Below are positions 1-64,000 of a DNA stretch of 64,000 nt, piece after piece. Numbering within the stretch: the first letter of the stretch is position 1; every line of letters starts with the position of its first letter. Below the pieces are notes generated by a model. The model was not told the origin of the DNA. It was given only the letters and a program-made list of their open reading frames with translations, and searched no databases. A program made the translations under genes and the position numbers. Location: the IMG/VR virus record IMGVR_UViG_3300045996_000852, positions 64,001-128,000 of that record; one strand, given 5' to 3'. This stretch comes from a virus (Duplodnaviria; Heunggongvirae; Uroviricota; Caudoviricetes).

Positions 1-906
1 ATTCAAAGAAGTATCAGCAACTATGTATTGCATCGGAACTATCTCATAATCACTATATTGATCTTCAATATGGGAGAAATAGTATTTGGCTGCTAACCAA
101 TAAAAAGCTTGTTGAATGTAGTAATAATATTTAAGATAACCATAAGTAAATCCTTCGTTATCCCAAGTACACTTCAAATCATATAGATAAATCTTCTTCT
201 TTTTATGGTCAATTTTGAACAGGTCAAGTTCTGATTTACATTTCGTTTGAGTACAGTCTACATTATCATAAAGCCATTCTATAGGAAAGCTTGTGTGTAA
301 AGTATCCTTGCTACCAAGGAAAATATGAGAAGTATTCTCATCCCTTAGAACTGATTGACCAACAAACTTTCCTTTGTCAAGCATTACAGGGGTAACCATA
401 ATCTTACCAATATTGGCAATTCTGGACTTATAATAATCCTGACCATTCTTTTCGAAATCATCCCACACTTTATCAATATCCTTTCCTTTGTATTTATCCT
501 GAGCCTTGACACGATTGAAAGCCTCGTCAAACATATCAGCCATAGCCATAGTACAAATACCTTCCTCATTTGTGTTCTCTTCTGTTACATCGAACAAATG
601 GTCACAAAGGATAAATACCTGTCCTGTACCTAACTCATAGTCTAATTGAGCAAACTTTTCATCAATCCTATTGTCAAATTCTCGTTCATCACCATGACAA
701 TCCAACACAAAAAAGTGGGCTATATCACCCACTGTTGTAGACATGGAAGGTTTTGACTTCCTAGTCTTACCTAGTTTGTATTGATCGAAGAATAATGAAG
801 GATTTTCATCCCATACTTTAAGCATGGAATAGTTTAAAGAGGTAAGTTTTCTGTACTCTACCTGTGGTTTAACCAATTGGGTTTGTTTTACTTTTCCTGT
901 AATCAT
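1..906 (-). CDS. PD-(D/E)XK exonuclease, RecE/ExoVIII (DUF3799)-like; 3' end truncated by window edge
   Basis: Not in the ORF track (no stop inside the window). Manual translation from ATG at 906 gives MITGKVKQTQ...KSELDLFKIDHKKKKIYLYDLKCTWDNEGFTYGYLKYYYYIQQAFYWLAA, i.e. the D...DLK...QxAxY pattern. Confidence 0.75.
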   Translation of the reverse strand, partial: MITGKVKQTQLVKPQVEYRKLTSLNYSMLKVWDENPSLFFDQYKLGKTRKSKPSMSTTVGDIAHFFVLDCHGDEREFDNRIDEKFAQLDYELGTGQVFILCDHLFDVTEENTNEEGICTMAMADMFDEAFNRVKAQDKYKGKDIDKVWDDFEKNGQDYYKSRIANIGKIMVTPVMLDKGKFVGQSVLRDENTSHIFLGSKDTLHTSFPIEWLYDNVDCTQTKCKSELDLFKIDHKKKKIYLYDLKCTWDNEGFTYGYLKYYYYIQQAFYWLAAKYYFSHIEDQYSDYEIVPMQYIVADTSLN

Positions 907-1433
907 GGTTGTATATTTGCTTTAATTCCGAATAGCCACCTTACAAAGGTAGGTATCTTTTTATATTTCTCATAGTTCTGTTGGATTAAATGTTCAATTT
1001 TTCCCTCTCTCTTTGTTAATATTTCTAACTTAACCTTTTGTTCTTCTTCATTTTTAAATTCCCATGTTTTAAGGTCATCAGTGGTTAACAAAGTTATTTT
1101 TTCAAAGTGTCCCCGAGGAACCGAAAGTAAGTCACTTTGGATATTTCGGAATACTCTCTCCCTATCATAATCCATTAATACTTCATAACTACCTGCCATA
1201 TCCATATTAATAGTACCTATTTGCTCTTGATACTTATAATCCCTATAATGTCTATGTAAAGATAAAGTAATTGTTAACTTTTTCTTCTCTATTTCTTCTT
1301 CAAGTTGTTGGGTTAAGATTTTATTTCTTTCCTCCAAAAGCTTATAATGATTTTCCCATAAATCATAATCTATGGAAACATACTTTTCATGTGTTAGTTT
1401 ATTATCCATTATTTTACTTATTAAGATTAACAA
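903..1433 (-). CDS. hypothetical protein
   Basis: 176-aa ORF; its stop overlaps the next start (ATGA). Confidence 0.6.
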   Translation of the reverse strand: MLILISKIMDNKLTHEKYVSIDYDLWENHYKLLEERNKILTQQLEEEIEKKKLTITLSLHRHYRDYKYQEQIGTINMDMAGSYEVLMDYDRERVFRNIQSDLLSVPRGHFEKITLLTTDDLKTWEFKNEEEQKVKLEILTKREGKIEHLIQQNYEKYKKIPTFVRWLFGIKANIQP

Positions 1434-1701
1434 GTGTTCCGTCTTGAATTGCTTTCCTTATCCATCTCATGAATGTGATAGCCTTATCTGTAGCTAACAG
1501 AGTAGCAGTTCCTATGTCATCCAAGGGAACTGGAAACTGTAAAGTTTCAGAATTGGCTTTTCTAGCTTCATTCTCAGCAAGAGGAGTTGGGTCTTGAGGT
1601 ACTGCATAATTTTCAATCTTATAATAAAAATGTCCTTGTCTGTAGCTATCAAACCTAACATGGTTATTTTTAACTAGTTGTGTGATGTTTATATTTTCCA
1701 T
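1414..1701 (-). CDS. conserved phage hypothetical protein
   Basis: 95-aa ORF tightly packed with its neighbours. Confidence 0.6.
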   Translation of the reverse strand: MENINITQLVKNNHVRFDSYRQGHFYYKIENYAVPQDPTPLAENEARKANSETLQFPVPLDDIGTATLLATDKAITFMRWIRKAIQDGTLVNLNK

Positions 1702-2132
1702 TAGTTGTGTATTTTACCTTTATAAAATCTTGACATAACATGACCATTCCAACAATCGTCCCGGAATAGTACATTATTCTGAATAAGTACTGCTGTTTCC
1801 CAATAAGTAAGTGAGCTTCTATTTTCACATAGTTTAATGATTTCTCTAGTAAATCCCTGTGTTCCACCACGTTGAGTAATATACTCAGTTAATGGTTTAC
1901 AAGAACCCCAATAGGATAACCATTTGGAATCTACCTGTTCCACTTTGATTCTCCTACGAGTTCCTACTCTTGCTTTCTTACTTAATCGAGTTTTCTTCTT
2001 ATGAGTAAATGCTTTCTTTCCCCAATAGTGATTCCCTTCATCATCTATGATGTGATAGATAAATCCATAAAATCCTTCAGGGGGAGTTTCTAAGCACTTG
2101 CCTTGATAAATCCAGCAATTACTTTTTAACAT
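1701..2132 (-). CDS. GIY-YIG endonuclease, T4 endonuclease II-like
   Basis: GFIYHI...YWGKK, WLSYWGS and FTREII...YWE motifs. Confidence 0.7.
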   Translation of the reverse strand: MLKSNCWIYQGKCLETPPEGFYGFIYHIIDDEGNHYWGKKAFTHKKKTRLSKKARVGTRRRIKVEQVDSKWLSYWGSCKPLTEYITQRGGTQGFTREIIKLCENRSSLTYWETAVLIQNNVLFRDDCWNGHVMSRFYKGKIHN

Positions 2133-2403
2133 CAGGTTTCTTTTTGATAATAATAGTTTTTAATTTGATGAAATCTAATTTGGCCTTTACAGGAATCCAG
2201 CCTCTCTCTTCTGACTTAACAAGACAGGAGATACCACCATCTTCCATGATCTTTAAACGAGCACCCTCACCATTTTTGAATTTAACCCCAAGTAGGGTAG
2301 TAAATTGAAATTCAACGATTGTTCTCTTAGGGAGTTCTTTCTTTTTACCTGACTTTGGTGTTAGCTCCTGCTTGTTCTTGATTCTCTTTTTACTTTGTTT
2401 CAT
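2119..2403 (-). CDS. hypothetical basic protein
   Basis: 94-aa ORF in operon context. Confidence 0.5.
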   Translation of the reverse strand: MKQSKKRIKNKQELTPKSGKKKELPKRTIVEFQFTTLLGVKFKNGEGARLKIMEDGGISCLVKSEERGWIPVKAKLDFIKLKTIIIKKKPDVKK

Positions 2404-2417
2404 CCAGTTAGATTATT

Positions 2418-2684
2418 TCACAAACTTACTATATTATCAATAGATATTCCTTTTTCTTCAAGTTTATTTAACAAATCATAATACTTAGTGTAGTATTCAA
2501 TCTCTTTTTGTTTCAATTGAATACATAATTCTCTAAGTGTTTCTTTATCAGCCAGTTCTATCTCATTAGGCCGAATTTGTCTACCTAAATAAACTATGTC
2601 ATTAATCGTCTTGGGGAATTCCATATTGTAGAATTCACCCTGAATTTTGTTACTCATATGTTTTGCTCCCCGGGTTTTTATCAA
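2418..2684 (-). CDS. hypothetical protein
   Basis: ORF in operon context. Confidence 0.5.
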   Translation of the reverse strand: MIKTRGAKHMSNKIQGEFYNMEFPKTINDIVYLGRQIRPNEIELADKETLRELCIQLKQKEIEYYTKYYDLLNKLEEKGISIDNIVSL

Positions 2685-3615
2685 GTTTTACCACCTTTCT
2701 TTTACAAGTTTGAGGGGATATAGGAACCAGAACAGCTACATATTCACCCCTCTTCCTTCCAACAACTCTACCTTTACTTCTCTCTGCTATAATCTGAGCA
2801 TTCTCTTCTCTGACCCATCTGGTAGCCATATGACCAGACCTTTCCCATTCTGACACCAGATAATTCAAGTTGAATTTCCTTGGAGTATAATTCTCAGGAA
2901 GGTCTACAACATACCTGTAGAAAGGAGTCCTCTTCGATTTCTTAGCTTCTTTTCTATCAGAAGCCTTCATTACTCTATCTTGTGTAATTCTAGTAATCAG
3001 AATCTCTTTATCGAGCAATGAGAGATAAGCATTAGTTGCTATTGTTGAAATAATTTGCGTTTTGATAACACTTCTGAAATATTCTTCGGAAACTTTGATT
3101 CTCCAAGCCTCAGTATCAGGTTCTAAATCAGGAAACTCCTTACTAACTGATTGAATTATAGGAAGCATTTGAGATATTCCTAAACGTTGATTCTCAAATT
3201 CATTTGCTATATGATCTATAGCTAATTTCTGATTATAGGTTCCTTCCAAGACTGTGTATTTAGTATTGGTATCACATTCTACTTTACAGAGAATCTCTGA
3301 AGTGTTATAGGGGTTAGTGGAAAATGGATTAGAAACATATACTGATAACTTAAGTGTTCCAAAATCGGTAAACTCAAAAGGATAATTACGAATATTTTCA
3401 TTTGGTCCCTTATGTTTAATAACTATGACACCTTTATTCAGGAATTTTATGAATCCTCTCTCTGATAGTCTTTGACATACCTTACGTAAATCATCCTGAC
3501 CATCACCTCCTGTTTTACCAGTCATCCAGTTAATCATTTTGATCTGAGTATCGGCAGTAATCTCTATTAAATCCCTTCCTTTGAATTTTTCCCGGACGTA
3601 TTGTAATTCATTCAT
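2650..3615 (-). CDS. hypothetical protein
   Basis: 321-aa ORF. Confidence 0.7.
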   Translation of the reverse strand: MNELQYVREKFKGRDLIEITADTQIKMINWMTGKTGGDGQDDLRKVCQRLSERGFIKFLNKGVIVIKHKGPNENIRNYPFEFTDFGTLKLSVYVSNPFSTNPYNTSEILCKVECDTNTKYTVLEGTYNQKLAIDHIANEFENQRLGISQMLPIIQSVSKEFPDLEPDTEAWRIKVSEEYFRSVIKTQIISTIATNAYLSLLDKEILITRITQDRVMKASDRKEAKKSKRTPFYRYVVDLPENYTPRKFNLNYLVSEWERSGHMATRWVREENAQIIAERSKGRVVGRKRGEYVAVLVPISPQTCKRKVVKLDKNPGSKTYE

Positions 3616-3919
3616 ATTACTTGATTTTTACTATTGTATAAGGTCTGTTCCAGCAAAGAGATAACCACTCTTTAGCTTTTTTGATACTAGGAAATTCATC
3701 AGTAAGGATTTCCTTACAGCTCCCGTGGAGTCTGATTCTACATCTTTGAGCTTTCATATTTTTAATTTGTATTGTCAGCTTCTTCTTTTTCCTTTAACCT
3801 TTTCTGAATCTCTTCATCAATACTTTGAGAAGAGAATATATGATATAAATTGGATTTACCATGTCTTCTTTTCATAACTAATAGTTCTTGAAAAGTATAG
3901 AGATGAATTTCATTTTCAA

Positions 3920-4522
3920 TCATATTCTACGTGGTTTAATTTTTCTCCAAGTAAGCCATAAAAGACTCTGCATTTCAGATGGTAACATCTTATTCTCAGT
4001 AGCATATTCTTGAAGAACTTGTTTAAGAAATAAGTATTGTTTATTAGTAGCTGTTTTGTAGGTAAAATCACCGGACATAAGCTGACACATATGAGAATCT
4101 AAAGTAACATATTCAGGATTCTCAGGTTTAGTTATATTCATAAAGAAATTAACAGTCTTCTGTCCGTTAAGAATTCCTTCCGTTAATGTCATAATATTTG
4201 TATCATAACAATCTCTTATAAAATAAATAGCTTTTGCCTTTTCTACCTGCTGTCCTGTATGTCTACATGTTTCACCTCTACTCTTCAGGAAATCTTCTGT
4301 AAGAACCATGTTATGAAACCAGTTCTTTTGAGGAGATAAACAACTTATTAATCCTGAAACAATTATAGGATTTACATTGTATTGTTTTCCTAAAGTTTGT
4401 GCAAATTGATTAGCTTTAGGAAACCATTCCTTTGCTTCTTTTCGAGTGGCTAAGTCTGTCTGAATTAAGACATCTTCCATATTTGACTTTACAAATTCGG
4501 TATTGTATATTGCTTTCATCAT
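3920..4522 (-). CDS. phage protein with a helix-hairpin-helix DNA glycosylase-like fold
   Basis: EWFPKAN...ISCLSPQKNW...GQKTVNF...VTLDSH...SEMQSLLW pattern. Confidence 0.45.
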   Translation of the reverse strand: MMKAIYNTEFVKSNMEDVLIQTDLATRKEAKEWFPKANQFAQTLGKQYNVNPIIVSGLISCLSPQKNWFHNMVLTEDFLKSRGETCRHTGQQVEKAKAIYFIRDCYDTNIMTLTEGILNGQKTVNFFMNITKPENPEYVTLDSHMCQLMSGDFTYKTATNKQYLFLKQVLQEYATENKMLPSEMQSLLWLTWRKIKPRRI

Positions 4523-4791
4523 TCAAAGTGTTTTGAGTTATTTCTATTCTTATGACATGTAGGACAATGTATTCCTATATGTCCAAATACTTCAGATGAA
4601 GATTCTCTCCATCCTTCTTTGTAAGCCTCTTTCGCCAGTTCTGCCTGAATATTCTCTACTTTGTCATCACTGCTATCAAAGTCTTCTTTTTCTAACGTTA
4701 TTTTGTTTTCACATACAACACATTCAAGTTTTAAATTGAGTACAACTTCAGCGTTGGATGTGAGTCTCTGTATTTGTGCTATTTTACTCAT
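4519..4791 (-). CDS. hypothetical Zn-binding protein (CVVC...CPTC)
   Basis: Two CxxC pairs; likely start MSKIAQ at 4791. Confidence 0.55.
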   Translation of the reverse strand: MSKIAQIQRLTSNAEVVLNLKLECVVCENKITLEKEDFDSSDDKVENIQAELAKEAYKEGWRESSSEVFGHIGIHCPTCHKNRNNSKHFE

Positions 4792-4806
4792 ATAAAGTGT
4801 TTTAAA

Positions 4807-4838
4807 TAAAAAAAGAGGGAGCCTAGACAAGCTCCCTC
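4807..4838 (-). terminator. intrinsic terminator after rIIB
   Basis: GAGGGAGC/GCTCCCTC 8-bp stem followed by a U-run on the minus strand. Confidence 0.75.
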
Positions 4839-4867
4839 GGTTAATATATGCTACAAACGATAAAAGA

Positions 4868-6337
4868 CTACTGGATAGCTACAATTCTATCATTCAACTG
4901 CTCCTTAAGCTGGTCCATGATGTTCACAACTATCTCTTCTGCTTCCTCTTCTTTACCAAGATTAGCAGGAATAATTCTCTGTTCTGTTAATTCCTTAACA
5001 GTAAGATTCTCGGCATCTTGGACTAACTCTTCAATTTTACCTTTGAAGTAATCTTCCATGAGGTGTAAACCTTCATCATTTACTACAAAGTTAGAATCAT
5101 CTTCCTCCCTGTTAAGAACAGCCAAAGGTAAGTATTTGCAACACCTGAACTTACTTTCCCTGTAAGGTACAGAAACTATGTCTCTTGGACAAATAGCTAT
5201 GATAATCTTAGTATCACCATTACCAGAGTGGTCATTGATATTAAATGCTGCATGTAAACCTCTTGAGCACGAAGCACTTGATTCATCACACGCCCTTCTT
5301 GGCATTGATACTTCCTTACCTATTCTAATATCCATTGTTCCTGTATGTCCGTCAGTATAAGATTGCTTTGTTTGCAATTCATTAATCTTATCGTACATTT
5401 CTCCTACCATACCAATGAAGTTATGATTAGGATGTTCCTCAGTATTTACCTTTTTACCAAGTCCTCTAGCTACAAGGAAATATTCCTTGCTATCCAAATT
5501 CTCATAAATATCAAAGTTATTTAACCCTTTCTTAGCCTTCTTGACCTTAGTCCAAGAATTAGATATAAAGTTAATAAGTTTAATATTATCTGCTGGTTTA
5601 CCTACAGAACGTACCCAACGATAAGCAAGAACGAATCCTTCTTTGGTAATAGGTACTCTGTATTTTTCCATAAGAGCATAGAATTCCTCTGTAGCTCTTG
5701 GGTTTGGATTGAGTACTATCCACCTCCAAAAATTCTTCAATCCTTCATAATGAAGTTTAGCATCTTCATCTTCCCTTCCTGCAAGTTCTGATAGTCTCTG
5801 AATTAAATTACGAGGTATACTCCTCTTAATTCCCTTCATAACCACTGAGTTACCTTGAATTTCAAAGTCCCCATTATTTACAAGAATAGCTACCTGACCA
5901 AGGGTTTCTAAAATCTGAGACTCTACCTTGTTAGTATCAGCTTCAGCAATTTCCTTTTCTACAATTTCTGTAGGAGTTGGTGGAAGATCAGGATTTAACA
6001 TCCTTTTAATTCCTAAAACATCCTTAGCTTCTCTTAGTTCAATAAGCTTCTTGAAGTTCTCTTCGTTAACATCCTCAGAATTTGCGTATAGTATTTCCTT
6101 TCCGTCAATTACAACGAATAAATCTTTACCCGGAGAGAAATGAATCCTTACTTTCTTCTTGGATTCTTCTTCTTTCATTAAACTTTCTGCTTCCTGTGCT
6201 TTCCTTCTCCACTCTTGTTTCTCTTCTTCTGCTTCCTTTTTTCCCTGCTCGTAATCTTTCTTGAGGCTTTCCACCTCTTTTATTAAATCCTCTAACTTGT
6301 CTGTTTTAAGACGTTTCCAAAAGTTGTACCATGCCAT
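4868..6337 (-). CDS. rIIB: RIIB-like protein
   Basis: WIVLNPNPRA...ITKEGFVLAYRWV...DGHTGTMDIRIG...CSRGLH...PRDIVSVP...RCCKY. Confidence 0.8.
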   Translation of the reverse strand: MAWYNFWKRLKTDKLEDLIKEVESLKKDYEQGKKEAEEEKQEWRRKAQEAESLMKEEESKKKVRIHFSPGKDLFVVIDGKEILYANSEDVNEENFKKLIELREAKDVLGIKRMLNPDLPPTPTEIVEKEIAEADTNKVESQILETLGQVAILVNNGDFEIQGNSVVMKGIKRSIPRNLIQRLSELAGREDEDAKLHYEGLKNFWRWIVLNPNPRATEEFYALMEKYRVPITKEGFVLAYRWVRSVGKPADNIKLINFISNSWTKVKKAKKGLNNFDIYENLDSKEYFLVARGLGKKVNTEEHPNHNFIGMVGEMYDKINELQTKQSYTDGHTGTMDIRIGKEVSMPRRACDESSASCSRGLHAAFNINDHSGNGDTKIIIAICPRDIVSVPYRESKFRCCKYLPLAVLNREEDDSNFVVNDEGLHLMEDYFKGKIEELVQDAENLTVKELTEQRIIPANLGKEEEAEEIVVNIMDQLKEQLNDRIVAIQ

Positions 6338-6338
6338 G

Positions 6339-6857
6339 TTATTTCAGTTTAAGATTAAAACCTTGTGATTGCAAATATAGTAAAGCTTCTCCATTTCCTA
6401 TAGCATCATTTACAGGATTGTGGTCGTGATTTGTTTTCCTATGTCTTTTCCACTGATAATGCATATCATTGTAGAATCCACAGAATAAATCAGCTATCCT
6501 TCTGGAAGACCATCCGAAAGGATTAGAACCATAATACACATGGAAATAAAAGTTAATCCATGAAGCATCATATCCATTATTATCGGATATGAGAATAGGC
6601 TGACCTTGTGAATGAAGTTTGAGATAATCAGCAAACTTTTTCATAACTAAATGAGGGTCATCAAATTGTTCATGTTCTTGCCTTGTAAATCCACTAACTG
6701 CTAAAGCATCAGGATTATACCCCTGTTGAATGGGTTTAGTTTTACCATAAAATGTTTTGTCTAAATATTTATCTACCTTAACAGCACCAAAACAAACCAT
6801 ACTGTTAACACCTACTATTGGTCCATCGGACTCAACATCTACTACAAAGAGTGACAT
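6339..6857 (-). CDS. DEDDh 3'-5' exonuclease
   Basis: VVDVESDG (ExoI), SDNNGYD (ExoII), HNPVNDA (ExoIII). Confidence 0.8.
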   Translation of the reverse strand: MSLFVVDVESDGPIVGVNSMVCFGAVKVDKYLDKTFYGKTKPIQQGYNPDALAVSGFTRQEHEQFDDPHLVMKKFADYLKLHSQGQPILISDNNGYDASWINFYFHVYYGSNPFGWSSRRIADLFCGFYNDMHYQWKRHRKTNHDHNPVNDAIGNGEALLYLQSQGFNLKLK

Positions 6858-6859
6858 AT

Positions 6860-7270
6860 TTAAAATTTAGGTACTGATAGTTCAGCAATATTATTGAATT
6901 TGAATTCTTCCAACAGTCTATTACACAAGTATAGAAATGTACGGGGACAGGATTGAATCATTCCTGCTCTACCTGTACCAATTCCATATTTAGGAAATAC
7001 AACACTGTTGTATCTCTTTGCTCTTGTTTTAAGGGTTGTAATATCCATTTCAATTCTCATACAATTCTGAGAAAAATTTAAGTCTACCCAAGGTTTTCCG
7101 ATTTCTTCTAATGTACAGAATCCAAAGGCATTTTCAAAAGGTCTGATGATAGCTTGTCCACCACCTTTGCTTTTGGAACCTTGCTGTCTTTCATTTTCTC
7201 CGAATACATATAGTTTATCAGGATTGCTCAGACATTCTTGTTCTGAGTAAATTTCTAATACTTGTGTCAT
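6860..7270 (-). CDS. possible macrodomain-like phage protein
   Basis: YVFGEN...GGGQAIIR...FPKYGIGTGRAG glycine-rich loops resemble macro-fold ADP-ribose-binding loops. Confidence 0.35.
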   Translation of the reverse strand: MTQVLEIYSEQECLSNPDKLYVFGENERQQGSKSKGGGQAIIRPFENAFGFCTLEEIGKPWVDLNFSQNCMRIEMDITTLKTRAKRYNSVVFPKYGIGTGRAGMIQSCPRTFLYLCNRLLEEFKFNNIAELSVPKF

Positions 7271-7285
7271 AAAAATAGGGTTTAT

Positions 7286-7307
7286 AGGACTCCCTTTCGA
7301 GAGTCCT
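7286..7307 (-). terminator. hairpin, possible terminator
   Basis: AGGACTC/GAGTCCT stem with a CGAAAG-containing loop on the minus strand. Confidence 0.45.
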
Positions 7308-7312
7308 TGTTA

Positions 7313-8188
7313 CTAAAAATAATCCTTATACTTCTCCATAAGGTCTTCTACTTCTTTAGCTTTTTGGTTCCTGATGCCATTATCACTTCTTACATTATCA
7401 GGGTCCATCATTAGAGATTTCATTGCAGTGTAAATCTCATTGATTGCAGGGTCATTAGTTACATTCAGCCTTGGTAGAACTCCAATAAGTTCTTCAAGAT
7501 TACCAAATAAACTATCACGGAAGATAGAGTCCTTCTCTGATAATTTCTGTTTCATTGGCTCAAGAATATTTCTAATCCTTGTCCATATATCTTTCATGGC
7601 ATCCTTTAACCTTTCTTGAATCTCTATTTGGGCTGCTGTCTTCAATTTCTCAGCTTCACCAGCAGACAAACCACTAATCCTGAAATCCGTTTCAGGTACA
7701 GGCATGAATGCAGGTTTAACACCAAACTTATATTCAATCTCGGCTTTTGTAGGATAATCAGACTCTCGAAACATATCTCCTAGTCTTGTTCGTGCTTCTT
7801 GTACATAGCTATCATAGTTTGCTACGAACTCCCTTGTTGCATCATCAAATGATTTTCTTAATTCATTTAATTCGGCTACATAATTTAGATAATTTGCAGC
7901 AGGAAGTAATCTCTCTCCATTATCATTCCACGGTAGCGTGTTAAGGTAGTGAAAAGTTCTTAATTTACTGATAGCTTTTTGTACATCTTTTAAAGACTCC
8001 TTGGAAACCAGCATCTTATTATATCTCCCGGCATCCTTAGCATTATGCTTATCATCTACCTCTTTAGATACCTGAGCATCATACTTACGTGCTGTCCATT
8101 GAGAAATCCTCAAATTAATAGTCATAGCCTTATCATTCAGGGCTACTGCTGGTGCTGCTGTCTTTTGTAATTCCGTTACAGTTTCCAT
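7313..8188 (-). CDS. DUF3150-like protein of the type found with MoxR AAA and vWA-peptidase genes
   Basis: LRISQWTARK...AGRYNKMLV...TLPWNDNGERLLP pattern; co-located with AAA and DUF2201-like genes. Confidence 0.55.
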   Translation of the reverse strand: METVTELQKTAAPAVALNDKAMTINLRISQWTARKYDAQVSKEVDDKHNAKDAGRYNKMLVSKESLKDVQKAISKLRTFHYLNTLPWNDNGERLLPAANYLNYVAELNELRKSFDDATREFVANYDSYVQEARTRLGDMFRESDYPTKAEIEYKFGVKPAFMPVPETDFRISGLSAGEAEKLKTAAQIEIQERLKDAMKDIWTRIRNILEPMKQKLSEKDSIFRDSLFGNLEELIGVLPRLNVTNDPAINEIYTAMKSLMMDPDNVRSDNGIRNQKAKEVEDLMEKYKDYF

Positions 8189-8367
8189 ATTTCTTCTGTT
8201 TTAAATGTTATTCCTTTATCATAATAATTCTTCATAAAAGAAAGGACTTCTTCCATGTTATTGAAAGTTTTTGCATTCTCTATGTGAAGAGCTATATGAT
8301 TATATTCCTGAACATAATAACTACTACCACTTATAAATACTTTTATAACTAAATACTTCATAAACAA
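8176..8367 (-). CDS. hypothetical protein
   Basis: 63-aa ORF in operon context. Confidence 0.45.
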   Translation of the reverse strand: MFMKYLVIKVFISGSSYYVQEYNHIALHIENAKTFNNMEEVLSFMKNYYDKGITFKTEEIWKL

Positions 8368-8807
8368 TTTATTTGTACGTTACATAAATCATCAACGTAA
8401 TTATTAAACTTGTTATCTGCATGTCCTTTGGTCCACTGATACTCAATTTTTAACTTGTCTTGTAATGCAAGTAAGGTAACCCAAAGTTCTCTGTTTTTTA
8501 CGGGTTCTTTCTTAGCTGTTTTCCAATTCTTAGCTTCCCATGTATGAATCCAATCAGTGATTCCCTTCATTACATATGTACTATCTACTATTGCTGTGAT
8601 TTCAGCCTTAGGATAAAATGAAGAACAATAAGTAAGTCCCATAATAAGAGCCTGTAGTTCCATCCTGTTATTTGTAGTATCCTTTTTACCTTCTGAATTA
8701 GAATGTACTACTTTCCCATTCTGAACTATAGCATAAGCCCAAGCTCCTTTGTTGGTAACTTTACCATTTCCACGACAGCCGCCATCTGTATACAATTCTA
8801 TCTTCAT
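8358..8807 (-). CDS. rnhA: ribonuclease HI
   Basis: YTDGGCRGN, TNNRMELQA, VDSTYV, WTKGHADNKFNNYVD. Confidence 0.95.
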   Translation of the reverse strand: MKIELYTDGGCRGNGKVTNKGAWAYAIVQNGKVVHSNSEGKKDTTNNRMELQALIMGLTYCSSFYPKAEITAIVDSTYVMKGITDWIHTWEAKNWKTAKKEPVKNRELWVTLLALQDKLKIEYQWTKGHADNKFNNYVDDLCNVQINCL

Positions 8808-9417
8808 AGATTCATCAGTTTATTTTTAATTTCCTTATTGAATACAGTTATAAAATTGAAATCACCACATTGATCTACTCTTTCAGGTAGAACATCCCCG
8901 TATTTTACAGCTACTATACATTGTCTTTCCATGTCACTGTATTTCCCGGTATGAATAACTTCATTAAATCCCATTTCAACATGCTCTACTTTAGCTAGTC
9001 CAGAATATACCTTTACTTCATAACCTAATTTAGTTAAGAATATTTGTACTTCCTCAATAGTAAACTCAGGGATTCTAAAATTACCAACACAGTTGGTTAT
9101 GTCATAATATTGTTTGTGTGTTATCATAACTCTTCAATTTGTTCGACTACAGATTTTAGTTGCCTTTCAAGTTCCGTTTTGATGACATTAAGTAATTCCC
9201 AATTACCCTGATAACGACATAAATCTGCTTTTACACCACTTCCATCTTTATGTTCAGAAATACTTAGCCAATATACTCCATCATCAAAATATCTCTTCTC
9301 TCTTTTATTAAGAGGTCTTTGTTTAGCTAGAAGATTATCAATCTCTATTATCGCTTTCTCGGTAACTTTCTTAATTTCAAAAAGTTCGTTACCCTTTTCA
9401 ATTTGTTCTTGTGTCAT
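8804..9417 (-). CDS. two hypothetical proteins (8804-9127, 9124-9417)
   Basis: Translationally coupled ORFs (4-nt overlaps). Confidence 0.55.
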
Positions 9418-9419
9418 AA

Positions 9420-10538
9420 TTATTCAATTACATTTACTACTTCTCCAAACGGAGGATTAAATTCTCTCTTGCCATATGTAGCCCAAAGTACAGGATAATC
9501 TGGAATTTCAGGGAATGAATTACACTCACCATCAGTAAAATAAACTACTGCTTTTGGTTTAAGATCATGTGCATCAATCCACTCAAATCCCGGTTTGAAA
9601 TCTGTTCCACCACCACCAGAAGGATGTAAATCTACTGGTCCATCAGGTTCGACATATTCATGTGATTGTACCTTAGCATCTACATAAACTACAGTAAACC
9701 CTTTACCGAAAGTATTTACTACTTCCTGCATTTCTCCACCAAACTTATTTAACAGTACTTGATTAATACTCATTGATGTATCAACAATCATTATAATATC
9801 ACCTACTGTTTCATTATATAAAGACGGTAAGAAAAATCCAGTATGTATATACCTCATATTAGGTCTCCTGAATGAATAGTCATCCCTTACTGCTTCAGAA
9901 AGGAATCTTGCCAATACTTCCTTCCAGTCTACTTGGGGTTTTAGAGCTTCATCAATGTGTCTAGCTAAGAATCCGGGTAATCTACCTTGCTTCTTTGCAT
10001 TGTTTATAGCCTGACTAACCATTTCCCTAACTTCCTGTTCTTCTTTTTCCCTTTCAGCTTCACCCTTGTTATCAGATGGGTCTATTCCTCCACATCCACC
10101 CGGGTCACTATCTGCATCAGGGTCATCATCTTCAGGTTCATCAGGTAATTCATTGTAGATTTCTTCTGCTGGTTTATCCCGGAATCTGTCATCTAGCAGG
10201 ACATCTTTTGGTAATTTCAAACCACATTCAATGATTATAGGATTTATAGCATAATCTGCTGCCTTATTCCATTTTCTGTGATTTCTCAAACCTTGTCTAG
10301 TATGGTGAAGATTCGTAATGTGCAGAACTTCATGAGCTAATACCCCGGATAATTCATCCAAAGGAGTTTTCTCTACGAAGTCTGGATTATACTTTATGTT
10401 CTTCCCATTAGTGGACATTGTTTTTGTTTTACCAGAAGTATCCTCTACATAATCCAATCCCATAGCTACGGAAGCAAAGAAAGGCTCACTAAGAATCATT
10501 AATGTCTTAGCTTTGCTGAATTTCTCTTCTACTTTCAT
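9420..10538 (-). CDS. DUF2201-like metallopeptidase fused to a vWA domain
   Basis: AHEVLH (HExxH), acidic linker, VDTSMS (MIDAS), GGGGTDF, VYFTDG. Confidence 0.85.
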   Translation of the reverse strand: MKVEEKFSKAKTLMILSEPFFASVAMGLDYVEDTSGKTKTMSTNGKNIKYNPDFVEKTPLDELSGVLAHEVLHITNLHHTRQGLRNHRKWNKAADYAINPIIIECGLKLPKDVLLDDRFRDKPAEEIYNELPDEPEDDDPDADSDPGGCGGIDPSDNKGEAEREKEEQEVREMVSQAINNAKKQGRLPGFLARHIDEALKPQVDWKEVLARFLSEAVRDDYSFRRPNMRYIHTGFFLPSLYNETVGDIIMIVDTSMSINQVLLNKFGGEMQEVVNTFGKGFTVVYVDAKVQSHEYVEPDGPVDLHPSGGGGTDFKPGFEWIDAHDLKPKAVVYFTDGECNSFPEIPDYPVLWATYGKREFNPPFGEVVNVIE

Positions 10539-11182
10539 TATTGATAATATTTATGTAGTTACAGGTTACTTTCCAAACTTCGTAACAATTGAATGTTGCT
10601 AAAGCTGTTCTCATATCATCCCTTCCACTTACGAAAGGATTTACTTCTTCGTAGGCTTTATGAGCAGCTTCCATTAGCCAATCAAATGAATCATGGAACT
10701 TTAACATTTCAATGGTTATTGCATCACCTAGTCTTATAGCTAATCTGTCTCTCCTATATCTTTTAGCAACCTCACCATACCAAGCCCAAGTTTCACTCTT
10801 CTGAACTACCCAAGCAATTCTTACTTCACCTCCGAGAAATTCAGCAATTAACTTATTTCCCTGTATTATCTCTTCCTTTGTCATCTTTTTGTTCTTTAGG
10901 TAATCTTAATGGAAGAACTCCTTTCTTTGTTCCACTGAAGTTCTTCTTTATCTTTTCTGTGATAGGCTCTGAACTGGTAAGCTGATAATATATCAACCTG
11001 TCCTTTCCTATAATGGTCAATTTCATTCTTCCGTCAGCTAAAATATCTTCTGAGAATACAACCGAATGTTCATCCCCATTAAATACTTTATCCACGGAAT
11101 CATATGCTTCCTGATAGGATTTCAGGTCCACTTCATCTTCAACTTCTTTTCCAGATAGCCTGTGTTTCCTATTGTATATCAT
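10507..11182 (-). CDS. two hypothetical proteins (10507-10884, 10853-11182)
   Basis: Overlapping ORFs in the operon. Confidence 0.55.
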
Positions 11183-12210
11183 ATGTTTAGGAGTTCTTGA
11201 TGTTTAACTGACCAATTTATAAAGCCTTTTGTGTTACAAACCTCTGGTTTTCTGACACTTATGTCTTTTACACAAGCTACAGAGAACTCAGGTTTCAGTC
11301 TATCCAGATAAGTTATGATATTATCTACATTTACCTCACTTGCTCTATTCGCCAATCCAGCACAGATAGCATAGGTCTGACCCCCACTTCCGTTACCTGT
11401 TGGAACCTTAGCACCTGTAGGATTGAGAATAATCTCATCCAAGGTTGGTAAATCTCTCATTAACTTAAGGAAAGCTGTATATTCAGCAGCAAAAGCCTCA
11501 CCTGCTATCCCCTTAAATGCTTCATGCTCAAAGCCTTGTGGTAATCCAGCGTTTTGAACTTTACCTACCGAACTTATAGTTCTTGGTGATGCAGTATTTA
11601 TTATATCCTTTGTAGGTACAGAATTCTCCAACATACTTGGTTTGAACCTTATAAAGGATATTAGCTCCAATGGCATATTTCCATCATTTAAAGCCCATTT
11701 AACCCAATCATTACTATCTATGTCAAATTCTATGATACCTCCGGTAAAACGGCTTTTTACAGGCTCTAACATCCCCGTAACAGCAGCTTTGTCCTCTTTC
11801 CGGTTGGTAGCTGCCACAATACTTACATTATCTGAGATTTTATGACCATTTATCTCCCTAGCCAGCAATATCTGCATAATAGCAGCTTGTACAGATGCAG
11901 GAGCTTGTCCCAAATCATCAATAAACCATGTTATAGGTTCTGTAGCTTCCAATAATTGCCTTAAATCACTAAAAGGTAAAAACTCTGCTTTCGGAGTTGA
12001 ACCATTCTTCGGAGTAAATGCAAAAGGTAATCCTTTGAAGTCTGTAGGGTCTGATACTACCGGATGACTAAGGATAACTTTCCTTCCAGCCCCCTTGCTT
12101 GCGGAAATAAGTACATCTGTTTTACCTACCCCGGGTTTACCCTTTACCAGCAAATTAAAGTTGTTCTCAATACAGAACTTAGCATACTCTTTTAATTGTG
12201 TTGCTTTCAT
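11179..12210 (-). CDS. MoxR/dynein-related AAA+ ATPase
   Basis: GKPGVGKT (Walker A), FIDD (Walker B), AATNR (sensor 1), SRF; likely start MKATQL at 12210, just downstream of a terminator. Confidence 0.85.
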   Translation of the reverse strand: MKATQLKEYAKFCIENNFNLLVKGKPGVGKTDVLISASKGAGRKVILSHPVVSDPTDFKGLPFAFTPKNGSTPKAEFLPFSDLRQLLEATEPITWFIDDLGQAPASVQAAIMQILLAREINGHKISDNVSIVAATNRKEDKAAVTGMLEPVKSRFTGGIIEFDIDSNDWVKWALNDGNMPLELISFIRFKPSMLENSVPTKDIINTASPRTISSVGKVQNAGLPQGFEHEAFKGIAGEAFAAEYTAFLKLMRDLPTLDEIILNPTGAKVPTGNGSGGQTYAICAGLANRASEVNVDNIITYLDRLKPEFSVACVKDISVRKPEVCNTKGFINWSVKHQELLNI

Positions 12211-12221
12211 CGTTTTTAAAT

Positions 12222-12245
12222 TAAAAAGGGAGTCCGAAGACTCCC
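12222..12245 (-). terminator. intrinsic terminator after rIIA
   Basis: GGGAGTC-TTCG-GACTCCC followed by TTTTT on the minus strand. Confidence 0.8.
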
Positions 12246-12253
12246 CTTTGTGA

Positions 12254-15253
12254 TTAATACTCTTTATGCCATTCGAGACTTTCTTCAACAGAAGGTAATT
12301 CAGTATCACCATTTGATAACACTGGTTCACCTACATCATCGGGATTAGACTCTATTTCTACCTTATCTTCCCCTGTATTAGGGTCTTCCATGTTATTAAT
12401 AGGAACACTTACCTCAGAAGAATCATTATCTCCTGATGGTTCCTGAATTTCTTCAACTTCAGGTGTTTCTTCAATCTCAACATGAACCATTTGTTCTTCT
12501 TCATTAGACATGGTTGTTTCTTGGTTATCTTCCTCATCATCATCCTGTGTTTCGTTTTCATCGAAGTCATCCTCATCTACTTCCCCTGATTCATCAAATT
12601 CTTCATCATCATCATCGTCTGAATCATCATCTTCATCAGATTCTTCCTCATCTAATTCTAATTCTTCCTCTTCCTCTTCCTCTTCCTCTTCTTCAGGGTC
12701 AGGTAATGGGTCTTGAACATCTGGTTCTTTAATATCATCCTGCCTTAATGCTACAGGAATACAATTAGGATATTCTTCCAGAAGTTTCTCTTTGGATAAC
12801 CATACATATTCTTCATCAAGAGAATGGTCTTCATGACCAATCATTTGACCAAGGAAATCATGCTTAGGCTTCCAATAAGCTATTTCTTCTTCAGGAACCA
12901 CATCTTCTATTACAGGAACAAGACGATAATTCTGAGTAATAGTACAATCTACATTCTTAGCTTTAAGAATTGTGTAGATTAGATTCCTTACAGCTTTCTT
13001 TTGTGCTGCATTAGCATGTCTAGGAGCTTCTAAGAATTTCAGGAAGTTGAAATCTTCCATTATTTTCTTAAATGTTTCTAATGTAGGATAAATCTCAGGG
13101 TCAACTTGATTGTTTTGAAGAGCAAGTTGTTTCAACTCCTGATATAATTCATCACTACCATTCTGCTTGTTGGCACTTTTGTATCTACGTAAAGAATCTC
13201 TCATTTCCTTATACTTAGGAAATGCATCAGCTATCATGTCTTCGTGACCAGCAGGAATCATATCCAGATAATCACTAATTAAATTTGCAGTAACGTATCT
13301 TTGAAGAGGTTTTGTAAACATAACTTTAACGGTTTCATTTAGTTCATTAAATACTTTCTTTCCTTTAAGGAATTCTTCTTTGGTTTTCCAATTTTTCAGA
13401 TGTTTAACGTGTTTGACTTCACGATCATTAAGCCATACAATATCAATATCCTGACTTATAACATTACCTTTACTGTCTTTCTTTGAGAAAGCCATCAAAG
13501 TATTATAAATAAAATCAGGTCCATCTTCCCTTGTGTCATTGTAAGCCTCATCTTTTGTAAAGTAAATAGTCAAACGATTCTTTTGGGAAAGTTCTTGAAT
13601 TTTCATCTTTCCTTTATCGAAGACTACTTTACCACCAAATTTATATTCCCTAGCATTATTGATTGTAATTTCACCTTTCTCTTTGTTAAGAGCTTTGTAA
13701 TTAGAACTATAAGAACCAGTACTTCTATTGGCTTTCATCTCTTCTTTCTTCATCTCAATCCATTCTGTGAATTCTTCCGAGCCTTCCAGTTCCTTACCAT
13801 CTTCAAATTTACTAAATACAGTTTCCTGTACATGCTGCCACTCTTTAATGTGCTCTCTCCAAGACTCCCTTGGGACATCACCTAATAATAGGATGTTGTA
13901 ATAAGAATTTTCTTTATATTTACCATAAGCTCCCAAAGTTCTTTTATTCCTTCTTACTACAAACAAAGTATCATCATTATACTTTTCCCTTAAGAAACTT
14001 TTAAACCTACCAGTTGGTGTTGATTTAAGTTCTACAATAGTAGTTCTCTTATCATCTGTTAAGATTTTTGACATTTCAGGCATGTATTTTTTAGCCCATG
14101 CTCCATTCTTACCAAGATATGAAACTTTATCATATTCAAAGAACATCTTGTCGAACTTCTCTTTGTACCAACTTGGCTTCCTGTACTTTACACCATCTAA
14201 TTCTACTTCTCTTACAGTAAGTTTGGCAAATTTGAGTAAATCGTTAATCTTTATCTGAGTCTCCTCAATCTTAACGTATTTATTCTTTCCACCAATAGCC
14301 TCCCATGCATCTACCAAGTTAGGGAATGCTTCTACTGTATTATCATATTTCTCTTTAAACCAATGAGCAACCTTTGTGATTTTATCCTTGAACAATTTAA
14401 TTGTTTCATCGGTATACATAATTGCTTCTCTGGAAGGTGTAGGCATGATACCATCTTGTAATCCAAATCTTAAACATATAGGTGAGAATATTTCATCAAT
14501 TCCCAAATGTTCAAAGTTAATTGCATAGTATACATCCTTGAGAGAAAAGTGTAGACTGTTATTGTGGTTAAGAGTAGACCACTGGAAGTCTTCAGCACGA
14601 TAGATTGTGTTATCTACAACATCACCATCAATTGACAGTATAACATTATCATAATAGCACAACTTCTGCCTAGCTTTCTTAACAAACTTATCTTTATCCC
14701 AATAGTCCTTAATTGGGACAATTACTGTTACACCATTACCTTCTTTTGTTTCTACTTCAGTCAGCTTATCATACTCAAGGAACACTGGTCCTTTGTAGCA
14801 AAGAAAAGTTCTTTGAACTCCATCTTTTGTACAGATGAATGTAGCATTTCTACTTACTGAGCACCAAGACTTAGCTCCAATTCCAAATGCACCAATTACA
14901 TCATCACTATCCTCTTTTGTTGAGGTAAGATAGTTCATTACTACATTCTCGAATTCAGATTCATCAAGTCCTAGTCCATTATCAACTATTCTTAGTTGAT
15001 ACTTTCCTCTTCCGTCTGCCTCAATATACACATAAACTGGATTCTGCATTGGGTCTTTACCAGCTTGAATAATTGAGTCTAAGGCATTATTGGTAAGTTC
15101 TACAATTGTACTACCTACACCATCTGAATAGAGACCATTGGTGAGCAAGTATTGTAGTTTAGCCAGCTTTGCCTGATTAATCTTTGCTGTCTTAGGTGCT
15201 GAGTCACCAACAACAATGACGTTTTCGTTTGCATTTTTGTTTTCTAATTTCAT
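12254..15253 (-). CDS. rIIA: RIIA-like protein (N-terminal GHKL ATPase) with a long acidic C-terminal tail
   Basis: LYSD...ELTNNALDS, DNGLGL, STKEDSDDVIGAFGIGAKS, GNGVTV. Confidence 0.8.
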   Translation of the reverse strand: MKLENKNANENVIVVGDSAPKTAKINQAKLAKLQYLLTNGLYSDGVGSTIVELTNNALDSIIQAGKDPMQNPVYVYIEADGRGKYQLRIVDNGLGLDESEFENVVMNYLTSTKEDSDDVIGAFGIGAKSWCSVSRNATFICTKDGVQRTFLCYKGPVFLEYDKLTEVETKEGNGVTVIVPIKDYWDKDKFVKKARQKLCYYDNVILSIDGDVVDNTIYRAEDFQWSTLNHNNSLHFSLKDVYYAINFEHLGIDEIFSPICLRFGLQDGIMPTPSREAIMYTDETIKLFKDKITKVAHWFKEKYDNTVEAFPNLVDAWEAIGGKNKYVKIEETQIKINDLLKFAKLTVREVELDGVKYRKPSWYKEKFDKMFFEYDKVSYLGKNGAWAKKYMPEMSKILTDDKRTTIVELKSTPTGRFKSFLREKYNDDTLFVVRRNKRTLGAYGKYKENSYYNILLLGDVPRESWREHIKEWQHVQETVFSKFEDGKELEGSEEFTEWIEMKKEEMKANRSTGSYSSNYKALNKEKGEITINNAREYKFGGKVVFDKGKMKIQELSQKNRLTIYFTKDEAYNDTREDGPDFIYNTLMAFSKKDSKGNVISQDIDIVWLNDREVKHVKHLKNWKTKEEFLKGKKVFNELNETVKVMFTKPLQRYVTANLISDYLDMIPAGHEDMIADAFPKYKEMRDSLRRYKSANKQNGSDELYQELKQLALQNNQVDPEIYPTLETFKKIMEDFNFLKFLEAPRHANAAQKKAVRNLIYTILKAKNVDCTITQNYRLVPVIEDVVPEEEIAYWKPKHDFLGQMIGHEDHSLDEEYVWLSKEKLLEEYPNCIPVALRQDDIKEPDVQDPLPDPEEEEEEEEEEELELDEEESDEDDDSDDDDDEEFDESGEVDEDDFDENETQDDDEEDNQETTMSNEEEQMVHVEIEETPEVEEIQEPSGDNDSSEVSVPINNMEDPNTGEDKVEIESNPDDVGEPVLSNGDTELPSVEESLEWHKEY
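12520..12700 (-). repeat. low-complexity GAA/GAG/GAT tract encoding poly-E/D
   Basis: Runs of ttcctc, ttcttc and catcat on the plus strand. Confidence 0.85.
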
Positions 15254-15255
15254 AC

Positions 15256-15501
15256 TTATAAGTATTTTTGTAAAGCCTTAATAAATTCGGGTAAATGTTC
15301 TGTAGGTATCTCAATCCTACATCTTCCAGCTAATTTCCTACTGGTTAATGGTTCGATTTCAATATAAGGATTTCCTGTACTAACGTGGTTATTCCAATTA
15401 TTAATTTGAACACCTGTAGATTGAAATGTTCCATTCCTTCCAAGGAATTCTACAGTATCCTTAAAATCAATATTTTGTGTATGTCTTTCTTTGTAATTCA
15501 T
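15256..15501 (-). CDS. hypothetical protein
   Basis: 81-aa ORF. Confidence 0.55.
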   Translation of the reverse strand: MNYKERHTQNIDFKDTVEFLGRNGTFQSTGVQINNWNNHVSTGNPYIEIEPLTSRKLAGRCRIEIPTEHLPEFIKALQKYL

Positions 15502-16058
15502 ATAACTAATTTTCCTGTGTTAACGTTCCATTGTAAACCATGCATAGGACAAGTAACAATTCCATCAATCACCTGACAGCTTTTCATATCATAATTATGA
15601 TGAGGACATTTCATATTCTTCATTTGAACATCCTTCATAATATCTTTCAGAGTATTAAAACCTTGAGATTGAGGAAATTCTCTAAAATGTCTCTTATATA
15701 ATAATGGAATATACTCTTCTTTAACTACTTCAGTTTCCATAACAGGGGCAAAGTAATGTAAATTCTCAGCATCTTGGAATCTAGGATAAAGATGTTTGAA
15801 TGCTCTTTCCTGAGCTTCTATATGTTGCTCCAATACAAATCTCCAATCAACATGATAATGGGAATTGGGTTGACCATAGATACCATCTTTATGAGCTATA
15901 TCCAATACTGGAAACCAACAATCTTGTCTATCATATGTTTCTATAACATAATCTTCCCGGTTAGCTGGTCTTTCATTCCATCTTTTAGTAAGTACACATT
16001 TTACGAGATAGTGTTGTCCTATTTGAGGATTACAAACATCCTCAATTTTGTACATCAT
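15498..16058 (-). CDS. protein with a C-terminal Rieske [2Fe-2S]-type motif
   Basis: CPH-x16-CPMHG near the C-terminus. Confidence 0.65.
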   Translation of the reverse strand: MMYKIEDVCNPQIGQHYLVKCVLTKRWNERPANREDYVIETYDRQDCWFPVLDIAHKDGIYGQPNSHYHVDWRFVLEQHIEAQERAFKHLYPRFQDAENLHYFAPVMETEVVKEEYIPLLYKRHFREFPQSQGFNTLKDIMKDVQMKNMKCPHHNYDMKSCQVIDGIVTCPMHGLQWNVNTGKLVI

Positions 16059-16575
16059 ATTTCAAGTTTTCCTTGTATGAAACTATCTTGTTCAGATTCC
16101 AAATCCTTAAGTTCAGATTCATACATGGCTTTGAGCAATTTAATAACTTCATCGTTTGTACCTTTTCGAGCATTAAGTCTTGCATTCATAGCCTCATTCA
16201 GAACTTGAGAGCTACCTTCCATTTCTAGGACTTTCAGCTTATTCTTTACTCTTTTTATATTGTTGGTCAATTGGCTCATTTTGGAAAATGTGTTTTAAGT
16301 AATTCAAATCTTAGAGCAGTACTCATCTTCCAGTCATCTTTAGATAATGATTCTGCTTTCTGAATGAATTGTGTGAAAAAATCCTTATTCTTTTCAATAT
16401 ATTCACAATCAATAACAGTTTCAGAAGATAATATAGCTTCTACATCTTGAGAACTTAGAGTTTCCATGTTATCAAGAATGACTATATGAGCTTCGTTTAT
16501 CCTATCATTATTATAATGTGTAATATATTCTGTGAATTTATCCCATTCCATATCACTTAAAATGGTGCTCCCCAA
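16055..16575 (-). CDS. two hypothetical proteins (16055-16279, 16276-16575)
   Basis: Coupled ORFs. Confidence 0.5.
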
Positions 16576-17303
16576 TCAGCAGAATCCCACTGAATTGCTG
16601 GATATATACCATTATTTTCGTTAAGAATTTTGTTTATCTTGGTAAATATACCATCTGAATTCCAATCCCTACGAGTGTGTTCAGCAGCAGCCGGATGTTC
16701 AATCTCAAAGACATAGTTACCAAGTTCATAAATGTACTTCCTCATTCTCTTTGATGATTTACCACACAATACATAAATTATTCCTGTGTAGTCACTCATT
16801 ATATGAGTAAGGAAGAATTTCTGAAATGGTTCCCAAAGCTTCTCATGACTAGCTGTTTTGTTCAACTTGCAAGTAAGGTCTGTATTAAGCATCATAACTC
16901 CTTGTTCCAGAAGATAATTCAAAGATGCTTCTTGATTTACCTGTTTACCAACTTCTTTTGAAATAGCTTCATAGAATTTGATTAATGAAGGTTGAAGCTT
17001 CTTATCCGGTGTGTTAGAACAATCCATAGCTATTCCTGTAGCTTGATAGCTCTTATTCCTGTATCTTCTTGGATAAGGGTCCATCAGGTAGAATATTACC
17101 TTCAAATCCTGAGGTCTGGTCTTCTGGAATACTTTAAATGTATCCTCTGGTTTAGGAACTATGATTTCTTTATTCACCCGGGAATCATGCTTTAATACCT
17201 GATAAATATCATAGAACTCTTTGCTTTCAATAAAGGGCTTGAATTTCTCAGCCCAATCACCGAATAAAGGAGCAAAATCCTCATAAATCATTCTATTTTC
17301 CAT
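16557..17303 (-). CDS. ung: uracil-DNA glycosylase, family-1-like and divergent
   Basis: KVIFYLMDPYP (GQDPY equivalent), LLEQGVMMLNTDLT, VLCGK, EHPAA. Confidence 0.8.
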   Translation of the reverse strand: MENRMIYEDFAPLFGDWAEKFKPFIESKEFYDIYQVLKHDSRVNKEIIVPKPEDTFKVFQKTRPQDLKVIFYLMDPYPRRYRNKSYQATGIAMDCSNTPDKKLQPSLIKFYEAISKEVGKQVNQEASLNYLLEQGVMMLNTDLTCKLNKTASHEKLWEPFQKFFLTHIMSDYTGIIYVLCGKSSKRMRKYIYELGNYVFEIEHPAAAEHTRRDWNSDGIFTKINKILNENNGIYPAIQWDSADWGAPF

Positions 17304-17304
17304 A

Positions 17305-17676
17305 TTAGTCTAAATTTATATCTCTTTCGAAAGCTGACCCTTTTTGTTCTGATTCTTGATCTGCTACAGTAATAGGATTAATCATTACCCTTTCAAAAGT
17401 AATTTCATATTCTTCCAGATTCCCATCTTGAACTACTTCATTATACTCAGCAAACTCCAAGAATGCAAAATCATCTTCTTCAAGTTCTGTTCTAAAGAAA
17501 TCTTCAATTGCGTCAATCTGTTCCGTACCTTGATGCCATTTTATTGATTTCCAATACCAATATTTAGCTTTATCAGTCTCATGAGTTCTATCAGCATCAG
17601 ACATTGCATCCCGCACATTGTCAGGAATGTCTATTCCTTTACGAATAGCTATAATTACTTCACTTCTGCTTGACAT
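17305..17676 (-). CDS. hypothetical acidic protein
   Basis: 123-aa ORF. Confidence 0.55.
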   Translation of the reverse strand: MSSRSEVIIAIRKGIDIPDNVRDAMSDADRTHETDKAKYWYWKSIKWHQGTEQIDAIEDFFRTELEEDDFAFLEFAEYNEVVQDGNLEEYEITFERVMINPITVADQESEQKGSAFERDINLD

Positions 17677-17679
17677 ATG

Positions 17680-17835
17680 TTAAGGTTTATAAGTTTCTAC
17701 ACCAATTTTCTCTAATTCTTCTTTTTCCTTATCTGTAATATTTACCTCTATTGTATCATTACCATTAGATTCTTCAGGACATATTGTTAGAATCCAATTC
17801 TTTCCGTTGTGGTACATTTCATTTAATGTTGTCAT
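17680..17835 (-). CDS. small hypothetical protein (MTTLNEMYHNG...VETYKP, 51 aa)
   Basis: Manual translation; fills the gap exactly. Confidence 0.45.
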   Translation of the reverse strand: MTTLNEMYHNGKNWILTICPEESNGNDTIEVNITDKEKEELEKIGVETYKP

Positions 17836-17899
17836 AGTTGTAAAAATAATAAAGCCCCGGGATTACCGGAGCTTTAGGTTAATAAATGATGATTAAAGT

Positions 17900-18226
17900 T
17901 TAAGCAACTCTCCACACACGCATCAGAACTTTCACATGTTTGTCATTTTCACTTTTTTCTTGAGTAACAGGGTCTATGTTTACCGTAAACTTCCTGTCAC
18001 CAAGACTCTCTTTCTTCTGAATATCATGTATTCTTGTCCTTTGAGCATTAAGAGTTTGCTCGTTATATTCCACATTGATTACTCTACTTTCCAAAGGTTT
18101 CATTCTCTTCAAATCTTCCACTAAGTCATTCTTAGCTGGCATCTTTGTGTACTTTGGGAGTGGAATGTTTCTTTCAATCTTAATCTTAGATACTCTAGGA
18201 GTTCTCTCAAGTGTTTTTGTAGGCAT
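17900..18226 (-). CDS. small basic phage protein
   Basis: KIKIERNIPLPK motif; followed by a hairpin at about 17851-17875. Confidence 0.55.
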   Translation of the reverse strand: MPTKTLERTPRVSKIKIERNIPLPKYTKMPAKNDLVEDLKRMKPLESRVINVEYNEQTLNAQRTRIHDIQKKESLGDRKFTVNIDPVTQEKSENDKHVKVLMRVWRVA

Positions 18227-18392
18227 TGTTCGACTTTTATTGGTTTTTGTAATTGTGTTTGTTCTTATATCTTATCAAGCACCGTACCAAACTGAAAATG
18301 AACTGTGAAACAGTACGTTTAGTTCCTCTATACGGTATGTTACTGTAGAAATTCCACAAAAATATTCCACAAAGTCTCTCAATTTGGGGTAA

Positions 18393-19463
18393 TTAATCAA
18401 GCTTTACAGCCTTATGAGGTACTTGCTTTTCCGTACCTGTATTGGTTCTTACGTAGAACCCATGAACATTTACTCCTATTATTCTACCCTTTGTAGTATG
18501 CTGAGGTTCTCTAGGACTGTTCTCTGTCCATTTAAGGTCTATAAGAACCCTATTTCCTACCCGAGGTAATGGGAAGTTTATCTCATTGATAATCTTCTGA
18601 TTCGCTTCCTTTAGTTTTTCAACATGCGATTTTTGCTTCTCTTGTTCTTCTTGCATTTGTTATAATTTCTTCGTTAAGTTCACTGAGTACGTATATACCA
18701 CCTTCAACAAACCTATCAGCTAATGGTCCTTGACCATGCCAAGTATTAAATATCTTATCTAATGTAATTACTTGATGTACAAGGTCTTCTTTAGCATGTA
18801 GTTCTAGCCATAATTCGTTGAGTGTAGGAAATCCGTAATCTGAAATAAGTTTCCAGCTACACCATTCTAAAAATTTATCCTTTTCTTCTTCATCAAATCC
18901 GTTATCTTCAAAATCATAATCAGGACTAGCTGATGTATGACCACAAAGGTAAGTAGTTATCCACATTTTAATTATATTCTCTGAGGTTTGTTCAACCATA
19001 GATTTAACATAAGGTATATGTTTATCAGCTACTTGTTTGTAATTATACACATGCTCCCATATAATTCTCACTTTTGTAACAGGAATAGTTTTGTAAGTAA
19101 GACTTGGATTACCTGATCTGAATTCAAAGAATATTTCCTGTGTAATTTCATCTACCAGTTCATTATATTTGCAATAAATATCATATCTTTCATCCTCTGT
19201 TAGAGAATCGAATACTGGTGATACTACTTTTTTCATACTTCTTCTGCTTCAGTGATACCAAAATGTTTAATTACCTCATCTTTACCTATTGTTTCAAGTA
19301 TATCACTTGTACCATGAGCATCAATAAAAGTTTGGATGGGTATTTCCTCTGCTATAGATTTATCGTCAAGGTCATCAGTATCAATATCTTCTAAAGACAC
19401 TGTTATTTTCTTATAACCTACAGGGTCAATTTCTACTCTTGCTGCCGTAATTGTGATGTCCAT
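18393..19463 (-). CDS. three hypothetical proteins (18393-18656, 18619-19236, 19233-19463)
   Basis: Overlapping ORFs. Confidence 0.55.
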
Positions 19464-19472
19464 ATTAAGTTT

Positions 19473-20195
19473 TTATAATGTGATAAAATGTGGAGTAAAT
19501 CCACCTTGATAAGTACCGGGAACAGGAATCATTTGGTCTCCTACTTGGTCCACATGTACTATTGAACTTATCCCTTGGTAGAACTTATTTTTAAACTGTT
19601 GTTCTACTTTTTGTACATTTACAAGGATGTGATAACCACCTCTGGTTTTTAATAAATTCACTGCTTCTGGATTAACAACTTTTCCTAATGTATCCATTAG
19701 AATTTCTGTGTTAGTACTATATCCTTCAGGGAAATCCATATCAAAATCTACAAAGTGAGTAGTTCCTTTTGTTCTCTGGATTTCAGAAAGTACTTCCTGA
19801 TGTGGATTACCTAGATTATTTGTATCTCTGATACATTGAGCAAGCTTAACCAAGGAGTTAGCCGTAGCTTTCCATAAATCTCTAGGGTTTGGAGTAATAT
19901 ACAGAGCCAATGCTTCCTGAGGAATTGCTATATCCTTTTGTCTGTATGCTCCAATCTCTACTTCCAACTGCTTGATTTTCCAGTACATTCGTTCCTTATC
20001 TGATACGAATCTTTTTAATTGAGCCTTGTCAGACTTAATATGAGCTATACCATTCTTACCTTCTGCATCTTTGGTATATTTACTCCGGGCGAATAAACAC
20101 ATATAATATTTCTCTGTTGGCCTGAGTTCAGGTAACCATTCAATGAACGCCTTGAGTTTCTCCTCGTCTGTTATAATTTGATAATTCATCATCAA
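19473..20195 (-). CDS. AEP (primase-polymerase) superfamily-like protein
   Basis: FVDFDMD (DxD) and KTRGGYH (motif II-like). Confidence 0.5.
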   Translation of the reverse strand: MMMNYQIITDEEKLKAFIEWLPELRPTEKYYMCLFARSKYTKDAEGKNGIAHIKSDKAQLKRFVSDKERMYWKIKQLEVEIGAYRQKDIAIPQEALALYITPNPRDLWKATANSLVKLAQCIRDTNNLGNPHQEVLSEIQRTKGTTHFVDFDMDFPEGYSTNTEILMDTLGKVVNPEAVNLLKTRGGYHILVNVQKVEQQFKNKFYQGISSIVHVDQVGDQMIPVPGTYQGGFTPHFITL

Positions 20196-21543
20196 TATTT
20201 TTTATTTTATCTTTTAATTTCTTGGTTATAAATTCGATAAATTCTATTTGACTAATTTCAAATTTTTCCAGATTTATCAAGAATGGATAATCATGATACA
20301 TACCTGTATTTACTCTAGCTGCTATCTGTATTCTCACTTCGCTATTAGGATTGCCATCTTTATCTAAGAATAGTGTAAGATGTTGGCTAATTCCATCCTT
20401 ATTTTGAATTAATGATGTTATTCTTCGAGCATCATCATCTGTTATTTTATGATTATTCATTTCAATAATTCATTTTTCTTGTTAATTACTACTGCTTGTA
20501 ATTCATTTGTCTTGATATTACATTCTCTGACCATTGTAATTATTTCCTCATGAATTTTCCTACCTTTAGCTAGAGGGAATAACTTTATAGGTGTAAACTT
20601 CATTCCTCTATATCCTTTTACAGTTACATCACCATCAGCTTTGAGTTCTTCTACTTCTCCCCCTAAGACATATGGGAATATATCATATCCCCAAAATGCA
20701 AATAATTTTTGACTCATATTATCTTTGTTGAAATCTGTATTTATCAATCCAAATAATCATAAGCTTTTCACCCTCACTAGGTTTTATTGATTGGAGCATA
20801 ACATTATACCCTGCATCAATTATCTTATTGATTATTTGATTCCGTACTTCATCTGAATAATTATACTCTTCCTTATCTTCCAAGTCCAGATATGGTAATT
20901 TCTGATGAAAATATCTTACTAATATTTTATCCATTCTATCAGAATGTGAAATATCAGAAGATTTTTCATCTTTTGTGAAATTAACATACTTCTCATTCTT
21001 GAAATATATTTCATTAGCAGTCTGTACTGTATCTACTAATTGTTCCCACATTGCTTCCTTGGCTTCTGAGTATTCTGTATAGATATGTGGAATCTGTTTA
21101 AGATATGTAGGTATATGAAGACCCATCCCTTGAGATACATCAGCATCACTTATGAACATTTGATAATTCTCACATCCGGGAGCAGGATTTGGTCCTACGT
21201 AATACCAACCTCTTATCTTATGATGTTGGACAAAATAGAGCTTAGTACCTAATGGTATCTTCTCTAGTCCTTCTTTTGTTTGTATTAACATATTCTTTTA
21301 ATTTCTGTTTGGTACAAAAGCAACCTCAAGGTAAATTACCTGAAGATTATTACTGAAATCAGTATACATATCCTTATCAATGTAGCGTTCTGCTAATTCT
21401 TTATTTGAATTAGCTTGTGGAGTAGTTCCATAGAATAAAGCTTTTTTAGGGTCACCATTCTCACACATCCAATAAGAGGGACCGTATACTACTAGTCCGG
21501 GTTTCGGAGTAGACACATCTCGAAAATTGAATTTCCAGTTCAT
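20140..21543 (-). CDS. four hypothetical proteins (20140-20460, 20457-20747, 20719-21291, 21298-21543)
   Basis: Contiguous ORFs. Confidence 0.5.
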
Positions 21544-22568
21544 AAAAAGTTTTTATATTTTAACAAATCTTCTACCGCCCTAAGACCATTTTCTTTAGCT
21601 AGTCCGTAGAAGTCATTAATATCTGGTAATAATCTTTTATCAGGATTTACCCAATTCCAGCCTGTCTGAGCAGTTACTTTTTGAGATTTAGCTACTCCAT
21701 CAGGGTCAGAACCAAATGCCATCCATACATTTTTGAATAGTTTACCTACCTTCTCTATCGTGTGGGGAGAAAGGAATAGTTTGGATTGTTCATTCTGTGA
21801 AGCTATTACCTTGTCTGTAATAAGCGTGGTTACGAGTAAATCTTTCATACTTTTCTGGATGATACCCTTTTCACAAGGTTCATCACCACATTTTTGTAAA
21901 AGATTATCATAATTCCAAAGATGGTTACCAGAAACGTTATTCCTGAACTTAGGATTCCATTCATCATATCCTCTTTCCGGGAAATAGAGCTTTACAGCAT
22001 CTTCCTCAGGACAATAGTAAGCCCAAACCACTTCGTTTGGTTTTAACTTGAATATCCTACGTTTAATAGCACAACTCTTTACAGCGTATGTATTGTACTT
22101 CTCACAATGGGGAGGTGTTACTTCAGTGCCTTCCCAAAATTTATAATGTTCCTTCTTCCAAGGTTGGTAAGTAAAGGATATTTTAACATAGTTTTTATCT
22201 TCCTCGGTAGGTTCATCCCAAGTAATAATAGGAGATTTAGAGGCTACTTGCTTTCCTTTCTGAGGTCTAAGCTGAAAGTCCCAAATTATCTTAGCACAAG
22301 CATCCCCAAAGGATAGATTAAAGTACTTTTCCACGAATTGTATGGCACTACCAGCCTCTTCTGTGGCTTGATCTTTCCACATCCATATACCATTATAGGG
22401 AAATATGCCCCATGATAGCTTCTTTTCTTTCTTTCCCCAAGGTCTTTGCATTATCCGGGATACTTTCCCGAGATAGTACATATAAATATCATATCCACCA
22501 GTGGTCCTATCAAGGATGTCATCTGAGGTTATGAGTCCTGTGTCTTTTTTCTTGATTCCTGTAACCAT
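21540..22568 (-). CDS. DNA primase, TOPRIM/DnaG-like (crAss type)
   Basis: IIQKSMKD, SQNEQ, FGSDPDG TOPRIM motifs; sits in the replication block. Confidence 0.75.
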   Translation of the reverse strand: MVTGIKKKDTGLITSDDILDRTTGGYDIYMYYLGKVSRIMQRPWGKKEKKLSWGIFPYNGIWMWKDQATEEAGSAIQFVEKYFNLSFGDACAKIIWDFQLRPQKGKQVASKSPIITWDEPTEEDKNYVKISFTYQPWKKEHYKFWEGTEVTPPHCEKYNTYAVKSCAIKRRIFKLKPNEVVWAYYCPEEDAVKLYFPERGYDEWNPKFRNNVSGNHLWNYDNLLQKCGDEPCEKGIIQKSMKDLLVTTLITDKVIASQNEQSKLFLSPHTIEKVGKLFKNVWMAFGSDPDGVAKSQKVTAQTGWNWVNPDKRLLPDINDFYGLAKENGLRAVEDLLKYKNFL

Positions 22569-22731
22569 AGTTCTACTTTATCAGGTCTTAATAATCTTAT
22601 TAATTTCAGCTTAACCGCTTCTACAGGGATTACCTTATCCTTGAGATTGAGTCCAAATTCACTAAGGTCTATACCGTCTTCATCAAGTTCTTTAAATATT
22701 TCTTCCAATAGATTCATAAGTAATGGTTTTA

Positions 22732-22762
22732 AAAAAAGGGCTTCACGGATGGAAGCCCTTTT
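22732..22762 (-). terminator. intrinsic terminator after the SSB gene
   Basis: AAGGGCTTC/GAAGCCCTT stem followed by a long U-run. Confidence 0.8.
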
Positions 22763-22786
22763 ATTTTATGGAAACAGAAAACAGGG

Positions 22787-23755
22787 TTAGTACTTACTGT
22801 TGTTATCTGTAACTTCTGCATCTGCTTTAGTCTTATCAGATGTAGCCAAATCCTCTTCAGGATTGTACTCCCTGATAGCTTCCAGAGCATAAGCACCTCT
22901 AACACCATAATCAGCTTCAGCTTCTTTCATGAATCTGTCCCATACACTTTGAGTAAATGTATTTGGCATTTTGCATCCATTGTTAATGAATTTCATGAAA
23001 TTAGCAGGAAGTGTTTTCTTGAATACCTTCTGGTATTGTTTGTCCGGGTCTGTTTCATCTACCTCTACATTTGCAAGATATACACAAGGTACATCGAATT
23101 CACCATTCACCTGTCCAGACAGTTCCTTAAAGTTTCCTGCAAACAACTTCTTGGTATCAAGAAGAATGCTTGTTCCAGAGTCTTTAAAGTCCAGTTTTCC
23201 AAGCCATGATTTAAGAAACTCAGCCAGTTCTTCCTCACCATACAGAGCAGGGCGGAAAGTTTTATCACCGAGAATTTCTGTTTCATTAGCTTTAGCACCT
23301 TGCTCATACTTGTCTACAATATCACCGTTAGGTAATTTCCAGTTAAGTACTTTTACAAAGTGACGGAAGCTGTCAAATGTTGAATTTGCATCATAATTAC
23401 CATCATCATCTATCTCAACCCATGCTGTTTCACCAACAGAGTTAATAAGTTGAATCTTGTCTTCCAGTTTGTTCTTCCTGATGTCATTCCTGAGAATGAT
23501 ATTGTAAGGAATATACAAACCTTCTTTACCATCAACTTCCAGATAGAAAGTAATTTTTACTGTATCATTACCATCCTTTTCACCTGTGTATTTTACTCGT
23601 TTGTCTTTGTCCTCATCAATCTCTTCACCAAGTAATTTACCAAGGTCTGTAGCATTAGGAGATACAGATACGACTCTTCCTTTAAAGAATCCTACATACT
23701 TTGGACCAGTTTCAAAGTTGACTGGTTCTCTTTTTTTACCACCAATTCCTGACAT
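22787..23755 (-). CDS. putative single-stranded DNA-binding protein (crAss-like)
   Basis: KYVGFFKGRVVSVSP N-terminus, acidic C-terminus, own promoter, position beside the primase. Confidence 0.55.
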   Translation of the reverse strand: MSGIGGKKREPVNFETGPKYVGFFKGRVVSVSPNATDLGKLLGEEIDEDKDKRVKYTGEKDGNDTVKITFYLEVDGKEGLYIPYNIILRNDIRKNKLEDKIQLINSVGETAWVEIDDDGNYDANSTFDSFRHFVKVLNWKLPNGDIVDKYEQGAKANETEILGDKTFRPALYGEEELAEFLKSWLGKLDFKDSGTSILLDTKKLFAGNFKELSGQVNGEFDVPCVYLANVEVDETDPDKQYQKVFKKTLPANFMKFINNGCKMPNTFTQSVWDRFMKEAEADYGVRGAYALEAIREYNPEEDLATSDKTKADAEVTDNNSKY

Positions 23756-23777
23756 AATTTTCTGTTTTTAGTTTTTA

Positions 23778-23809
23778 CAAATTTAGTCTACTTCTTATAT
23801 CCTTCCAAA
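23778..23809 (-). promoter_or_regulatory. Bacteroidota housekeeping-sigma promoter
   Basis: TTTG (-33), 20-nt spacer, TAAATTTG (-7) upstream of the SSB start. Confidence 0.7.
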
Positions 23810-24430
23810 TTATTTTACTTCATACTTAACACCTTTAACAATTAACCAATTAATAGTCCGTGGGTCTACTAACCTGTGTCTTGCATCATATGTAGCTGAA
23901 GATTTAGTTGTATCAGCCAGCATATCAGTAAAATGAATCCTTCCAAACTCATCAGTAGATGCACTGTGCCTTCCTACCATTGTTCTTTCTTCACCTTCCA
24001 GAGCTTTCTTAATTGTAGCTTTGAATGCTTTCTCCACATCTTTTGGTGCTGTGTTAGTATGAGCATCCAGAATTTCCTTAAGTACATCAGCCTGTTTAAC
24101 TTGTTTATTAAAGTTAACAGTCATAGCTGTATAAGGATGAGTCAAGAAAATCTGAATAACTTCAGTTCTCGAAAGTTTCCTTGTTTCCAAGAATTGAGAA
24201 GCTGAATTCACACAACTTTCAATGTAAGCTTCATCTACATTGATAGCTTCACCTGTATCATTAATAAGTGATACAAGATTAATAGTTTTGCCTCTTTCAT
24301 CCTTTTGGGTAAATTTGTCACCTACAGTATAAAACTGAGTCTCTGATAAAACATCGCCTTTCTTAAGGTCTCTGAATGATGCACCTACTACTGGTTTAGC
24401 CTGAACCACCGGGGCTGTTGTTGTTGACAT
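23810..24430 (-). CDS. conserved phage hypothetical protein
   Basis: 206-aa ORF. Confidence 0.65.
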   Translation of the reverse strand: MSTTTAPVVQAKPVVGASFRDLKKGDVLSETQFYTVGDKFTQKDERGKTINLVSLINDTGEAINVDEAYIESCVNSASQFLETRKLSRTEVIQIFLTHPYTAMTVNFNKQVKQADVLKEILDAHTNTAPKDVEKAFKATIKKALEGEERTMVGRHSASTDEFGRIHFTDMLADTTKSSATYDARHRLVDPRTINWLIVKGVKYEVK

Positions 24431-24455
24431 AATGATTATTGATTTAAGTGATTAA

Positions 24456-25334
24456 TTAAACATTTGTTGCTTTTCTCTTATAAAATCCACCTCTTACATC
24501 TTCACCTTTAGCTACTCTTGATGCATAAGTTTTAGTAGCATCTGCTGACATAGCAAAAGATTTAATAACACCACCTCTTGTATTGTCATGCACCAAAGTA
24601 TTATCCTCACGGATATTGTAATTAGCGATAGCCTTTTGTACATCTGATTTTACACCAACAAATGTAATAGTGAAGCCCTTGTCTTCACAATTGGCTATCA
24701 TCTTTTTCACTTGAGTAGGTTGATATAACTTACTGTCATTCTCTCCACCATCAGTAAAGATTTTGATAAGAACCTTCTCTCCATTCTTAACTTTTGTTAA
24801 CAATACATCTAAAGTTCTACCAATTGCATCATTTAAAGCTGTCATATCTCTACCTCTCATATTTACTACTTTAGCTTGAGAGATAGGAACAAGCATTTGT
24901 TCAATTTTATAATCATTAGAACCTGAGAAGTGAACAAATGTATTGGTATAATCTACAGTATTATCCTTCTTAAGAAGTGATATTTCTTCATTAATACCAT
25001 CACAAGCTACTCTGATTTTATCACCACTGTTCATGCTACCAGAAGCATCCAGAATATGAACATTATGAATAGTAGGTTTACTTACAAGTGTAGGAGTGGT
25101 TGTTAATACTTTTACTACTTCAGTAATTTTAAGCTCTTTCTTGGGAGATTTCTTTGATGTTACCTTTTTTTCTTTTTGTGGAACAATTCCGGCCTTCTTT
25201 TCAAGGAATGCTTTATAAGCATCTGCTGATGGTTGACCAGCTTCCTTAGCTAATTTTTCTTTTCTGTCTTTATTGGACCTTTTGAAATTCTCCAATAATG
25301 CTTGATAAGCTTGGGCTAATGAATTTTTACTCAT
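24456..25334 (-). CDS. vWA domain protein with a basic N-terminal extension
   Basis: ILDASGSM (MIDAS), TALNDAIG, IFTDGGEN. Confidence 0.8.
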   Translation of the reverse strand: MSKNSLAQAYQALLENFKRSNKDRKEKLAKEAGQPSADAYKAFLEKKAGIVPQKEKKVTSKKSPKKELKITEVVKVLTTTPTLVSKPTIHNVHILDASGSMNSGDKIRVACDGINEEISLLKKDNTVDYTNTFVHFSGSNDYKIEQMLVPISQAKVVNMRGRDMTALNDAIGRTLDVLLTKVKNGEKVLIKIFTDGGENDSKLYQPTQVKKMIANCEDKGFTITFVGVKSDVQKAIANYNIREDNTLVHDNTRGGVIKSFAMSADATKTYASRVAKGEDVRGGFYKRKATNV

Positions 25335-25357
25335 TTGGTTTTCTGTTTTGGGGATTA

Positions 25358-26323
25358 TTAAAATTTGATTTCGGGATAAATTTCTTGCCAGTAACTTTTA
25401 GGTAATAAACCAGCTTCAAGGTCTTTATCAGAAACCAAATCAGCTATTTTAATTACTTTATTTGCAAGGTGTGTAGGTCTACTTCCAAGGTCTGTCTCTT
25501 CTTTCTTGGAGAAATCAAGGAAACAACCATTCTCATTCCTATAGAATGTAGCTACTGCATCAGCTTTACTGGTGAATGTTGTACTCATTAATCCTTCCAA
25601 TGCAATATCTAGTGCTGTTATATCCTCATCATCTTTCTTCATTACTTTCTTCTTCTGACCAACGTGACCATGAAACTGAATAAATGGAGCAGCATTCTGT
25701 TCAATAAAAGCTTTAATTTCACTAAACTTATTTCTAATGTACTTTACTCCACCATAGTCATCTACTTTCTTAATGTCAACCTTAGGATTCCTGACATTTT
25801 GATTGTACTCGTAAAGAGCAGCCTTATTCGAAAGTTCTGTAACGGATGTGATAGTATCAATAGCCAATATAGGAAAAGGCATGTTATTGATAAACACAAC
25901 AAGGTCTTCGTACATTTTCTTTCTTACTTGTGGGTCTCTTTCCTTTTCCATTGCTGTATACATCTTCCAGTATTCAGTCATGTTATTAGCTTTATCAAGC
26001 TCTGTAACAAGATCGAAAAGGGTTTGAGGAATCCAGCCGTACTTCTTGGTTTCCACATACTTATCTGCAACATCTTCATCCAGAAGGTTAGTCACATTGT
26101 CAGCATTGAAATATTTAGTACCTCTTTCAGCATCAGCTATCAAAACTTTGGGTACATTACAAAGTGATAATGTTCCTCCACTCTTAGGATATTTTACTAT
26201 CAAAAGATTGGTAGGTGATTTTAGCAACGGACCTTTCTTAATGAGTTTACCATTTGAATCTAATGGTAGTCGTTTAAACTCTGGTTTCTTGATTGTTGGT
26301 TCAATTTGTTTTACTTCAGCCAT
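25358..26323 (-). CDS. Sak4/AAA_24-like P-loop ATPase with a degenerate Walker A
   Basis: KYPKSGGT, IADAERG, LAIDTIT, ADAVA; likely start MAEVKQ. Confidence 0.6.
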   Translation of the reverse strand: MAEVKQIEPTIKKPEFKRLPLDSNGKLIKKGPLLKSPTNLLIVKYPKSGGTLSLCNVPKVLIADAERGTKYFNADNVTNLLDEDVADKYVETKKYGWIPQTLFDLVTELDKANNMTEYWKMYTAMEKERDPQVRKKMYEDLVVFINNMPFPILAIDTITSVTELSNKAALYEYNQNVRNPKVDIKKVDDYGGVKYIRNKFSEIKAFIEQNAAPFIQFHGHVGQKKKVMKKDDEDITALDIALEGLMSTTFTSKADAVATFYRNENGCFLDFSKKEETDLGSRPTHLANKVIKIADLVSDKDLEAGLLPKSYWQEIYPEIKF

Positions 26324-26325
26324 AA

Positions 26326-26718
26326 TTATTGATTTATTGGTAAAGGGGAATCCTTTATTGTTTTTGCTTCCCACTTTTGTCTAATCAAATCTTTCTTTTC
26401 CCAAACTCTTTGTAACTCAGTCATTGCACATTCTTCCAAACTTACATCATGAGCAGAACATAAACCTGATAAAGTTACCATAGTTCCTCCAACTTCTTGC
26501 TTTAATTCTCCTACAGGACGATTAAACACATAATCAACCAGTTGTAGAGCTTGTTCCTTTGTACATCCTGCCGCTTGGACTAATTCTAAGGCTTCTTCAA
26601 GGAATCTATAATTCCTTTCTAACTTACTGATGGCTACTGATTCACCGAAACAGTGAGTGAGCCATTCTTTTACTTTTTGTTGATAGTGATTCATATAAAG
26701 TGGGTTACAAATATACAA
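26326..26718 (-). CDS. MazG-like NTP pyrophosphohydrolase
   Basis: RFLEEALELVQ...QEVGG. Confidence 0.6.
   Translation of the reverse strand: MYICNPLYMNHYQQKVKEWLTHCFGESVAISKLERNYRFLEEALELVQAAGCTKEQALQLVDYVFNRPVGELKQEVGGTMVTLSGLCSAHDVSLEECAMTELQRVWEKKDLIRQKWEAKTIKDSPLPINQ
26708..26715 (-). promoter_or_regulatory. Bacteroidota -7 element
   Basis: TATATTTG; no clear -33 element. Confidence 0.45.
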
Positions 26719-26730
26719 ACTATTTTAAAA

Positions 26731-27507
26731 TTATTTAATAGAATAAACTACTTCTTTATCTGCCGAGCCTCCTTCGTGCTGAATTAACACTTTCTTATCA
26801 TCCCAATCACCCAAGTCCCTATATTTAACTAAGTTCTCTGGAACTGTAATATAAAGAGCTTCGGTATCAGGATGTTTTATGTCAAGTGCATTTTCTACGA
26901 AGTCAGAATGACATGGACGAGCAAATAACAACATAGCTTTACCTCCAAGAGCTTTAAGAATATCACCGCATTCTTCCACTCTTCTAGGCATTACATTTAT
27001 AATCCCAAGACCATATTTAAGATTCTCTACGTTGAAATTAATAAGGTCTTCAGCTTGAAGAAAGGGTTCAATACCTACTACTTTGGCTCCTGCTTTCCTG
27101 AGTTGTTGTAATAACCAACCTGTACCAGACCCAACATCAATAATAACTCTTCCATTTGCATATTCTACTAACCATTTTATCATATTGTCATAAGGTCTGA
27201 AGAATAACATATTCATTACATTTCCTCTCCTATGACTTTCTGCTCTGAATTCTCCATGATTTGTATAAGCTTCGAGAACATTTAGTTGACCTTCGGAAGG
27301 TGGATACATTACATCCCCCAAAGTTAGTTTACGATCATCGGGATGAGATTTTAGATACATTTCTCCACAACACATTCCTACTTCTTTAAATGAGTACATA
27401 TAGACCCTTGTTAATTTATTGAAGGTTGAACTTTCAACTGTATATGGTCCCTGTATCTCACTTCCATTTCCAAAGTCTAAATATACTGTTTCCTCATTTC
27501 CATACAT
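26731..27507 (-). CDS. class I SAM-dependent methyltransferase, substrate unknown
   Basis: IIDVGSGTG (motif I), GIEP (motif II), LFARPCH; likely start MYGNEE. Confidence 0.7.
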   Translation of the reverse strand: MYGNEETVYLDFGNGSEIQGPYTVESSTFNKLTRVYMYSFKEVGMCCGEMYLKSHPDDRKLTLGDVMYPPSEGQLNVLEAYTNHGEFRAESHRRGNVMNMLFFRPYDNMIKWLVEYANGRVIIDVGSGTGWLLQQLRKAGAKVVGIEPFLQAEDLINFNVENLKYGLGIINVMPRRVEECGDILKALGGKAMLLFARPCHSDFVENALDIKHPDTEALYITVPENLVKYRDLGDWDDKKVLIQHEGGSADKEVVYSIK

Positions 27508-27517
27508 AGGTGTTCTT

Positions 27518-28114
27518 TTAGTACCCTCTCTTGGCTTTTCTGTCAAGTTCTTCTTGTTCGTCTTCGATTTGGTTTTTGAGGTCATAATATCTGTTTTCAA
27601 TGTAGAATAAATCATGTTCATCAGAGTATTTAAGTTCAAAAGGAATCATTTTAGCTCTACCATGTAGATTCTGCTCATCCTCTGAAATAAATAAGGATTG
27701 AAGTTTATTCAATCCATCCATAATATCCTGTTTACCATCAGGGTCTTCTCTAAAGTCATAGATTTTGAAACCTTTCTTTAATACCTGTTTGATTTTGTCA
27801 AACAAAGCTTTTTCTTCTCCCCATCCACGCTTCCATTCATTAAGTCTGTATAATAATGTATGAACATAGATTGTCTTTAAAGGGAATTCAGGTTTCAGGA
27901 AAGCATCCAGATAATCTTCTACTTGATCTTTGTACATAAAAGTAGTAGCTACAATAATAGCATCACTTTTTAATACAGTTTCAACTATTTCCTCTTGTCT
28001 GTGTTGAGCAAAGGTAAATTCCTTTACTTCTGTGAATAATTCAGGATTATCCTTGACAAATGCTTTTACAGCATTATCCACATCGTATTCATTCTCAATG
28101 ACTACTGCTTTCAT
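27518..28114 (-). CDS. hypothetical protein with a receiver/flavodoxin-like N-terminus
   Basis: KAVVIENE...SDAIIVATTFMY; similar to 41827-42354. Confidence 0.5.
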   Translation of the reverse strand: MKAVVIENEYDVDNAVKAFVKDNPELFTEVKEFTFAQHRQEEIVETVLKSDAIIVATTFMYKDQVEDYLDAFLKPEFPLKTIYVHTLLYRLNEWKRGWGEEKALFDKIKQVLKKGFKIYDFREDPDGKQDIMDGLNKLQSLFISEDEQNLHGRAKMIPFELKYSDEHDLFYIENRYYDLKNQIEDEQEELDRKAKRGY

Positions 28115-28736
28115 AAAATGTTGTCATTTGAAGCCCAACTAACATTATAAATCTGATCTGTTGGAGCTTTGGTTATTACAATTTTGTTTTCCTTTAATAG
28201 TTCAAGATAGAAATTAGATTTCTCTATCAATTCTCTATCCCTATAACCTAATAGATGCTGAGGTTCTAATGATAAACGTGTCTGAGCACAATCCTTGATA
28301 AATTCGAACATTCTTTTCAAAATATCCAAACCGTGAATTTCATCATTAGCCAAGAACATTATATTTATCTCGACATATTTCTCATGAAGATGATTATCAT
28401 AAGAACTAAAATGCCATAATTCTTTACCACCTTCATAAATAAAACTCCTCCTGTCATCCCCACTACCTCCGGTAGCATAGAATGTTACGGGATTGTTCAT
28501 CATAAATTATTCTCATTTAAAAAGTCACAAATTGCCTTCATTCTTTTATTGTTCTCTTTTACCCAAGCATTTTGTTGTTTCTCTGTCATCTTCGCTAACT
28601 CTTCATCAGTAGGTAGGAATGTTTCAATTACACCTACAGTATACCCCTTAGTATCTGTAGTTCTAGCAATCTGAGTAACTACACCTGATATTTTCACAGG
28701 AGTATACTTAGAAGGGGAGTTTGTTTTCTTGGTCAT
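28111..28736 (-). CDS. two hypothetical proteins (28111-28503, 28500-28736)
   Basis: Coupled ORFs. Confidence 0.5.
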
Positions 28737-30264
28737 CTTCTTTCCTTCTTTTAATGAATGGATGTTCTTTCTTTTTACCTTTAATACCACCTCCCATATC
28801 AGAATAGATATTTCTAATATCCGGGTTAGCTGATATTGTTTTAAGCTTCGGTGGTCCTGATGGTTCGAGTGATTTAGCCTGAGGAAGTAGCTTATTATCG
28901 AAATATTTCTGAAGTTCCCTCCTTATGTGTATATCTTCAGGTGAGAATTTAAAATCTGTCAATAACCACTTCTTATACCAATCAGGAACTTCCTTGCTTA
29001 CAGCATTCTTACCACTGAATTTACCAAAATGAAGTATTGGCTCTTTATATCTAGGTGGTACTACATCAGGGTCAAAGTATAATCCTATTTTATGAATAGG
29101 AATCCCTGTTAATAACTTACCTCCTGAACCATAAAGCTTCCACTCTCCTTCTTGATATTTAAAGTAGAGTTCCTCAATCTTACCAAATTTACCAACATTT
29201 CCTACAAAGTCTATAATTAGGCAGTCTTCTTTTGTAGGGAAAGGTCTTGTACCTCTACCAGCAGCTTGATAAAACCAAGCAAGTGAGGCTGTAGGACGAG
29301 CCATTATAATACAGTCTATCTCTGGATAGTCAAATCCAACAGATAGAATGTTTACATTGAATACTGCTTTGATTTCTTTAGCCCGGAACTTTCGAATTAC
29401 TTCTTCTCTTTCTTTCTTTGGCATATCTGAATATACAGCAGCAGAATTAGGAACTTTAGAACTCAAGTCAATAGCTTCACTAATGGAAGGTACAAATACA
29501 AGAATACTCTTTCTTGAGTCTTCAAGGTCTGCAATTCTGTTCACCACTTTACTCCCTATTTCCTGATTTTCATAAGCTGCTATTACTGATTCATCTGTAT
29601 ACTCAGCTTTGGTACTATTGTACTGTAAATCCTTCGTACTGAAATCATGTTCCTCATACTTCAATTTAGCCCAATAATTCCTATCAAGCATTTCTTTAAT
29701 CTGAGTAACATGAAGAATCTTCTTGTAGAATTGACCATGTTTGTTCCTTGTGGTCAACATTACTAGTTGAGAATACGTACCGCCATCTTCCATATCAGTA
29801 TAATTCTGAAGTTTGAAAGGTGTGGCAGTAAGTCCAAGTACGGATTTTATCCCCATAGTCTTCATGAAATTCCCAAGCATAGAAGTACTACTCCTTGGAT
29901 ATAAGTGTAACTCATCAATAATGAGGTACTTATAGCCTTTTTCTTTAAAGGTTCTTCCCATATCTTTGATAGAACCTATAGTAGCATATGTTATATGACC
30001 AAATTCCTTTGTATTAAAGGATGCAGAATATATACTAGCTTCCACTCCAAGAGCAGTAACTTTACTATAATTCTGTTCCAATAATTCCTTTGATGGTTGA
30101 AGTACCAACACACCTTGTTTCAGGGTTTTAGCTATATATGCTACTAACAGGGATTTACCAAAAGCAGTAGGGGCTACTATTATCGAGGGTTCCTTTGAAC
30201 CACTCAGAAAATAGGTAACCCCTACATCTACAGGTTTAACCTGATAATCTCTTAAGTCAAACAT
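28708..30264 (-). CDS. superfamily 2 helicase (UvsW/YejH-like)
   Basis: LRDYQ, APTAFGKS, IIDELH, GLTATP, ILSVGFDYP, QAAGRGTR. Confidence 0.9.
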   Translation of the reverse strand: MFDLRDYQVKPVDVGVTYFLSGSKEPSIIVAPTAFGKSLLVAYIAKTLKQGVLVLQPSKELLEQNYSKVTALGVEASIYSASFNTKEFGHITYATIGSIKDMGRTFKEKGYKYLIIDELHLYPRSSTSMLGNFMKTMGIKSVLGLTATPFKLQNYTDMEDGGTYSQLVMLTTRNKHGQFYKKILHVTQIKEMLDRNYWAKLKYEEHDFSTKDLQYNSTKAEYTDESVIAAYENQEIGSKVVNRIADLEDSRKSILVFVPSISEAIDLSSKVPNSAAVYSDMPKKEREEVIRKFRAKEIKAVFNVNILSVGFDYPEIDCIIMARPTASLAWFYQAAGRGTRPFPTKEDCLIIDFVGNVGKFGKIEELYFKYQEGEWKLYGSGGKLLTGIPIHKIGLYFDPDVVPPRYKEPILHFGKFSGKNAVSKEVPDWYKKWLLTDFKFSPEDIHIRRELQKYFDNKLLPQAKSLEPSGPPKLKTISANPDIRNIYSDMGGGIKGKKKEHPFIKRRKEDDQENKLPF

Positions 30265-30503
30265 TGTCCAAATTTAGTGTCATAATGTTGAAAAAGCTTC
30301 ATCACACACGAACCGTATGTGACTTTTTTGTAATCACTCTGCTTTGTATAGACATTGGGTTCCTGTGAACACATTCTTGAAAAATAGTTAGAAAAGGACA
30401 TATAATCCCTTATAACTCCACCCATTTCTAGGTAAAATTCAAAGAATACAGCTACAGGAATTTCTTCCATCTGTCTTACAATACACCAGTTATCTCTTGT
30501 CAT
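30252..30503 (-). CDS. hypothetical protein
   Basis: 83-aa ORF. Confidence 0.5.
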   Translation of the reverse strand: MTRDNWCIVRQMEEIPVAVFFEFYLEMGGVIRDYMSFSNYFSRMCSQEPNVYTKQSDYKKVTYGSCVMKLFQHYDTKFGQCLT

Positions 30504-31678
30504 TAGTTGTCATCTAAAAAGTAAGCACCATTACGAATACCTTCATAGTCTTTATCAGTCATACCTGTACCAACACTGTTCTTAGGTGGTTTAGGCATAG
30601 CTTTAATCGAACCAGTAAAGGGATAGAAAGCAACACCAATAGCAATACCTTCAGCATCAAAGCTGTTCTTTAGGATATGTAAACTACGGTAGAACTTAAC
30701 TCCTTCATCATTCTTTAGCTGTCCCAAATCATAACCAATAAGGTCTGTGGTAGCACCTTCCTGTAAGTATCTATAAGGGTCAAAGATTGCTACAACCACA
30801 TCAGCATCCCTTGCTAAGTCAGAAGTGTCAGCAATATCCGATAATTTAGGTTTTACATCGTTCAATTTCAACCTATCTGTACCGGAAACTGACCTGTTAA
30901 GCTGTTGGATATTGATTGGAGAAAATCCAAACAAGTCCCTAGCTTTTCTCATAGTTTCTGAATATTTGTCTAGTTTCTGCTTTTTCATCCCTGTAGTTGC
31001 ATCCTTCTCAGCATCAATAATACCCACATAGTCAGTCACTATCATAACTATGTGATTATCATGGTGGGGAGTGTAAGTCTGCTTTCTTAAAGGATTTCCA
31101 TCAGTCTTATCCAAAGCTGTCAGAGTACCATGCTTATCAGCAAAAGCCCTGATGAACTTGTCTATACCTGTTGCATTGTGAGTACCTTCAATACATGTGA
31201 ATACATCATCCTGCTCCCACATATCGAAAATAGCTGCATAATCCTCAACAAGTTTTAACTCCTTCTCAGTTAACATATCTATTTCCTTGGTCAATTTACC
31301 TGTAGTAGGGTCTTTCTTTCTCTTTCTGCCAAGAATTTTCTTAACAGGGATAAGAGTACCTGTTTTCAGATAAATCATCCTACTTACCCATTTGGCTGAG
31401 TACATATACAACTTCCTTTCCATACCAAAGTACAGAATGGAGAGTTTCAAGTCATCTGTCTTTTCATATACGTTCTCATAATACCAATCTAATACATTCA
31501 AGATTAAGTCCTGAGCTATGGTAGATTTACCCGAACCAGTATCACCTACAAGAAGATAGTTAGTATTTTTAGCTATCTCAATGTAGTTATCTAGTTTAGC
31601 TACAGGAAAAGGGATAGAACCATTCTTTCCCTTTAGTCCATTACGGACTTCCTTCATTAAGTTTTCTCTTATACTCAT
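30503..31678 (-). CDS. replicative helicase, DnaB/SF4-like
   Basis: GDTGSGKST, FGME, IVTDY, IQQLNR, ADTSDLARDAD, LKNS. Confidence 0.85.
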   Translation of the reverse strand: MSIRENLMKEVRNGLKGKNGSIPFPVAKLDNYIEIAKNTNYLLVGDTGSGKSTIAQDLILNVLDWYYENVYEKTDDLKLSILYFGMERKLYMYSAKWVSRMIYLKTGTLIPVKKILGRKRKKDPTTGKLTKEIDMLTEKELKLVEDYAAIFDMWEQDDVFTCIEGTHNATGIDKFIRAFADKHGTLTALDKTDGNPLRKQTYTPHHDNHIVMIVTDYVGIIDAEKDATTGMKKQKLDKYSETMRKARDLFGFSPINIQQLNRSVSGTDRLKLNDVKPKLSDIADTSDLARDADVVVAIFDPYRYLQEGATTDLIGYDLGQLKNDEGVKFYRSLHILKNSFDAEGIAIGVAFYPFTGSIKAMPKPPKNSVGTGMTDKDYEGIRNGAYFLDDN

Positions 31679-32494
31679 ATATACGTATCTCCTACATTTT
31701 TACCCTCTGTAGATAATTCTTCTATATTATCTAAATCAGTAACAAGCTGAGATTTGCCATCTTTGAAAATGTAATAGTAAATCACTGGAAACCAATTCCT
31801 TGCTCTATTACAATCTTCTACATGTTTGAGTAAAGCAGATTCGATTGAGTCTATATGTCTTGAATCAAGTTTGTATAGCTTAATAACTTTCTGCAAGTTC
31901 TTCCCTAGGTCTGTTGAGTTACATAGGAAAGAGTAAGATTTACCCTGAATTTTATCACGGACTTGGATTTTACCAGTAAGGTCCATTATTTTGTTCTGAA
32001 TCTTACCGTGTAATGCTAATACCCAATCATTATAGTTGAAGTTTCCTTCAACCACTGTTGTTGTGGTAGTTGTACTACTCAGGTAAACTTCGTCCTGTAC
32101 CAAATCTATTGCCTGTTCTGTGAGAATTCCTTCTAAGAGGTATCCTTTCATTGTCAAATAGTTGAAAAATCCCTTAATCCTTTTCAGGTTAGGTAATTTA
32201 TCTCCTCTATATATACAAGAAAGGACATGATAATGGTCTAAAGACAAGCCATTTGTAAGAAGCTTCTCATACTTTTCCGTACTTATCATAGTTAATTTAT
32301 TTTCTTATATCCAAAGGTACAAAGTTTCCGTTAATTTCAAAACCTTCAAGAACAATTCTTGTAAGTCTTGTAACTGACTTTCTCAAAGCAATTGCTGTTT
32401 CCTGTCCAGAACCAGACATGATAAATCTTTCTCTTTTCTGAGTCCTGATTTCTGTACAAACAAATACACTGTTAATAGTGTTGATTGGTGTCAT
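31675..32494 (-). CDS. two hypothetical proteins (31675-32289, 32297-32494)
   Basis: ORFs between the polymerase and the helicase. Confidence 0.55.
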
Positions 32495-32515
32495 TTTCTT
32501 TCAATTTGGGGGTGA

Positions 32516-34660
32516 TTAAAATAAAGTTGGTTGTTCTACTTTTGTTTTCTTCGTGAGGAGTTCTTTTCTGAAAGCTTTCAACTTTCCGGTCTTTTCGATG
32601 TCATCTATTATTCGTAAAGTTTCACAAATATAGTAATTATAATTAACATCGTAATCATTAAAGTTTTCACAAACAAATGGGTCATTAAAATATGTTACCA
32701 AAGGTTGCCCTAGTTCAGGAGAATGTTTGGGAATAGCAAAACAATGATTATTCATTGGGTTACCTTCATTATTCAATCCTCTCTTCATTAGAATCTTTCC
32801 CTTGTTAGATATATAAATTACCACAAGTTTCTTATGCTTATTAACCTGAACCTTTCCAGCTTCATCAGTCCATTCCTCTTCATAGTGCATCTTTCCGGCA
32901 GCTTTTAAACCAATAGTAAAGTCATTAATATCCTTATGGTTCCTTATGAACTCAATCGGGTCTTTACCATCAATAAAATAAGCTTCCAATGCAAGAGGTG
33001 TGATTCTTTCTGATTTGTTTTTATTTAATTCACAACCCGGACTTCCAAAAGTTGTTACGAACTTACCCTTCTTCTTAACCTTGATATTACCTTTCTCATC
33101 AATATACTGACCTATGTAGTGATTGATGTTCATTTGATACATCTTTAAATAATCTACATACTCCAATTTACCGAGGATATGGTTACCAACTGTATCTTCC
33201 CACCATTTACAAATTTCTTTGTATTTTTCTACCTTGTCAGCAGGGAATAATGTAGTGAAACCATCAGTATTTCCTGAAAGTACTTGGAAACCTTCTTGTT
33301 CCATAGCTTCAATAGCCATAAGAATTTCAATCTGGTTACCCATACATACTTTCAACAAACCATCAGGGAACTCTAACCATGACCCTTTTTGACCTAACTT
33401 TCCATAGTATCCACCATTGAGACATAGTTTCAATAGACCTTGGATAGATTCAAATTTCCTAGCTTCAAGAGTAAGATTTTTAGACTTAAATTCCTTAGCT
33501 TGGTTTTTATAAGTAATTCTTAATTCAATCTTTCCCTTATACTGTTCTAGTACAAGTTTCTTCAAGTGAGGAGCATAAATCTCCAACTTAACAATTGAAT
33601 TCGGATACTGAGAACCTACGTCTGCATCCCTGTAGATATATCCCGGTGGCGTAATAATAGCTCTGTTCTTCTCTGTAGAGTGTATTCCCCCTTTTGCAAT
33701 AGTGTACTTAGTTTTGCCTATTACAATAGGAAATTCCTGTTTTTCAGCAAGAACGAACTGTTCTCCCAAATCTTTTATGAACTCCTTGAGAGCAGGAGTT
33801 TTGAATTTCATAGTCTTAGGAAAGAATTGTTTGAACTTCTTTCCATAAGGATACACGACTTTAGTAGGGAATGTATGTTTCTCTTCCGTAATCCCCATTG
33901 CTTTCATGTAATCCAGTCTATTCCACTCTTCACCAATTTTTACATCAGACCAGTTAAGACATTTTAATCCAGTTTCACTGTTAACGTCAAAACGATCTTG
34001 TAGTTTATTCATCCCTTTATAATCCGATAAGTGAGGAACTGGTATTCCACCATTTACTTCCATAACTCTGTCAGGTTGACCTAAGGTAATGTGTAACATT
34101 CCCAAAGTAGCCATAACGTCATGTCTACGATATGAAATTACCTCGTCCATTTCTTCATCAGTAAGATTTCTCTTATGAAATGGTACAGAACATTCCTCTA
34201 CCTTCATGTTCATCATGAACTCACACCACTTCAAAGATGTATACTTAGCCTCATTATCAAAGTGGTTGATTCTGAATAGATCAATAGGAAATATAGGAAA
34301 TTCATACTCTTTATATCGAGCAGGAATACCATATTTTCTATTGTCAAAGTGCCTCTGGACAAACTGATATACAAGGGCAGCAATTTCTTCTCCCTTTAGG
34401 TCATACCAGCTATCATGATGTTTGAGTATATAGTGAAGTACATTCTGGTCAAATTCAATATTATTATATCCTACCAGATACATGTACTTATTGGAAGTAT
34501 AGAAGCGTACAAATTTATCTGTATCATTCTTCCTTCTACTAATCTCAAATTCTATCCATTCTTTCTTGTCCGGGTCATAGAAACCAATATCTACCATTTC
34601 TGGTAGAGTCTCAATATCATTAATGACCAAAGGGACATCAATTCCGTGTGCTAGTTGCAT
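32516..34660 (-). CDS. family B DNA polymerase with a 3'-5' exonuclease domain
   Basis: DIE, YNNIEFD, YRRHD (exo); DVGSQYPN, KLCLNGGYYG, GNTDG (pol). Confidence 0.92.
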   Translation of the reverse strand: MQLAHGIDVPLVINDIETLPEMVDIGFYDPDKKEWIEFEISRRKNDTDKFVRFYTSNKYMYLVGYNNIEFDQNVLHYILKHHDSWYDLKGEEIAALVYQFVQRHFDNRKYGIPARYKEYEFPIFPIDLFRINHFDNEAKYTSLKWCEFMMNMKVEECSVPFHKRNLTDEEMDEVISYRRHDVMATLGMLHITLGQPDRVMEVNGGIPVPHLSDYKGMNKLQDRFDVNSETGLKCLNWSDVKIGEEWNRLDYMKAMGITEEKHTFPTKVVYPYGKKFKQFFPKTMKFKTPALKEFIKDLGEQFVLAEKQEFPIVIGKTKYTIAKGGIHSTEKNRAIITPPGYIYRDADVGSQYPNSIVKLEIYAPHLKKLVLEQYKGKIELRITYKNQAKEFKSKNLTLEARKFESIQGLLKLCLNGGYYGKLGQKGSWLEFPDGLLKVCMGNQIEILMAIEAMEQEGFQVLSGNTDGFTTLFPADKVEKYKEICKWWEDTVGNHILGKLEYVDYLKMYQMNINHYIGQYIDEKGNIKVKKKGKFVTTFGSPGCELNKNKSERITPLALEAYFIDGKDPIEFIRNHKDINDFTIGLKAAGKMHYEEEWTDEAGKVQVNKHKKLVVIYISNKGKILMKRGLNNEGNPMNNHCFAIPKHSPELGQPLVTYFNDPFVCENFNDYDVNYNYYICETLRIIDDIEKTGKLKAFRKELLTKKTKVEQPTLF

Positions 34661-34991
34661 AATTCCTTACTTTTAGTTCATTATTAGGAAGTACTTTAAG
34701 TACAATTAAACTCTGTCCACTCGAATCCAATTTGATAATATCCCCTTTCTTGAAAGGATTATTATTAAGTTTTATACGAAATGGTCTAGTGTAACCGGAC
34801 CACTTGATAAAGTTAATGATATTCATTATAATTAGTACAACATCCAAAGCAATCATCCCATAGACTTCTTTCTGAAAGGCTACAATCATAAAAAGAATTG
34901 CACCTATTCCTGCTACTACCCATCCCCATCTGTTTTTTCTGCCTGTTAGATATACACTAAATATAACAAACGCTGCTGCTATCCAATCCAT
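34638..34991 (-). CDS. PnuC-like nicotinamide riboside transporter, short form
   Basis: Hydrophobic N-terminal helices WIAAAFVIFSVYLTGRKNRWGW...NIINFIKW. Confidence 0.55.
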   Translation of the reverse strand: MDWIAAAFVIFSVYLTGRKNRWGWVVAGIGAILFMIVAFQKEVYGMIALDVVLIIMNIINFIKWSGYTRPFRIKLNNNPFKKGDIIKLDSSGQSLIVLKVLPNNELKVRNYATSTRN

Positions 34992-34997
34992 ATGTAT

Positions 34998-35171
34998 TTA
35001 ATTTAAAAAGAACGGTTTATGGAACCACTCATTATTCATAGCATTAGTATACTTTACTTTACTATGTACCTTTTGACAAGGTGTACACTCGAAAAGTATA
35101 AACATACCATTTACCTCCTGATACCGGATGTATTTTCTTAGGTAAATTGAATATTGAGGTTCTGTTGTCAT
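34998..35171 (-). CDS. small hypothetical protein (57 aa)
   Basis: Manual translation MTTEPQYS...KPFFLN. Confidence 0.4.
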   Translation of the reverse strand: MTTEPQYSIYLRKYIRYQEVNGMFILFECTPCQKVHSKVKYTNAMNNEWFHKPFFLN

Positions 35172-35360
35172 TAATTTAACACAAATGGTTCATGGAATGA
35201 CTTATTAGCCATAGCTGATATAAGTCCTGTATTACCTATCTTTCTTCCAGATGGAATATATCTCTTTAATTCAAAGAATATAGACCATTTGAAACTTCTT
35301 ACAATGTCATTAAGAAATGGTGAATATTGAGATTCACTAATATGACAATCATGAATATTA

Positions 35361-36146
35361 TTATTCATTGTTTCCAAATTTAGCTTCAAGTGCTTGAATT
35401 AATTTACTCATGTTTCCATCATAAAAACCAGAGCAATTGATACAGTTTATTTCTACAACTTTATAATCATCATTGTATAAACATATATCAAGAACAAAGG
35501 CATCAGCAGGACAGTAGAGTTTAGCCATTTGAGTAGCAAATATTACAGCTTCCTCATTGTGGTCCATGTTAAGATAGTTAACCCGACTTCCAATCTTGTA
35601 TTGGGATATTGTAACAGGTTTACCATTTACTATCCAGCAACGAATTTCCTGTTGAATAGTCTTTAATGGAGCAACAACAATCTCTGTCTCTTTACTCAAT
35701 AATCTAAATACTTCTTCATCTTGGACTACTTTGTCAATCCACTCTTTCCATGAGTCTTTAGTGAAGCACTGTCCTGAGAAAGATTTTGTATCATGAGTAG
35801 GTCGAGCAAAGAATGCATATGGAAGAGATTCTGGTAATGGTTCACCTACTTTAAGAATGATACCATCACTGTTAAGCATGTTATCTCCGTAGTGTTTTCC
35901 ATATACGTTTACATCATGATTCTCATTATACATTGAACCCGGAGACCAATTGTATTTCTTTGCTGCAAAGGCCATATTAACAGAACCAAAGCACCATACA
36001 TCCTTCCTATCCGTCTTGTGTTGTATTTCATGTACAAATGGTACATATTTTACCACTTCATAACCAAGCTTATATCTTTCCAAATATTCTCTTAAGGTAT
36101 TGAAGTGATATTCTTTAAACAGGTTCTCCTGTATAACGTAGTACAT
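35361..36146 (-). CDS. ATP-grasp protein, R2K/DUF4343-like
   Basis: FARPTHDTKSFSG, EIRCWIV, FVLDI...VVEINCINCSGFY. Confidence 0.75.
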   Translation of the reverse strand: MYYVIQENLFKEYHFNTLREYLERYKLGYEVVKYVPFVHEIQHKTDRKDVWCFGSVNMAFAAKKYNWSPGSMYNENHDVNVYGKHYGDNMLNSDGIILKVGEPLPESLPYAFFARPTHDTKSFSGQCFTKDSWKEWIDKVVQDEEVFRLLSKETEIVVAPLKTIQQEIRCWIVNGKPVTISQYKIGSRVNYLNMDHNEEAVIFATQMAKLYCPADAFVLDICLYNDDYKVVEINCINCSGFYDGNMSKLIQALEAKFGNNE

Positions 36147-36147
36147 G

Positions 36148-37028
36148 TTAAAATAAATTTAAGAATGCAAGAATTAAAGTTTTTCTACGAACACTATTAT
36201 CAATAGGTTCACTATTTCCGAAAGCAAATAAGTCTTTAAATCCAATTATATAATAATCCGATACATCTATTTTGGATATACTCTTATCTTCTGAATTTAG
36301 ATATAGGCTTCTGAACAAATCAAAGTCTTCCCTTGTTACAGTTTCACCTACTCTACATCCATTCGAAAAGACAGGAATACCTTTCCTATGGTCACTAGTA
36401 AGATAGATATTCCCGTCTTTTGAGTACCCTATAAATGCTCTGAATTCATCCTTACTTTCCCATCTTTCCATGAGATTAAATTCGTAAGGGTTAGTCTTTT
36501 GTTTGGTTGTAAATAGCATGGGGTAACTTATTTGGTGATTGAATTACTATACTTGCTATAGTTTTACAAATATAGTGTGTTTTCAATAGTTACCAAATTT
36601 TTCTTCTCAGATATAAGTTTGTGAGCTTCCAATATCCTCTCTGAAGTTATTGGTATTAATCTTCCACTTTCATCATACCTAGTGAAGGAACACTTGTAAC
36701 CCAAATAGTTACGAATTTCTCTTACGATTTCCTCGATTGTTTTACCTGTCTTTTCTACCATCTTTTTTAGTTTAAAGTTTAAATCTGATATGGTATCCCT
36801 AAATGATAAGGGTTTACCATAAATTGTTATAATTCTCTTTCTAACTGATTGGGACAATATAGCATATTCCACCTGCACTTTTGCTCTGATAATATCTATC
36901 AACTCATCATCCTCGGTGGCAACATTATGGTGATAAGTCTTTCCAAATACCATTACTTCTGATTTGCCGGGAGCAGCAGAACATATTGGGTTCAGCTTCC
37001 TCAGGTCTTTGAGATTGTTAGTTTTCAT
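36148..37028 (-). CDS. two hypothetical proteins (36148-36519, 36564-37028)
   Basis: ORFs. Confidence 0.55.
36567..36597 (-). promoter_or_regulatory. Bacteroidota promoter
   Basis: TTTG, 19-nt spacer, TATATTTG. Confidence 0.65.
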
Positions 37029-37050
37029 CGTAGTGTAGTTTAAAGTAATA

Positions 37051-37073
37051 AAAAATGGGGTCTATTGACCCCA
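37051..37073 (-). terminator. intrinsic terminator
   Basis: TGGGGTC/GACCCCA stem followed by a U-run. Confidence 0.65.
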
Positions 37074-37521
37074 ATATTAACATCTTTGTGTATTTATGCC
37101 TTAATATCCGTATCCTGTGTGGAAATCTGGATAATCCTCTTCCTGTCTATTTTCGCTTGATTGTGAATTAGTTTCTCTTCTTTTGAAGAGCTTCTTGAAT
37201 TTTTGGAATAGCTTTTGTAACATGGCGGTTAATTCATACAGAAGATAAAGAATTCGAGGTGTTCCTCGTTTGTGTTAATAGTAGATTCTTCCATGAAAGT
37301 TCTAGCAAGAATCTCTCTATTACTGGACTCTAAAAGGACAGCTTCTCTAGCAGAAGTTTGGTCAAATACCAAGAAATCAATTTGTGTCATAATGGTGTAG
37401 TGGTTTGGTTACGAACTAATTGTCAAAGGGGCTGTAATTTACAACAGCCTACCACTACTTTCCAAATTATGTTGATAACTCCATCATATTTAATCCATTT
37501 TTAACATACTGTCGCTTCATT

Positions 37522-40500
37522 TTAATGGAAATGTGAGCATGGACCTTGTATTTTAATGGTTTTCATACCCTTCCACCCACAATATTTCTCTACTGTTGCC
37601 CTTCCCCATCCTTCCCAAGGTGGATTTTCTGATATATAGAATTCTACCATATTATCATCAAATTCCTGCCCTTCCTTCACATAAGGTAAAGCATCAGGTG
37701 ATATTTCTCCTATGACTTTAAACCACCCCTCTTTAGAAGCAACAGTTGCCATATCCTCAAACTTAACTTCATGTTCGAGTTTTATTCCTGTGGGCGTATA
37801 AATTTCTCTATCACCTACCTGTATATCTCTACTACAGAGAAATAATTTAGCTGGTTGAAAATTACCGTTTTTAAGCACCTCAAGATGAAAGGAACTTGAA
37901 ACTAGATCAGCCTTATTGTGTTGCTTATTCCAGTACATTCCTCCTACAGTTAACATATTACTGTCTTCCGGTAGATATTTAGCAAAGAATGTAACTTTGT
38001 TTACTTCTTTCATCATTTCTATAGCACATGGTTCACATTGAACGGCTCTTTTATCACCTGTAAACTGTTTACCACAGGTAGAGCATTTACAGGTATAGCT
38101 TCCGGGTGCATAACCACCTATAGGGTATTTTCTTTCTTCACTCATATTAATTTTTTTACCAATTAGATATTTCCTCAAACCATTCTTGTTGACTTATCCA
38201 ATAAAGTAGATACCAAAGAATTAATCCTGTGAAAATATAAGCCCAATGTAAGGATAGAGCTAACAATATTGGTAAGAATAAGAGGACAACAGGGAGTATA
38301 ACACTTATTATAAATATTATAATCATTGCTAATACTCCTCCTATGATAATACCTATTATTTCAGGAATCTTCTTAATGAATTTCCAATAATCAGAGAATA
38401 TATTATTCATGATATACCTCCTTTAATTCTACAAGAAAATCGGTAGACTTTACTGCCCTTTCTAACTGTTCGGAAAGTCCATTGTCCTCAGGACTTCCCA
38501 CTTGGACAGGGCTGAATTTAGTGGCGTATAATTCACCATAGAATCCACCTCTACCGACTGACCAGTATCCTCCAAGTTGTTGACAATATATTACTGTTGA
38601 TTTTTTCATAATTACTCATTTGTAATAACTACAAACTCCAAAGTTTTAGTAAATTGTTCGTAGCTATTCTTTAACCGATATAGAGCCGTACTCTTTACTC
38701 TTGAATCACCAGATAGTTTCTGAGGTACTTCTCCTCTTCCTGTGGGTCTTCCATTTTCATCCCTGTCCTGTACTGTCCAGAAAGGATGAAAACCTTGTAC
38801 AATATGAGAATGACATCTACAGAACATACTGATGTAATTAAGGTAATGACTTTCTATAAACTCAGAAATAGTATATCTAGGTAAGAAATCTTTCAGTGTT
38901 TCCTCTGTCCAGAATACTGAATATTCCTTACCTCCTTTCATGAACATATATAATTTGTCATATTCCTTGACCTCCATTACAACTTTGTAGAAATCATTAG
39001 GTTGTACCTTGATTGGTTCAATATCAATTATCATAAATGTAGTTTAAACGTACTTGGATTTGTTTTTACTCCACCAATCATCCCAACCTTGAAGTGTGTT
39101 ATTCCCGGGAGAATTGTACCACTTGTAGAAGAAATCCGTAGCTATCTTCTTTAATTTCTCTTCATCCACTATAACAAATTTCTTATCCTTAAGAAATGTA
39201 TCATAATCTTCCAAAGCTGTAACAAATTCATGATTGTGTGGTATGCTGAATCTTTCCTGAAAGTATTGATTTACAAGGGGGTTATTACTAACCTTAATAA
39301 GCTTGTACATATGTCTTAATTCCTCAGGAATATCTTCTATAGTTCTTACAGGAGTAGCAGTTTGAATTTTAGCCACTTTACCATCAGGTGTATTAAATTC
39401 CTCAAAATCTACTTCGCTATATAAGAAAGCTAAAGCCCAATCCCATTGTTGAGGTAGAATACGTAAACTTTTGTGAATAATAGGATAAGCAGAAGATGGT
39501 GCAATATCATCATATTCTATTACTAACTGTTGTAATTCCGAAAGTTCACAACCTCCAATACCATTATTATGAGGGTTATCTTTAATCTTTAAATCAAAGA
39601 GTCCAAAATTCTTATGATGTTTTTCTATAGTACAAACATAATATCTATCTGTAATATATCGAATTACATCCAATCCCTCTTCAGGATTTTTAGTACTGTA
39701 TAATTTTACTTTACCTTTCATTTCTGTAATTTATTTCTTGTTGTAGATCACCAAGCTTTTGACGTTCTGTTCGAGAACCATTTTCTTTGGCTTTTTCAAT
39801 ATCTTTTTCAAGCTCCTTATCAGAACGACCTGTTCTTGTATCACCAGTAATATCGTTGAATTTCTCTTCATCAGAAGGTTCATCCTTCCATTGGCTTCCT
39901 ATAATACTCATACCAGACCGACCTCCTTACGGTTTACATTTTCAAATTTACGTAGTTCCTGAAGTTTCTCTAGCTTTTTAACAATTATCCTTTCATATTC
40001 TTCTCTCTCATCACTAATCGTAGTACTTAAGTCTTTAAGAAGAAGTAGTTGTTGTTCACAACTATAGATTTCAGCCTCTATAGTACATGCTTCTGAAATG
40101 CGAATAGTTTTATGTTGACAATCATTGATTGCTTGCAACATTCTTTGTTTTAAGTCTTGGTCTATCATTTTCCAGATTTTATTAATTCGCTTAATCTTAA
40201 TTCTTTTTCTTCAGTCATAATTTGTTCACATTCTCTAAGGAATTTCTCAGCATTTTCATGTAACGAAAAGTATTTAACGGTACTCTTACCTTTCATATTA
40301 AATACTACAGGTTTTATTTCACCTAAGTAATTCACATACCAGATAAGAGCACCTGTTTTTACTGTAATACCATCTTCTGTTTTCATTGCACTTGGGATAG
40401 CCATGATTTTAGATTTTTCTTGATTATCTCTAATTCAGTTGTATCTGTTGCAATATAATCAGCCCCTATATTATCTAAGAATGATAATATTCTTGTTACT

Positions 40501-43500
40501 AATTCGTTTGTTTCATCAGATATAACCTCATCACCTACTACTATTCCATCTTGACATTCATCAGCTTCAGCTTGAGCTTCTTCCAGAGTATCGAATATTT
40601 TATTCTCTCCATCTTCGTCAGTTACTACAGTGGCATATCTCCAACCATGCCCTCGTTCTATTACTATAAACATACTATACCTTTTTAAAGTTATAATCAG
40701 CAAACCAATGAATACGATTCTTGAATTTACTCATAAAATAATCAAATTCCTGTCTTGGGTACTTGAATTTTCTAGGGAGATTTTGCCTAATACTCCATTT
40801 GACCCAACTCCATCTTATTGATTTCCAATTAAAAGGATTGATTAATTGAAGTAACCAAGGAAGGAAATAATAAGATGGTCCATTCCTGTAACATACAAAA
40901 TTTCTCATATAGAAGTTATTTATTACCACATCCAACTATCACCTATTGATATAACTGTAGATGGAATCTTTTTTAAATTACCTTTTTTCTGAGAATGAAA
41001 GAATTCAGTGAATGCTTTCTCCAATTTATCTACTGTAGCTCTACGATCAATCTCATAATGAGTGCTTCCACATGAATCACATTCACTACTATAACCTTTA
41101 GGAGTTGTCTCAAAAGGTAAATAAGCAATCCCAAGTCTGTTACTGAGTTTTTCTTCTCCCCATGAAGGATACCAGTTTCTTATGAACGGACCTATGTAAT
41201 TATTCAAGAATGAATTAATTGCATAATTGTAACCTTTGTTCTCAAATATCATTAATCCTTGAATTATCTGTTCAACATTAATAGGTATATTACATAGCTC
41301 ATTTAAACAATCCTTGTAGGGTTCTGTTGGTGATTCATGGTCATACCATTTGTTATTAATGGTACAATGATGAGTACCCTTCACTCGGGATAAATGTCCT
41401 GCCCTTAAAGCTCTTATTTGACCCATGAATTTTTCCTTGCTTATTTTATGTGTATAATATAAGCAAATAAGGACAAAAAGAATGGCATATTTATTATCTA
41501 TGTCATACCAAAGCCTATGTTTTATCTCCTGAGGATTAATATGAATATTACTTAGCTTGTTCATTTCCAATATTTTTTAACGTGATTGACCCAAGGAGTT
41601 TTATCTACACATCCTTCCTGCCAGTAATTATATATTTCCCACATTGTCATAGCTGAACCTGTAGGATTGGTAGGGTAACCGTTCTTAGCAAGACTACCTT
41701 GCCAAAACTGATAAGCAATCATATCTACTTTTGTCTCGTAAATATGATTCTCTACCTTTTCCTTATGAGATTGGAGAATAAAAGCATGTAGGAAAACTAT
41801 TATAAACCAGCAAATTATAAATGTTATCATTGGTCAAAGTTGTTTTTGTAATCCCAATAAGGTTTATTACTCAATTTATAGAAACTCTCTGTTTCTTTGT
41901 CAGGTTCCCCCCATTGAACCATACATTTGTATATGTATATTTCATGAGGTACATCATCAGGTTGATAATACCAAGTAGGGTCTCCAAGATAACACTGTAC
42001 TACAATCTTTTTCTTCTTCAAAGACCTCATGTATTCAGAGATAGTCTTTGATATTGGATATACCCATTGAGTCATAAATACAATACCATCATGCTTCTGG
42101 ATTTGTTTCTTTATTTCCTCCAAAGGTTGCTCACTCAGATTAAACATGACTGTATGTTTTATCCCGGCTCTCTTAATAATATTGTGAAATTCTTGTACAG
42201 AGCTACTGAAGGAGTTATCATTTTCTATAAATAGTAAATTCTTATCCTTGAAGCTATTTACTATATTTTGTTCGGGTGTGTTCATGATTAAGTTATTGAA
42301 TTTCAAAGAATTGTCCCTCATAACTGTTATCCCGGGAGTTGGATAATCTCTCATCTGTAGCTAAACATGTAATATAGCTATCACCATGTTTCTTCAAGTC
42401 GTTGTGTTTTGACTTAGTAAAAGCATCAAATCCTTCTTTTCTGAACCATTCAGAGAAGTTCTTAGCTGCTTGTTTATCAGGTACTACTATTTGTATTTCC
42501 ATGATTATCCTTTAAAAGTTTGAACAATGTATTGAATTTGACCATATACAGAATGGGAGTTTCTCTGAGGTCTATACCATTCCCTTATGAATTGACACCA
42601 AAGGGATTCTACCGTATTTGCATAAATGAAATCTCCTGACATATTTGGTACAGGAATTCTGTAATTTCCAAGCTGTACTAGATCAGGTTCTCCCATTATA
42701 TTACGAGCTTCCTCTACATAAAAAGCCCAAGCTTCGGGATGTAGTTCTGAGTTAGACTGTGATTCCATTTTGTAATTCTTTTAGCATATTTTCTGCACTT
42801 GATAAAGCTATTCTACAGGACCAAGCTTGTCTCTCAAGAATTGATTCTCTTCTTTTTGTACGAGAGATAAATCCTTGCAAAGCTCCCTCTTTTGTAGGAT
42901 AAGCATACCTTTTTCTTGATGTTTTGGATACCCATCTAGCTTGACTTCTCAAACTATCAGAATCCATACTCCCATATCCTATCCAGTAACCTTTTGGAGT
43001 TTCTTTATATAGATTGAACTCCCTTAATACTACTGAAGGATTAGGTATAGGTGAGGATACAAAATCTCCATCATGACCTATTGTTGCATATTCGACTATT
43101 TCGTATCTGTAAAAGTTCATATAATGAGGTTGTAAGAGTTATTAATAGGTTTTACTTTGTAACCTATATATTCCAGAGCAGCTATTTCATAGGAGAAAAG
43201 AAAACCAACTGTAGTAGTTGAATTAGGCTCTTTGGATGATACCTGAATGAGTATTTGAATCCATCTCATTGTTATAGAATTTACAAAGTTTTTCAATCTC
43301 TTTATCAGCTTCTTTCTTTTTAAAAGCATGACCAAAAGCTAGGATGAAGTCCCTTTTTTCAATAATACGTCCATCACTACCTTGATGTTCAAAGATTCCA
43401 AGTAGAGCATTTCCCGAGTGTTTTCTCTGCTCAATCTCGAATCGGATATATTTTTCCATCTGGATTTAGTTAAATAGTTTTTATCATTCCTTAATAGGAA

Positions 43501-43771
43501 ATATTGCCAATAATTCTTAGTACCTCTCTTGATAATTCTCATACCAGTATGATACCATTCGAGTCTAAGCTCTTTTAGTTGTGGCTTCATCCCTATTTCT
43601 TTGAACGTGTTGAAATACATCTGAACTTCTGAAACTACCTTGAGCAGCACTCATTCCAGATTTACCAGACAGGATAATTCCATGTCCCATATTTAACCAT
43701 CTTTTGTATAGTAATTCTCCATTCATATAGACATAGAGTTCATTACCGTGTACTTCTTTATGTACTGCCAT
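37522..43771 (-). CDS. run of about 18 small or medium hypothetical genes (e.g. 37522-38178 with CxxC pairs, 38156-38410 membrane protein, 38612-39034, 39044-39721, 40923-41570, 41827-42354, 42752-43120, 43223-43459, 43565-43771)
   Basis: Contiguous, translationally coupled minus-strand ORFs typical of a phage hypervariable region. Confidence 0.6.
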
Positions 43772-43783
43772 AAAAACAAGTTT

Positions 43784-43814
43784 AAAAAAGGGTACAGTGG
43801 TTAGCTGTACCCTT
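43784..43814 (-). terminator. intrinsic terminator
   Basis: AAGGGTACAG/CTGTACCCTT stem followed by a U-run. Confidence 0.8.
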
Positions 43815-43839
43815 AAGATTTACTACTTAAACTACACTA

Positions 43840-44226
43840 TTATTGCAGCATTGCTGTAAGTTCCTCAATGCTCTTGTTTTGTAATTCACCTTCTTTCTTA
43901 GCTTGGATAAGTTCCATAATCTTTTGATTATGCTCTTTCTTCTGCTTCTCATCACGTAAAGCCTTAGCTTCTTCCTGCTTAGTAACATAAATATCCTTTG
44001 CAATGTCGAAACGGAGTTGGTTCTCTGCATCTACTTTTGTAGGAATTGTGTCACTCAGGAAGCTCAGTTCATCATCCAAGTTAGAACTTTTCAGTTCAGT
44101 TTTGATAGAACGAACCAGCGTAGCAAGCTGAGTCTGGTTCAAATCCCATAATTGTTCTACTGACAATACACCTTTGTTTGTGTTGAATCTCAGTTTCAAC
44201 TGACTGGCTTTTTTAAAGTTGTCCAT
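43840..44226 (-). CDS. conserved phage hypothetical protein
   Basis: KASQLKLRF...GVLSVEQLWDL; coiled C-terminus. Confidence 0.7.
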   Translation of the reverse strand: MDNFKKASQLKLRFNTNKGVLSVEQLWDLNQTQLATLVRSIKTELKSSNLDDELSFLSDTIPTKVDAENQLRFDIAKDIYVTKQEEAKALRDEKQKKEHNQKIMELIQAKKEGELQNKSIEELTAMLQ

Positions 44227-44258
44227 TTTTGACTTTTTAAATTGTTAGAATTTTGATT

Positions 44259-46448
44259 TTATATTGTGTTTGCTAAGGCTTTCTTCTTAGTCTCAGATTT
44301 GGTATCCAATCCCTCGAATCTAACCTTAACTACCCTCTTGTGAGTTCCCTGTAACCTGAGAATTACTTCATCTTTTACAGTGGCATTGAAACCTAAGCCT
44401 GATAATTGCTTACCAGTAGGCTCTACCATTGTCTGTGTTCCTAATACTTCCATTACCTTACGGTGTGCAAGTAATTCAGGAATCAGGTTCTCATTGTGGA
44501 AACTTCTGATAGAAAGAGGTGATTTAGCACCTTCCAACATGAAGAAGTAATGTTTGTTACCAACATTATTACCTTCCCAATGGTTAGGAGACAGGCACAC
44601 CAGATTCACCTTATGGAATTCATTAGAAGGTAATCCATAGATTTCCTTCTGTGCTCCCAATCCCTCATTTACAGAAACAGTAGAACCGTGTTCAATGGTA
44701 AATCTACCATCTTTATGAGTGACAGTTGCTATCAGGACTTTACCTGAAACAGGTCTGTTGTACTCATAGTTGTAAATTTCTCCGTCAAATTCAATCTCAG
44801 CTTTGAAACCCTGAGAGTTTCTTGCAGAGAATTGATTCACGTAGAACTTATACACACCATTTTTCAACTCTCTCTGACTCCTGAAGTAGATATTCTCTAC
44901 AGCAAGTCTACCACTTGGACTGGTATTATCCAAATCCAATTGACCACCACAAGAAGTAAATGCACCTCCACGATCTTTCCTGTAGCCTGTGTTATATCCT
45001 ATTTGGACATTATCAGGCTGTGTACACCATGCATCCAAATCAGAATTATCACGACCATCACCATCATTCCATATCTGAGAGAATCTGAGTACACCTTCTA
45101 CATTACCACCTCTGGATTTAACAGCCTCTTTAATCTGTGATTTACCAGCCAAATTACCATTAAATGTCCAAGAGAAATTGTTATTCCACTTGAATATAGG
45201 CTTGGAATTAGGATTGTTAGCTGTCGTCAGAGATACCATGTTTCCTTCCTGCTGAGAAGTGAGGAAAGCCTCAATTCCAGTACAGGTAGGTAGTATATCC
45301 TTCATAAACTTCTCAATACTAACCTCTTCCACCTTATCAAATTCACTCCTCTTATGTCTGGTAGATGTAGACTTCACATTGTCAAATACAGAAACTTTCT
45401 TAAGTTTACCATCCCCTGTATTAGCATGAAGTATCTCATTTACTTTAATATCATCTATTGTAGCAAATCTCCTGTCGAATGATTCTTCATAACCATTCTC
45501 TTCCACGAACTTCTTAGCTTCTTCAATTTGCTTCTTAGTGATAGGAGCAATGGCTTTCATGTAATTAGCAGGGTCAACCCTTTTGTTCCATGCCTGACAA
45601 GCATCATTTAGTTCCTTACCTTCAGAAAGCTCCGAGCATAGTACACCAATCAGTTCATTTTTGAACTTGGCGAATGGTAATTTGTAACTGTTATTCCAGC
45701 ACCAGTTATCCCTGTCTTTCTTAGCAAGCTCATCATACTCTTTCTTCAAAGGGATGAATTGCTCTACTTTGTAAAGATGGGTAGTACCATCCAACAAACT
45801 ACCTTGGTTAATCAGGTCTTTTACCAGATATAATGTATCCAAAGAGATTTCTTCCATAGCTCTTTGAAACACATTCTTGGCATCCCTGTATTCACCCATG
45901 ATAGACTCTACAGATTTACCCGTTTGGTCCACGAATGAGGTAGGTATATCAACATGAAGGTGGTCGAAGGTTCTGATCTCTCCCTCTTTAACAACACCAA
46001 ACTTCTCAGCCTCTTCTTTATTATACTGCTTGTGATTCTTGTCTATACCAAGACGGAATACAGTATTTGTTTTCTTACATTTCTCGTAATTGAGTCCGTT
46101 AAGTTCAGTGAAAGTTTCGAAGAATACATCCTGAATCTTTGCAGCTTTCAGTTTGGCTGATATAGCTGCTACTACAGGCTTGAATTCTCCTTCTATTTCC
46201 ACATCCCAAATTGTCATAATCTTATTATCAGGAGATATAGCAACGATGTTACCATACCTACGAATAAAATTATTACACAAATTACAATTGTGTGTAGTGC
46301 TGTTTGGGTCACGGAAGATAGGGTCATCCTCGAAAGATTCCAGATATGTCTTCCATACCTCAGAACCCGGAATGCTACTTCTGAACAGCTTATTAGTTGA
46401 AGCCATCTGCTGCAACTGTTTCTGAATTTTCTTTTGTAAATCCTTCAT
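44259..46448 (-). CDS. large conserved phage protein with CxxC and a C-terminal DLD...VENI (YfaP/DUF2135-like) segment
   Basis: HNCNLCNNFIRRYG; SDLDAWC...QLDLDN...AVENIYF. Confidence 0.6.
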   Translation of the reverse strand: MKDLQKKIQKQLQQMASTNKLFRSSIPGSEVWKTYLESFEDDPIFRDPNSTTHNCNLCNNFIRRYGNIVAISPDNKIMTIWDVEIEGEFKPVVAAISAKLKAAKIQDVFFETFTELNGLNYEKCKKTNTVFRLGIDKNHKQYNKEEAEKFGVVKEGEIRTFDHLHVDIPTSFVDQTGKSVESIMGEYRDAKNVFQRAMEEISLDTLYLVKDLINQGSLLDGTTHLYKVEQFIPLKKEYDELAKKDRDNWCWNNSYKLPFAKFKNELIGVLCSELSEGKELNDACQAWNKRVDPANYMKAIAPITKKQIEEAKKFVEENGYEESFDRRFATIDDIKVNEILHANTGDGKLKKVSVFDNVKSTSTRHKRSEFDKVEEVSIEKFMKDILPTCTGIEAFLTSQQEGNMVSLTTANNPNSKPIFKWNNNFSWTFNGNLAGKSQIKEAVKSRGGNVEGVLRFSQIWNDGDGRDNSDLDAWCTQPDNVQIGYNTGYRKDRGGAFTSCGGQLDLDNTSPSGRLAVENIYFRSQRELKNGVYKFYVNQFSARNSQGFKAEIEFDGEIYNYEYNRPVSGKVLIATVTHKDGRFTIEHGSTVSVNEGLGAQKEIYGLPSNEFHKVNLVCLSPNHWEGNNVGNKHYFFMLEGAKSPLSIRSFHNENLIPELLAHRKVMEVLGTQTMVEPTGKQLSGLGFNATVKDEVILRLQGTHKRVVKVRFEGLDTKSETKKKALANTI

Positions 46449-46474
46449 GATTATTACAATTTTAAAAGGTTATT

Positions 46475-47090
46475 TTAGGCAGCTTCTAGTAATTCATCTG
46501 CATGTTCTTCACATTGTCGTTTTGTACCATCGTAAATCTTGGTCATTCGATTATTCTCTACCATTGTGAGATAATCTGTATACTCTACTGATTTTTGACT
46601 AACTACATAGCATTCTTGTGAAGTTACGTCTTGAAATACTGAATACATAATATTGGGGGAGTTTTGGTTAAGAATGTTGATTATCAATAACTATCGTGTA
46701 TAAATTTACTAAATCTGATAGAGACATCTGGTATGGTTCTTTTCCGATATTAGAAAAACTGATATTGTTTTGAGTCATTTCGTCTAATTTCTTCCACCAG
46801 TCCCATGCTTTTTCTATTTCTTCAATTTCCATAATTTAGTAATTTATGGTTGCCTTTTCTATGCTTCTTGACATAGCTTTAAATCCAGAAAACTTCTTCA
46901 AGTGGATACTGTCATCTTTTGTTACCAAAGATAAAGTGTAATCACTATTATCAACATCTACTTCATAACGTAGCTTGTTTTTAATAAGTTTATAATATAC
47001 ATTATCTGAAAACATTCGATTACTTGTATCTTCCTTCTTAAATTTATTACGTTTGAGCTTGTCTACAAGCTCTTTTCTTCTTTTGTCCAT
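46475..47090 (-). CDS. small hypothetical proteins (46475-46687, an unlisted ORF of about 54 aa, 46836-47090)
   Basis: ORFs. Confidence 0.45.
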
Positions 47091-47100
47091 ATGTATAATT

Positions 47101-47126
47101 TAAAAAGGGCTACCTTTCGATAGCCC
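47101..47126 (-). terminator. intrinsic terminator
   Basis: GGGCTA/TAGCCC stem, CGAAAG-containing loop, U-run. Confidence 0.7.
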
Positions 47127-47234
47127 CTTGTGAGTGATTCATTCAACACCTTCATCCTCTGAAGGTGGTCTACCTGAAGTTTCAGGCTGTTGGGGTTTCT
47201 GTACAGGTTCCATAGTTGATTGTTTTATGTATAG

Positions 47235-48200
47235 TTAGTCTTCCCACTTGATTGCAGGACATTCATTCTTAGCCATTTGAAATAGCAAAGCGAAAAATCC
47301 ACCTATCTTATTACCAATCTTATTCAGGAAAGCACCAGCATTCTTAAAGAATCTCTTGATTGCTTTCTTCTGTTCACATGATAATCCCGGTAATGATATA
47401 CTTAAATCTAATGTGTTTAACCATTTGAAAAACAATACAATAAGGATTATACCAATTATTACAATTAGTGTAAGTCCACCATAGGTTCCAATTTTAACCC
47501 ATTGAGAGGCTGTAAGATTTGCAAGTCCTACTACTCCAAGGTAAACAAGATACAAAACGAATAAAGCCGTAGCTGTAATAGCTACTCCCAATAGGAATTT
47601 TCCTATAGGTTTTGCTATTTTATTGATTTTGTTAATTCTTTCTTTACGAGCAATAGCTAATTGTTTTCTTTTCTCTTCCAAAGCTTCTTGTTCAGCTAGT
47701 AAAGACAAATATCTATCTCTTTGTGCTTGTCTTACTTCCTCTCGATATTTTCTGAATTGTTCAACTAAATCAGAGTCGAAATCCCAACCATAATCTAATC
47801 TTTCATAAAAATTATAGTAGTCTTTCTCGACACATACATTGTCAATTCCCCTCTTTCTGTCTGCATAATGACGGTTCCAAATAATCTTACCTATGACACT
47901 CTTAAAGAAGTCAGGGTCGGTCTTTGCTCTCGTAGCAAATTCTTTCTTTTTGGTTTCCCATTTGGAATCTTCTTTATACCTCTTATTTCTTGCCTTCTCT
48001 TTTAACCTGTCATTAAGTCCAGAGAATAATCTTCCTATCTGCCTAGCAGGGAATACTATCAAAATAAGGAAATGATTGAAAACTGACAACCAGAAATAAG
48101 GACACATATGAGAGAAATCTCTATGGTCCATATCCCATATATAATTCATCATTTTTACATGATAAGCACTCTTTTTGAGTGTAAATACATCTTTGAACAT
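47235..48200 (-). CDS. membrane protein
   Basis: One N-terminal and two C-terminal hydrophobic helices. Confidence 0.65.
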   Translation of the reverse strand: MFKDVFTLKKSAYHVKMMNYIWDMDHRDFSHMCPYFWLSVFNHFLILIVFPARQIGRLFSGLNDRLKEKARNKRYKEDSKWETKKKEFATRAKTDPDFFKSVIGKIIWNRHYADRKRGIDNVCVEKDYYNFYERLDYGWDFDSDLVEQFRKYREEVRQAQRDRYLSLLAEQEALEEKRKQLAIARKERINKINKIAKPIGKFLLGVAITATALFVLYLVYLGVVGLANLTASQWVKIGTYGGLTLIVIIGIILIVLFFKWLNTLDLSISLPGLSCEQKKAIKRFFKNAGAFLNKIGNKIGGFFALLFQMAKNECPAIKWED

Positions 48201-48249
48201 AGTAGTGTAGTTTAAGGGTACTGATATTTCTACCAGTACCCATAATGAA

Positions 48250-49059
48250 TTATTGAGTATTCTTCAGTAATGTTACTGGCATATTACCATATAAAGGTGT
48301 CTTACCATCCCATTTCTGAATGAATTGTTGCTGAAGGAGTTGTGGAGTAATACCTCTTGAGATAATAAGATTCTCCTGTGTTTGTAGTTCAGCAAGTTCA
48401 TTCCTTTTCCTCTGTTCTATAATTTGCTGGTCTAGTACAGACACGTTAGTATTTACTTCATTCCTTGTATCAATCTTTTGCTTTACTTTATCAGAGAAAT
48501 CAAGCTGTGCAGTAAATGTGATAAGTCTTAAACCTTTTTCTTCAAATGCTTTTGCGACTTGATCTCTTACAGCATTTTCAAACTTAAGAGAACCACCAGA
48601 CATCATTAAAGTATCAGTAATATATTTACGAGATTCATCCTTCATCAAGTCATATATTTTTGCTTCAAGGATGTTATTTTCTAATGCTCTCATAAAATCA
48701 TCACCAGAACCTAGATGCTTATTCTGAAATACTACATCTACAGCCCTACTTTCTACTACTTGATAAGAGTAAGAAGGCTTAGAAGTGAATTCAGTATTAT
48801 CTGCTGCTTTTAAATGTAATATACCGGGGTCTGTTTCAGCAGTATTACCAGCAAAAGATGCTCTCTGTTCCCAAAGTGGCACTTGGAACAATTCTGTTCC
48901 CCATCCCCATGTGCTAACCCTTCCTTTTACAAGAGAAAAGTCTGACTTACCATTCTTACCATAGTCCTCCATAAGGACTCCTTGATAATTAGGTGCTACT
49001 CTTTCTCCACATGAAGAAAGCATAAATACTACTGAGATTGCAAGAATTAAATTTTTCAT
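48250..49059 (-). CDS. SPFH/band-7 (prohibitin-like) lipoprotein
   Basis: Lipobox LSSC, VAPNYQGVL, coiled C-terminal region. Confidence 0.8.
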   Translation of the reverse strand: MKNLILAISVVFMLSSCGERVAPNYQGVLMEDYGKNGKSDFSLVKGRVSTWGWGTELFQVPLWEQRASFAGNTAETDPGILHLKAADNTEFTSKPSYSYQVVESRAVDVVFQNKHLGSGDDFMRALENNILEAKIYDLMKDESRKYITDTLMMSGGSLKFENAVRDQVAKAFEEKGLRLITFTAQLDFSDKVKQKIDTRNEVNTNVSVLDQQIIEQRKRNELAELQTQENLIISRGITPQLLQQQFIQKWDGKTPLYGNMPVTLLKNTQ

Positions 49060-49082
49060 TTCTGTTTTGTTTTTGGTTTGTT

Positions 49083-49968
49083 TTAAAAATTTCTGTTTCT
49101 GTTGATAGCTTTTTTGATTCTACTTTCGGTAAAAGCTATAATACCTACAAATAGTGCAACTGCAAGACCTATAGGAATCCACGGAGTTCCAAAGGTGTTG
49201 TTGTTAAATACTCTTATCAATACTTGAATAATTACAAGTAAAGATAATCCATAAACGAGTGCTCTGGTAATCATACTCTTGTTTTGAGGGTTTGTAATTC
49301 TTTTTCAATTCGACTTCTGTCAAAATCAGTAAGTGGTTCTGTACTTACATTTTCTTTAAAAGCTACATTAATAATAGCACCATCACCTGATTTTGTAGGT
49401 TTAGTACCACTCTGTAACTGAGCTTCTAATCTTTTGATAACTGTCTCTCTCCGAGACCTTTGTGCAGGTGCTCCACCTCTTCTGCTTGTGTGAATTCTAG
49501 GCTTCATTGCTTGTTTTTTATTATTAATAATTATTCAGAATCATACTTTCTTTCACTTCCCTCATCATCACCTATAGGATTTTCAAAACCATACTTGACA
49601 GCAGTGGCTTTAAACAGTGGTAATCCATACATAGGATATTCATCAAAATCTTCTAATCCTTCCTCAAGAACCCAATTCCACATCTGAACTACACTGTACA
49701 TTAATCCAGATGAAATACCTCTCTGATTGAGGGCTTTTTCGAATCCAAAAGCAACATCTTTTTCTAACTGCTTGAGGATATTTTCTTTAGTAAAAGGGAC
49801 AGGCTGATGTTTCCCTTTGTACTCCTCTTTCAATTCCATTCCCATACTGGTTATTTGTTCTTCAGTAAGGAATTGTAATAATCGTGAAATATCTCTACCA
49901 TCAAGAGTCTGACTCTTATACTGAGAGATAATTGTTTCAATTGATTTCATGTTGTTTTGATTTAGCAA
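49083..49968 (-). CDS. three small proteins (49083-49274 membrane, 49271-49507, 49531-49968)
   Basis: ORFs downstream of the promoter at 49966-49995. Confidence 0.55.
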
Positions 49969-49995
49969 ATATAGGAAAATAGTTTAAATACCAAA
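49966..49995 (-). promoter_or_regulatory. Bacteroidota promoter
   Basis: TTTG, 18-nt spacer, TATATTTG. Confidence 0.55.
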
Positions 49996-50091
49996 ATTAA
50001 AAAAGGGACCACCCGATTCTCACGGATGACCCCTTTCACAGCACTGGTACAGGCGGCTGGTTAGCCTTAGTAAATGGCAATATTTACGAAC

Positions 50092-50253
50092 TTAAAAATC
50101 ATCTTTATCTTCCTTAAAGTAAAAGTTTATAGACCAGAATAGTATCCCTATTTTTAATAACCAATAGGGATGATACCAAGATATGCATCCCGGAATATAA
50201 CATTCTCTATCTTGTCTTAACTGTACTTGAAAAGAATATAATTTTGATTTCAT
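50092..50253 (-). CDS. small hypothetical protein (53 aa)
   Basis: Manual translation MKSKLYSF...EDKDDF. Confidence 0.35.
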   Translation of the reverse strand: MKSKLYSFQVQLRQDRECYIPGCISWYHPYWLLKIGILFWSINFYFKEDKDDF

Positions 50254-50270
50254 AATGATAAAATGAATTT

Positions 50271-50380
50271 ACTACAGGGTTGCATGGGTTTTCATACGAA
50301 TAGGCTTTACTTCCATGTTATCAACTCCGGGTGTGAATTACTTCACTCCTTTCGTTTCTCAGCTTTTAGAGTCCTGTAGC
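50271..50380 (-). ncRNA. candidate structured RNA
   Basis: 8-bp closing stem, GUAA-tetraloop hairpin, CAUGG/CCAUG inner stem. Confidence 0.4.
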
Positions 50381-50395
50381 AAATAAGTTTTAAAA

Positions 50396-50497
50396 AGAAG
50401 ACAGAGCAGTATGTTTATTTGATTCTGCTATGTATTACTTTAGCACTGCCTTTAGTCATACTTCTTTCGAAGGTTCTCAGGCACTACTCTGTCTTCT
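50396..50497 (-). ncRNA. candidate structured RNA (three-way junction)
   Basis: 15-bp closing stem with a G.U pair on the minus strand, GAAA-tetraloop arm, second hairpin, trailing U-run. Confidence 0.5.
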
Positions 50498-50582
50498 CAA
50501 TGCCTTACCCACGGATGAACAGGTAAAGAACTACAGGTCTATCTCCCTGCTTGTTAGGCATCCGTTCATATTTTTCCGGGTG

Positions 50583-51039
50583 TGGAGGTGATCGGGGTCG
50601 AACCGATGTCCAAACATAATAATCAGTCGAGAGTTACGTGTGTGACTAGCTTTATCATCCCTGTCTTGGATTATCTCAGTTGTGAACTGGAAACTGTGCC
50701 TGTTTGCATAGTTATACTGTACACTCCACAGGCTGACTTCTAACAGTTACCTTTCTAAACCTCAGGTGGGTTCGGGAACTAGACTAATTCTAATTCTTCT
50801 TCTGCCACTACCTCAGCAGGGAACAGAGAAGTTAAGAAAGAATCAAGGTTTCCATCTTCTCCTACAGTCACGTTAGACTTAGCAGGAGAGTTTGCTTCAA
50901 CATTAACACTGTTAACATTAGAAGCGGCAACATTTGTGTTTGCGTTTATTTTTTGAATATTCAGATTATAGACCTAATTATCCAACGGTCTACACGCCCT
51001 CTTCCCATTACCCATGCTGTCAAAACCAAGTACACCCCC
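50583..51039 (-). ncRNA. ssrA: transfer-messenger RNA, about 457 nt, 3' CCA not encoded
   Basis: 5' GGGGGTGTACTTGGTTTTGAC; 3' GGACATCGGTTCGACCCCGATCACCTCCA; G3.U70 alanine identity pair; resume context AAAAAATAAAC-GCA. Confidence 0.93.
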
Positions 51040-51053
51040 GGGTAAATAAAGTA

Positions 51054-51085
51054 CAAATATACTAAAATATCTGTACTTTACCAAA
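51054..51085 (-). promoter_or_regulatory. Bacteroidota promoter driving the tmRNA
   Basis: TTTG, 20-nt spacer, TATATTTG, ending 14 nt upstream of the mature 5' end. Confidence 0.75.
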
Positions 51086-51090
51086 TTTAT

Positions 51091-51456
51091 TTACAAATTT
51101 GACCTATAACTGTCAGGATGGATAAAATCAATAATATCCTTGGCCTCTTTTAATCCCAAGCCTGTGATTTCCTTCATTACCTTTACTGCATTCAATTTAG
51201 AATTTCCTACCATATATTCTTTGATATGATTTATGTCCCATCTGCTAATCCTCTTAAAATCAACAGGTTGCATAATTCTTCTCAATTCTTGAGTAAATGG
51301 GTCGGAATAATCTACATCATGCTTTTTAACTTCAGTGGTATTAGCACCAAGCTCTTCCTTGAGAATCTTTATAAGTGCTGTATTGTGACCAATTTCTCTA
51401 TCAGTCTTTGGTTCTTCTATGAACATATTTAATATGCTCTTGACTTTCAATCTCAT
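51091..51456 (-). CDS. protein with a ribosomal protein bL12 (L7/L12) C-terminal-like domain
   Basis: KLNAVKVMKEITGLGLKEAKDIID. Confidence 0.75.
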   Translation of the reverse strand: MRLKVKSILNMFIEEPKTDREIGHNTALIKILKEELGANTTEVKKHDVDYSDPFTQELRRIMQPVDFKRISRWDINHIKEYMVGNSKLNAVKVMKEITGLGLKEAKDIIDFIHPDSYRSNL

Positions 51457-51469
51457 AAGAAATGTTTAA

Positions 51470-51642
51470 AATATAGCAAACAGAGACCGTGACTTAACTT
51501 GCCTGTCAATTCAGGCTAACATATGTAGGTTTGGGACACGCTGGTACTACATACGCACATGTGATGTTTAACTTCACTATTAGGGTTGCCTTCAACGTTT
51601 ACACGGTATGTAACCCACAAGCTTCACTCTGTTTGCTATATT
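51470..51642 (-). ncRNA. candidate 173-nt structured RNA or leader of the bL12-like gene
   Basis: Perfect 16-bp terminal inverted repeat enclosing several internal stems. Confidence 0.55.
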
Positions 51643-51650
51643 ATTAATGA

Positions 51651-51845
51651 TTATTGTACCTGTATAGAATATCCACAATAATTCCTGAGGAAATCTATCT
51701 TTCCACGGGAACCGATACCCACATCCCCTTTGGAGTTACCACCTTGATTCCAGATGATTCTCTTACCAGAAATGTTAATGTCATTCTTCTTGCTTAATTG
51801 AGAGAGTACTCTTGATTCTGAGTAACCTTTGTTTTCTTTGCTCAT
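51651..51845 (-). CDS. small basic hypothetical protein
   Basis: 64-aa ORF; TATATTTG element at 51868-51875 upstream. Confidence 0.55.
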   Translation of the reverse strand: MSKENKGYSESRVLSQLSKKNDINISGKRIIWNQGGNSKGDVGIGSRGKIDFLRNYCGYSIQVQ

Positions 51846-51879
51846 TTGTGTTGTAGTTTAAGTTTTACAAATATAAGAA

Positions 51880-52308
51880 CTATTTTAAGAATTCCCTCAA
51901 AGGGTCCAAAATTTTGTTTCTGTTACTATGATACCTTTCGTAATTCATACGGGATGGATGCATAAGGTATAGGATTGGCTGAGTCCTACTTCTCCAAGAA
52001 GGGGTATCGTTTTCCAAGAAATGTTTAGCTACATTACCAAGTACTATTATCTTTTTGGAATTCAATATCTTTTCAGATAATACTTGATGATAATGTAATA
52101 ACATATCTGCTGTAGAAGGTACTTTATGTCCACCTCCCTTAGCTTTACCGGGAAAATTAGCTGATACAGCTTCGAATTCAAACATTTCCTGAGCTTGTTC
52201 TTTGGATATACCACATTCTTCCAGCCATTCATATAACATTGTAGTATCATAAGGAACCTTTTGTTCCTGTGCAGGTGGAGCTTGTCCTATGATAAGTATT
52301 TTACTCAT
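51880..52308 (-). CDS. uracil-DNA glycosylase superfamily protein, not family 1
   Basis: ILIIGQAPP, KIIVLG, LMHPS. Confidence 0.7.
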   Translation of the reverse strand: MSKILIIGQAPPAQEQKVPYDTTMLYEWLEECGISKEQAQEMFEFEAVSANFPGKAKGGGHKVPSTADMLLHYHQVLSEKILNSKKIIVLGNVAKHFLENDTPSWRSRTQPILYLMHPSRMNYERYHSNRNKILDPLREFLK

Positions 52309-52802
52309 TCTCTTCAATTTTACTGATAATGTAACCTTGTCCCAAATCATGAATATTTCCAGAGCCATCCTTTATTTTTAAAAGGAAAGGCTTTACCTTG
52401 TCAAATTCTCCATTCTGACCTATTATTTCTCCCTTAGATTCACCTATTGAGGGAATAATAAATTTAACCTTGTCCCCCTGAAAGTACTTCTGTTTTGGCA
52501 TTCTTAGAGTTTTTAGCTTGATGAATAATAGCATCCATTACAGGAACAAAGAATGATGGATACTGCAATACTTGCATTTTTTCTCCATCTTCTTCTATTT
52601 CTACCCTTTTAACATGCTTGTACTTCATTTCACTCTCAAAGAATTTCTTAACTATAAGACTTCCTAAATCTCTTTTCTCTTCGAGAGTAAAAGGGATTTC
52701 CTGATTCTTATCCGTAAATATATTCTTCAGTCTGTCATTGAGGGTCTGAGGTGTATTACGTATCTTCTTGATTTTTACTTGTTTTTCTTTAATACTATTC
52801 AT
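52301..52802 (-). CDS. two hypothetical proteins (52301-52534, 52464-52802)
   Basis: ORFs. Confidence 0.45.
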
Positions 52803-53347
52803 TTTTTGAGTTTTTTCAAATGTTCAATATCTTGGGGTGTACCAGCAAAGTTAATCATTTCAAACCATGCAATCTTAGCATCATCTGAAACTCTTTCATT
52901 AGGATAGTCAAATCCTATATTTGAAGTTATAGATTCATAAAAATCACTCTGAAGATAAGGGTGTAAATCATCAAAGAAATATAATTTACCTTTCCAATCT
53001 ACAGAGAATTCGTTATCTATAAAAGATATAAGAGTTGTTAATCTTTGCTTACCATCAATAACTTGATAAATGTAATCTCTTCTTTCCCTATGTGCATCTG
53101 TTGGGAAGTGTTTTAGTACAGATATATTTGGTAATTTTAACCCCTTGAATATAGAGTATACCAATTGTTCTTTTTGAAATTCTGTCCAAACTAAAGGTCT
53201 TTGTAAATTTATACCTTTAGAAGGTAAATATACATCAAAATCAAAGTCATTTTTCTCGTTTCTTCTAAGAGAAATATCCCCCATTCCATAATTTATACGA
53301 AATGGGAGTTCTGGTCTAACTTCTTTTACAGTCAAGAGGTTTTTCAT
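52799..53347 (-). CDS. stand-alone DUF262 (ParB-like) domain protein
   Basis: LQRPLVW...LVYSIFKGLKLP...VIDGKQRLTT. Confidence 0.8.
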   Translation of the reverse strand: MKNLLTVKEVRPELPFRINYGMGDISLRRNEKNDFDFDVYLPSKGINLQRPLVWTEFQKEQLVYSIFKGLKLPNISVLKHFPTDAHRERRDYIYQVIDGKQRLTTLISFIDNEFSVDWKGKLYFFDDLHPYLQSDFYESITSNIGFDYPNERVSDDAKIAWFEMINFAGTPQDIEHLKKLKK

Positions 53348-54543
53348 CTTTATCCTTTATTATATTTAATACTCTAAGGAATCTATAGGCTTTAAAAACA
53401 CCAGTTGTAACTTTAGCAGTCATACTTTCCTTAGGATACCAGTTTATATCATCATTCCATATTACAACTCTTCCTACATTGGAATCTATAGTAAGTAATG
53501 AATCAGCATGTTTCCACCCTTTTTCATCAAACTCACCTATATGAGTTACCTGAACATCAGTATATTCCAGATGATTCGCTATTATCTTTATTAACTGCTG
53601 TGCTTGGATTTTTGTTATCATAAAATGTGGTCTTTGCTGCTTCAATAATAGTAGGTGAATGACCTAATCTTTTCTTTGTTTGGTGAAAGGATTGATTCCA
53701 TAATAAATCATATACAGAATTCTTAATACTTCCACACCATGCATGAGCAAGATGAAGAATACCTTTCCATCCTACCTTTGCATAGTGGGAAGTATTAAGT
53801 TTTCTAGTATACATCAGCATAGGTACTGGTGCTTGTCTGGTTTTTACATGGGAATCAGGTCCGAAGTATTGTACCCATGATACTCCTTCATCACAGTTTA
53901 TTCTAAGACCAATGGTAGTATCAGAGGTATATTCAGTAAAGAATCCAAGTGTGTAAGCCCAACTTGTAACCTTGTATATATCCCAATCTTCAGGGAATAT
54001 AATTGATACCACACAACCTTCTAATTGGTCGAATAATCTTTTTACTTTCCATTCATTATGGTCATAGAAATTCCATTCTATACAATCAGGGTTCTTGGCA
54101 AACAAGGTAGCAAATACACAACCTGTATTACCCTTTGCTATCCACTCAAGGTTTCTTTCTGCTATCATTGTATTTTATTAATGCGGTTTTATAAATTTCA
54201 GTGTTTTTAGCCCAACCAACATCATGAGGTAATCCACCCCAAATGGTTAAACATACTTCTTTATATGTTTCGTATTCTCCATCCTTAAATTTATAAGGCT
54301 TAGGTTTACCATTTTCGGTGAAATAGAATTTACTCATAGTCGTTGTTCAATTTTACGTACTTCAATAGCCATTTTTCTTATTTCTATGGCATCAGTACGA
54401 AGTTTATCAAGATAATCAGTCTTCCAATCATTTTGTTTCTCATCAGCTAATCTTTCCATAGCTTCGGCAGTTTCGATGAGAATATTTCTTGCCTCAATAG
54501 CCTTATCTTTGGCTCTCTGTTCATTTTCACTTGTGTAGCTCAT
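53316..54543 (-). CDS. four hypothetical proteins (53316-53645, 53557-54168, 54146-54337, 54334-54543)
   Basis: ORFs. Confidence 0.5.
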
Positions 54544-54572
54544 GACAGTAGTTTTAGTTTTGTGATAAAAAG

Positions 54573-54598
54573 AAAAGGGAGCAATAAAGCCCCCTTTT
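54573..54598 (-). terminator. terminator after the vWA gene
   Basis: AAAAGGG..GC/GC..CCCTTTT hairpin followed by a U-run. Confidence 0.6.
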
Positions 54599-54617
54599 CA
54601 TAATAATGATACGTGTT

Positions 54618-55310
54618 TTAGAAATTAACAACAGCTTGTTGACTGCTGGAAGAAACACTTTGAGATACTACTCCCATTTGTTTCCTGATCTCAGAACCAG
54701 AAGCACCTACAGTTACAAGGCACTTGGTTGGGTCTAATCCCATAGCAACACATGCAGCCTCAAAGTTTGCAGCATTACCAACACCCAACATGTTGATTGT
54801 AAAAGAGTTAGCCCATGCTTCATTCCTCTTCAGGTCTTCAACAATAGCCTTTACTCTCTTATCAGCACCTCTGGAAGAAGAGTTATCCTCACCATCAGTA
54901 ATGATAAAGATATTTGTCCTTACCTCGATACCTTGGTCTTCCAAATCTTGTCTGTACTTTACCACATTTTCCAATGTTTCTTGTACAGCCTGATATAATG
55001 CTGTTCCACCACCAGTAGGTGCTGAATCCAGATAATCATCGGGGAGATTCAGGATTGGAGTAAAGCCCGATACGTGCTCTACTCTTTCACAGAACTTCAC
55101 ACATTTGATAACAATATCATTCTTCCTGTGTGAGTTCTTGAGTTCTTTCATAAATACTTCCCGGGCAGCATCATTCATTACATGTACGTAACTGTTGATG
55201 GATGGAGAAACGTCAACCACTACACCAAACATGATTACTGTTGATGTTTGATTTGCTAAAGCATTAGGGTCAAAGTTCTGCATGTTCAAATTAACGAAAC
55301 CTTCGTTCAT
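54618..55310 (-). CDS. TerY-like vWA domain protein
   Basis: VVDVSPS (MIDAS), GGGTALYQA, IITDGED. Confidence 0.75.
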   Translation of the reverse strand: MNEGFVNLNMQNFDPNALANQTSTVIMFGVVVDVSPSINSYVHVMNDAAREVFMKELKNSHRKNDIVIKCVKFCERVEHVSGFTPILNLPDDYLDSAPTGGGTALYQAVQETLENVVKYRQDLEDQGIEVRTNIFIITDGEDNSSSRGADKRVKAIVEDLKRNEAWANSFTINMLGVGNAANFEAACVAMGLDPTKCLVTVGASGSEIRKQMGVVSQSVSSSSQQAVVNF

Positions 55311-55340
55311 ATTAGTAGTTTTTGTAGTTAACACTTTTGT

Positions 55341-56138
55341 TTAGAAGTCAGTACTTTTTTGAATCCTTACTCCTTTTGCTTGTGCATCAGCGTAAATGTT
55401 ATTTACACCAACGTAGAAGTCAGAAGGTAAGCCCGGAACGTCACTCATACAATCTTCCAGAACAATCAGCTTCGGAGCTAATTGCGGAGCTATATCCAAC
55501 AATTGTCTCATTGAATTAGCAACACAGTGACTCCTTGCCTGTCCTGCAAGATAGATTGTATCATGGTCATTCAGCAATTGGAATATTGCCTGATTAACCT
55601 GAGTTGCAGGGTCAGAAGGAAGAGGAACATTTGCCCGGAATATACCGAAATGCTCAGTGAATGGATTTACTCCTTTGGTAATGAAGTTAACCCAACGTGA
55701 ATTCTTGTTCATCCACTCACGGATAGAATCAAAGAATACGGGATGGAATGCATGACCATTACTACCCATGAGGCAGTGTTCAGGCCATATGAAATGGTTG
55801 AATTCACCATTCTTTTCCAAGTCTTCTACATATTGCAGAGACATTGCAGGTTGAATTCTTGCAACATACTTACCATTCTTAATATCATCTGCACTGATAG
55901 GTGTGAATGGAGTTACGAGGTTACCTCTTGCATCAATCCACCATGCAGGATGTGCAATGTCCAGAGAATAGTGAGAATCCTGAGAGGCTAATATCCTGCT
56001 CGGATTCAGTTTCTTGATGAAGTCAGCCAGTCTCTCGGTATCTTTTACTGCACCTGCAACAGGTAAAGCAGCACCGGGAACATCATGGAAATCAATTTGA
56101 GCATCAATAACGAGTAATGCATCGTTGTTCTTGTTCAT
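55341..56138 (-). CDS. nicotinamidase/isochorismatase family hydrolase (PncA-like)
   Basis: VIDAQIDF, SQDSH, WPEHC, FITKG, SHCV (D-K-C triad plus metal ligands). Confidence 0.85.
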   Translation of the reverse strand: MNKNNDALLVIDAQIDFHDVPGAALPVAGAVKDTERLADFIKKLNPSRILASQDSHYSLDIAHPAWWIDARGNLVTPFTPISADDIKNGKYVARIQPAMSLQYVEDLEKNGEFNHFIWPEHCLMGSNGHAFHPVFFDSIREWMNKNSRWVNFITKGVNPFTEHFGIFRANVPLPSDPATQVNQAIFQLLNDHDTIYLAGQARSHCVANSMRQLLDIAPQLAPKLIVLEDCMSDVPGLPSDFYVGVNNIYADAQAKGVRIQKSTDF

Positions 56139-56155
56139 GTTATTTGGTTTAAAAT

Positions 56156-57772
56156 TTATGAAGCTTTGTTTAAGAGATAAAGTGTGTTGGATTCTAACAT
56201 AAGGATACCAGCATCAGTCATATATAACCTTGAATCCCTAGTACAAATAGATAAATCCATTCGTGCTATTTCTGTTCCAAGCTGATAAATTGCAATATGT
56301 CCATTCTCAGGAACAAATACGTTATCACCTTTAGAGCAGAAATGTGGTAAATAATCAAGATCAATAGAACTTGTTGGACTCATTGGATTGTAAATGGTAT
56401 ATTCTATTCTGGACTTTGTTTTTACTTCAGTACCCAAGTATGGACCTGCATAGAATGCATTCTTTAATCCTTTGGGAACTTTAACCAGATTATACCTGTT
56501 CATCTGAGGTAAATTCAGGTATACACTACCACCAAAATTCTGTATAGGTGTATCTCTGAGGATGATTGACTTGGTAAATACTACAGTACTTGTAGAATCT
56601 ATACCAAATTGTTGTTTATAAAGGTCAATATTCCTCTGTTGATCTGTAGCATAATCAAATACTACCAGTGAACCATTGTGATAATAAAATTGTGGCTGAT
56701 AAAAGGATAACTTCTGATTATTAGAGAATATCAAGTCATTACCTTTTACAAGAGCAAAGTTGGTTCCAGCAGGGTATAACTGGTCAGCATCCATTGACTT
56801 TAGGAAGCTTATCTGACCCCCTATAGCACAACTTATTAATAACCAGCTACCATCCTTGATATTCCTTACGGCAACACTGTTTGTACAAGCATTGATATGA
56901 GAAATGTCATGAGATATTTCTCTTACTGTAAGAGATGTAGAGGCTATTTTCTGTTTAACTACAGTAGATACAGGAACATGTACACCACCAAAATCTACCA
57001 TATACCGTCTTCCTGAGAATATATCCCTGAATTGTTTCTCAATCTCACCTTTTGGTGGTTGATACAATGCAGGTATTTTTATCCCGGGGATGTTAGATAG
57101 ATATGATTTGTGAGACTTTACCCTTTGTTCAAGTGATTCTTTATTACCCGGAATCACCCATTTGAAAGGATGACAATACGTTGTGGTCCAGAAGGCCAAT
57201 ATATCATAAGCCCAAGCATCAGTACTCTTATTAATCATGGCAGTGGTCCAATCTCTTATCTCATCAAGTAGTACACCTGAATGAGGCTGAGAATCAGTCT
57301 GGTAGCTATCCACATCAACAAACAATACTTTACCTGTTTTGCCTACAAATATATTGTACATATTCAAGTCACCAATAACAATATTATTCTTATGTAATTC
57401 TTCCAACGAAGCTTTAAGAAATGCTAAAATCTTAAGTTTCAATGAATCTGTAATGTTATTTGAATTACAAAAGCCCTTATTGAATAAGTTATTGAATAAC
57501 CAGTAGTCATTAAAGTTTACATAATCCATATCAAAACCAGCAACATTACCTTTATCATCAAAATATATCTCTTTAGGAGCTACAAATGAATCTTTATTAA
57601 GGCTAGATAATGTTTCTAAATGTTTAGCAAAACTTGCCTTCCTTGGACTGTGATAGATTTTAACCACTCTGGATTTATCAGTAGGATGTTCAAGTATTCT
57701 GCCTTCCCCACCAGATGCTATTTCCTTAGCTTTGGTTAGATTCAGAGTTTTCCCTGATTTGGTCTTGTACAT
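56156..57772 (-). CDS. Ser/Thr protein kinase, TerY-P type, with a long C-terminal extension
   Basis: ASGGEG, VVKIY, IVIGDLNMYNI, FVDVDSY. Confidence 0.85.
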   Translation of the reverse strand: MYKTKSGKTLNLTKAKEIASGGEGRILEHPTDKSRVVKIYHSPRKASFAKHLETLSSLNKDSFVAPKEIYFDDKGNVAGFDMDYVNFNDYWLFNNLFNKGFCNSNNITDSLKLKILAFLKASLEELHKNNIVIGDLNMYNIFVGKTGKVLFVDVDSYQTDSQPHSGVLLDEIRDWTTAMINKSTDAWAYDILAFWTTTYCHPFKWVIPGNKESLEQRVKSHKSYLSNIPGIKIPALYQPPKGEIEKQFRDIFSGRRYMVDFGGVHVPVSTVVKQKIASTSLTVREISHDISHINACTNSVAVRNIKDGSWLLISCAIGGQISFLKSMDADQLYPAGTNFALVKGNDLIFSNNQKLSFYQPQFYYHNGSLVVFDYATDQQRNIDLYKQQFGIDSTSTVVFTKSIILRDTPIQNFGGSVYLNLPQMNRYNLVKVPKGLKNAFYAGPYLGTEVKTKSRIEYTIYNPMSPTSSIDLDYLPHFCSKGDNVFVPENGHIAIYQLGTEIARMDLSICTRDSRLYMTDAGILMLESNTLYLLNKAS

Positions 57773-58223
57773 AATCTGATAAGTATTTGTTATAAGGTAA
57801 AAGTGTTAATGAACAACCTTCTTGGCACATAAGGTCTGTTAACCATTCATCCCAAGATAAATGTATAAGGTCAATAAATTCTTGTGGACTACCTCTTTGT
57901 TTAAATCTTTCAACAAATACTTCTTTGGCTTTATCTGTAGCCATAGGAATAACAAGATGGAATCCTATTTGTTCTTCATATAAAGCAGACCTTACTACTT
58001 TATGTGTAGAAACAAGGATATAATCATATTTTCCCATATTCTCTTTGATGTGTTGAATGTAATTTTCAGGAAATTCTCGATTCCTTACTTTCTTACCTTC
58101 ATCATTTGTACTCCAAGAGAAATCAGAAGAATCACTGTCTAGTATTTTGAGATCACCACAATTCTTATGTAGATGGGTCTTTCCCATCCCCGGAAATGCT
58201 GCTATAATCTTTGTCTTAATCAT
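57726..58223 (-). CDS. small P-loop NTPase (nucleotide-kinase-like)
   Basis: AFPGMGKT, DSDSS. Confidence 0.65.
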   Translation of the reverse strand: MIKTKIIAAFPGMGKTHLHKNCGDLKILDSDSSDFSWSTNDEGKKVRNREFPENYIQHIKENMGKYDYILVSTHKVVRSALYEEQIGFHLVIPMATDKAKEVFVERFKQRGSPQEFIDLIHLSWDEWLTDLMCQEGCSLTLLPYNKYLSDYVQDQIRENSESNQS

Positions 58224-58831
58224 ATTCTTAATCCTTTAAAGTTTACACCAAAATGTATAAAATCTCCAATACTTTCTCTTCCAGTTGGTAAAGCAAAATA
58301 CCTTGAGCCATCTCTTCTGTATTCTACATTCATTCCATACTCTTCACATTCCTGAAATCTAGGAGGTGAACCGAATAGCTTTAAATGTAATTTATCAATA
58401 GACTTATCAGAACGCACATCAAATTCAGTGGGTCTAACCATTCTTAGATGAGGCTCACTAACAGTAAAAGATACATTGTTTCTTTTTACTGTTAATATTC
58501 CTTTATACTTAACCATTTGAGTTCCGTCCTTTAGAGATTTAAAATATTCATCTTTGGTAGCACATATTCGCATAATGGAATCAAACTGTTTCCAGCTAAC
58601 CCATTGGAATAATTCTAAGAATGTTAATATACTTCTTGCATAATTTTTAACACTCTCAGTATATATACTATCAAATAGAACATCTGATATTTTATCAATA
58701 AATTCAGGATACTCATTACCAATTTGATTAATAGTTATCCAACTATTATTTCTGGAAGATGGTCCTTCCTCAAGAAGAACCCATATTGTCCCCTTCTTGA
58801 TGTACTTGGACTGGTTCACTATCTTGTACAT
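58220..58831 (-). CDS. hypothetical protein
   Basis: 203-aa ORF. Confidence 0.5.
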   Translation of the reverse strand: MYKIVNQSKYIKKGTIWVLLEEGPSSRNNSWITINQIGNEYPEFIDKISDVLFDSIYTESVKNYARSILTFLELFQWVSWKQFDSIMRICATKDEYFKSLKDGTQMVKYKGILTVKRNNVSFTVSEPHLRMVRPTEFDVRSDKSIDKLHLKLFGSPPRFQECEEYGMNVEYRRDGSRYFALPTGRESIGDFIHFGVNFKGLRI

Positions 58832-59489
58832 AACTTATGATTGAAAGGTCATCTGCAATAGTCCATGAATCTCTCTTTAATATATTCCATTGTCTTTGGA
58901 GATAGTTCTCTCCTGTAGGTGGATGTAATAAAAGAGATAATGGGTTTGAGCATTTTGGTTGTGAGTCAATGAGTTGTGGTCTATCAATAGACCTTATACC
59001 ATCTGAGCATATCTGGAACTTATTTACATTCTGATATGTTTTTGTGGTATACATCTTCAAGAATACTGGTAAAGCATCATCCCTCATGACATATGCTAAA
59101 TAGTCAGGTTGATTATTCTGCTCTATTTCATATTCTATATCATTCACATAATAATAACCATCACCGAAAGCTCTTACCTTCAATTCTTTGGTTAATTGAT
59201 TATATGAGAATAATATACATGTAGAAAGCATACTCATCTCAGTTATCCCAAGCATTATGGCAAGCATCTTCAGGCTATTATAAACCTCTGAAGCTCGTAG
59301 ATTGGTAGTTGGGTCTTGAAATCCCTTAGCAAATAAATATGCTAAGGTTTGTGAAGCCCAATGAGATTTATATCCAGAGGAGCACCCATCGAATACTCCT
59401 CCGTATATAAAATCATCAACTTCCTGCCAATAGATAGAATCTTCACATGAATTGTGAGTTCCACCTCGAACATTTAAAGTTGCTATCAT
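58770..59489 (-). CDS. PP2C-family protein phosphatase, TerY-P type
   Basis: RGGTHNSCEDS, VFDGCSSG, FGDG, CSDGI, DDLSII. Confidence 0.8.
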   Translation of the reverse strand: MIATLNVRGGTHNSCEDSIYWQEVDDFIYGGVFDGCSSGYKSHWASQTLAYLFAKGFQDPTTNLRASEVYNSLKMLAIMLGITEMSMLSTCILFSYNQLTKELKVRAFGDGYYYVNDIEYEIEQNNQPDYLAYVMRDDALPVFLKMYTTKTYQNVNKFQICSDGIRSIDRPQLIDSQPKCSNPLSLLLHPPTGENYLQRQWNILKRDSWTIADDLSIISYVQDSEPVQVHQEGDNMGSS

Positions 59490-59645
59490 ACTATTATTTG
59501 TTGATGAATGATGAGTGTTGATGAAGTGATAAGAATAATAGGACTTTGGTTATATTCCCTTATCCTACTGTCCATTTCAAGTTGCTCTTCAATTTCTCTG
59601 AGTCTCTCTTGAATAAAATACTTTTCCTCTATAAGAGTTCTTCTC

Positions 59646-60137
59646 TCATCGTTGCTTAAGAGTTGGTTCATTTGATGATGATTTAAGAAATTCACGAATT
59701 TCTGTTGTGGAATTAAATCTGAGAACATCAGGAATAATAACAAGGTCAACACCTTCTACACGAATAGCAGGTTTACCATAGATTATATCACTATTCTTGA
59801 AGTTCTTGATTTTGTTTTTTGAGGTATCTAAAGCTTTCAACATTTTCTCCACATGATGTATCTCATTGATAATCATTGTACAATCCACACATTTGATATT
59901 ATCAGCCATAAAAGCTCTATCTACCTCATTGATATAAGGACTTCTTTTCTTGTTCCTGAAGGTTAAGAAATCCGAATCCAGTTGTACAAGTAATATATCA
60001 CATTCCCTTTTACATTTTGTTAAATATAATATGTGCAAAGGATGTAATAGATCATAACAACCAGAAGTAACACCTATTACTTTGCCTTCGAAAGCATTTA
60101 GGTATTGAGCAGCTTGTTTAATGTCGTAGAATGTCAT
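59646..60137 (-). CDS. HIGH-family nucleotidyltransferase (RfaE-C/TagD-like)
   Basis: TSGCYDLLHPLH, LDSD, R...IKCVD, STTEI. Confidence 0.75.
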   Translation of the reverse strand: MTFYDIKQAAQYLNAFEGKVIGVTSGCYDLLHPLHILYLTKCKRECDILLVQLDSDFLTFRNKKRSPYINEVDRAFMADNIKCVDCTMIINEIHHVEKMLKALDTSKNKIKNFKNSDIIYGKPAIRVEGVDLVIIPDVLRFNSTTEIREFLKSSSNEPTLKQR

Positions 60138-60139
60138 GA

Positions 60140-60568
60140 TTAATCTTTGAGATATTGATAAGCAACACAATATTTTTCAAGCCTGTCGAAATCTTTCTTC
60201 CTTAATCCTTTCAATCTACTAACCTTGGTGTTGTGTTCAAGGTCAGCTATTTTTACGGCTTTACAGTCCGGGTCCAAAGCAATCCTTTTGATATAATCAT
60301 TCTGATAATCTTCATTATTCAGTCTGGTAAGTATCCTGAGTTTGCTAACTATTGGTTGATAAAATCCCATTTCTAATAGCTTATCAAACCATTGTTCACC
60401 TTTATCTTCTGGTAAATCATGTAATAGAGCAAGAATCTTTCTGATGTCTGTAGTTTGCTTACTCATTACATACAAAAGATGCATGATGTAAGGTTCCCCA
60501 CCCTTATCAAAATCATTCTTAAACTCTTCAGCTACAATAGCAAATGCTAAGGCTAATAGTTTCTTCAT
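60140..60568 (-). CDS. HD-domain hydrolase (SpoT/Mesh1-like)
   Basis: DKGGEPYIMH, ALLHDLPED, VKIADLEHN. Confidence 0.8.
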   Translation of the reverse strand: MKKLLALAFAIVAEEFKNDFDKGGEPYIMHLLYVMSKQTTDIRKILALLHDLPEDKGEQWFDKLLEMGFYQPIVSKLRILTRLNNEDYQNDYIKRIALDPDCKAVKIADLEHNTKVSRLKGLRKKDFDRLEKYCVAYQYLKD

Positions 60569-61245
60569 ACTGTTGTCCTTTTTCTTTTGAGATAATTGTG
60601 TACTTTCTCTCTGAATGAATCAGAAGGGTAGCCGTAAATCTCAGCATGATTCTTGAATCTTCTGATTATTTCTTCAGCTTCATCTGACTTTCTTATAAAA
60701 CTCCATACTATTTCACCTTCAGAATTTACTTTGTAGGTACTATACTTACCAGTAGGGTCATTAAATTCTTCTATTTCCATATCTAGCATCACTTCCCATA
60801 TACCTTGTTCTCTTACAAATGCTTCAATGAAGTCTGTTCCAATTTTATGAATACCAGAAGGACTGTCCTTATAGACAGCAACTTTCATTAAATCCTGACT
60901 ATAGTGAGAGAATTTAGATGTCTTCCATAATATAGGATTATTACTGGCTACTACTTTACTCCAATATTTCCAATCTGATACAGAGAATGTATCATCTTTG
61001 ATTTGGTATAAAGTATCCCCATTTTTATTAATAACCCATGTACCTGTTTCAGGCTTTTCTGTTATCTCTTCATTTGAAGTAAGATAGAGATAATTAAATT
61101 CGTAACCTCGGTTTACAGCATCCTCTAATATTTGAGTATGACACTCCCAAGGATTACCATGTTCAGGCTTGAACTTGTATATATTCTTTATAAGACAAGT
61201 TTTGCTTTCGGTTGGTAAAGCATAAACCATTGCTGGACTTTTCAT
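60565..61245 (-). CDS. hypothetical protein
   Basis: 226-aa ORF. Confidence 0.6.
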   Translation of the reverse strand: MKSPAMVYALPTESKTCLIKNIYKFKPEHGNPWECHTQILEDAVNRGYEFNYLYLTSNEEITEKPETGTWVINKNGDTLYQIKDDTFSVSDWKYWSKVVASNNPILWKTSKFSHYSQDLMKVAVYKDSPSGIHKIGTDFIEAFVREQGIWEVMLDMEIEEFNDPTGKYSTYKVNSEGEIVWSFIRKSDEAEEIIRRFKNHAEIYGYPSDSFREKVHNYLKRKRTTV

Positions 61246-62011
61246 GTTGATAATCTTTCAATGATGTAATTGGCAAATTGTTTCTGGACATTTGTCGCTT
61301 CCTCAGGAGACATTTGTAAAGCATTCTCACTACTTCCTGTCATATAACCCCAACCTCTTATAATGATAAATACTTGACTACCAATGCATATTGTAGTATC
61401 TTCCTCGTCATAATATAAACCTTCGAACCTTACTCCATTCTCTATTCCATTGAGTTTGTCTACTATTGAATTTTTTTGATCTTCCTCTAGTGTATATAAT
61501 GTCTTACCCGGGAACATATTACTCATCATACTGAAGGTAAAATCAAAAGCCATATTGAAACCAGAGTCAAAAACTTTTGTAGTTCTCATTCTTTTGAGAG
61601 GGAGTTTATATACTTCCTGAAAACTTATTGTTTCATTGTTCATTTGGAAAGTGTTTGAATTATGAACTGAGCAAATTCATTTTGTAATCTTACAGCTTCG
61701 TCTACTGGCAGAGCTAATCCACCACCTGTACCTGTTAGGTAACCCCAACCACGAATAGTACAGAATATTTTACCCTCACAAAGGATATTAGCTTCATTGC
61801 CATCCCATATAAGAGTTAAAGCAGGTAAATCTGTTTGTTTACCATTAAGTTTATTCACTATTTTCTGATACATTGCTGAGTGTAACATTAACTCATCATC
61901 ACTACCAAAAATGGGAAAGTCCATAGCTCTACCATTATTAGCAGTCCATACTATATCAGCACTCTCATCAAATCTGAGAGGAAATAGATAAACATCATTA
62001 AATTTTTTCAT
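61242..62011 (-). CDS. tandem paralogous pair of hypothetical proteins (61242-61643, 61640-62011)
   Basis: Shared F.EVY..PL, KLNG, IRGWGY.TG and EEA...Q..FA.(Y/F)II..L. Confidence 0.75.
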
Positions 62012-62330
62012 CTGGTTCTGATTGAGGATGTAATGTAATTCTTATACCCACTCCTTTAGTAATATACTCGGGTAGTGACTCTCCGGGCTTAGAATTTTTT
62101 AGGAATACGAATCTAGCTAATACTTGATTGAACGTACCTTCTTTAAAACCCATACTCTTACGGATATAGGTTCCCCATTTTGTTTCTCTGATTACTTGAG
62201 CATTCAAATCCAAGGGTTCTCCTGTAGGAACAAAAAAGTGCTGTTCCATCCAAATATCTCCATTCTGGTCATCTATGCCAATGTACACTTTTACATTTCT
62301 TCTATTTTTAAACCCATATCCACCTATCAT
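61998..62330 (-). CDS. hypothetical protein
   Basis: 110-aa ORF. Confidence 0.5.
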   Translation of the reverse strand: MIGGYGFKNRRNVKVYIGIDDQNGDIWMEQHFFVPTGEPLDLNAQVIRETKWGTYIRKSMGFKEGTFNQVLARFVFLKNSKPGESLPEYITKGVGIRITLHPQSEPDEKI

Positions 62331-62418
62331 AGAGTTAATTTTAAAAAGTCAGCATAGGCTTTTACAAACAGTATAACCACATATTGTTAATAAATAATTA
62401 CCTATGCTGACTTATTGA

Positions 62419-63984
62419 TTAAGGAAATGATTCACTGTGACTACAATGATTACATACATACTTCTGAGTTCCTTGAGGAGATACAAAACCTTCAGGTATC
62501 ATTTCACCCTCTGAACAATCAGGACATGGAAATTCTCTTTCATCCACTTTAGGATATAGTTTATTCCATGCATCAAGTACAGGTTTGTGAGCACCCTTCA
62601 GAACTTTAAACCAGTTATCCTTGTTTAATGTTCCTCTGTCTTGTAGTTCCAGAGCATGATTGATTATTTCTCCCATATGTGTTCCCGGCTCAATACCTAT
62701 TTCCATAAGTTTCTTACCAGTTACAATAGGTTGCATATCACCATTTTCCATGAGTTTCATAGCATGAACAACATACATTATCCTTGCTACATCCACAAAA
62801 CTAGGTGCAGGTTTAGGTGGTCTACCTGCTAAATCACAACGTACAACCTCGATGAGTTCGGTATATAATATACCATAATGCATCAATTCTCTCAGAGTCC
62901 TACGAACAATTTTGTCATAGTTCTTAGGAGTAATTGATTTATTTCTCATATGTAATCTTACTAAACAGGCAATCTTCCTGATTGTAGCATGATTATCAAA
63001 TGATATACGTTGTAATAAATTACGGGTGAGTTCTACACCTGTTTCTTCATGACCAGCAGATGATATTTTACTATCCTTATCCTTATGAGATACTACATCA
63101 TCATATATCAGGTCTTTCCAGTTCTGACCACCAATTGTAGTGGATACAGCTTTGCCTAAATCATGACAAAGCATTACTGCTCTTGTGAATGGGTCATTTG
63201 CTGCATCCATACATAACATTGTATGAGTGTAAGCATCACCTTCTGGATGATATTCTCTTGGTTGAGGTACTCCAATTAAGTCATTTAACTCTTTGAAATG
63301 ATGTCCCAACCAATTTATCTTCTTGAGGAAGTTAAAGAACTTAGAAGGCTTGTTTGATTGTTCAAACAGTTTCCTTAGTTCCATACCAACTCTCTCATTA
63401 GATATATCATCTGGTTTTAATATTTCACACATTTGAACCAATTCCTCAGATGCAGTAAGATCAAAACGTGCAATGAATCTTGCAGCACGATATACCCGGA
63501 GTGTATCTTCAGCAAAAGCTACAGATGTAGGATGAGCAAGTCCCATAATAATATGTCGTATACCATTAAAAGGGTCTATCATTTCATCTGTAAGGACATT
63601 CTTTGCTATAGCATTGATGGTCAAGTCTCTACGTCTTAAATCCTCAGTAATGGTAACATTGTTTACCTCACATTCAAATTCAGTACGTGTCTGACCTGAT
63701 TTCTTCTCAGTACGAGCCATAGCAAATTCATACTTCTTACCATCTACTTCTACAATCCAGATAGGAAATGAACCAAATACTGTAGTTACACCATTAATGT
63801 ATCCATTGGTTTTCATTATTTCCAGAAGTTTACCAACATTCTGTGCAGTATTACCACCAACAATACAAATATCAATGTCTTCAGGCTCATTACCCATTAC
63901 CCAATCACGTACACAACCACCAACATAATAGAGTTGTATACCATGACCTGATAACCATTGAGCTAATTTTATGATCTTCTCCAT
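62419..63984 (-). CDS. cca: CCA-adding enzyme / tRNA nucleotidyltransferase with HD domain and C-terminal Zn ribbon
   Basis: VGGCVRD...DIDI, DLRRRDLTINA, EDTLRVYRAARF, HPEGDAYTH, HDLGK; CPDC...CNHC. Confidence 0.88.
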   Translation of the reverse strand: MEKIIKLAQWLSGHGIQLYYVGGCVRDWVMGNEPEDIDICIVGGNTAQNVGKLLEIMKTNGYINGVTTVFGSFPIWIVEVDGKKYEFAMARTEKKSGQTRTEFECEVNNVTITEDLRRRDLTINAIAKNVLTDEMIDPFNGIRHIIMGLAHPTSVAFAEDTLRVYRAARFIARFDLTASEELVQMCEILKPDDISNERVGMELRKLFEQSNKPSKFFNFLKKINWLGHHFKELNDLIGVPQPREYHPEGDAYTHTMLCMDAANDPFTRAVMLCHDLGKAVSTTIGGQNWKDLIYDDVVSHKDKDSKISSAGHEETGVELTRNLLQRISFDNHATIRKIACLVRLHMRNKSITPKNYDKIVRRTLRELMHYGILYTELIEVVRCDLAGRPPKPAPSFVDVARIMYVVHAMKLMENGDMQPIVTGKKLMEIGIEPGTHMGEIINHALELQDRGTLNKDNWFKVLKGAHKPVLDAWNKLYPKVDEREFPCPDCSEGEMIPEGFVSPQGTQKYVCNHCSHSESFP

Positions 63985-64000
63985 TATTGCAGGATTTTGG

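Follow-up and report, generated by a model that had tools for sequence, protein, structure and literature searches.

A phage-encoded tmRNA related to those of soil Chitinophagaceae carries a 54-codon tag reading frame

The phage genome analysed here quite probably encodes a working one-piece tmRNA of the soil Chitinophagaceae type, with a tag of 54 codons and an altered fate of the tagged products. The phage keeps all the parts which the host machinery must recognise and rewrites the message alone. The gene lies in a window of 64,000 nucleotides, the whole stretch of DNA analysed. This window spans bases 64001-128000 in an IMG/VR virus record of 165,392 bp that carries direct terminal repeats. 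The record possesses 29 tRNA genes and one tmRNA according to ARAGORN. The open reading frames around the tmRNA gene are small, closely packed and all situated on the same strand, with a GC content of ~34%. For a large protein encoded nearby (phrog_1735), the best cultured relatives were those of the Cellulophaga phages phi17:2 and phi4:1 (52-53% identity), and a protein of the uncultured 462-kb phage LR756500.1 is closer still (67%). The direct terminal repeats, the tRNA load and the Cellulophaga phage kin therefore make the name phage tmRNA correct, as the initial annotation had it. No GenBank phage matched the tmRNA or the surrounding 20 kb of DNA. Among the 29 tRNA genes, 27 are grouped in two arrays at the ends of the record (G000:C1:52-1473, 161608-165391), beside the terminal repeats. 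A tRNA-Ile(GAT) gene is present at both record ends and thus probably lies within the repeat.

ARAGORN identified a complete one-piece tmRNA gene of 458 nt at 50582-51039 on the minus strand, the sole tmRNA in the window. Its length agrees with the previous estimate of about 457 nt. The Rfam covariance model RF00023 matched positions 50580-51039 with a score of 82.9 bits (E 1e-30; gathering score 47) over model positions 1-374 and without truncation, so that the curated threshold is passed across the entire model. The features of the locus are as follows, with RNA positions (nt) counted from the 5' end of the tmRNA.

51054-51085, minus strand: Bacteroidota-type promoter motif TTTG-N20-TAtaTTTG, with its end 14 nt upstream of the tmRNA 5' end (pattern scan)
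51012-51039, minus strand: 5' half of the tRNA-like domain (nt 1-28; ARAGORN); identity to Chitinophagaceae tmRNAs ~80%
50955-50991, minus strand: pseudoknot PK1 (nt 49-85) with stems AGACC/GGUCU and GGAUA/UAUUC (covariation with 19 host-type tmRNAs)
50944-50954, minus strand: single-stranded A-rich resume context AAAAAAUAAAC (nt 86-96; Rfam consensus AAAAAAUAAu)
50779-50943, minus strand: tag frame with GCA (50943-50941), 54 sense codons and UAG (50781-50779) (translation; codon-usage, stop-count and shuffle tests)
50776-50796, minus strand: 8-bp helix-5-like hairpin GAAUUAGA-AUUAG-UCUAGUUC with the UAG in its 3' arm (local folds)
50620-50775, minus strand: region expected to hold PK2-PK4 (nt 265-420), within the full-length Rfam match
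50582-50619, minus strand: 3' half of the tRNA-like domain (nt 421-458) with T arm, 3' strand of the acceptor and discriminator A (ARAGORN)
528-557, 23778-23809, 32312-32341, 36567-36597, 49966-49995, 51054-51085 and 51868-51901, minus strand: matches of the Bacteroidota promoter motif

The acceptor stem in the ARAGORN domain structure is composed of 7 bp, in which GGGGGUG faces the 3' strand CACCUCC and forms a G3.U pair (G3.U70, alanine identity). The 3' half of the tRNA-like domain is 87-92% identical to host tmRNAs. The T stem shows a compensatory change, with AUCGG/CCGAU in the phage tmRNA and ACCGG/CCGGU in host tmRNAs. The CCA is not encoded in the phage gene, and the same is observed in most of the aligned host genes. 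The region of PK2-PK4 has the right length, but its Rfam posterior probabilities are low and it could not be aligned to the host tmRNAs. The window contains 9 matches of the motif TTTG-N18-22-TAnnTTTG, an enrichment over the 2.7 +/- 1.7 expected, and 9 was reached in none of 100 shuffles. Seven of the nine matches fall on the coding strand, in agreement with a Bacteroidota host. The gene immediately upstream of the tmRNA promoter (51091-51456, minus strand) encodes a protein of 121 residues. A match to the C-terminal domain of ribosomal protein bL12 (PF00542, 35.5 bits; cut-off 25.9) spans residues 83-110 and places a translation-factor-binding module beside the tmRNA, while the N-terminal 80 residues are unrelated. 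The 180 nt downstream of the tmRNA (50396-50570, minus strand) carry inverted repeats nested in one another and a single weak site resembling a terminator at 50533-50550. A ~94%-identical piece of 50394-50569 alone was found in another context in soil run X3.

PK1 and the resume codon were analysed by alignment with 19 host-type tmRNAs. In this alignment 98.5% of the cells of the PK1 pairs can pair, and five of the ten pairs are changed on both sides. None of 500 shuffles matched the real pairing, and slid controls paired in 20-46% of cells. The loop and the second stem of PK1 are letter-for-letter the same in phage and hosts. The first stem covaries, with AGACC/GGUCU in the phage and AGAGC/GCUCU, AGUGC/GCACU or CGUGC/GCACG in the hosts, and a G-C to C-G swap in it is found only in the phage within the alignment. 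The A-rich stretch AAAAAAUAAAC is homologous to the host ..CAAAnnnnAAAU, which is sited right before the host resume codon. Rfam aligned AAAAAAUAAAC and the following GCAAAC to the consensus AAAAAAUAAu followed by GCaAAC. The phage resume codon GCA thus corresponds to nt 97 (window position 50943), 11 nt past PK1, while the resume codons of the hosts are at nt 97-99. The host resume codon GGC aligns to the phage GCA, and the codons GGC AAU ACU CAG UAU GCC.. of the hosts run beside GCA AAC ACA AAU GUU GCC.. of the phage. The first six phage tag codons (ANTNVA) parallel the host GNTQYA; the hosts then end with M, A, A and a stop, and the phage reads on.

The resume codon is accordingly placed at 50943 by homology with the host tmRNAs. 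The initial annotation had chosen the same GCA, and both the Rfam resume-region alignment and the same position in Chitinophagaceae tmRNAs agree with it. The check by ARAGORN and RF00023 that it had called for gave no short tag ending in ..AA, and Rfam agreed with GCA 50943. It had described the resume context as E. coli-like. In E. coli the context is AAAAAAUAGUC followed by GCA AAC, and the likeness is real. It is not specific for E. coli, because the Bacteroidota host type has it too, and the context is that of the likely host family itself.

The origin of the RNA was traced with the 5'-domain signature GGGGGTG-N3-6-GGTTTTGACAGC. The signature matches listed were almost only in Bacteroidota (Chitinophagaceae, Alistipes/Rikenellaceae and Sphingobacteriales), the exception being one Nealsonbacteria MAG. 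From the signature loci and metagenome contigs 183 tmRNAs were taken, and the nearest ones to the phage tmRNA were all of Chitinophagaceae type, from Flavisolibacter ginsengisoli, Niastella, Longitalea, Puia and soil MAGs. Chitinophagaceae were also the best among 289 retrieved tmRNAs. The phage and Chitinophagaceae tmRNAs share 72-82% identity over nt 1-88..106 and 80-92% over nt 415..424-458, and the tag of the latter is GNTQ(Y/F)AMAA. In a blastn search of 401 Chitinophagaceae genomes, 256 matched the phage RNA, solely at nt 1-105 (<=80% identity) and nt 415-458, and none of the 401 had a match covering the long coding part. The phage tmRNA clearly descends from the tmRNA type of soil Chitinophagaceae, with an expanded coding part. 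The word re-engineered, which had been applied to it from its sequence, is a fair one for an RNA that derives from a Chitinophagaceae-type tmRNA with the tag GNTQYAMAA and has gained a longer coding part. The compensatory changes of the phage copy in PK1 and the T stem show that its structure has stayed under selection. Soil Chitinophagaceae are the likely hosts on indirect grounds, namely tmRNA similarity, promoter type and the Cellulophaga phages as nearest cultured kin.

Several candidate relatives among viruses were rejected. The viral_contigs database gave no match to the exact 3'-domain pattern and none to the PK1 pattern. Phages with the phrog_5706 gene, which in the present phage is a neighbour of the tmRNA (L055-L062), had no tmRNA beside this gene, nor elsewhere in five of the records. 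They share this gene alone and without synteny, so they say little on gain or loss of the tmRNA. LR756500.1 does possess a tmRNA, but the tag of this RNA is short (GNNAEMRMAA) and it does not resemble the phage tmRNA. No tmRNA was found in Cellulophaga phage phi17:2_18. One of the contigs sharing phrog_5706 (L061:1626-1752) showed a match to the Betaproteobacteria-1 sRNA (RF02932, 58.5 bits).

The 54-codon frame behaves as coding sequence. Translation of 50943-50779 gives exactly the residues quoted in the initial annotation, followed by UAG. The tag ends with ELELV and so has no canonical Ala-Ala end, as was stated there. The frame contains no stop, while the other two frames contain 6 and 8; in these, +1 and +2, reading stays open for 24 codons and for 7 codons, the latter ending ..CCRF. 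With a codon model trained on 103 long ORFs of the same phage, the log-likelihood of the tag frame was +18.6, compared to 13.1 +/- 5.1 for real 54-codon gene windows and -8.1 +/- 4.7 for shuffled open frames. The excess over the shuffled open frames corresponds to a z of about +5.7, and the signal covers all 54 codons. The scores of the other frames were -35 and -61. A frame open for at least 54 codons arose in shuffles with P = 0.025. The GC content by codon position is 0.57/0.37/0.26 in the tag and 0.45/0.35/0.27 in phage genes. No tandem repeats were found in the coding part. The tag frame has no ATG, its single in-frame GTG is codon 25, and between the previous in-frame UAG and the resume codon ATG, GTG and TTG are all lacking in this frame. 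Trans-translation is therefore the only evident route to its translation. The stop codon lies in the hairpin at 50776-50796, which alone folds no better than shuffles, and helix 5 of Rfam is deleted in the RF00023 alignment of the phage tmRNA.

A variant of the frame was found in a search of sequencing runs. Soil run X1 was the only run with the locus at identity and is probably the source sample; no RNA run was listed as containing the locus. Rhizosphere run X2 contains a 151-nt contig which is 92% identical over 50780-50916. Among the seven differences listed of a total of 11, silent third-position changes are present at codons 20, 24, 25 and 27, and the replacements are K22T and D30G. Six codons are changed within codons 20-30, and no difference is listed for codons 31-48. 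The position of the stop is unchanged, with UAA as the codon, and the 14 letters past it differ yet could still close a hairpin over the stop. This contig lends thin support to conservation of the tag frame, being a single one of 151 nt with 7 of 11 differences listed, and it agrees with the other tests. Run X3 and short X2 pieces over 50951-50987 continue into unlike sequence. The loose ends from X2 resemble short tags of the host type (GNTSYAMA..) and were hence assigned to bacterial tmRNAs rather than to kin of the phage tmRNA.

The tag peptide is divided in two parts. Residues 1-27 are uncharged and mostly N, V, S and A. Residues 28-54 have a net charge of -8, and the top helical hydrophobic moment is at NLDSFLTSLFP. 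Single-sequence AlphaFold predicted one short helix at residues 33-40 with the rest unstructured, at a low pLDDT of 63.5. The first half looks like a spacer, and the acidic second half is predicted to possess one short amphipathic helix (LDSFLTSLF). Homologues of the peptide were found neither in viral_contigs, metagenome_contigs, genome_contigs and the ESM Atlas nor at near or longer lengths in a set of 5.8 billion proteins. An origin from a protein-coding gene is therefore unsupported.

The tag was compared with other tags for its length and its end. The commonest tag length is 10 residues (PMC11915505), and tags almost always end in a hydrophobic residue (PMC4131195). At 54 codons the phage tag exceeds the usual range of about 8-35 residues. 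It lacks the canonical ..(L/V/M/I)AA C-terminus, having ELELV instead, and its last residue, Val, is hydrophobic. Among 289 ARAGORN tags from the related searches, 236 end with AA, 269 with A and 3 with V. The tag had been described as departing from the usual small hydrophobic end. This is right in that Ala-Ala is lost, but the rule itself is not broken, since Val is both small and hydrophobic and the phage tag thereby keeps the general hydrophobic-end rule. More than 100 IMG/VR tmRNAs were fetched for comparison. Several lineages among them have tags of 24-31 codons by ARAGORN and a total open frame of 37-44 where the relatives are consistent, and their tags all end with (V/L/I/M)AA or ALA. 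The phage tag is the longest in this comparison and the only credible frame ending with ELV. No significant nucleotide or peptide similarity was observed between the phage tmRNA and other long-tag phage tmRNAs. Kinship of the tag with that of L094 (GNTNV..SLFAELEGELALA) or L128 (..ASLFGEVAIAA) is suggestive by eye, and was rejected as not significant (z <= 2.2). Similarly, membership in a long-tag family with the pattern ELS(T/D)xTF(E/D)..AF..AA (ELSTMTFED) was rejected, as hmmsearch gave a score of -0.8 and 2144 of 5000 peptide shuffles scored that high or higher.

On the basis of these features the following working is proposed. The tmRNA would be transcribed from its own Bacteroidota-type promoter, and host enzymes would process its 5' end and add the CCA. 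The host AlaRS would charge it with alanine, given the G3.U pair, and host SmpB and EF-Tu would bring it to stalled ribosomes. Genes for SmpB, ClpP and Lon are absent from the phage. In four Chitinophagaceae genomes SmpB was present and the ClpP gene was situated within about 1.5 kb of that of ClpX. Translation would resume at GCA nt 97 as in the host RNA, and the 54 codons would be read to the UAG in the hairpin, so that the rescued chain gains Ala and 54 residues. The phage would thereby raise the capacity for ribosome rescue during infection while altering the fate of tagged products. In the preferred reading, which our analysis considers most likely, the tag would be a signal for disposal whose specificity is altered. 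A long, unstructured segment leading into a hydrophobic/aromatic helix would be read in a Lon-like manner and not by the ..LAA-COOH pocket of ClpX. This reading is preferred because the host-type YAMAA end has been replaced. Rescue alone with an undegraded tag ranks as the next most likely. The initial annotation had put forward three hypothetical functions, namely rescue without proteolysis, a different protease or adaptor, and a functional peptide, and it is the structural part of its reading that the present results bear out. E. coli still degrades ssrA variants with an AAV or ASV end, and ClpXP may accordingly still recognise the terminal Val of the phage tag. As the likely hosts have ClpXP, the change of tag cannot be an answer to a ClpXP-less host, unlike in Mycoplasma.

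The best surviving alternative, which we hold to be unlikely, is that the tag is a payload and not a degron. Ribosomes would be freed, the products would be stable, and the acidic amphipathic end would bind a partner of the phage or the host. The payload could then occupy or divert a protease or adaptor, or collect unfinished chains. The loss of the canonical Ala-Ala end, although the likely hosts keep ClpXP and the YAMAA tag, is in favour of this, as is the predicted resemblance of the peptide to a spacer with a short binding helix. The X2 variant, with six changed codons in 20-30 and none listed in 31-48, points in the same direction. However, no candidate partner was found and no database searched contained a homologue of the peptide, and the likeness to other phage long-tag motifs is not significant. 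All the other long phage tags compared end with AA, which argues that long tags generally remain degrons. In its fullest form this alternative makes the captured host tmRNA a device which frees ribosomes and adds an acidic payload tail of 55 residues with a helix for binding, the products being no longer condemned. We give that form a similarly low probability. The tail may, for example, saturate or divert a host protease or adaptor, or mark unfinished host proteins for a phage-specific fate.

It is improbable that the tmRNA is decaying or serves as a decoy. In this reading a copy derived from the host would have lost its stop and would perform no useful tagging, being either inert or a sponge for host SmpB and EF-Tu. 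Such a sponge role has been proposed for the RNA of mycobacteriophage DS6A, which consists of the tRNA-like domain only, and phage RNAs that inhibit tmRNA have been described (PMC4131195, PMC11915505). The frame has lost the host stop, and this PK1 type occurs in no other IMG/VR contig. PK2-PK4 cannot be aligned to the host RNAs, and their low posterior probability means that part of the RNA could be decayed. Against decay stand the compensatory changes in the phage PK1 and T stem, the phage-like codon usage of the extension with zero stops against 6 and 8, the intact resume context and the promoter motif of its own. The X2 variant, which retains frame and stop, argues the same way.

A short tag, with resumption elsewhere (at the GCA chosen by ARAGORN or in another frame) and an incidental long frame, is the least probable reading of all, as the 2.5% of shuffles which yield so long an open frame and the ARAGORN call in its favour are outweighed by the resume codon set at nt 97 by host homology, by the negative scores of the alternative frames, by a coding signal that spans all 54 codons and by the nature of the call itself. 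The tag reported by ARAGORN is AEEELELV (nt 235-261), which covers the final 8 codons of the tag frame and was flagged as 'Tag not identified'. The corresponding resume site is 150 nt from PK1 and has a poor context, with ggtagtg before gca. Across 289 calls on other tmRNAs the maximum tag given by ARAGORN was 31 codons, and its start points were inconsistent among near-identical relatives whose frames are open further upstream. Judged from these outputs, the program looks as if it has a limit on tag length, and the short tag would be an artefact of this limit, because no call exceeded 31 codons and the starts were inconsistent.

Calls on other tmRNAs show comparable patterns. In one IMG/VR tmRNA lineage (L068, L070, L083, L096, L103, L119, L146, L160, L167, L181) the frame is conserved as open over 37-44 codons (..NGNNTNGVVALGANAQVEANMNKVFSLL..VAA), and ARAGORN starts it at nt 103, 118, 119 or 136 depending on the member. 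Tags given for viral tmRNAs in ARAGORN-based surveys are therefore probably truncated. Tags of 28-30 residues starting from nt 149-150 (AGPKAAWRRVSR..) were given for ~400-nt tmRNAs of the Alistipes/Rikenellaceae type (L209, L218, L229, L250, L278, L307, L328, L425). They are implausible, and the resume codon has probably been miscalled in this clade. Long tags are likely to be under-reported in surveys of viral tmRNAs, because ARAGORN, the standard annotator, gave a fragment here and inconsistent tags elsewhere.

Trans-translation is usually seen as one package, in which ribosome rescue is joined to destruction of the product by way of a short tag ending with ..AA. Phage tmRNAs as such are already known; the new feature is a host-derived phage tmRNA with an extreme and non-canonical tag. 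Its message is rewritten to six times the normal length with a different end, while the tRNA-like domain, PK1 and the resume context are kept. The phage probably handles unfinished proteins otherwise than its host, because the tag is 54 codons long in place of 9 and the Ala-Ala degradation signal is gone. If the fate of the tag differs from that in the host, the RNA would be a natural experiment which parts rescue from proteolysis, and it would show that phages tune the protein quality control of the host.

Among known systems, the tmRNA of Chitinophagaceae, such as that of Flavisolibacter ginsengisoli DSM 18119, is the closest. It has the same acceptor GGGGGUG, D-like GGUUUUGACAGC and T arm as the phage RNA, and both have the resume-codon spacing and the loop and second stem of PK1 in common. 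The phage tag has 54 codons and ends with ELELV, whereas that of Chitinophagaceae has 9 codons and ends with YAMAA. The phage RNA is 458 nt long compared to about 370 nt, its middle third cannot be aligned, and the stop and helix 5 of the host RNA are replaced. The Chitinophagaceae gene is chromosomal, while the phage copy lies in a virus genome. The SsrA of E. coli, with the tag (A)ANDENYALAA, shows a nearly identical resume context and shares the GCA and the second codon AAC, but differs in the length and the end of the tag. Phage tmRNAs have been described in the mycobacteriophage Bxz1 group and Bacillus phage G (PMC4131195) and in huge phages (PMC7162821), and like the present one they are complete genes in large, tRNA-rich phages. 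In Mycoplasma a tag of 27 residues accompanies a switch from ClpXP to Lon (PMC8403727). The phage tag cannot be assigned to this type of extended Lon tag, as neither homology nor a ClpXP-less host was found. Mycoplasma tags end with ..YAFA or similar, whereas the phage tag ends with ELELV, has no sequence similarity to them, is twice as long and is strongly acidic; Mycoplasmas are without ClpXP, whereas the likely phage hosts have ClpX and ClpP. Like the phage tag, the Mycoplasma tag extends far beyond 10 residues and contains an internal hydrophobic/aromatic patch, and it forms a precedent for great tag length paired with a change of protease.

Follow-up and report, generated by a model that had tools for sequence, protein, structure and literature searches.

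The genes for a PP2C-type Ser/Thr phosphatase, a Ser/Thr protein kinase, a PncA-like hydrolase of the isochorismatase family (ISO) and a vWA protein form one inherited unit. The cassette is best read, on balance, as a nicotinamidase that is switched by reversible phosphorylation and feeds NAD+ resynthesis, the switch mechanism being the part that we infer.

Locus layout

The 165-kb phage genome carries a block of six ORFs, all on the minus strand (54618-59489 of the window, i.e. the whole 64,000-nt stretch of DNA that was analysed), in the transcription order PP2C > hypothetical > P-loop > kinase > ISO > vWA. An earlier note on this DNA had placed six genes and a terminator here; their positions were confirmed, and all of its domain calls were upheld. 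The features of the locus are as follows.

60140..60568, minus strand: HD-domain phosphohydrolase, SpoT-hydrolase-like (phrog_990 at 1.5e-36; TIGR00691 at 8e-5)
59646..60170, minus strand: HIGH-motif nucleotidyltransferase, CTP_transf_like (Pfam PF01467 at 1.8e-6; RfaE domain II at 8e-16)
58770..59489, minus strand: PP2C-type Ser/Thr phosphatase, 239 aa; cassette member
58220..58831, minus strand: 203-aa ORFan between the PP2C and kinase genes; outside the cassette
57726..58223, minus strand: P-loop small-molecule kinase-like protein, 165 aa, NMP-kinase fold; outside the cassette
56156..57772, minus strand: kinase gene, whole ORF; cassette member
57008..57772, minus strand: N-terminal part of the kinase gene, YegI-type Ser/Thr kinase domain, aa 1-255
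56156..56932, minus strand: C-terminal part of the kinase gene, predicted all-beta 7-bladed beta-propeller, aa 281-538 and stop codon
55341..56138, minus strand: ISO, predicted long-form nicotinamidase (PncA-like isochorismatase-family hydrolase), 265 aa; cassette member
54618..55334, minus strand: YegL/TerY-like vWA protein, 238 aa from a GTG start; cassette member
54572..54599, minus strand: intrinsic-terminator-like hairpin at the end of the gene block, 11-bp stem followed by TTTTT

The hypothetical gene overlaps the 3' end of the PP2C gene by 62 nt, an alternative ATG start of the vWA gene lies at 55310, and the hairpin, with 6 G-C pairs in its stem, directly follows the vWA stop codon. 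Taken singly, the window proteins score under the Pfam gathering cut-offs, and a DNA-level search across phage records returned short conserved pieces only. Two soil-metagenome DNA runs are listed as containing part of the stretch (shares 0.49 and 0.10), and no RNA run is listed for it.

Conservation of the four-gene cassette

The gene association was seen again in hundreds of unrelated loci, far above chance expectation. Among 72 non-redundant phage and bacterial loci the kinase gene was found in 72, the vWA gene in 70, and the ISO and PP2C genes in 69 each, while any fifth gene occurred in at most 12. With ISO as seed, all four genes were present in 71 of 80 viral loci; with the kinase as seed, they were present in 40 of 44 viral and 47 of 80 bacterial loci, the latter including complete Armatimonadota chromosomes. 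The bacterial carriers spread over at least 8 phyla, going by the labels in the record titles, and the cassette also lies on contigs of Lachnospiraceae and other bacteria that are possibly prophages. The largest phages carrying it reach 618 kb.

Two gene orders exist, and both keep the ISO-vWA and PP2C-kinase pairs. The order ISO>vWA>PP2C>kinase was present in 53/72 relatives; the usual triad order among them is vWA>PP2C>kinase and not that of the window. The four cassette genes also diverge together: the pairwise distance matrices of their proteins correlate with r 0.84-0.93, a value reached by none of 500 permutations. In phages ISO is obligately linked to the triad; LR756511 has the triad with ISO absent within 20 kb, and some bacterial genomes hold a kinase homologue alone, without the cassette partners. 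From the viral and bacterial locus surveys together with the co-divergence, the nicotinamidase noticed earlier among the triad genes is a fixed fourth component rather than a chance neighbour, and the combination of vWA, PncA, kinase and PP2C genes, for which a neighbourhood survey had been suggested, is conserved in other phages and in bacteria. The earlier note did not recognise the system as described, and our literature search likewise found no paper describing the four-gene unit.

The same note had listed a P-loop kinase and a hypothetical protein among the genes of the block. Neither gene is present in any of the other loci surveyed, and they are therefore an insertion specific to the phage of the window. 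The 203-aa hypothetical protein matched no Pfam or PHROG family, and the Atlas held no usable relative and gave a poor model; assignment as NIF was rejected, as the match was weak (E 0.0075). The P-loop protein has a Walker A motif, matches phrog_4182 at 6.6e-52 and gave an AF2 model with a pLDDT of 96.2, for which the top Foldseek matches were Fap7/AK6 and human nicotinamide riboside kinase 1 (TM 0.5-0.6); by sequence it matched nothing in the PDB. In other phages its homologues have dGTPase-like or dCMP deaminase genes, or small genes, as neighbours, all of them unrelated contexts. A role as ribosylnicotinamide kinase was not adopted, since human NRK1 scores no better than Fap7/AK6 and the remaining NMP kinases.

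Two further neighbours were noted. The nucleotidyltransferase recurs in the lineage of this phage, next to the cassette or within it in L005/L166, L006/L165, L009/L169, L085 and L173; the copy near the window cassette resembles RfaE-II and TagD, and no match to NadR or NadD is among those listed for it. An HD-domain phosphohydrolase gene is an occasional neighbour, lying near the cassette in 8 of the 72 loci.

The nicotinamidase and its salvage context

Across 73 sequences, ISO keeps the catalytic triad D12, K155 and C205 and the metal site D54, H56, H63 and H121 without exception. The triad residues align to the Pnc1 motifs, as do the DxH and WPxHC segments to yeast Pnc1, and a PDB search with the family profile ranks nicotinamidases first (yeast Pnc1 at 6.9e-21). 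The window protein itself scores 24.4 bits against Pfam Isochorismatase, below the gathering cut-off of 27, and a 43%-identical orthologue scores 28.7 bits. To judge from these alignments, ISO keeps an intact nicotinamidase active site, and hydrolysis of nicotinamide is predicted. ISO thus shares with PncA/Pnc1 the Asp-Lys-Cys triad, the Asp/His metal site and the WPxHC motif, but at ~265 aa it is longer, since some 45 conserved residues are inserted where its two Pnc1-matching halves join.

Like PncA, cellular members of the ISO subfamily lie ahead of PncB and NadE: stand-alone bacterial relatives are found in ISO>NAPRTase (PncB)>NadE operons of Peribacillus, Paenibacillus and Robertmurraya. 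The cassette, too, is repeatedly set among genes of nicotinamide-to-NAD+ (Preiss-Handler) salvage. NAPRTase, NadE, Nudix/NrtR or NAD-dependent ligase genes flank it in ~21 of the 72 loci. NAPRTase adjoins it in 9 of these 72, all viral except one Patescibacteria MAG, as well as in 15 bacterial loci of the kinase-seeded survey, and in locus L205 the NadE and NAPRTase genes stand between those for PP2C and kinase. In the 165-kb phage genome no match to the NAPRTase/NadV family (PncB) and no NAD synthase (NadE) gene were found, and a short PnuC-like frame is the sole match of its kind. Because this phage has neither PncB nor NadE, any gain of NAD+ depends on its host.

Kinase, phosphatase and vWA protein

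Residues G21, G22, K38, H127, D135, D153, D155 and S156 of the kinase are invariant across the family, and N140 is present in at least 90% of sequences; the motifs GGEG, IGDLNxxN and DVDS are kept with the same proviso for the N140 position. Pfam Pkinase matches 48 of 60 family members, and the TerY-C domain is absent from the Pfam families matched by these 60 kinases. The alignment to E. coli YegI covers the whole kinase domain (hhalign 99.2%, E 1.7e-19). In the AF2 model (pLDDT 93.3) the C-terminal domain comprises 28 strands, and Foldseek matched it to the propellers of LRRK2 kinase-WD40, Vps18/39, BamB and Fbw7; by this model it is a 7-bladed beta-propeller. A CPxC insert in the kinase is confined to the gut-phage branch.

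Pfam PP2C_2 matches the phosphatase of the window below threshold (E 1e-3) and its orthologues at 1e-10 to 1e-13. Its invariant residues are D17, D34-G35, G109-D110-G111, D163-G164 and D213-D214, the metal-binding Asp residues being invariant in 67 sequences. The family profile finds S. aureus Stp1 in the PDB, and the N-terminal half aligns to E. coli PphC (hhalign 90.6%, E 1.3e-6), which is annotated as protein-serine/threonine phosphatase.

In the vWA protein the MIDAS residues D41, T111 and D147 are invariant and S43 and S45 conserved. Its alignment to E. coli YegL (hhalign 96%, E 3.8e-9) spans residues 22-203 of 219, and the Ser-rich tail, with the C-terminal motif S224-x-S226...S231 in 62-63 of 65 sequences, aligns with the tail of YegL. 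Complex prediction for ISO and vWA gave a score of 0.44 against 0.01 for the best control, one of three runs giving 0.00. Of 80 solved complexes 58 reach the mark applied, as do 2 of 110 mismatched pairs, and passes at or below 0.60 are weak. Contacts agreed by at least 21% between runs, and the partner pLDDT was at least 78. A contact between ISO and vWA is thus weakly predicted.

Relation to known systems

According to the three hhalign comparisons, the triad of the cassette is distantly homologous to E. coli YegL-PphC-YegI, taken here as the TerY-P triad from Anantharaman, Iyer and Aravind (2012). The earlier likening of the vWA, PP2C and kinase genes to TerY-P was thereby borne out, and we treat the triad as TerY-P-type. 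In both sets a MIDAS vWA protein whose C-terminal tail is rich in Ser goes together with a PP2C phosphatase and a Ser/Thr kinase of the YegI type, but the cassette has a nicotinamidase as a fixed fourth gene. The criteria for TerY-P were taken from the summary in PMC11090510; there, TerY-P-like modules are reported as stand-alone anti-phage systems, and the kinase C-terminus is a zinc ribbon in the CoCoNuT-linked form or an OB fold in the anti-phage form. The cassette kinase differs in having the predicted 7-bladed propeller instead, and the window lacks a contiguous vWA>PP2C>kinase set, its order PP2C>kinase>ISO>vWA being split by two genes. The PADLOC models gave no TerY-P-type match at E<=1 for any component, and likewise none for the E. 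coli YegL and PphC controls. E. coli YegI is an active kinase whose substrates in E. coli are unknown (bioRxiv 10.1101/819920).

Phages are also known to rebuild NAD+ by NARP1 (Adps+Namat), NARP2 (NadV+NMNAT) and NARP3 (PnuC+NadR-like; PMC13464706). Nicotinamide is described as required by both NARP1 and NARP2, and as the direct product of NADase defences. The cassette resembles the three pathways in that a phage would encode a part of NAD+ rebuilding from breakdown products or precursors. It differs in that it would take the deamidated (nicotinate) route, and no NARP enzyme lies within it. No kinase/phosphatase/vWA module is described with any NARP in that literature (PMC13464706).

Proposed model and alternative readings

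We propose that ISO is the output of the cassette, converting nicotinamide, e.g. from NAD+ cleavage, to nicotinate, from which host PncB, NadD and NadE would rebuild NAD+; the host enzymes are invoked because neither NAPRTase nor NAD synthase is encoded by the phage. The vWA protein would bind ISO as an adaptor or gate, and its Ser-rich C-terminal tail may be the site that is written by the kinase and erased by PP2C. The propeller of the kinase could sense the trigger, be it a protein or a ligand. In a phage, the cassette may keep up or restore the NAD+ supply during infection. No experiment linking phosphorylation to nicotinamidase activity was found for any organism. Among the three roles offered in the earlier note, control of NAD/nicotinamide turnover gained support from the NAPRTase, NadE and NrtR neighbours and the chromosomal PncB-linked operons, while nothing was found in favour of neutralising a host TerY-P system or excluding other phages.

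The alternative that survives best reverses the direction of control: ISO and vWA would form a nicotinamide sensor that reports NAD+ cleavage, and kinase and phosphatase would relay the signal to phage or host targets, so that phosphorylation is the main output. Such a relay would suit a large, protein-binding propeller on the kinase, the inheritance of the cassette as a unit, and the origin of nicotinamide as direct product of NADase defences. However, all catalytic and metal residues of ISO are invariant, and the relatives of ISO that stand alone act as PncA in salvage operons, which fits a working enzyme better than a sensor. The ISO product, moreover, is what the adjacent NAPRTase and NadE genes use. 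We consider this alternative rather unlikely.

It is unlikely, too, that the cassette is a mobile TerY-P-like module for defence or superinfection exclusion, in which the effector removes nicotinamide and starves competitor phages that rely on NARP1 or NARP2. The stand-alone anti-phage modules and the nicotinamide need of both pathways would agree with this, as would the possible prophages of Lachnospiraceae and other bacteria. Against it, the cassette stands in many phyla in a chromosomal operon together with NAPRTase and NadE, which is a biosynthetic context, the carriers include huge phages, and beside the cassette in the 72 loci no killing effector, nuclease or otherwise, is conserved.

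Other phages are known to encode kinases with which they modify host proteins, and in the window the block is split by two unrelated genes; kinase and phosphatase could thus serve host takeover next to a nicotinamidase that is an ordinary auxiliary metabolic gene. We strongly disfavour such neighbours of no shared function as very improbable, given the co-occurrence from both seeds, in phages and at least 8 bacterial phyla, the two permuted orders and the joint divergence. That the triad neutralises a TerY-P system of the host by mimicking or titrating it, as its homology to YegL-PphC-YegI could suggest, is hardly credible: many bacteria have this same cassette as an operon in the chromosome, the retention of all catalytic residues does not fit a decoy, and the nicotinamidase would be left without a role.

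Returning to the phospho-switched nicotinamidase, we raise more tentatively, as a real possibility, that recycling of nicotinamide to NAD+ gated by reversible Ser/Thr phosphorylation through a TerY-P-type triad would be common to many bacterial phyla and to large phages, the latter using it to manage the NAD+ pool under immune attack. NAD+ depletion is a major anti-phage strategy of bacteria, and the phage answers described so far, NARP1-3, use the amidated route or NR import. A nicotinamidase tied to a kinase/phosphatase/vWA module would add the deamidated route and a post-translational switch. As the cassette is small, widespread and made of assayable enzymes, the hypothesis is directly testable. 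If true, the orphan TerY-P/YegI family would gain a first defined biochemical output, and the TerY-P/YegL-PphC-YegI family a concrete function open to test.

Results

The source record comprises 165,392 bp with direct terminal repeats (IMG/VR), of which the window covers 64001-128000, and no close relative of this phage was found among deposited phage genomes. G+C content of the window is 33-38%, and every sizeable ORF lies on the minus strand. The six ORFs and coordinates reported in an earlier note matched exactly.

Gene block of the window, in transcription order
58770-59489, minus strand: PP2C phosphatase
58220-58831, minus strand: ORFan, 203 aa
57726-58223, minus strand: P-loop protein, 165 aa
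56156-57772, minus strand: Ser/Thr kinase, 538 aa
55341-56138, minus strand: ISO, isochorismatase-family protein (PncA-like nicotinamidase), 265 aa
54618-55334, minus strand: vWA protein, 238 aa
54572-54599, minus strand: strong terminator-like hairpin in the sequence

In Pfam the window proteins reach their own families only at sub-threshold scores; matches of the orthologues are clear (PP2C_2 to 1e-13, Pkinase in 48 of 60 members, VWA in 25 of 65). Elsewhere, the window encodes a predicted tmRNA (50582-51039, minus strand; tag peptide AEEELELV*, ARAGORN) and, distant from the cassette, a 292-aa ORF (24459-25397, minus strand) with a second, weak match to the cassette vWA HMM (E 4e-5).

The earlier note had placed a nicotinamidase together with PP2C, kinase and vWA genes, and neighbourhood surveys bear out this association. 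By tblastn, kinase and vWA co-occur in three huge phages and one gut phage fragment, two of these four sequences having the order ISO>vWA>PP2C>kinase with abutting genes. All four genes were present in 71 of 80 loci of an ISO-seeded IMG/VR scan, where the exceptions were mostly at contig ends, and in 40 of 44 loci of the converse, kinase-seeded scan, many of them on contigs 360-618 kb long. Removing redundancy left 72 loci for family counts (kinase 72, vWA 70, ISO 69, PP2C 69), and the next most frequent flanking family occurred in only 12; a reading of the four genes as neighbours without relation is very unlikely. Of these loci, 53 have the order ISO>vWA>PP2C>kinase, while nine, among them the window and its nearest relatives, have PP2C>kinase>ISO>vWA; the pairs ISO-vWA and PP2C-kinase are therefore kept intact. 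At the thresholds used, seven Chloroflexota loci (L095, L097, L098, L101-L103, L114) had only ISO>vWA within 8 kb and neither PP2C nor kinase, which suggests that ISO-vWA is the tightest pair. Between the distance matrices of the four proteins, pairwise r is 0.84-0.93 (0 of 500 permutations as high); since the loci are related by ancestry, the correlation shows that the genes are inherited together, not that the proteins touch.

The P-loop kinase, which the earlier note had described as interleaved with the triad, did not hold up as a component. It and the ORFan are absent from every other locus surveyed, and P-loop homologues of other large phages have neighbourhoods unrelated to the cassette; the insertion is therefore specific to this phage.

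Among 73 ISO family members the catalytic triad (D12, K155, C205) and the metal ligands (D54, H56, H63, H121, including the WPxHC histidine) are invariant. A PDB search with the family profile returned nicotinamidases first, led by yeast Pnc1 (6.9e-21) and followed by the P. horikoshii, A. baumannii and M. tuberculosis enzymes, the match falling into two pieces around a family-specific insertion. Stand-alone bacterial relatives head ISO>NAPRTase>NAD synthase operons in Peribacillus, Paenibacillus and Robertmurraya, and in Novispirillum adjoin NAPRTase (nicotinate phosphoribosyltransferase). ISO is therefore predicted to be the PncA of the Preiss-Handler route.

Profile comparison with the E. 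coli triad YegI, PphC and YegL, which we take to be of TerY-P type, confirmed the proposed likeness of the other three proteins: 99.2% for the kinase (E 1.7e-19, full kinase domain aligned), 90.6% for PP2C (E 1.3e-6) and 96% for vWA (E 3.8e-9, the C-terminal Ser-rich motif inside the alignment). PADLOC scans gave no TerY-P-type match for the cassette, nor for E. coli YegL and PphC used as controls, and therefore carry no weight either way. Catalytic residues of the kinase (GGEG, K38, D135, D153/D155) and of PP2C are invariant; the MIDAS site of vWA is retained, and 62-63 of 65 vWA sequences have the tail motif S224-x-S226...S231. AF2 models the kinase (pLDDT 93.3, pTM 0.89) as an ePK-type domain (aa 1-255) followed by a seven-bladed beta-propeller of 28 strands (aa 281-538), with kinase-WD40 (LRRK2) and assorted propellers as closest structural matches. 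This differs from TerY-P kinases, for which zinc-ribbon or OB-fold tails have been described (PMC11090510). Kinases of the gut-phage/Lachnospiraceae branch (loci L016-L049 and related, e.g. L018:9206-10933) carry between kinase domain and propeller a CPxC-containing, Cys/His-rich insert, lacking in the window kinase, which recalls that zinc ribbon. Just upstream of the cassette, five gut-phage-type loci (among them L018:5367-6818, L050, L064 and L116) encode a second vWA domain, carried by a DUF2828/DUF7788 protein.

At other loci the cassette is variably flanked by NAD genes: among the 72 loci we counted NAPRTase in 9, NAD synthase in 7, Nudix/NrtR/nucleotidyltransferase in 12 and NAD-dependent ligase in 4. 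On a 161-kb viral contig (L205:3307-10644), PP2C and kinase are separated by genes for NAD synthase, NAPRTase and a DUF5662 protein. When species-representative genomes were scanned with the kinase as seed, 47 of 80 loci had the full set of four (Acidobacteriota, Armatimonadota, including complete chromosomes, Gammaproteobacteria, Myxococcota and others), with NAPRTase adjoining in 15 of these; cellular genomes therefore carry the cassette too, as a salvage-linked operon that they share with phages. Four viral loci (L064:5925-6830, L177, L190, L207) have a Thg1-like tRNA-His guanylyltransferase gene near the cassette.

The closest relative of the window cassette (L085/L214, ISO 74% identical) has the same gene order, with a nucleotidyltransferase inside. 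Its contig (JBATMZ010000124.1, 141 kb) belongs to a Saprospiraceae MAG, probably as a phage sequence caught in the binning, and gives a hint that the host may be a member of the Saprospiraceae (Bacteroidota). Directly upstream of the window cassette are two genes, one for a HIGH-motif nucleotidyltransferase and one for an HD (SpoT-hydrolase-like) protein (59646-60568, minus strand); the nucleotidyltransferase separates kinase and ISO in L005/L166 and L085, and four further loci of this lineage have it near the cassette. The nucleotidyltransferase is similar to RfaE-II and TagD, and the matches listed include none of NadD/NadR type. A short PnuC-like (NMN/NR transporter) match at 34785-34991 (minus strand), in a 119-aa open frame, covers only 3-71 of the 175 positions in the Pfam model (E 1.2e-13) and may represent a truncated or divergent transporter.

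Discussion

Full-text searches found no paper joining a nicotinamidase/isochorismatase to vWA, PP2C and kinase, nor is PncA or TerY/PP2C named in two wide-ranging surveys, one covering jumbo phages and the other viral NAD+/ADP-ribose systems. The phage NAD+ reconstitution pathways NARP1-3 use enzymes other than those of the cassette. The cassette is a four-gene unit with intact active sites, homology to YegL-PphC-YegI and a NAD-salvage context; in the window its order is permuted, two genes are inserted and phage-encoded downstream salvage enzymes are lacking, which sets this copy apart.

We propose that the kinase propeller would sense a trigger, that the Ser-rich vWA tail would be the phospho-site and that vWA would bind ISO. 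E. coli YegI is a demonstrated Ser/Thr kinase with unknown substrates (bioRxiv 10.1101/819920). Complex prediction for ISO-vWA scored 0.44 against 0.01 for the best control, with one run at 0.00, contact agreement of at least 21% and partner pLDDT of at least 78; 58 of 80 solved complexes and 2 of 110 mismatches attain that mark, and passes up to 0.60 count as weak, so that the predicted complex is weakly supported.

Less probably, the nicotinamidase could be a nicotinamide sensor acting upstream of the kinase; the invariant active site and the salvage operons fit a working enzyme better. It is also less probable that the cassette is a mobile defence depriving competing phages of nicotinamide, against which its place in chromosomal operons with NAPRTase and NadE speaks. 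Very unlikely is a role of the triad as decoy, aimed at TerY-P of the host, which would leave ISO without a function. We class the cassette as a TerY-P-type triad with a predicted fixed metabolic output, which would be nicotinate for NAD+ resynthesis; as neither a NAPRTase-family gene nor NAD synthase was found in the genome of this phage, the steps beyond nicotinate would be supplied by the host.
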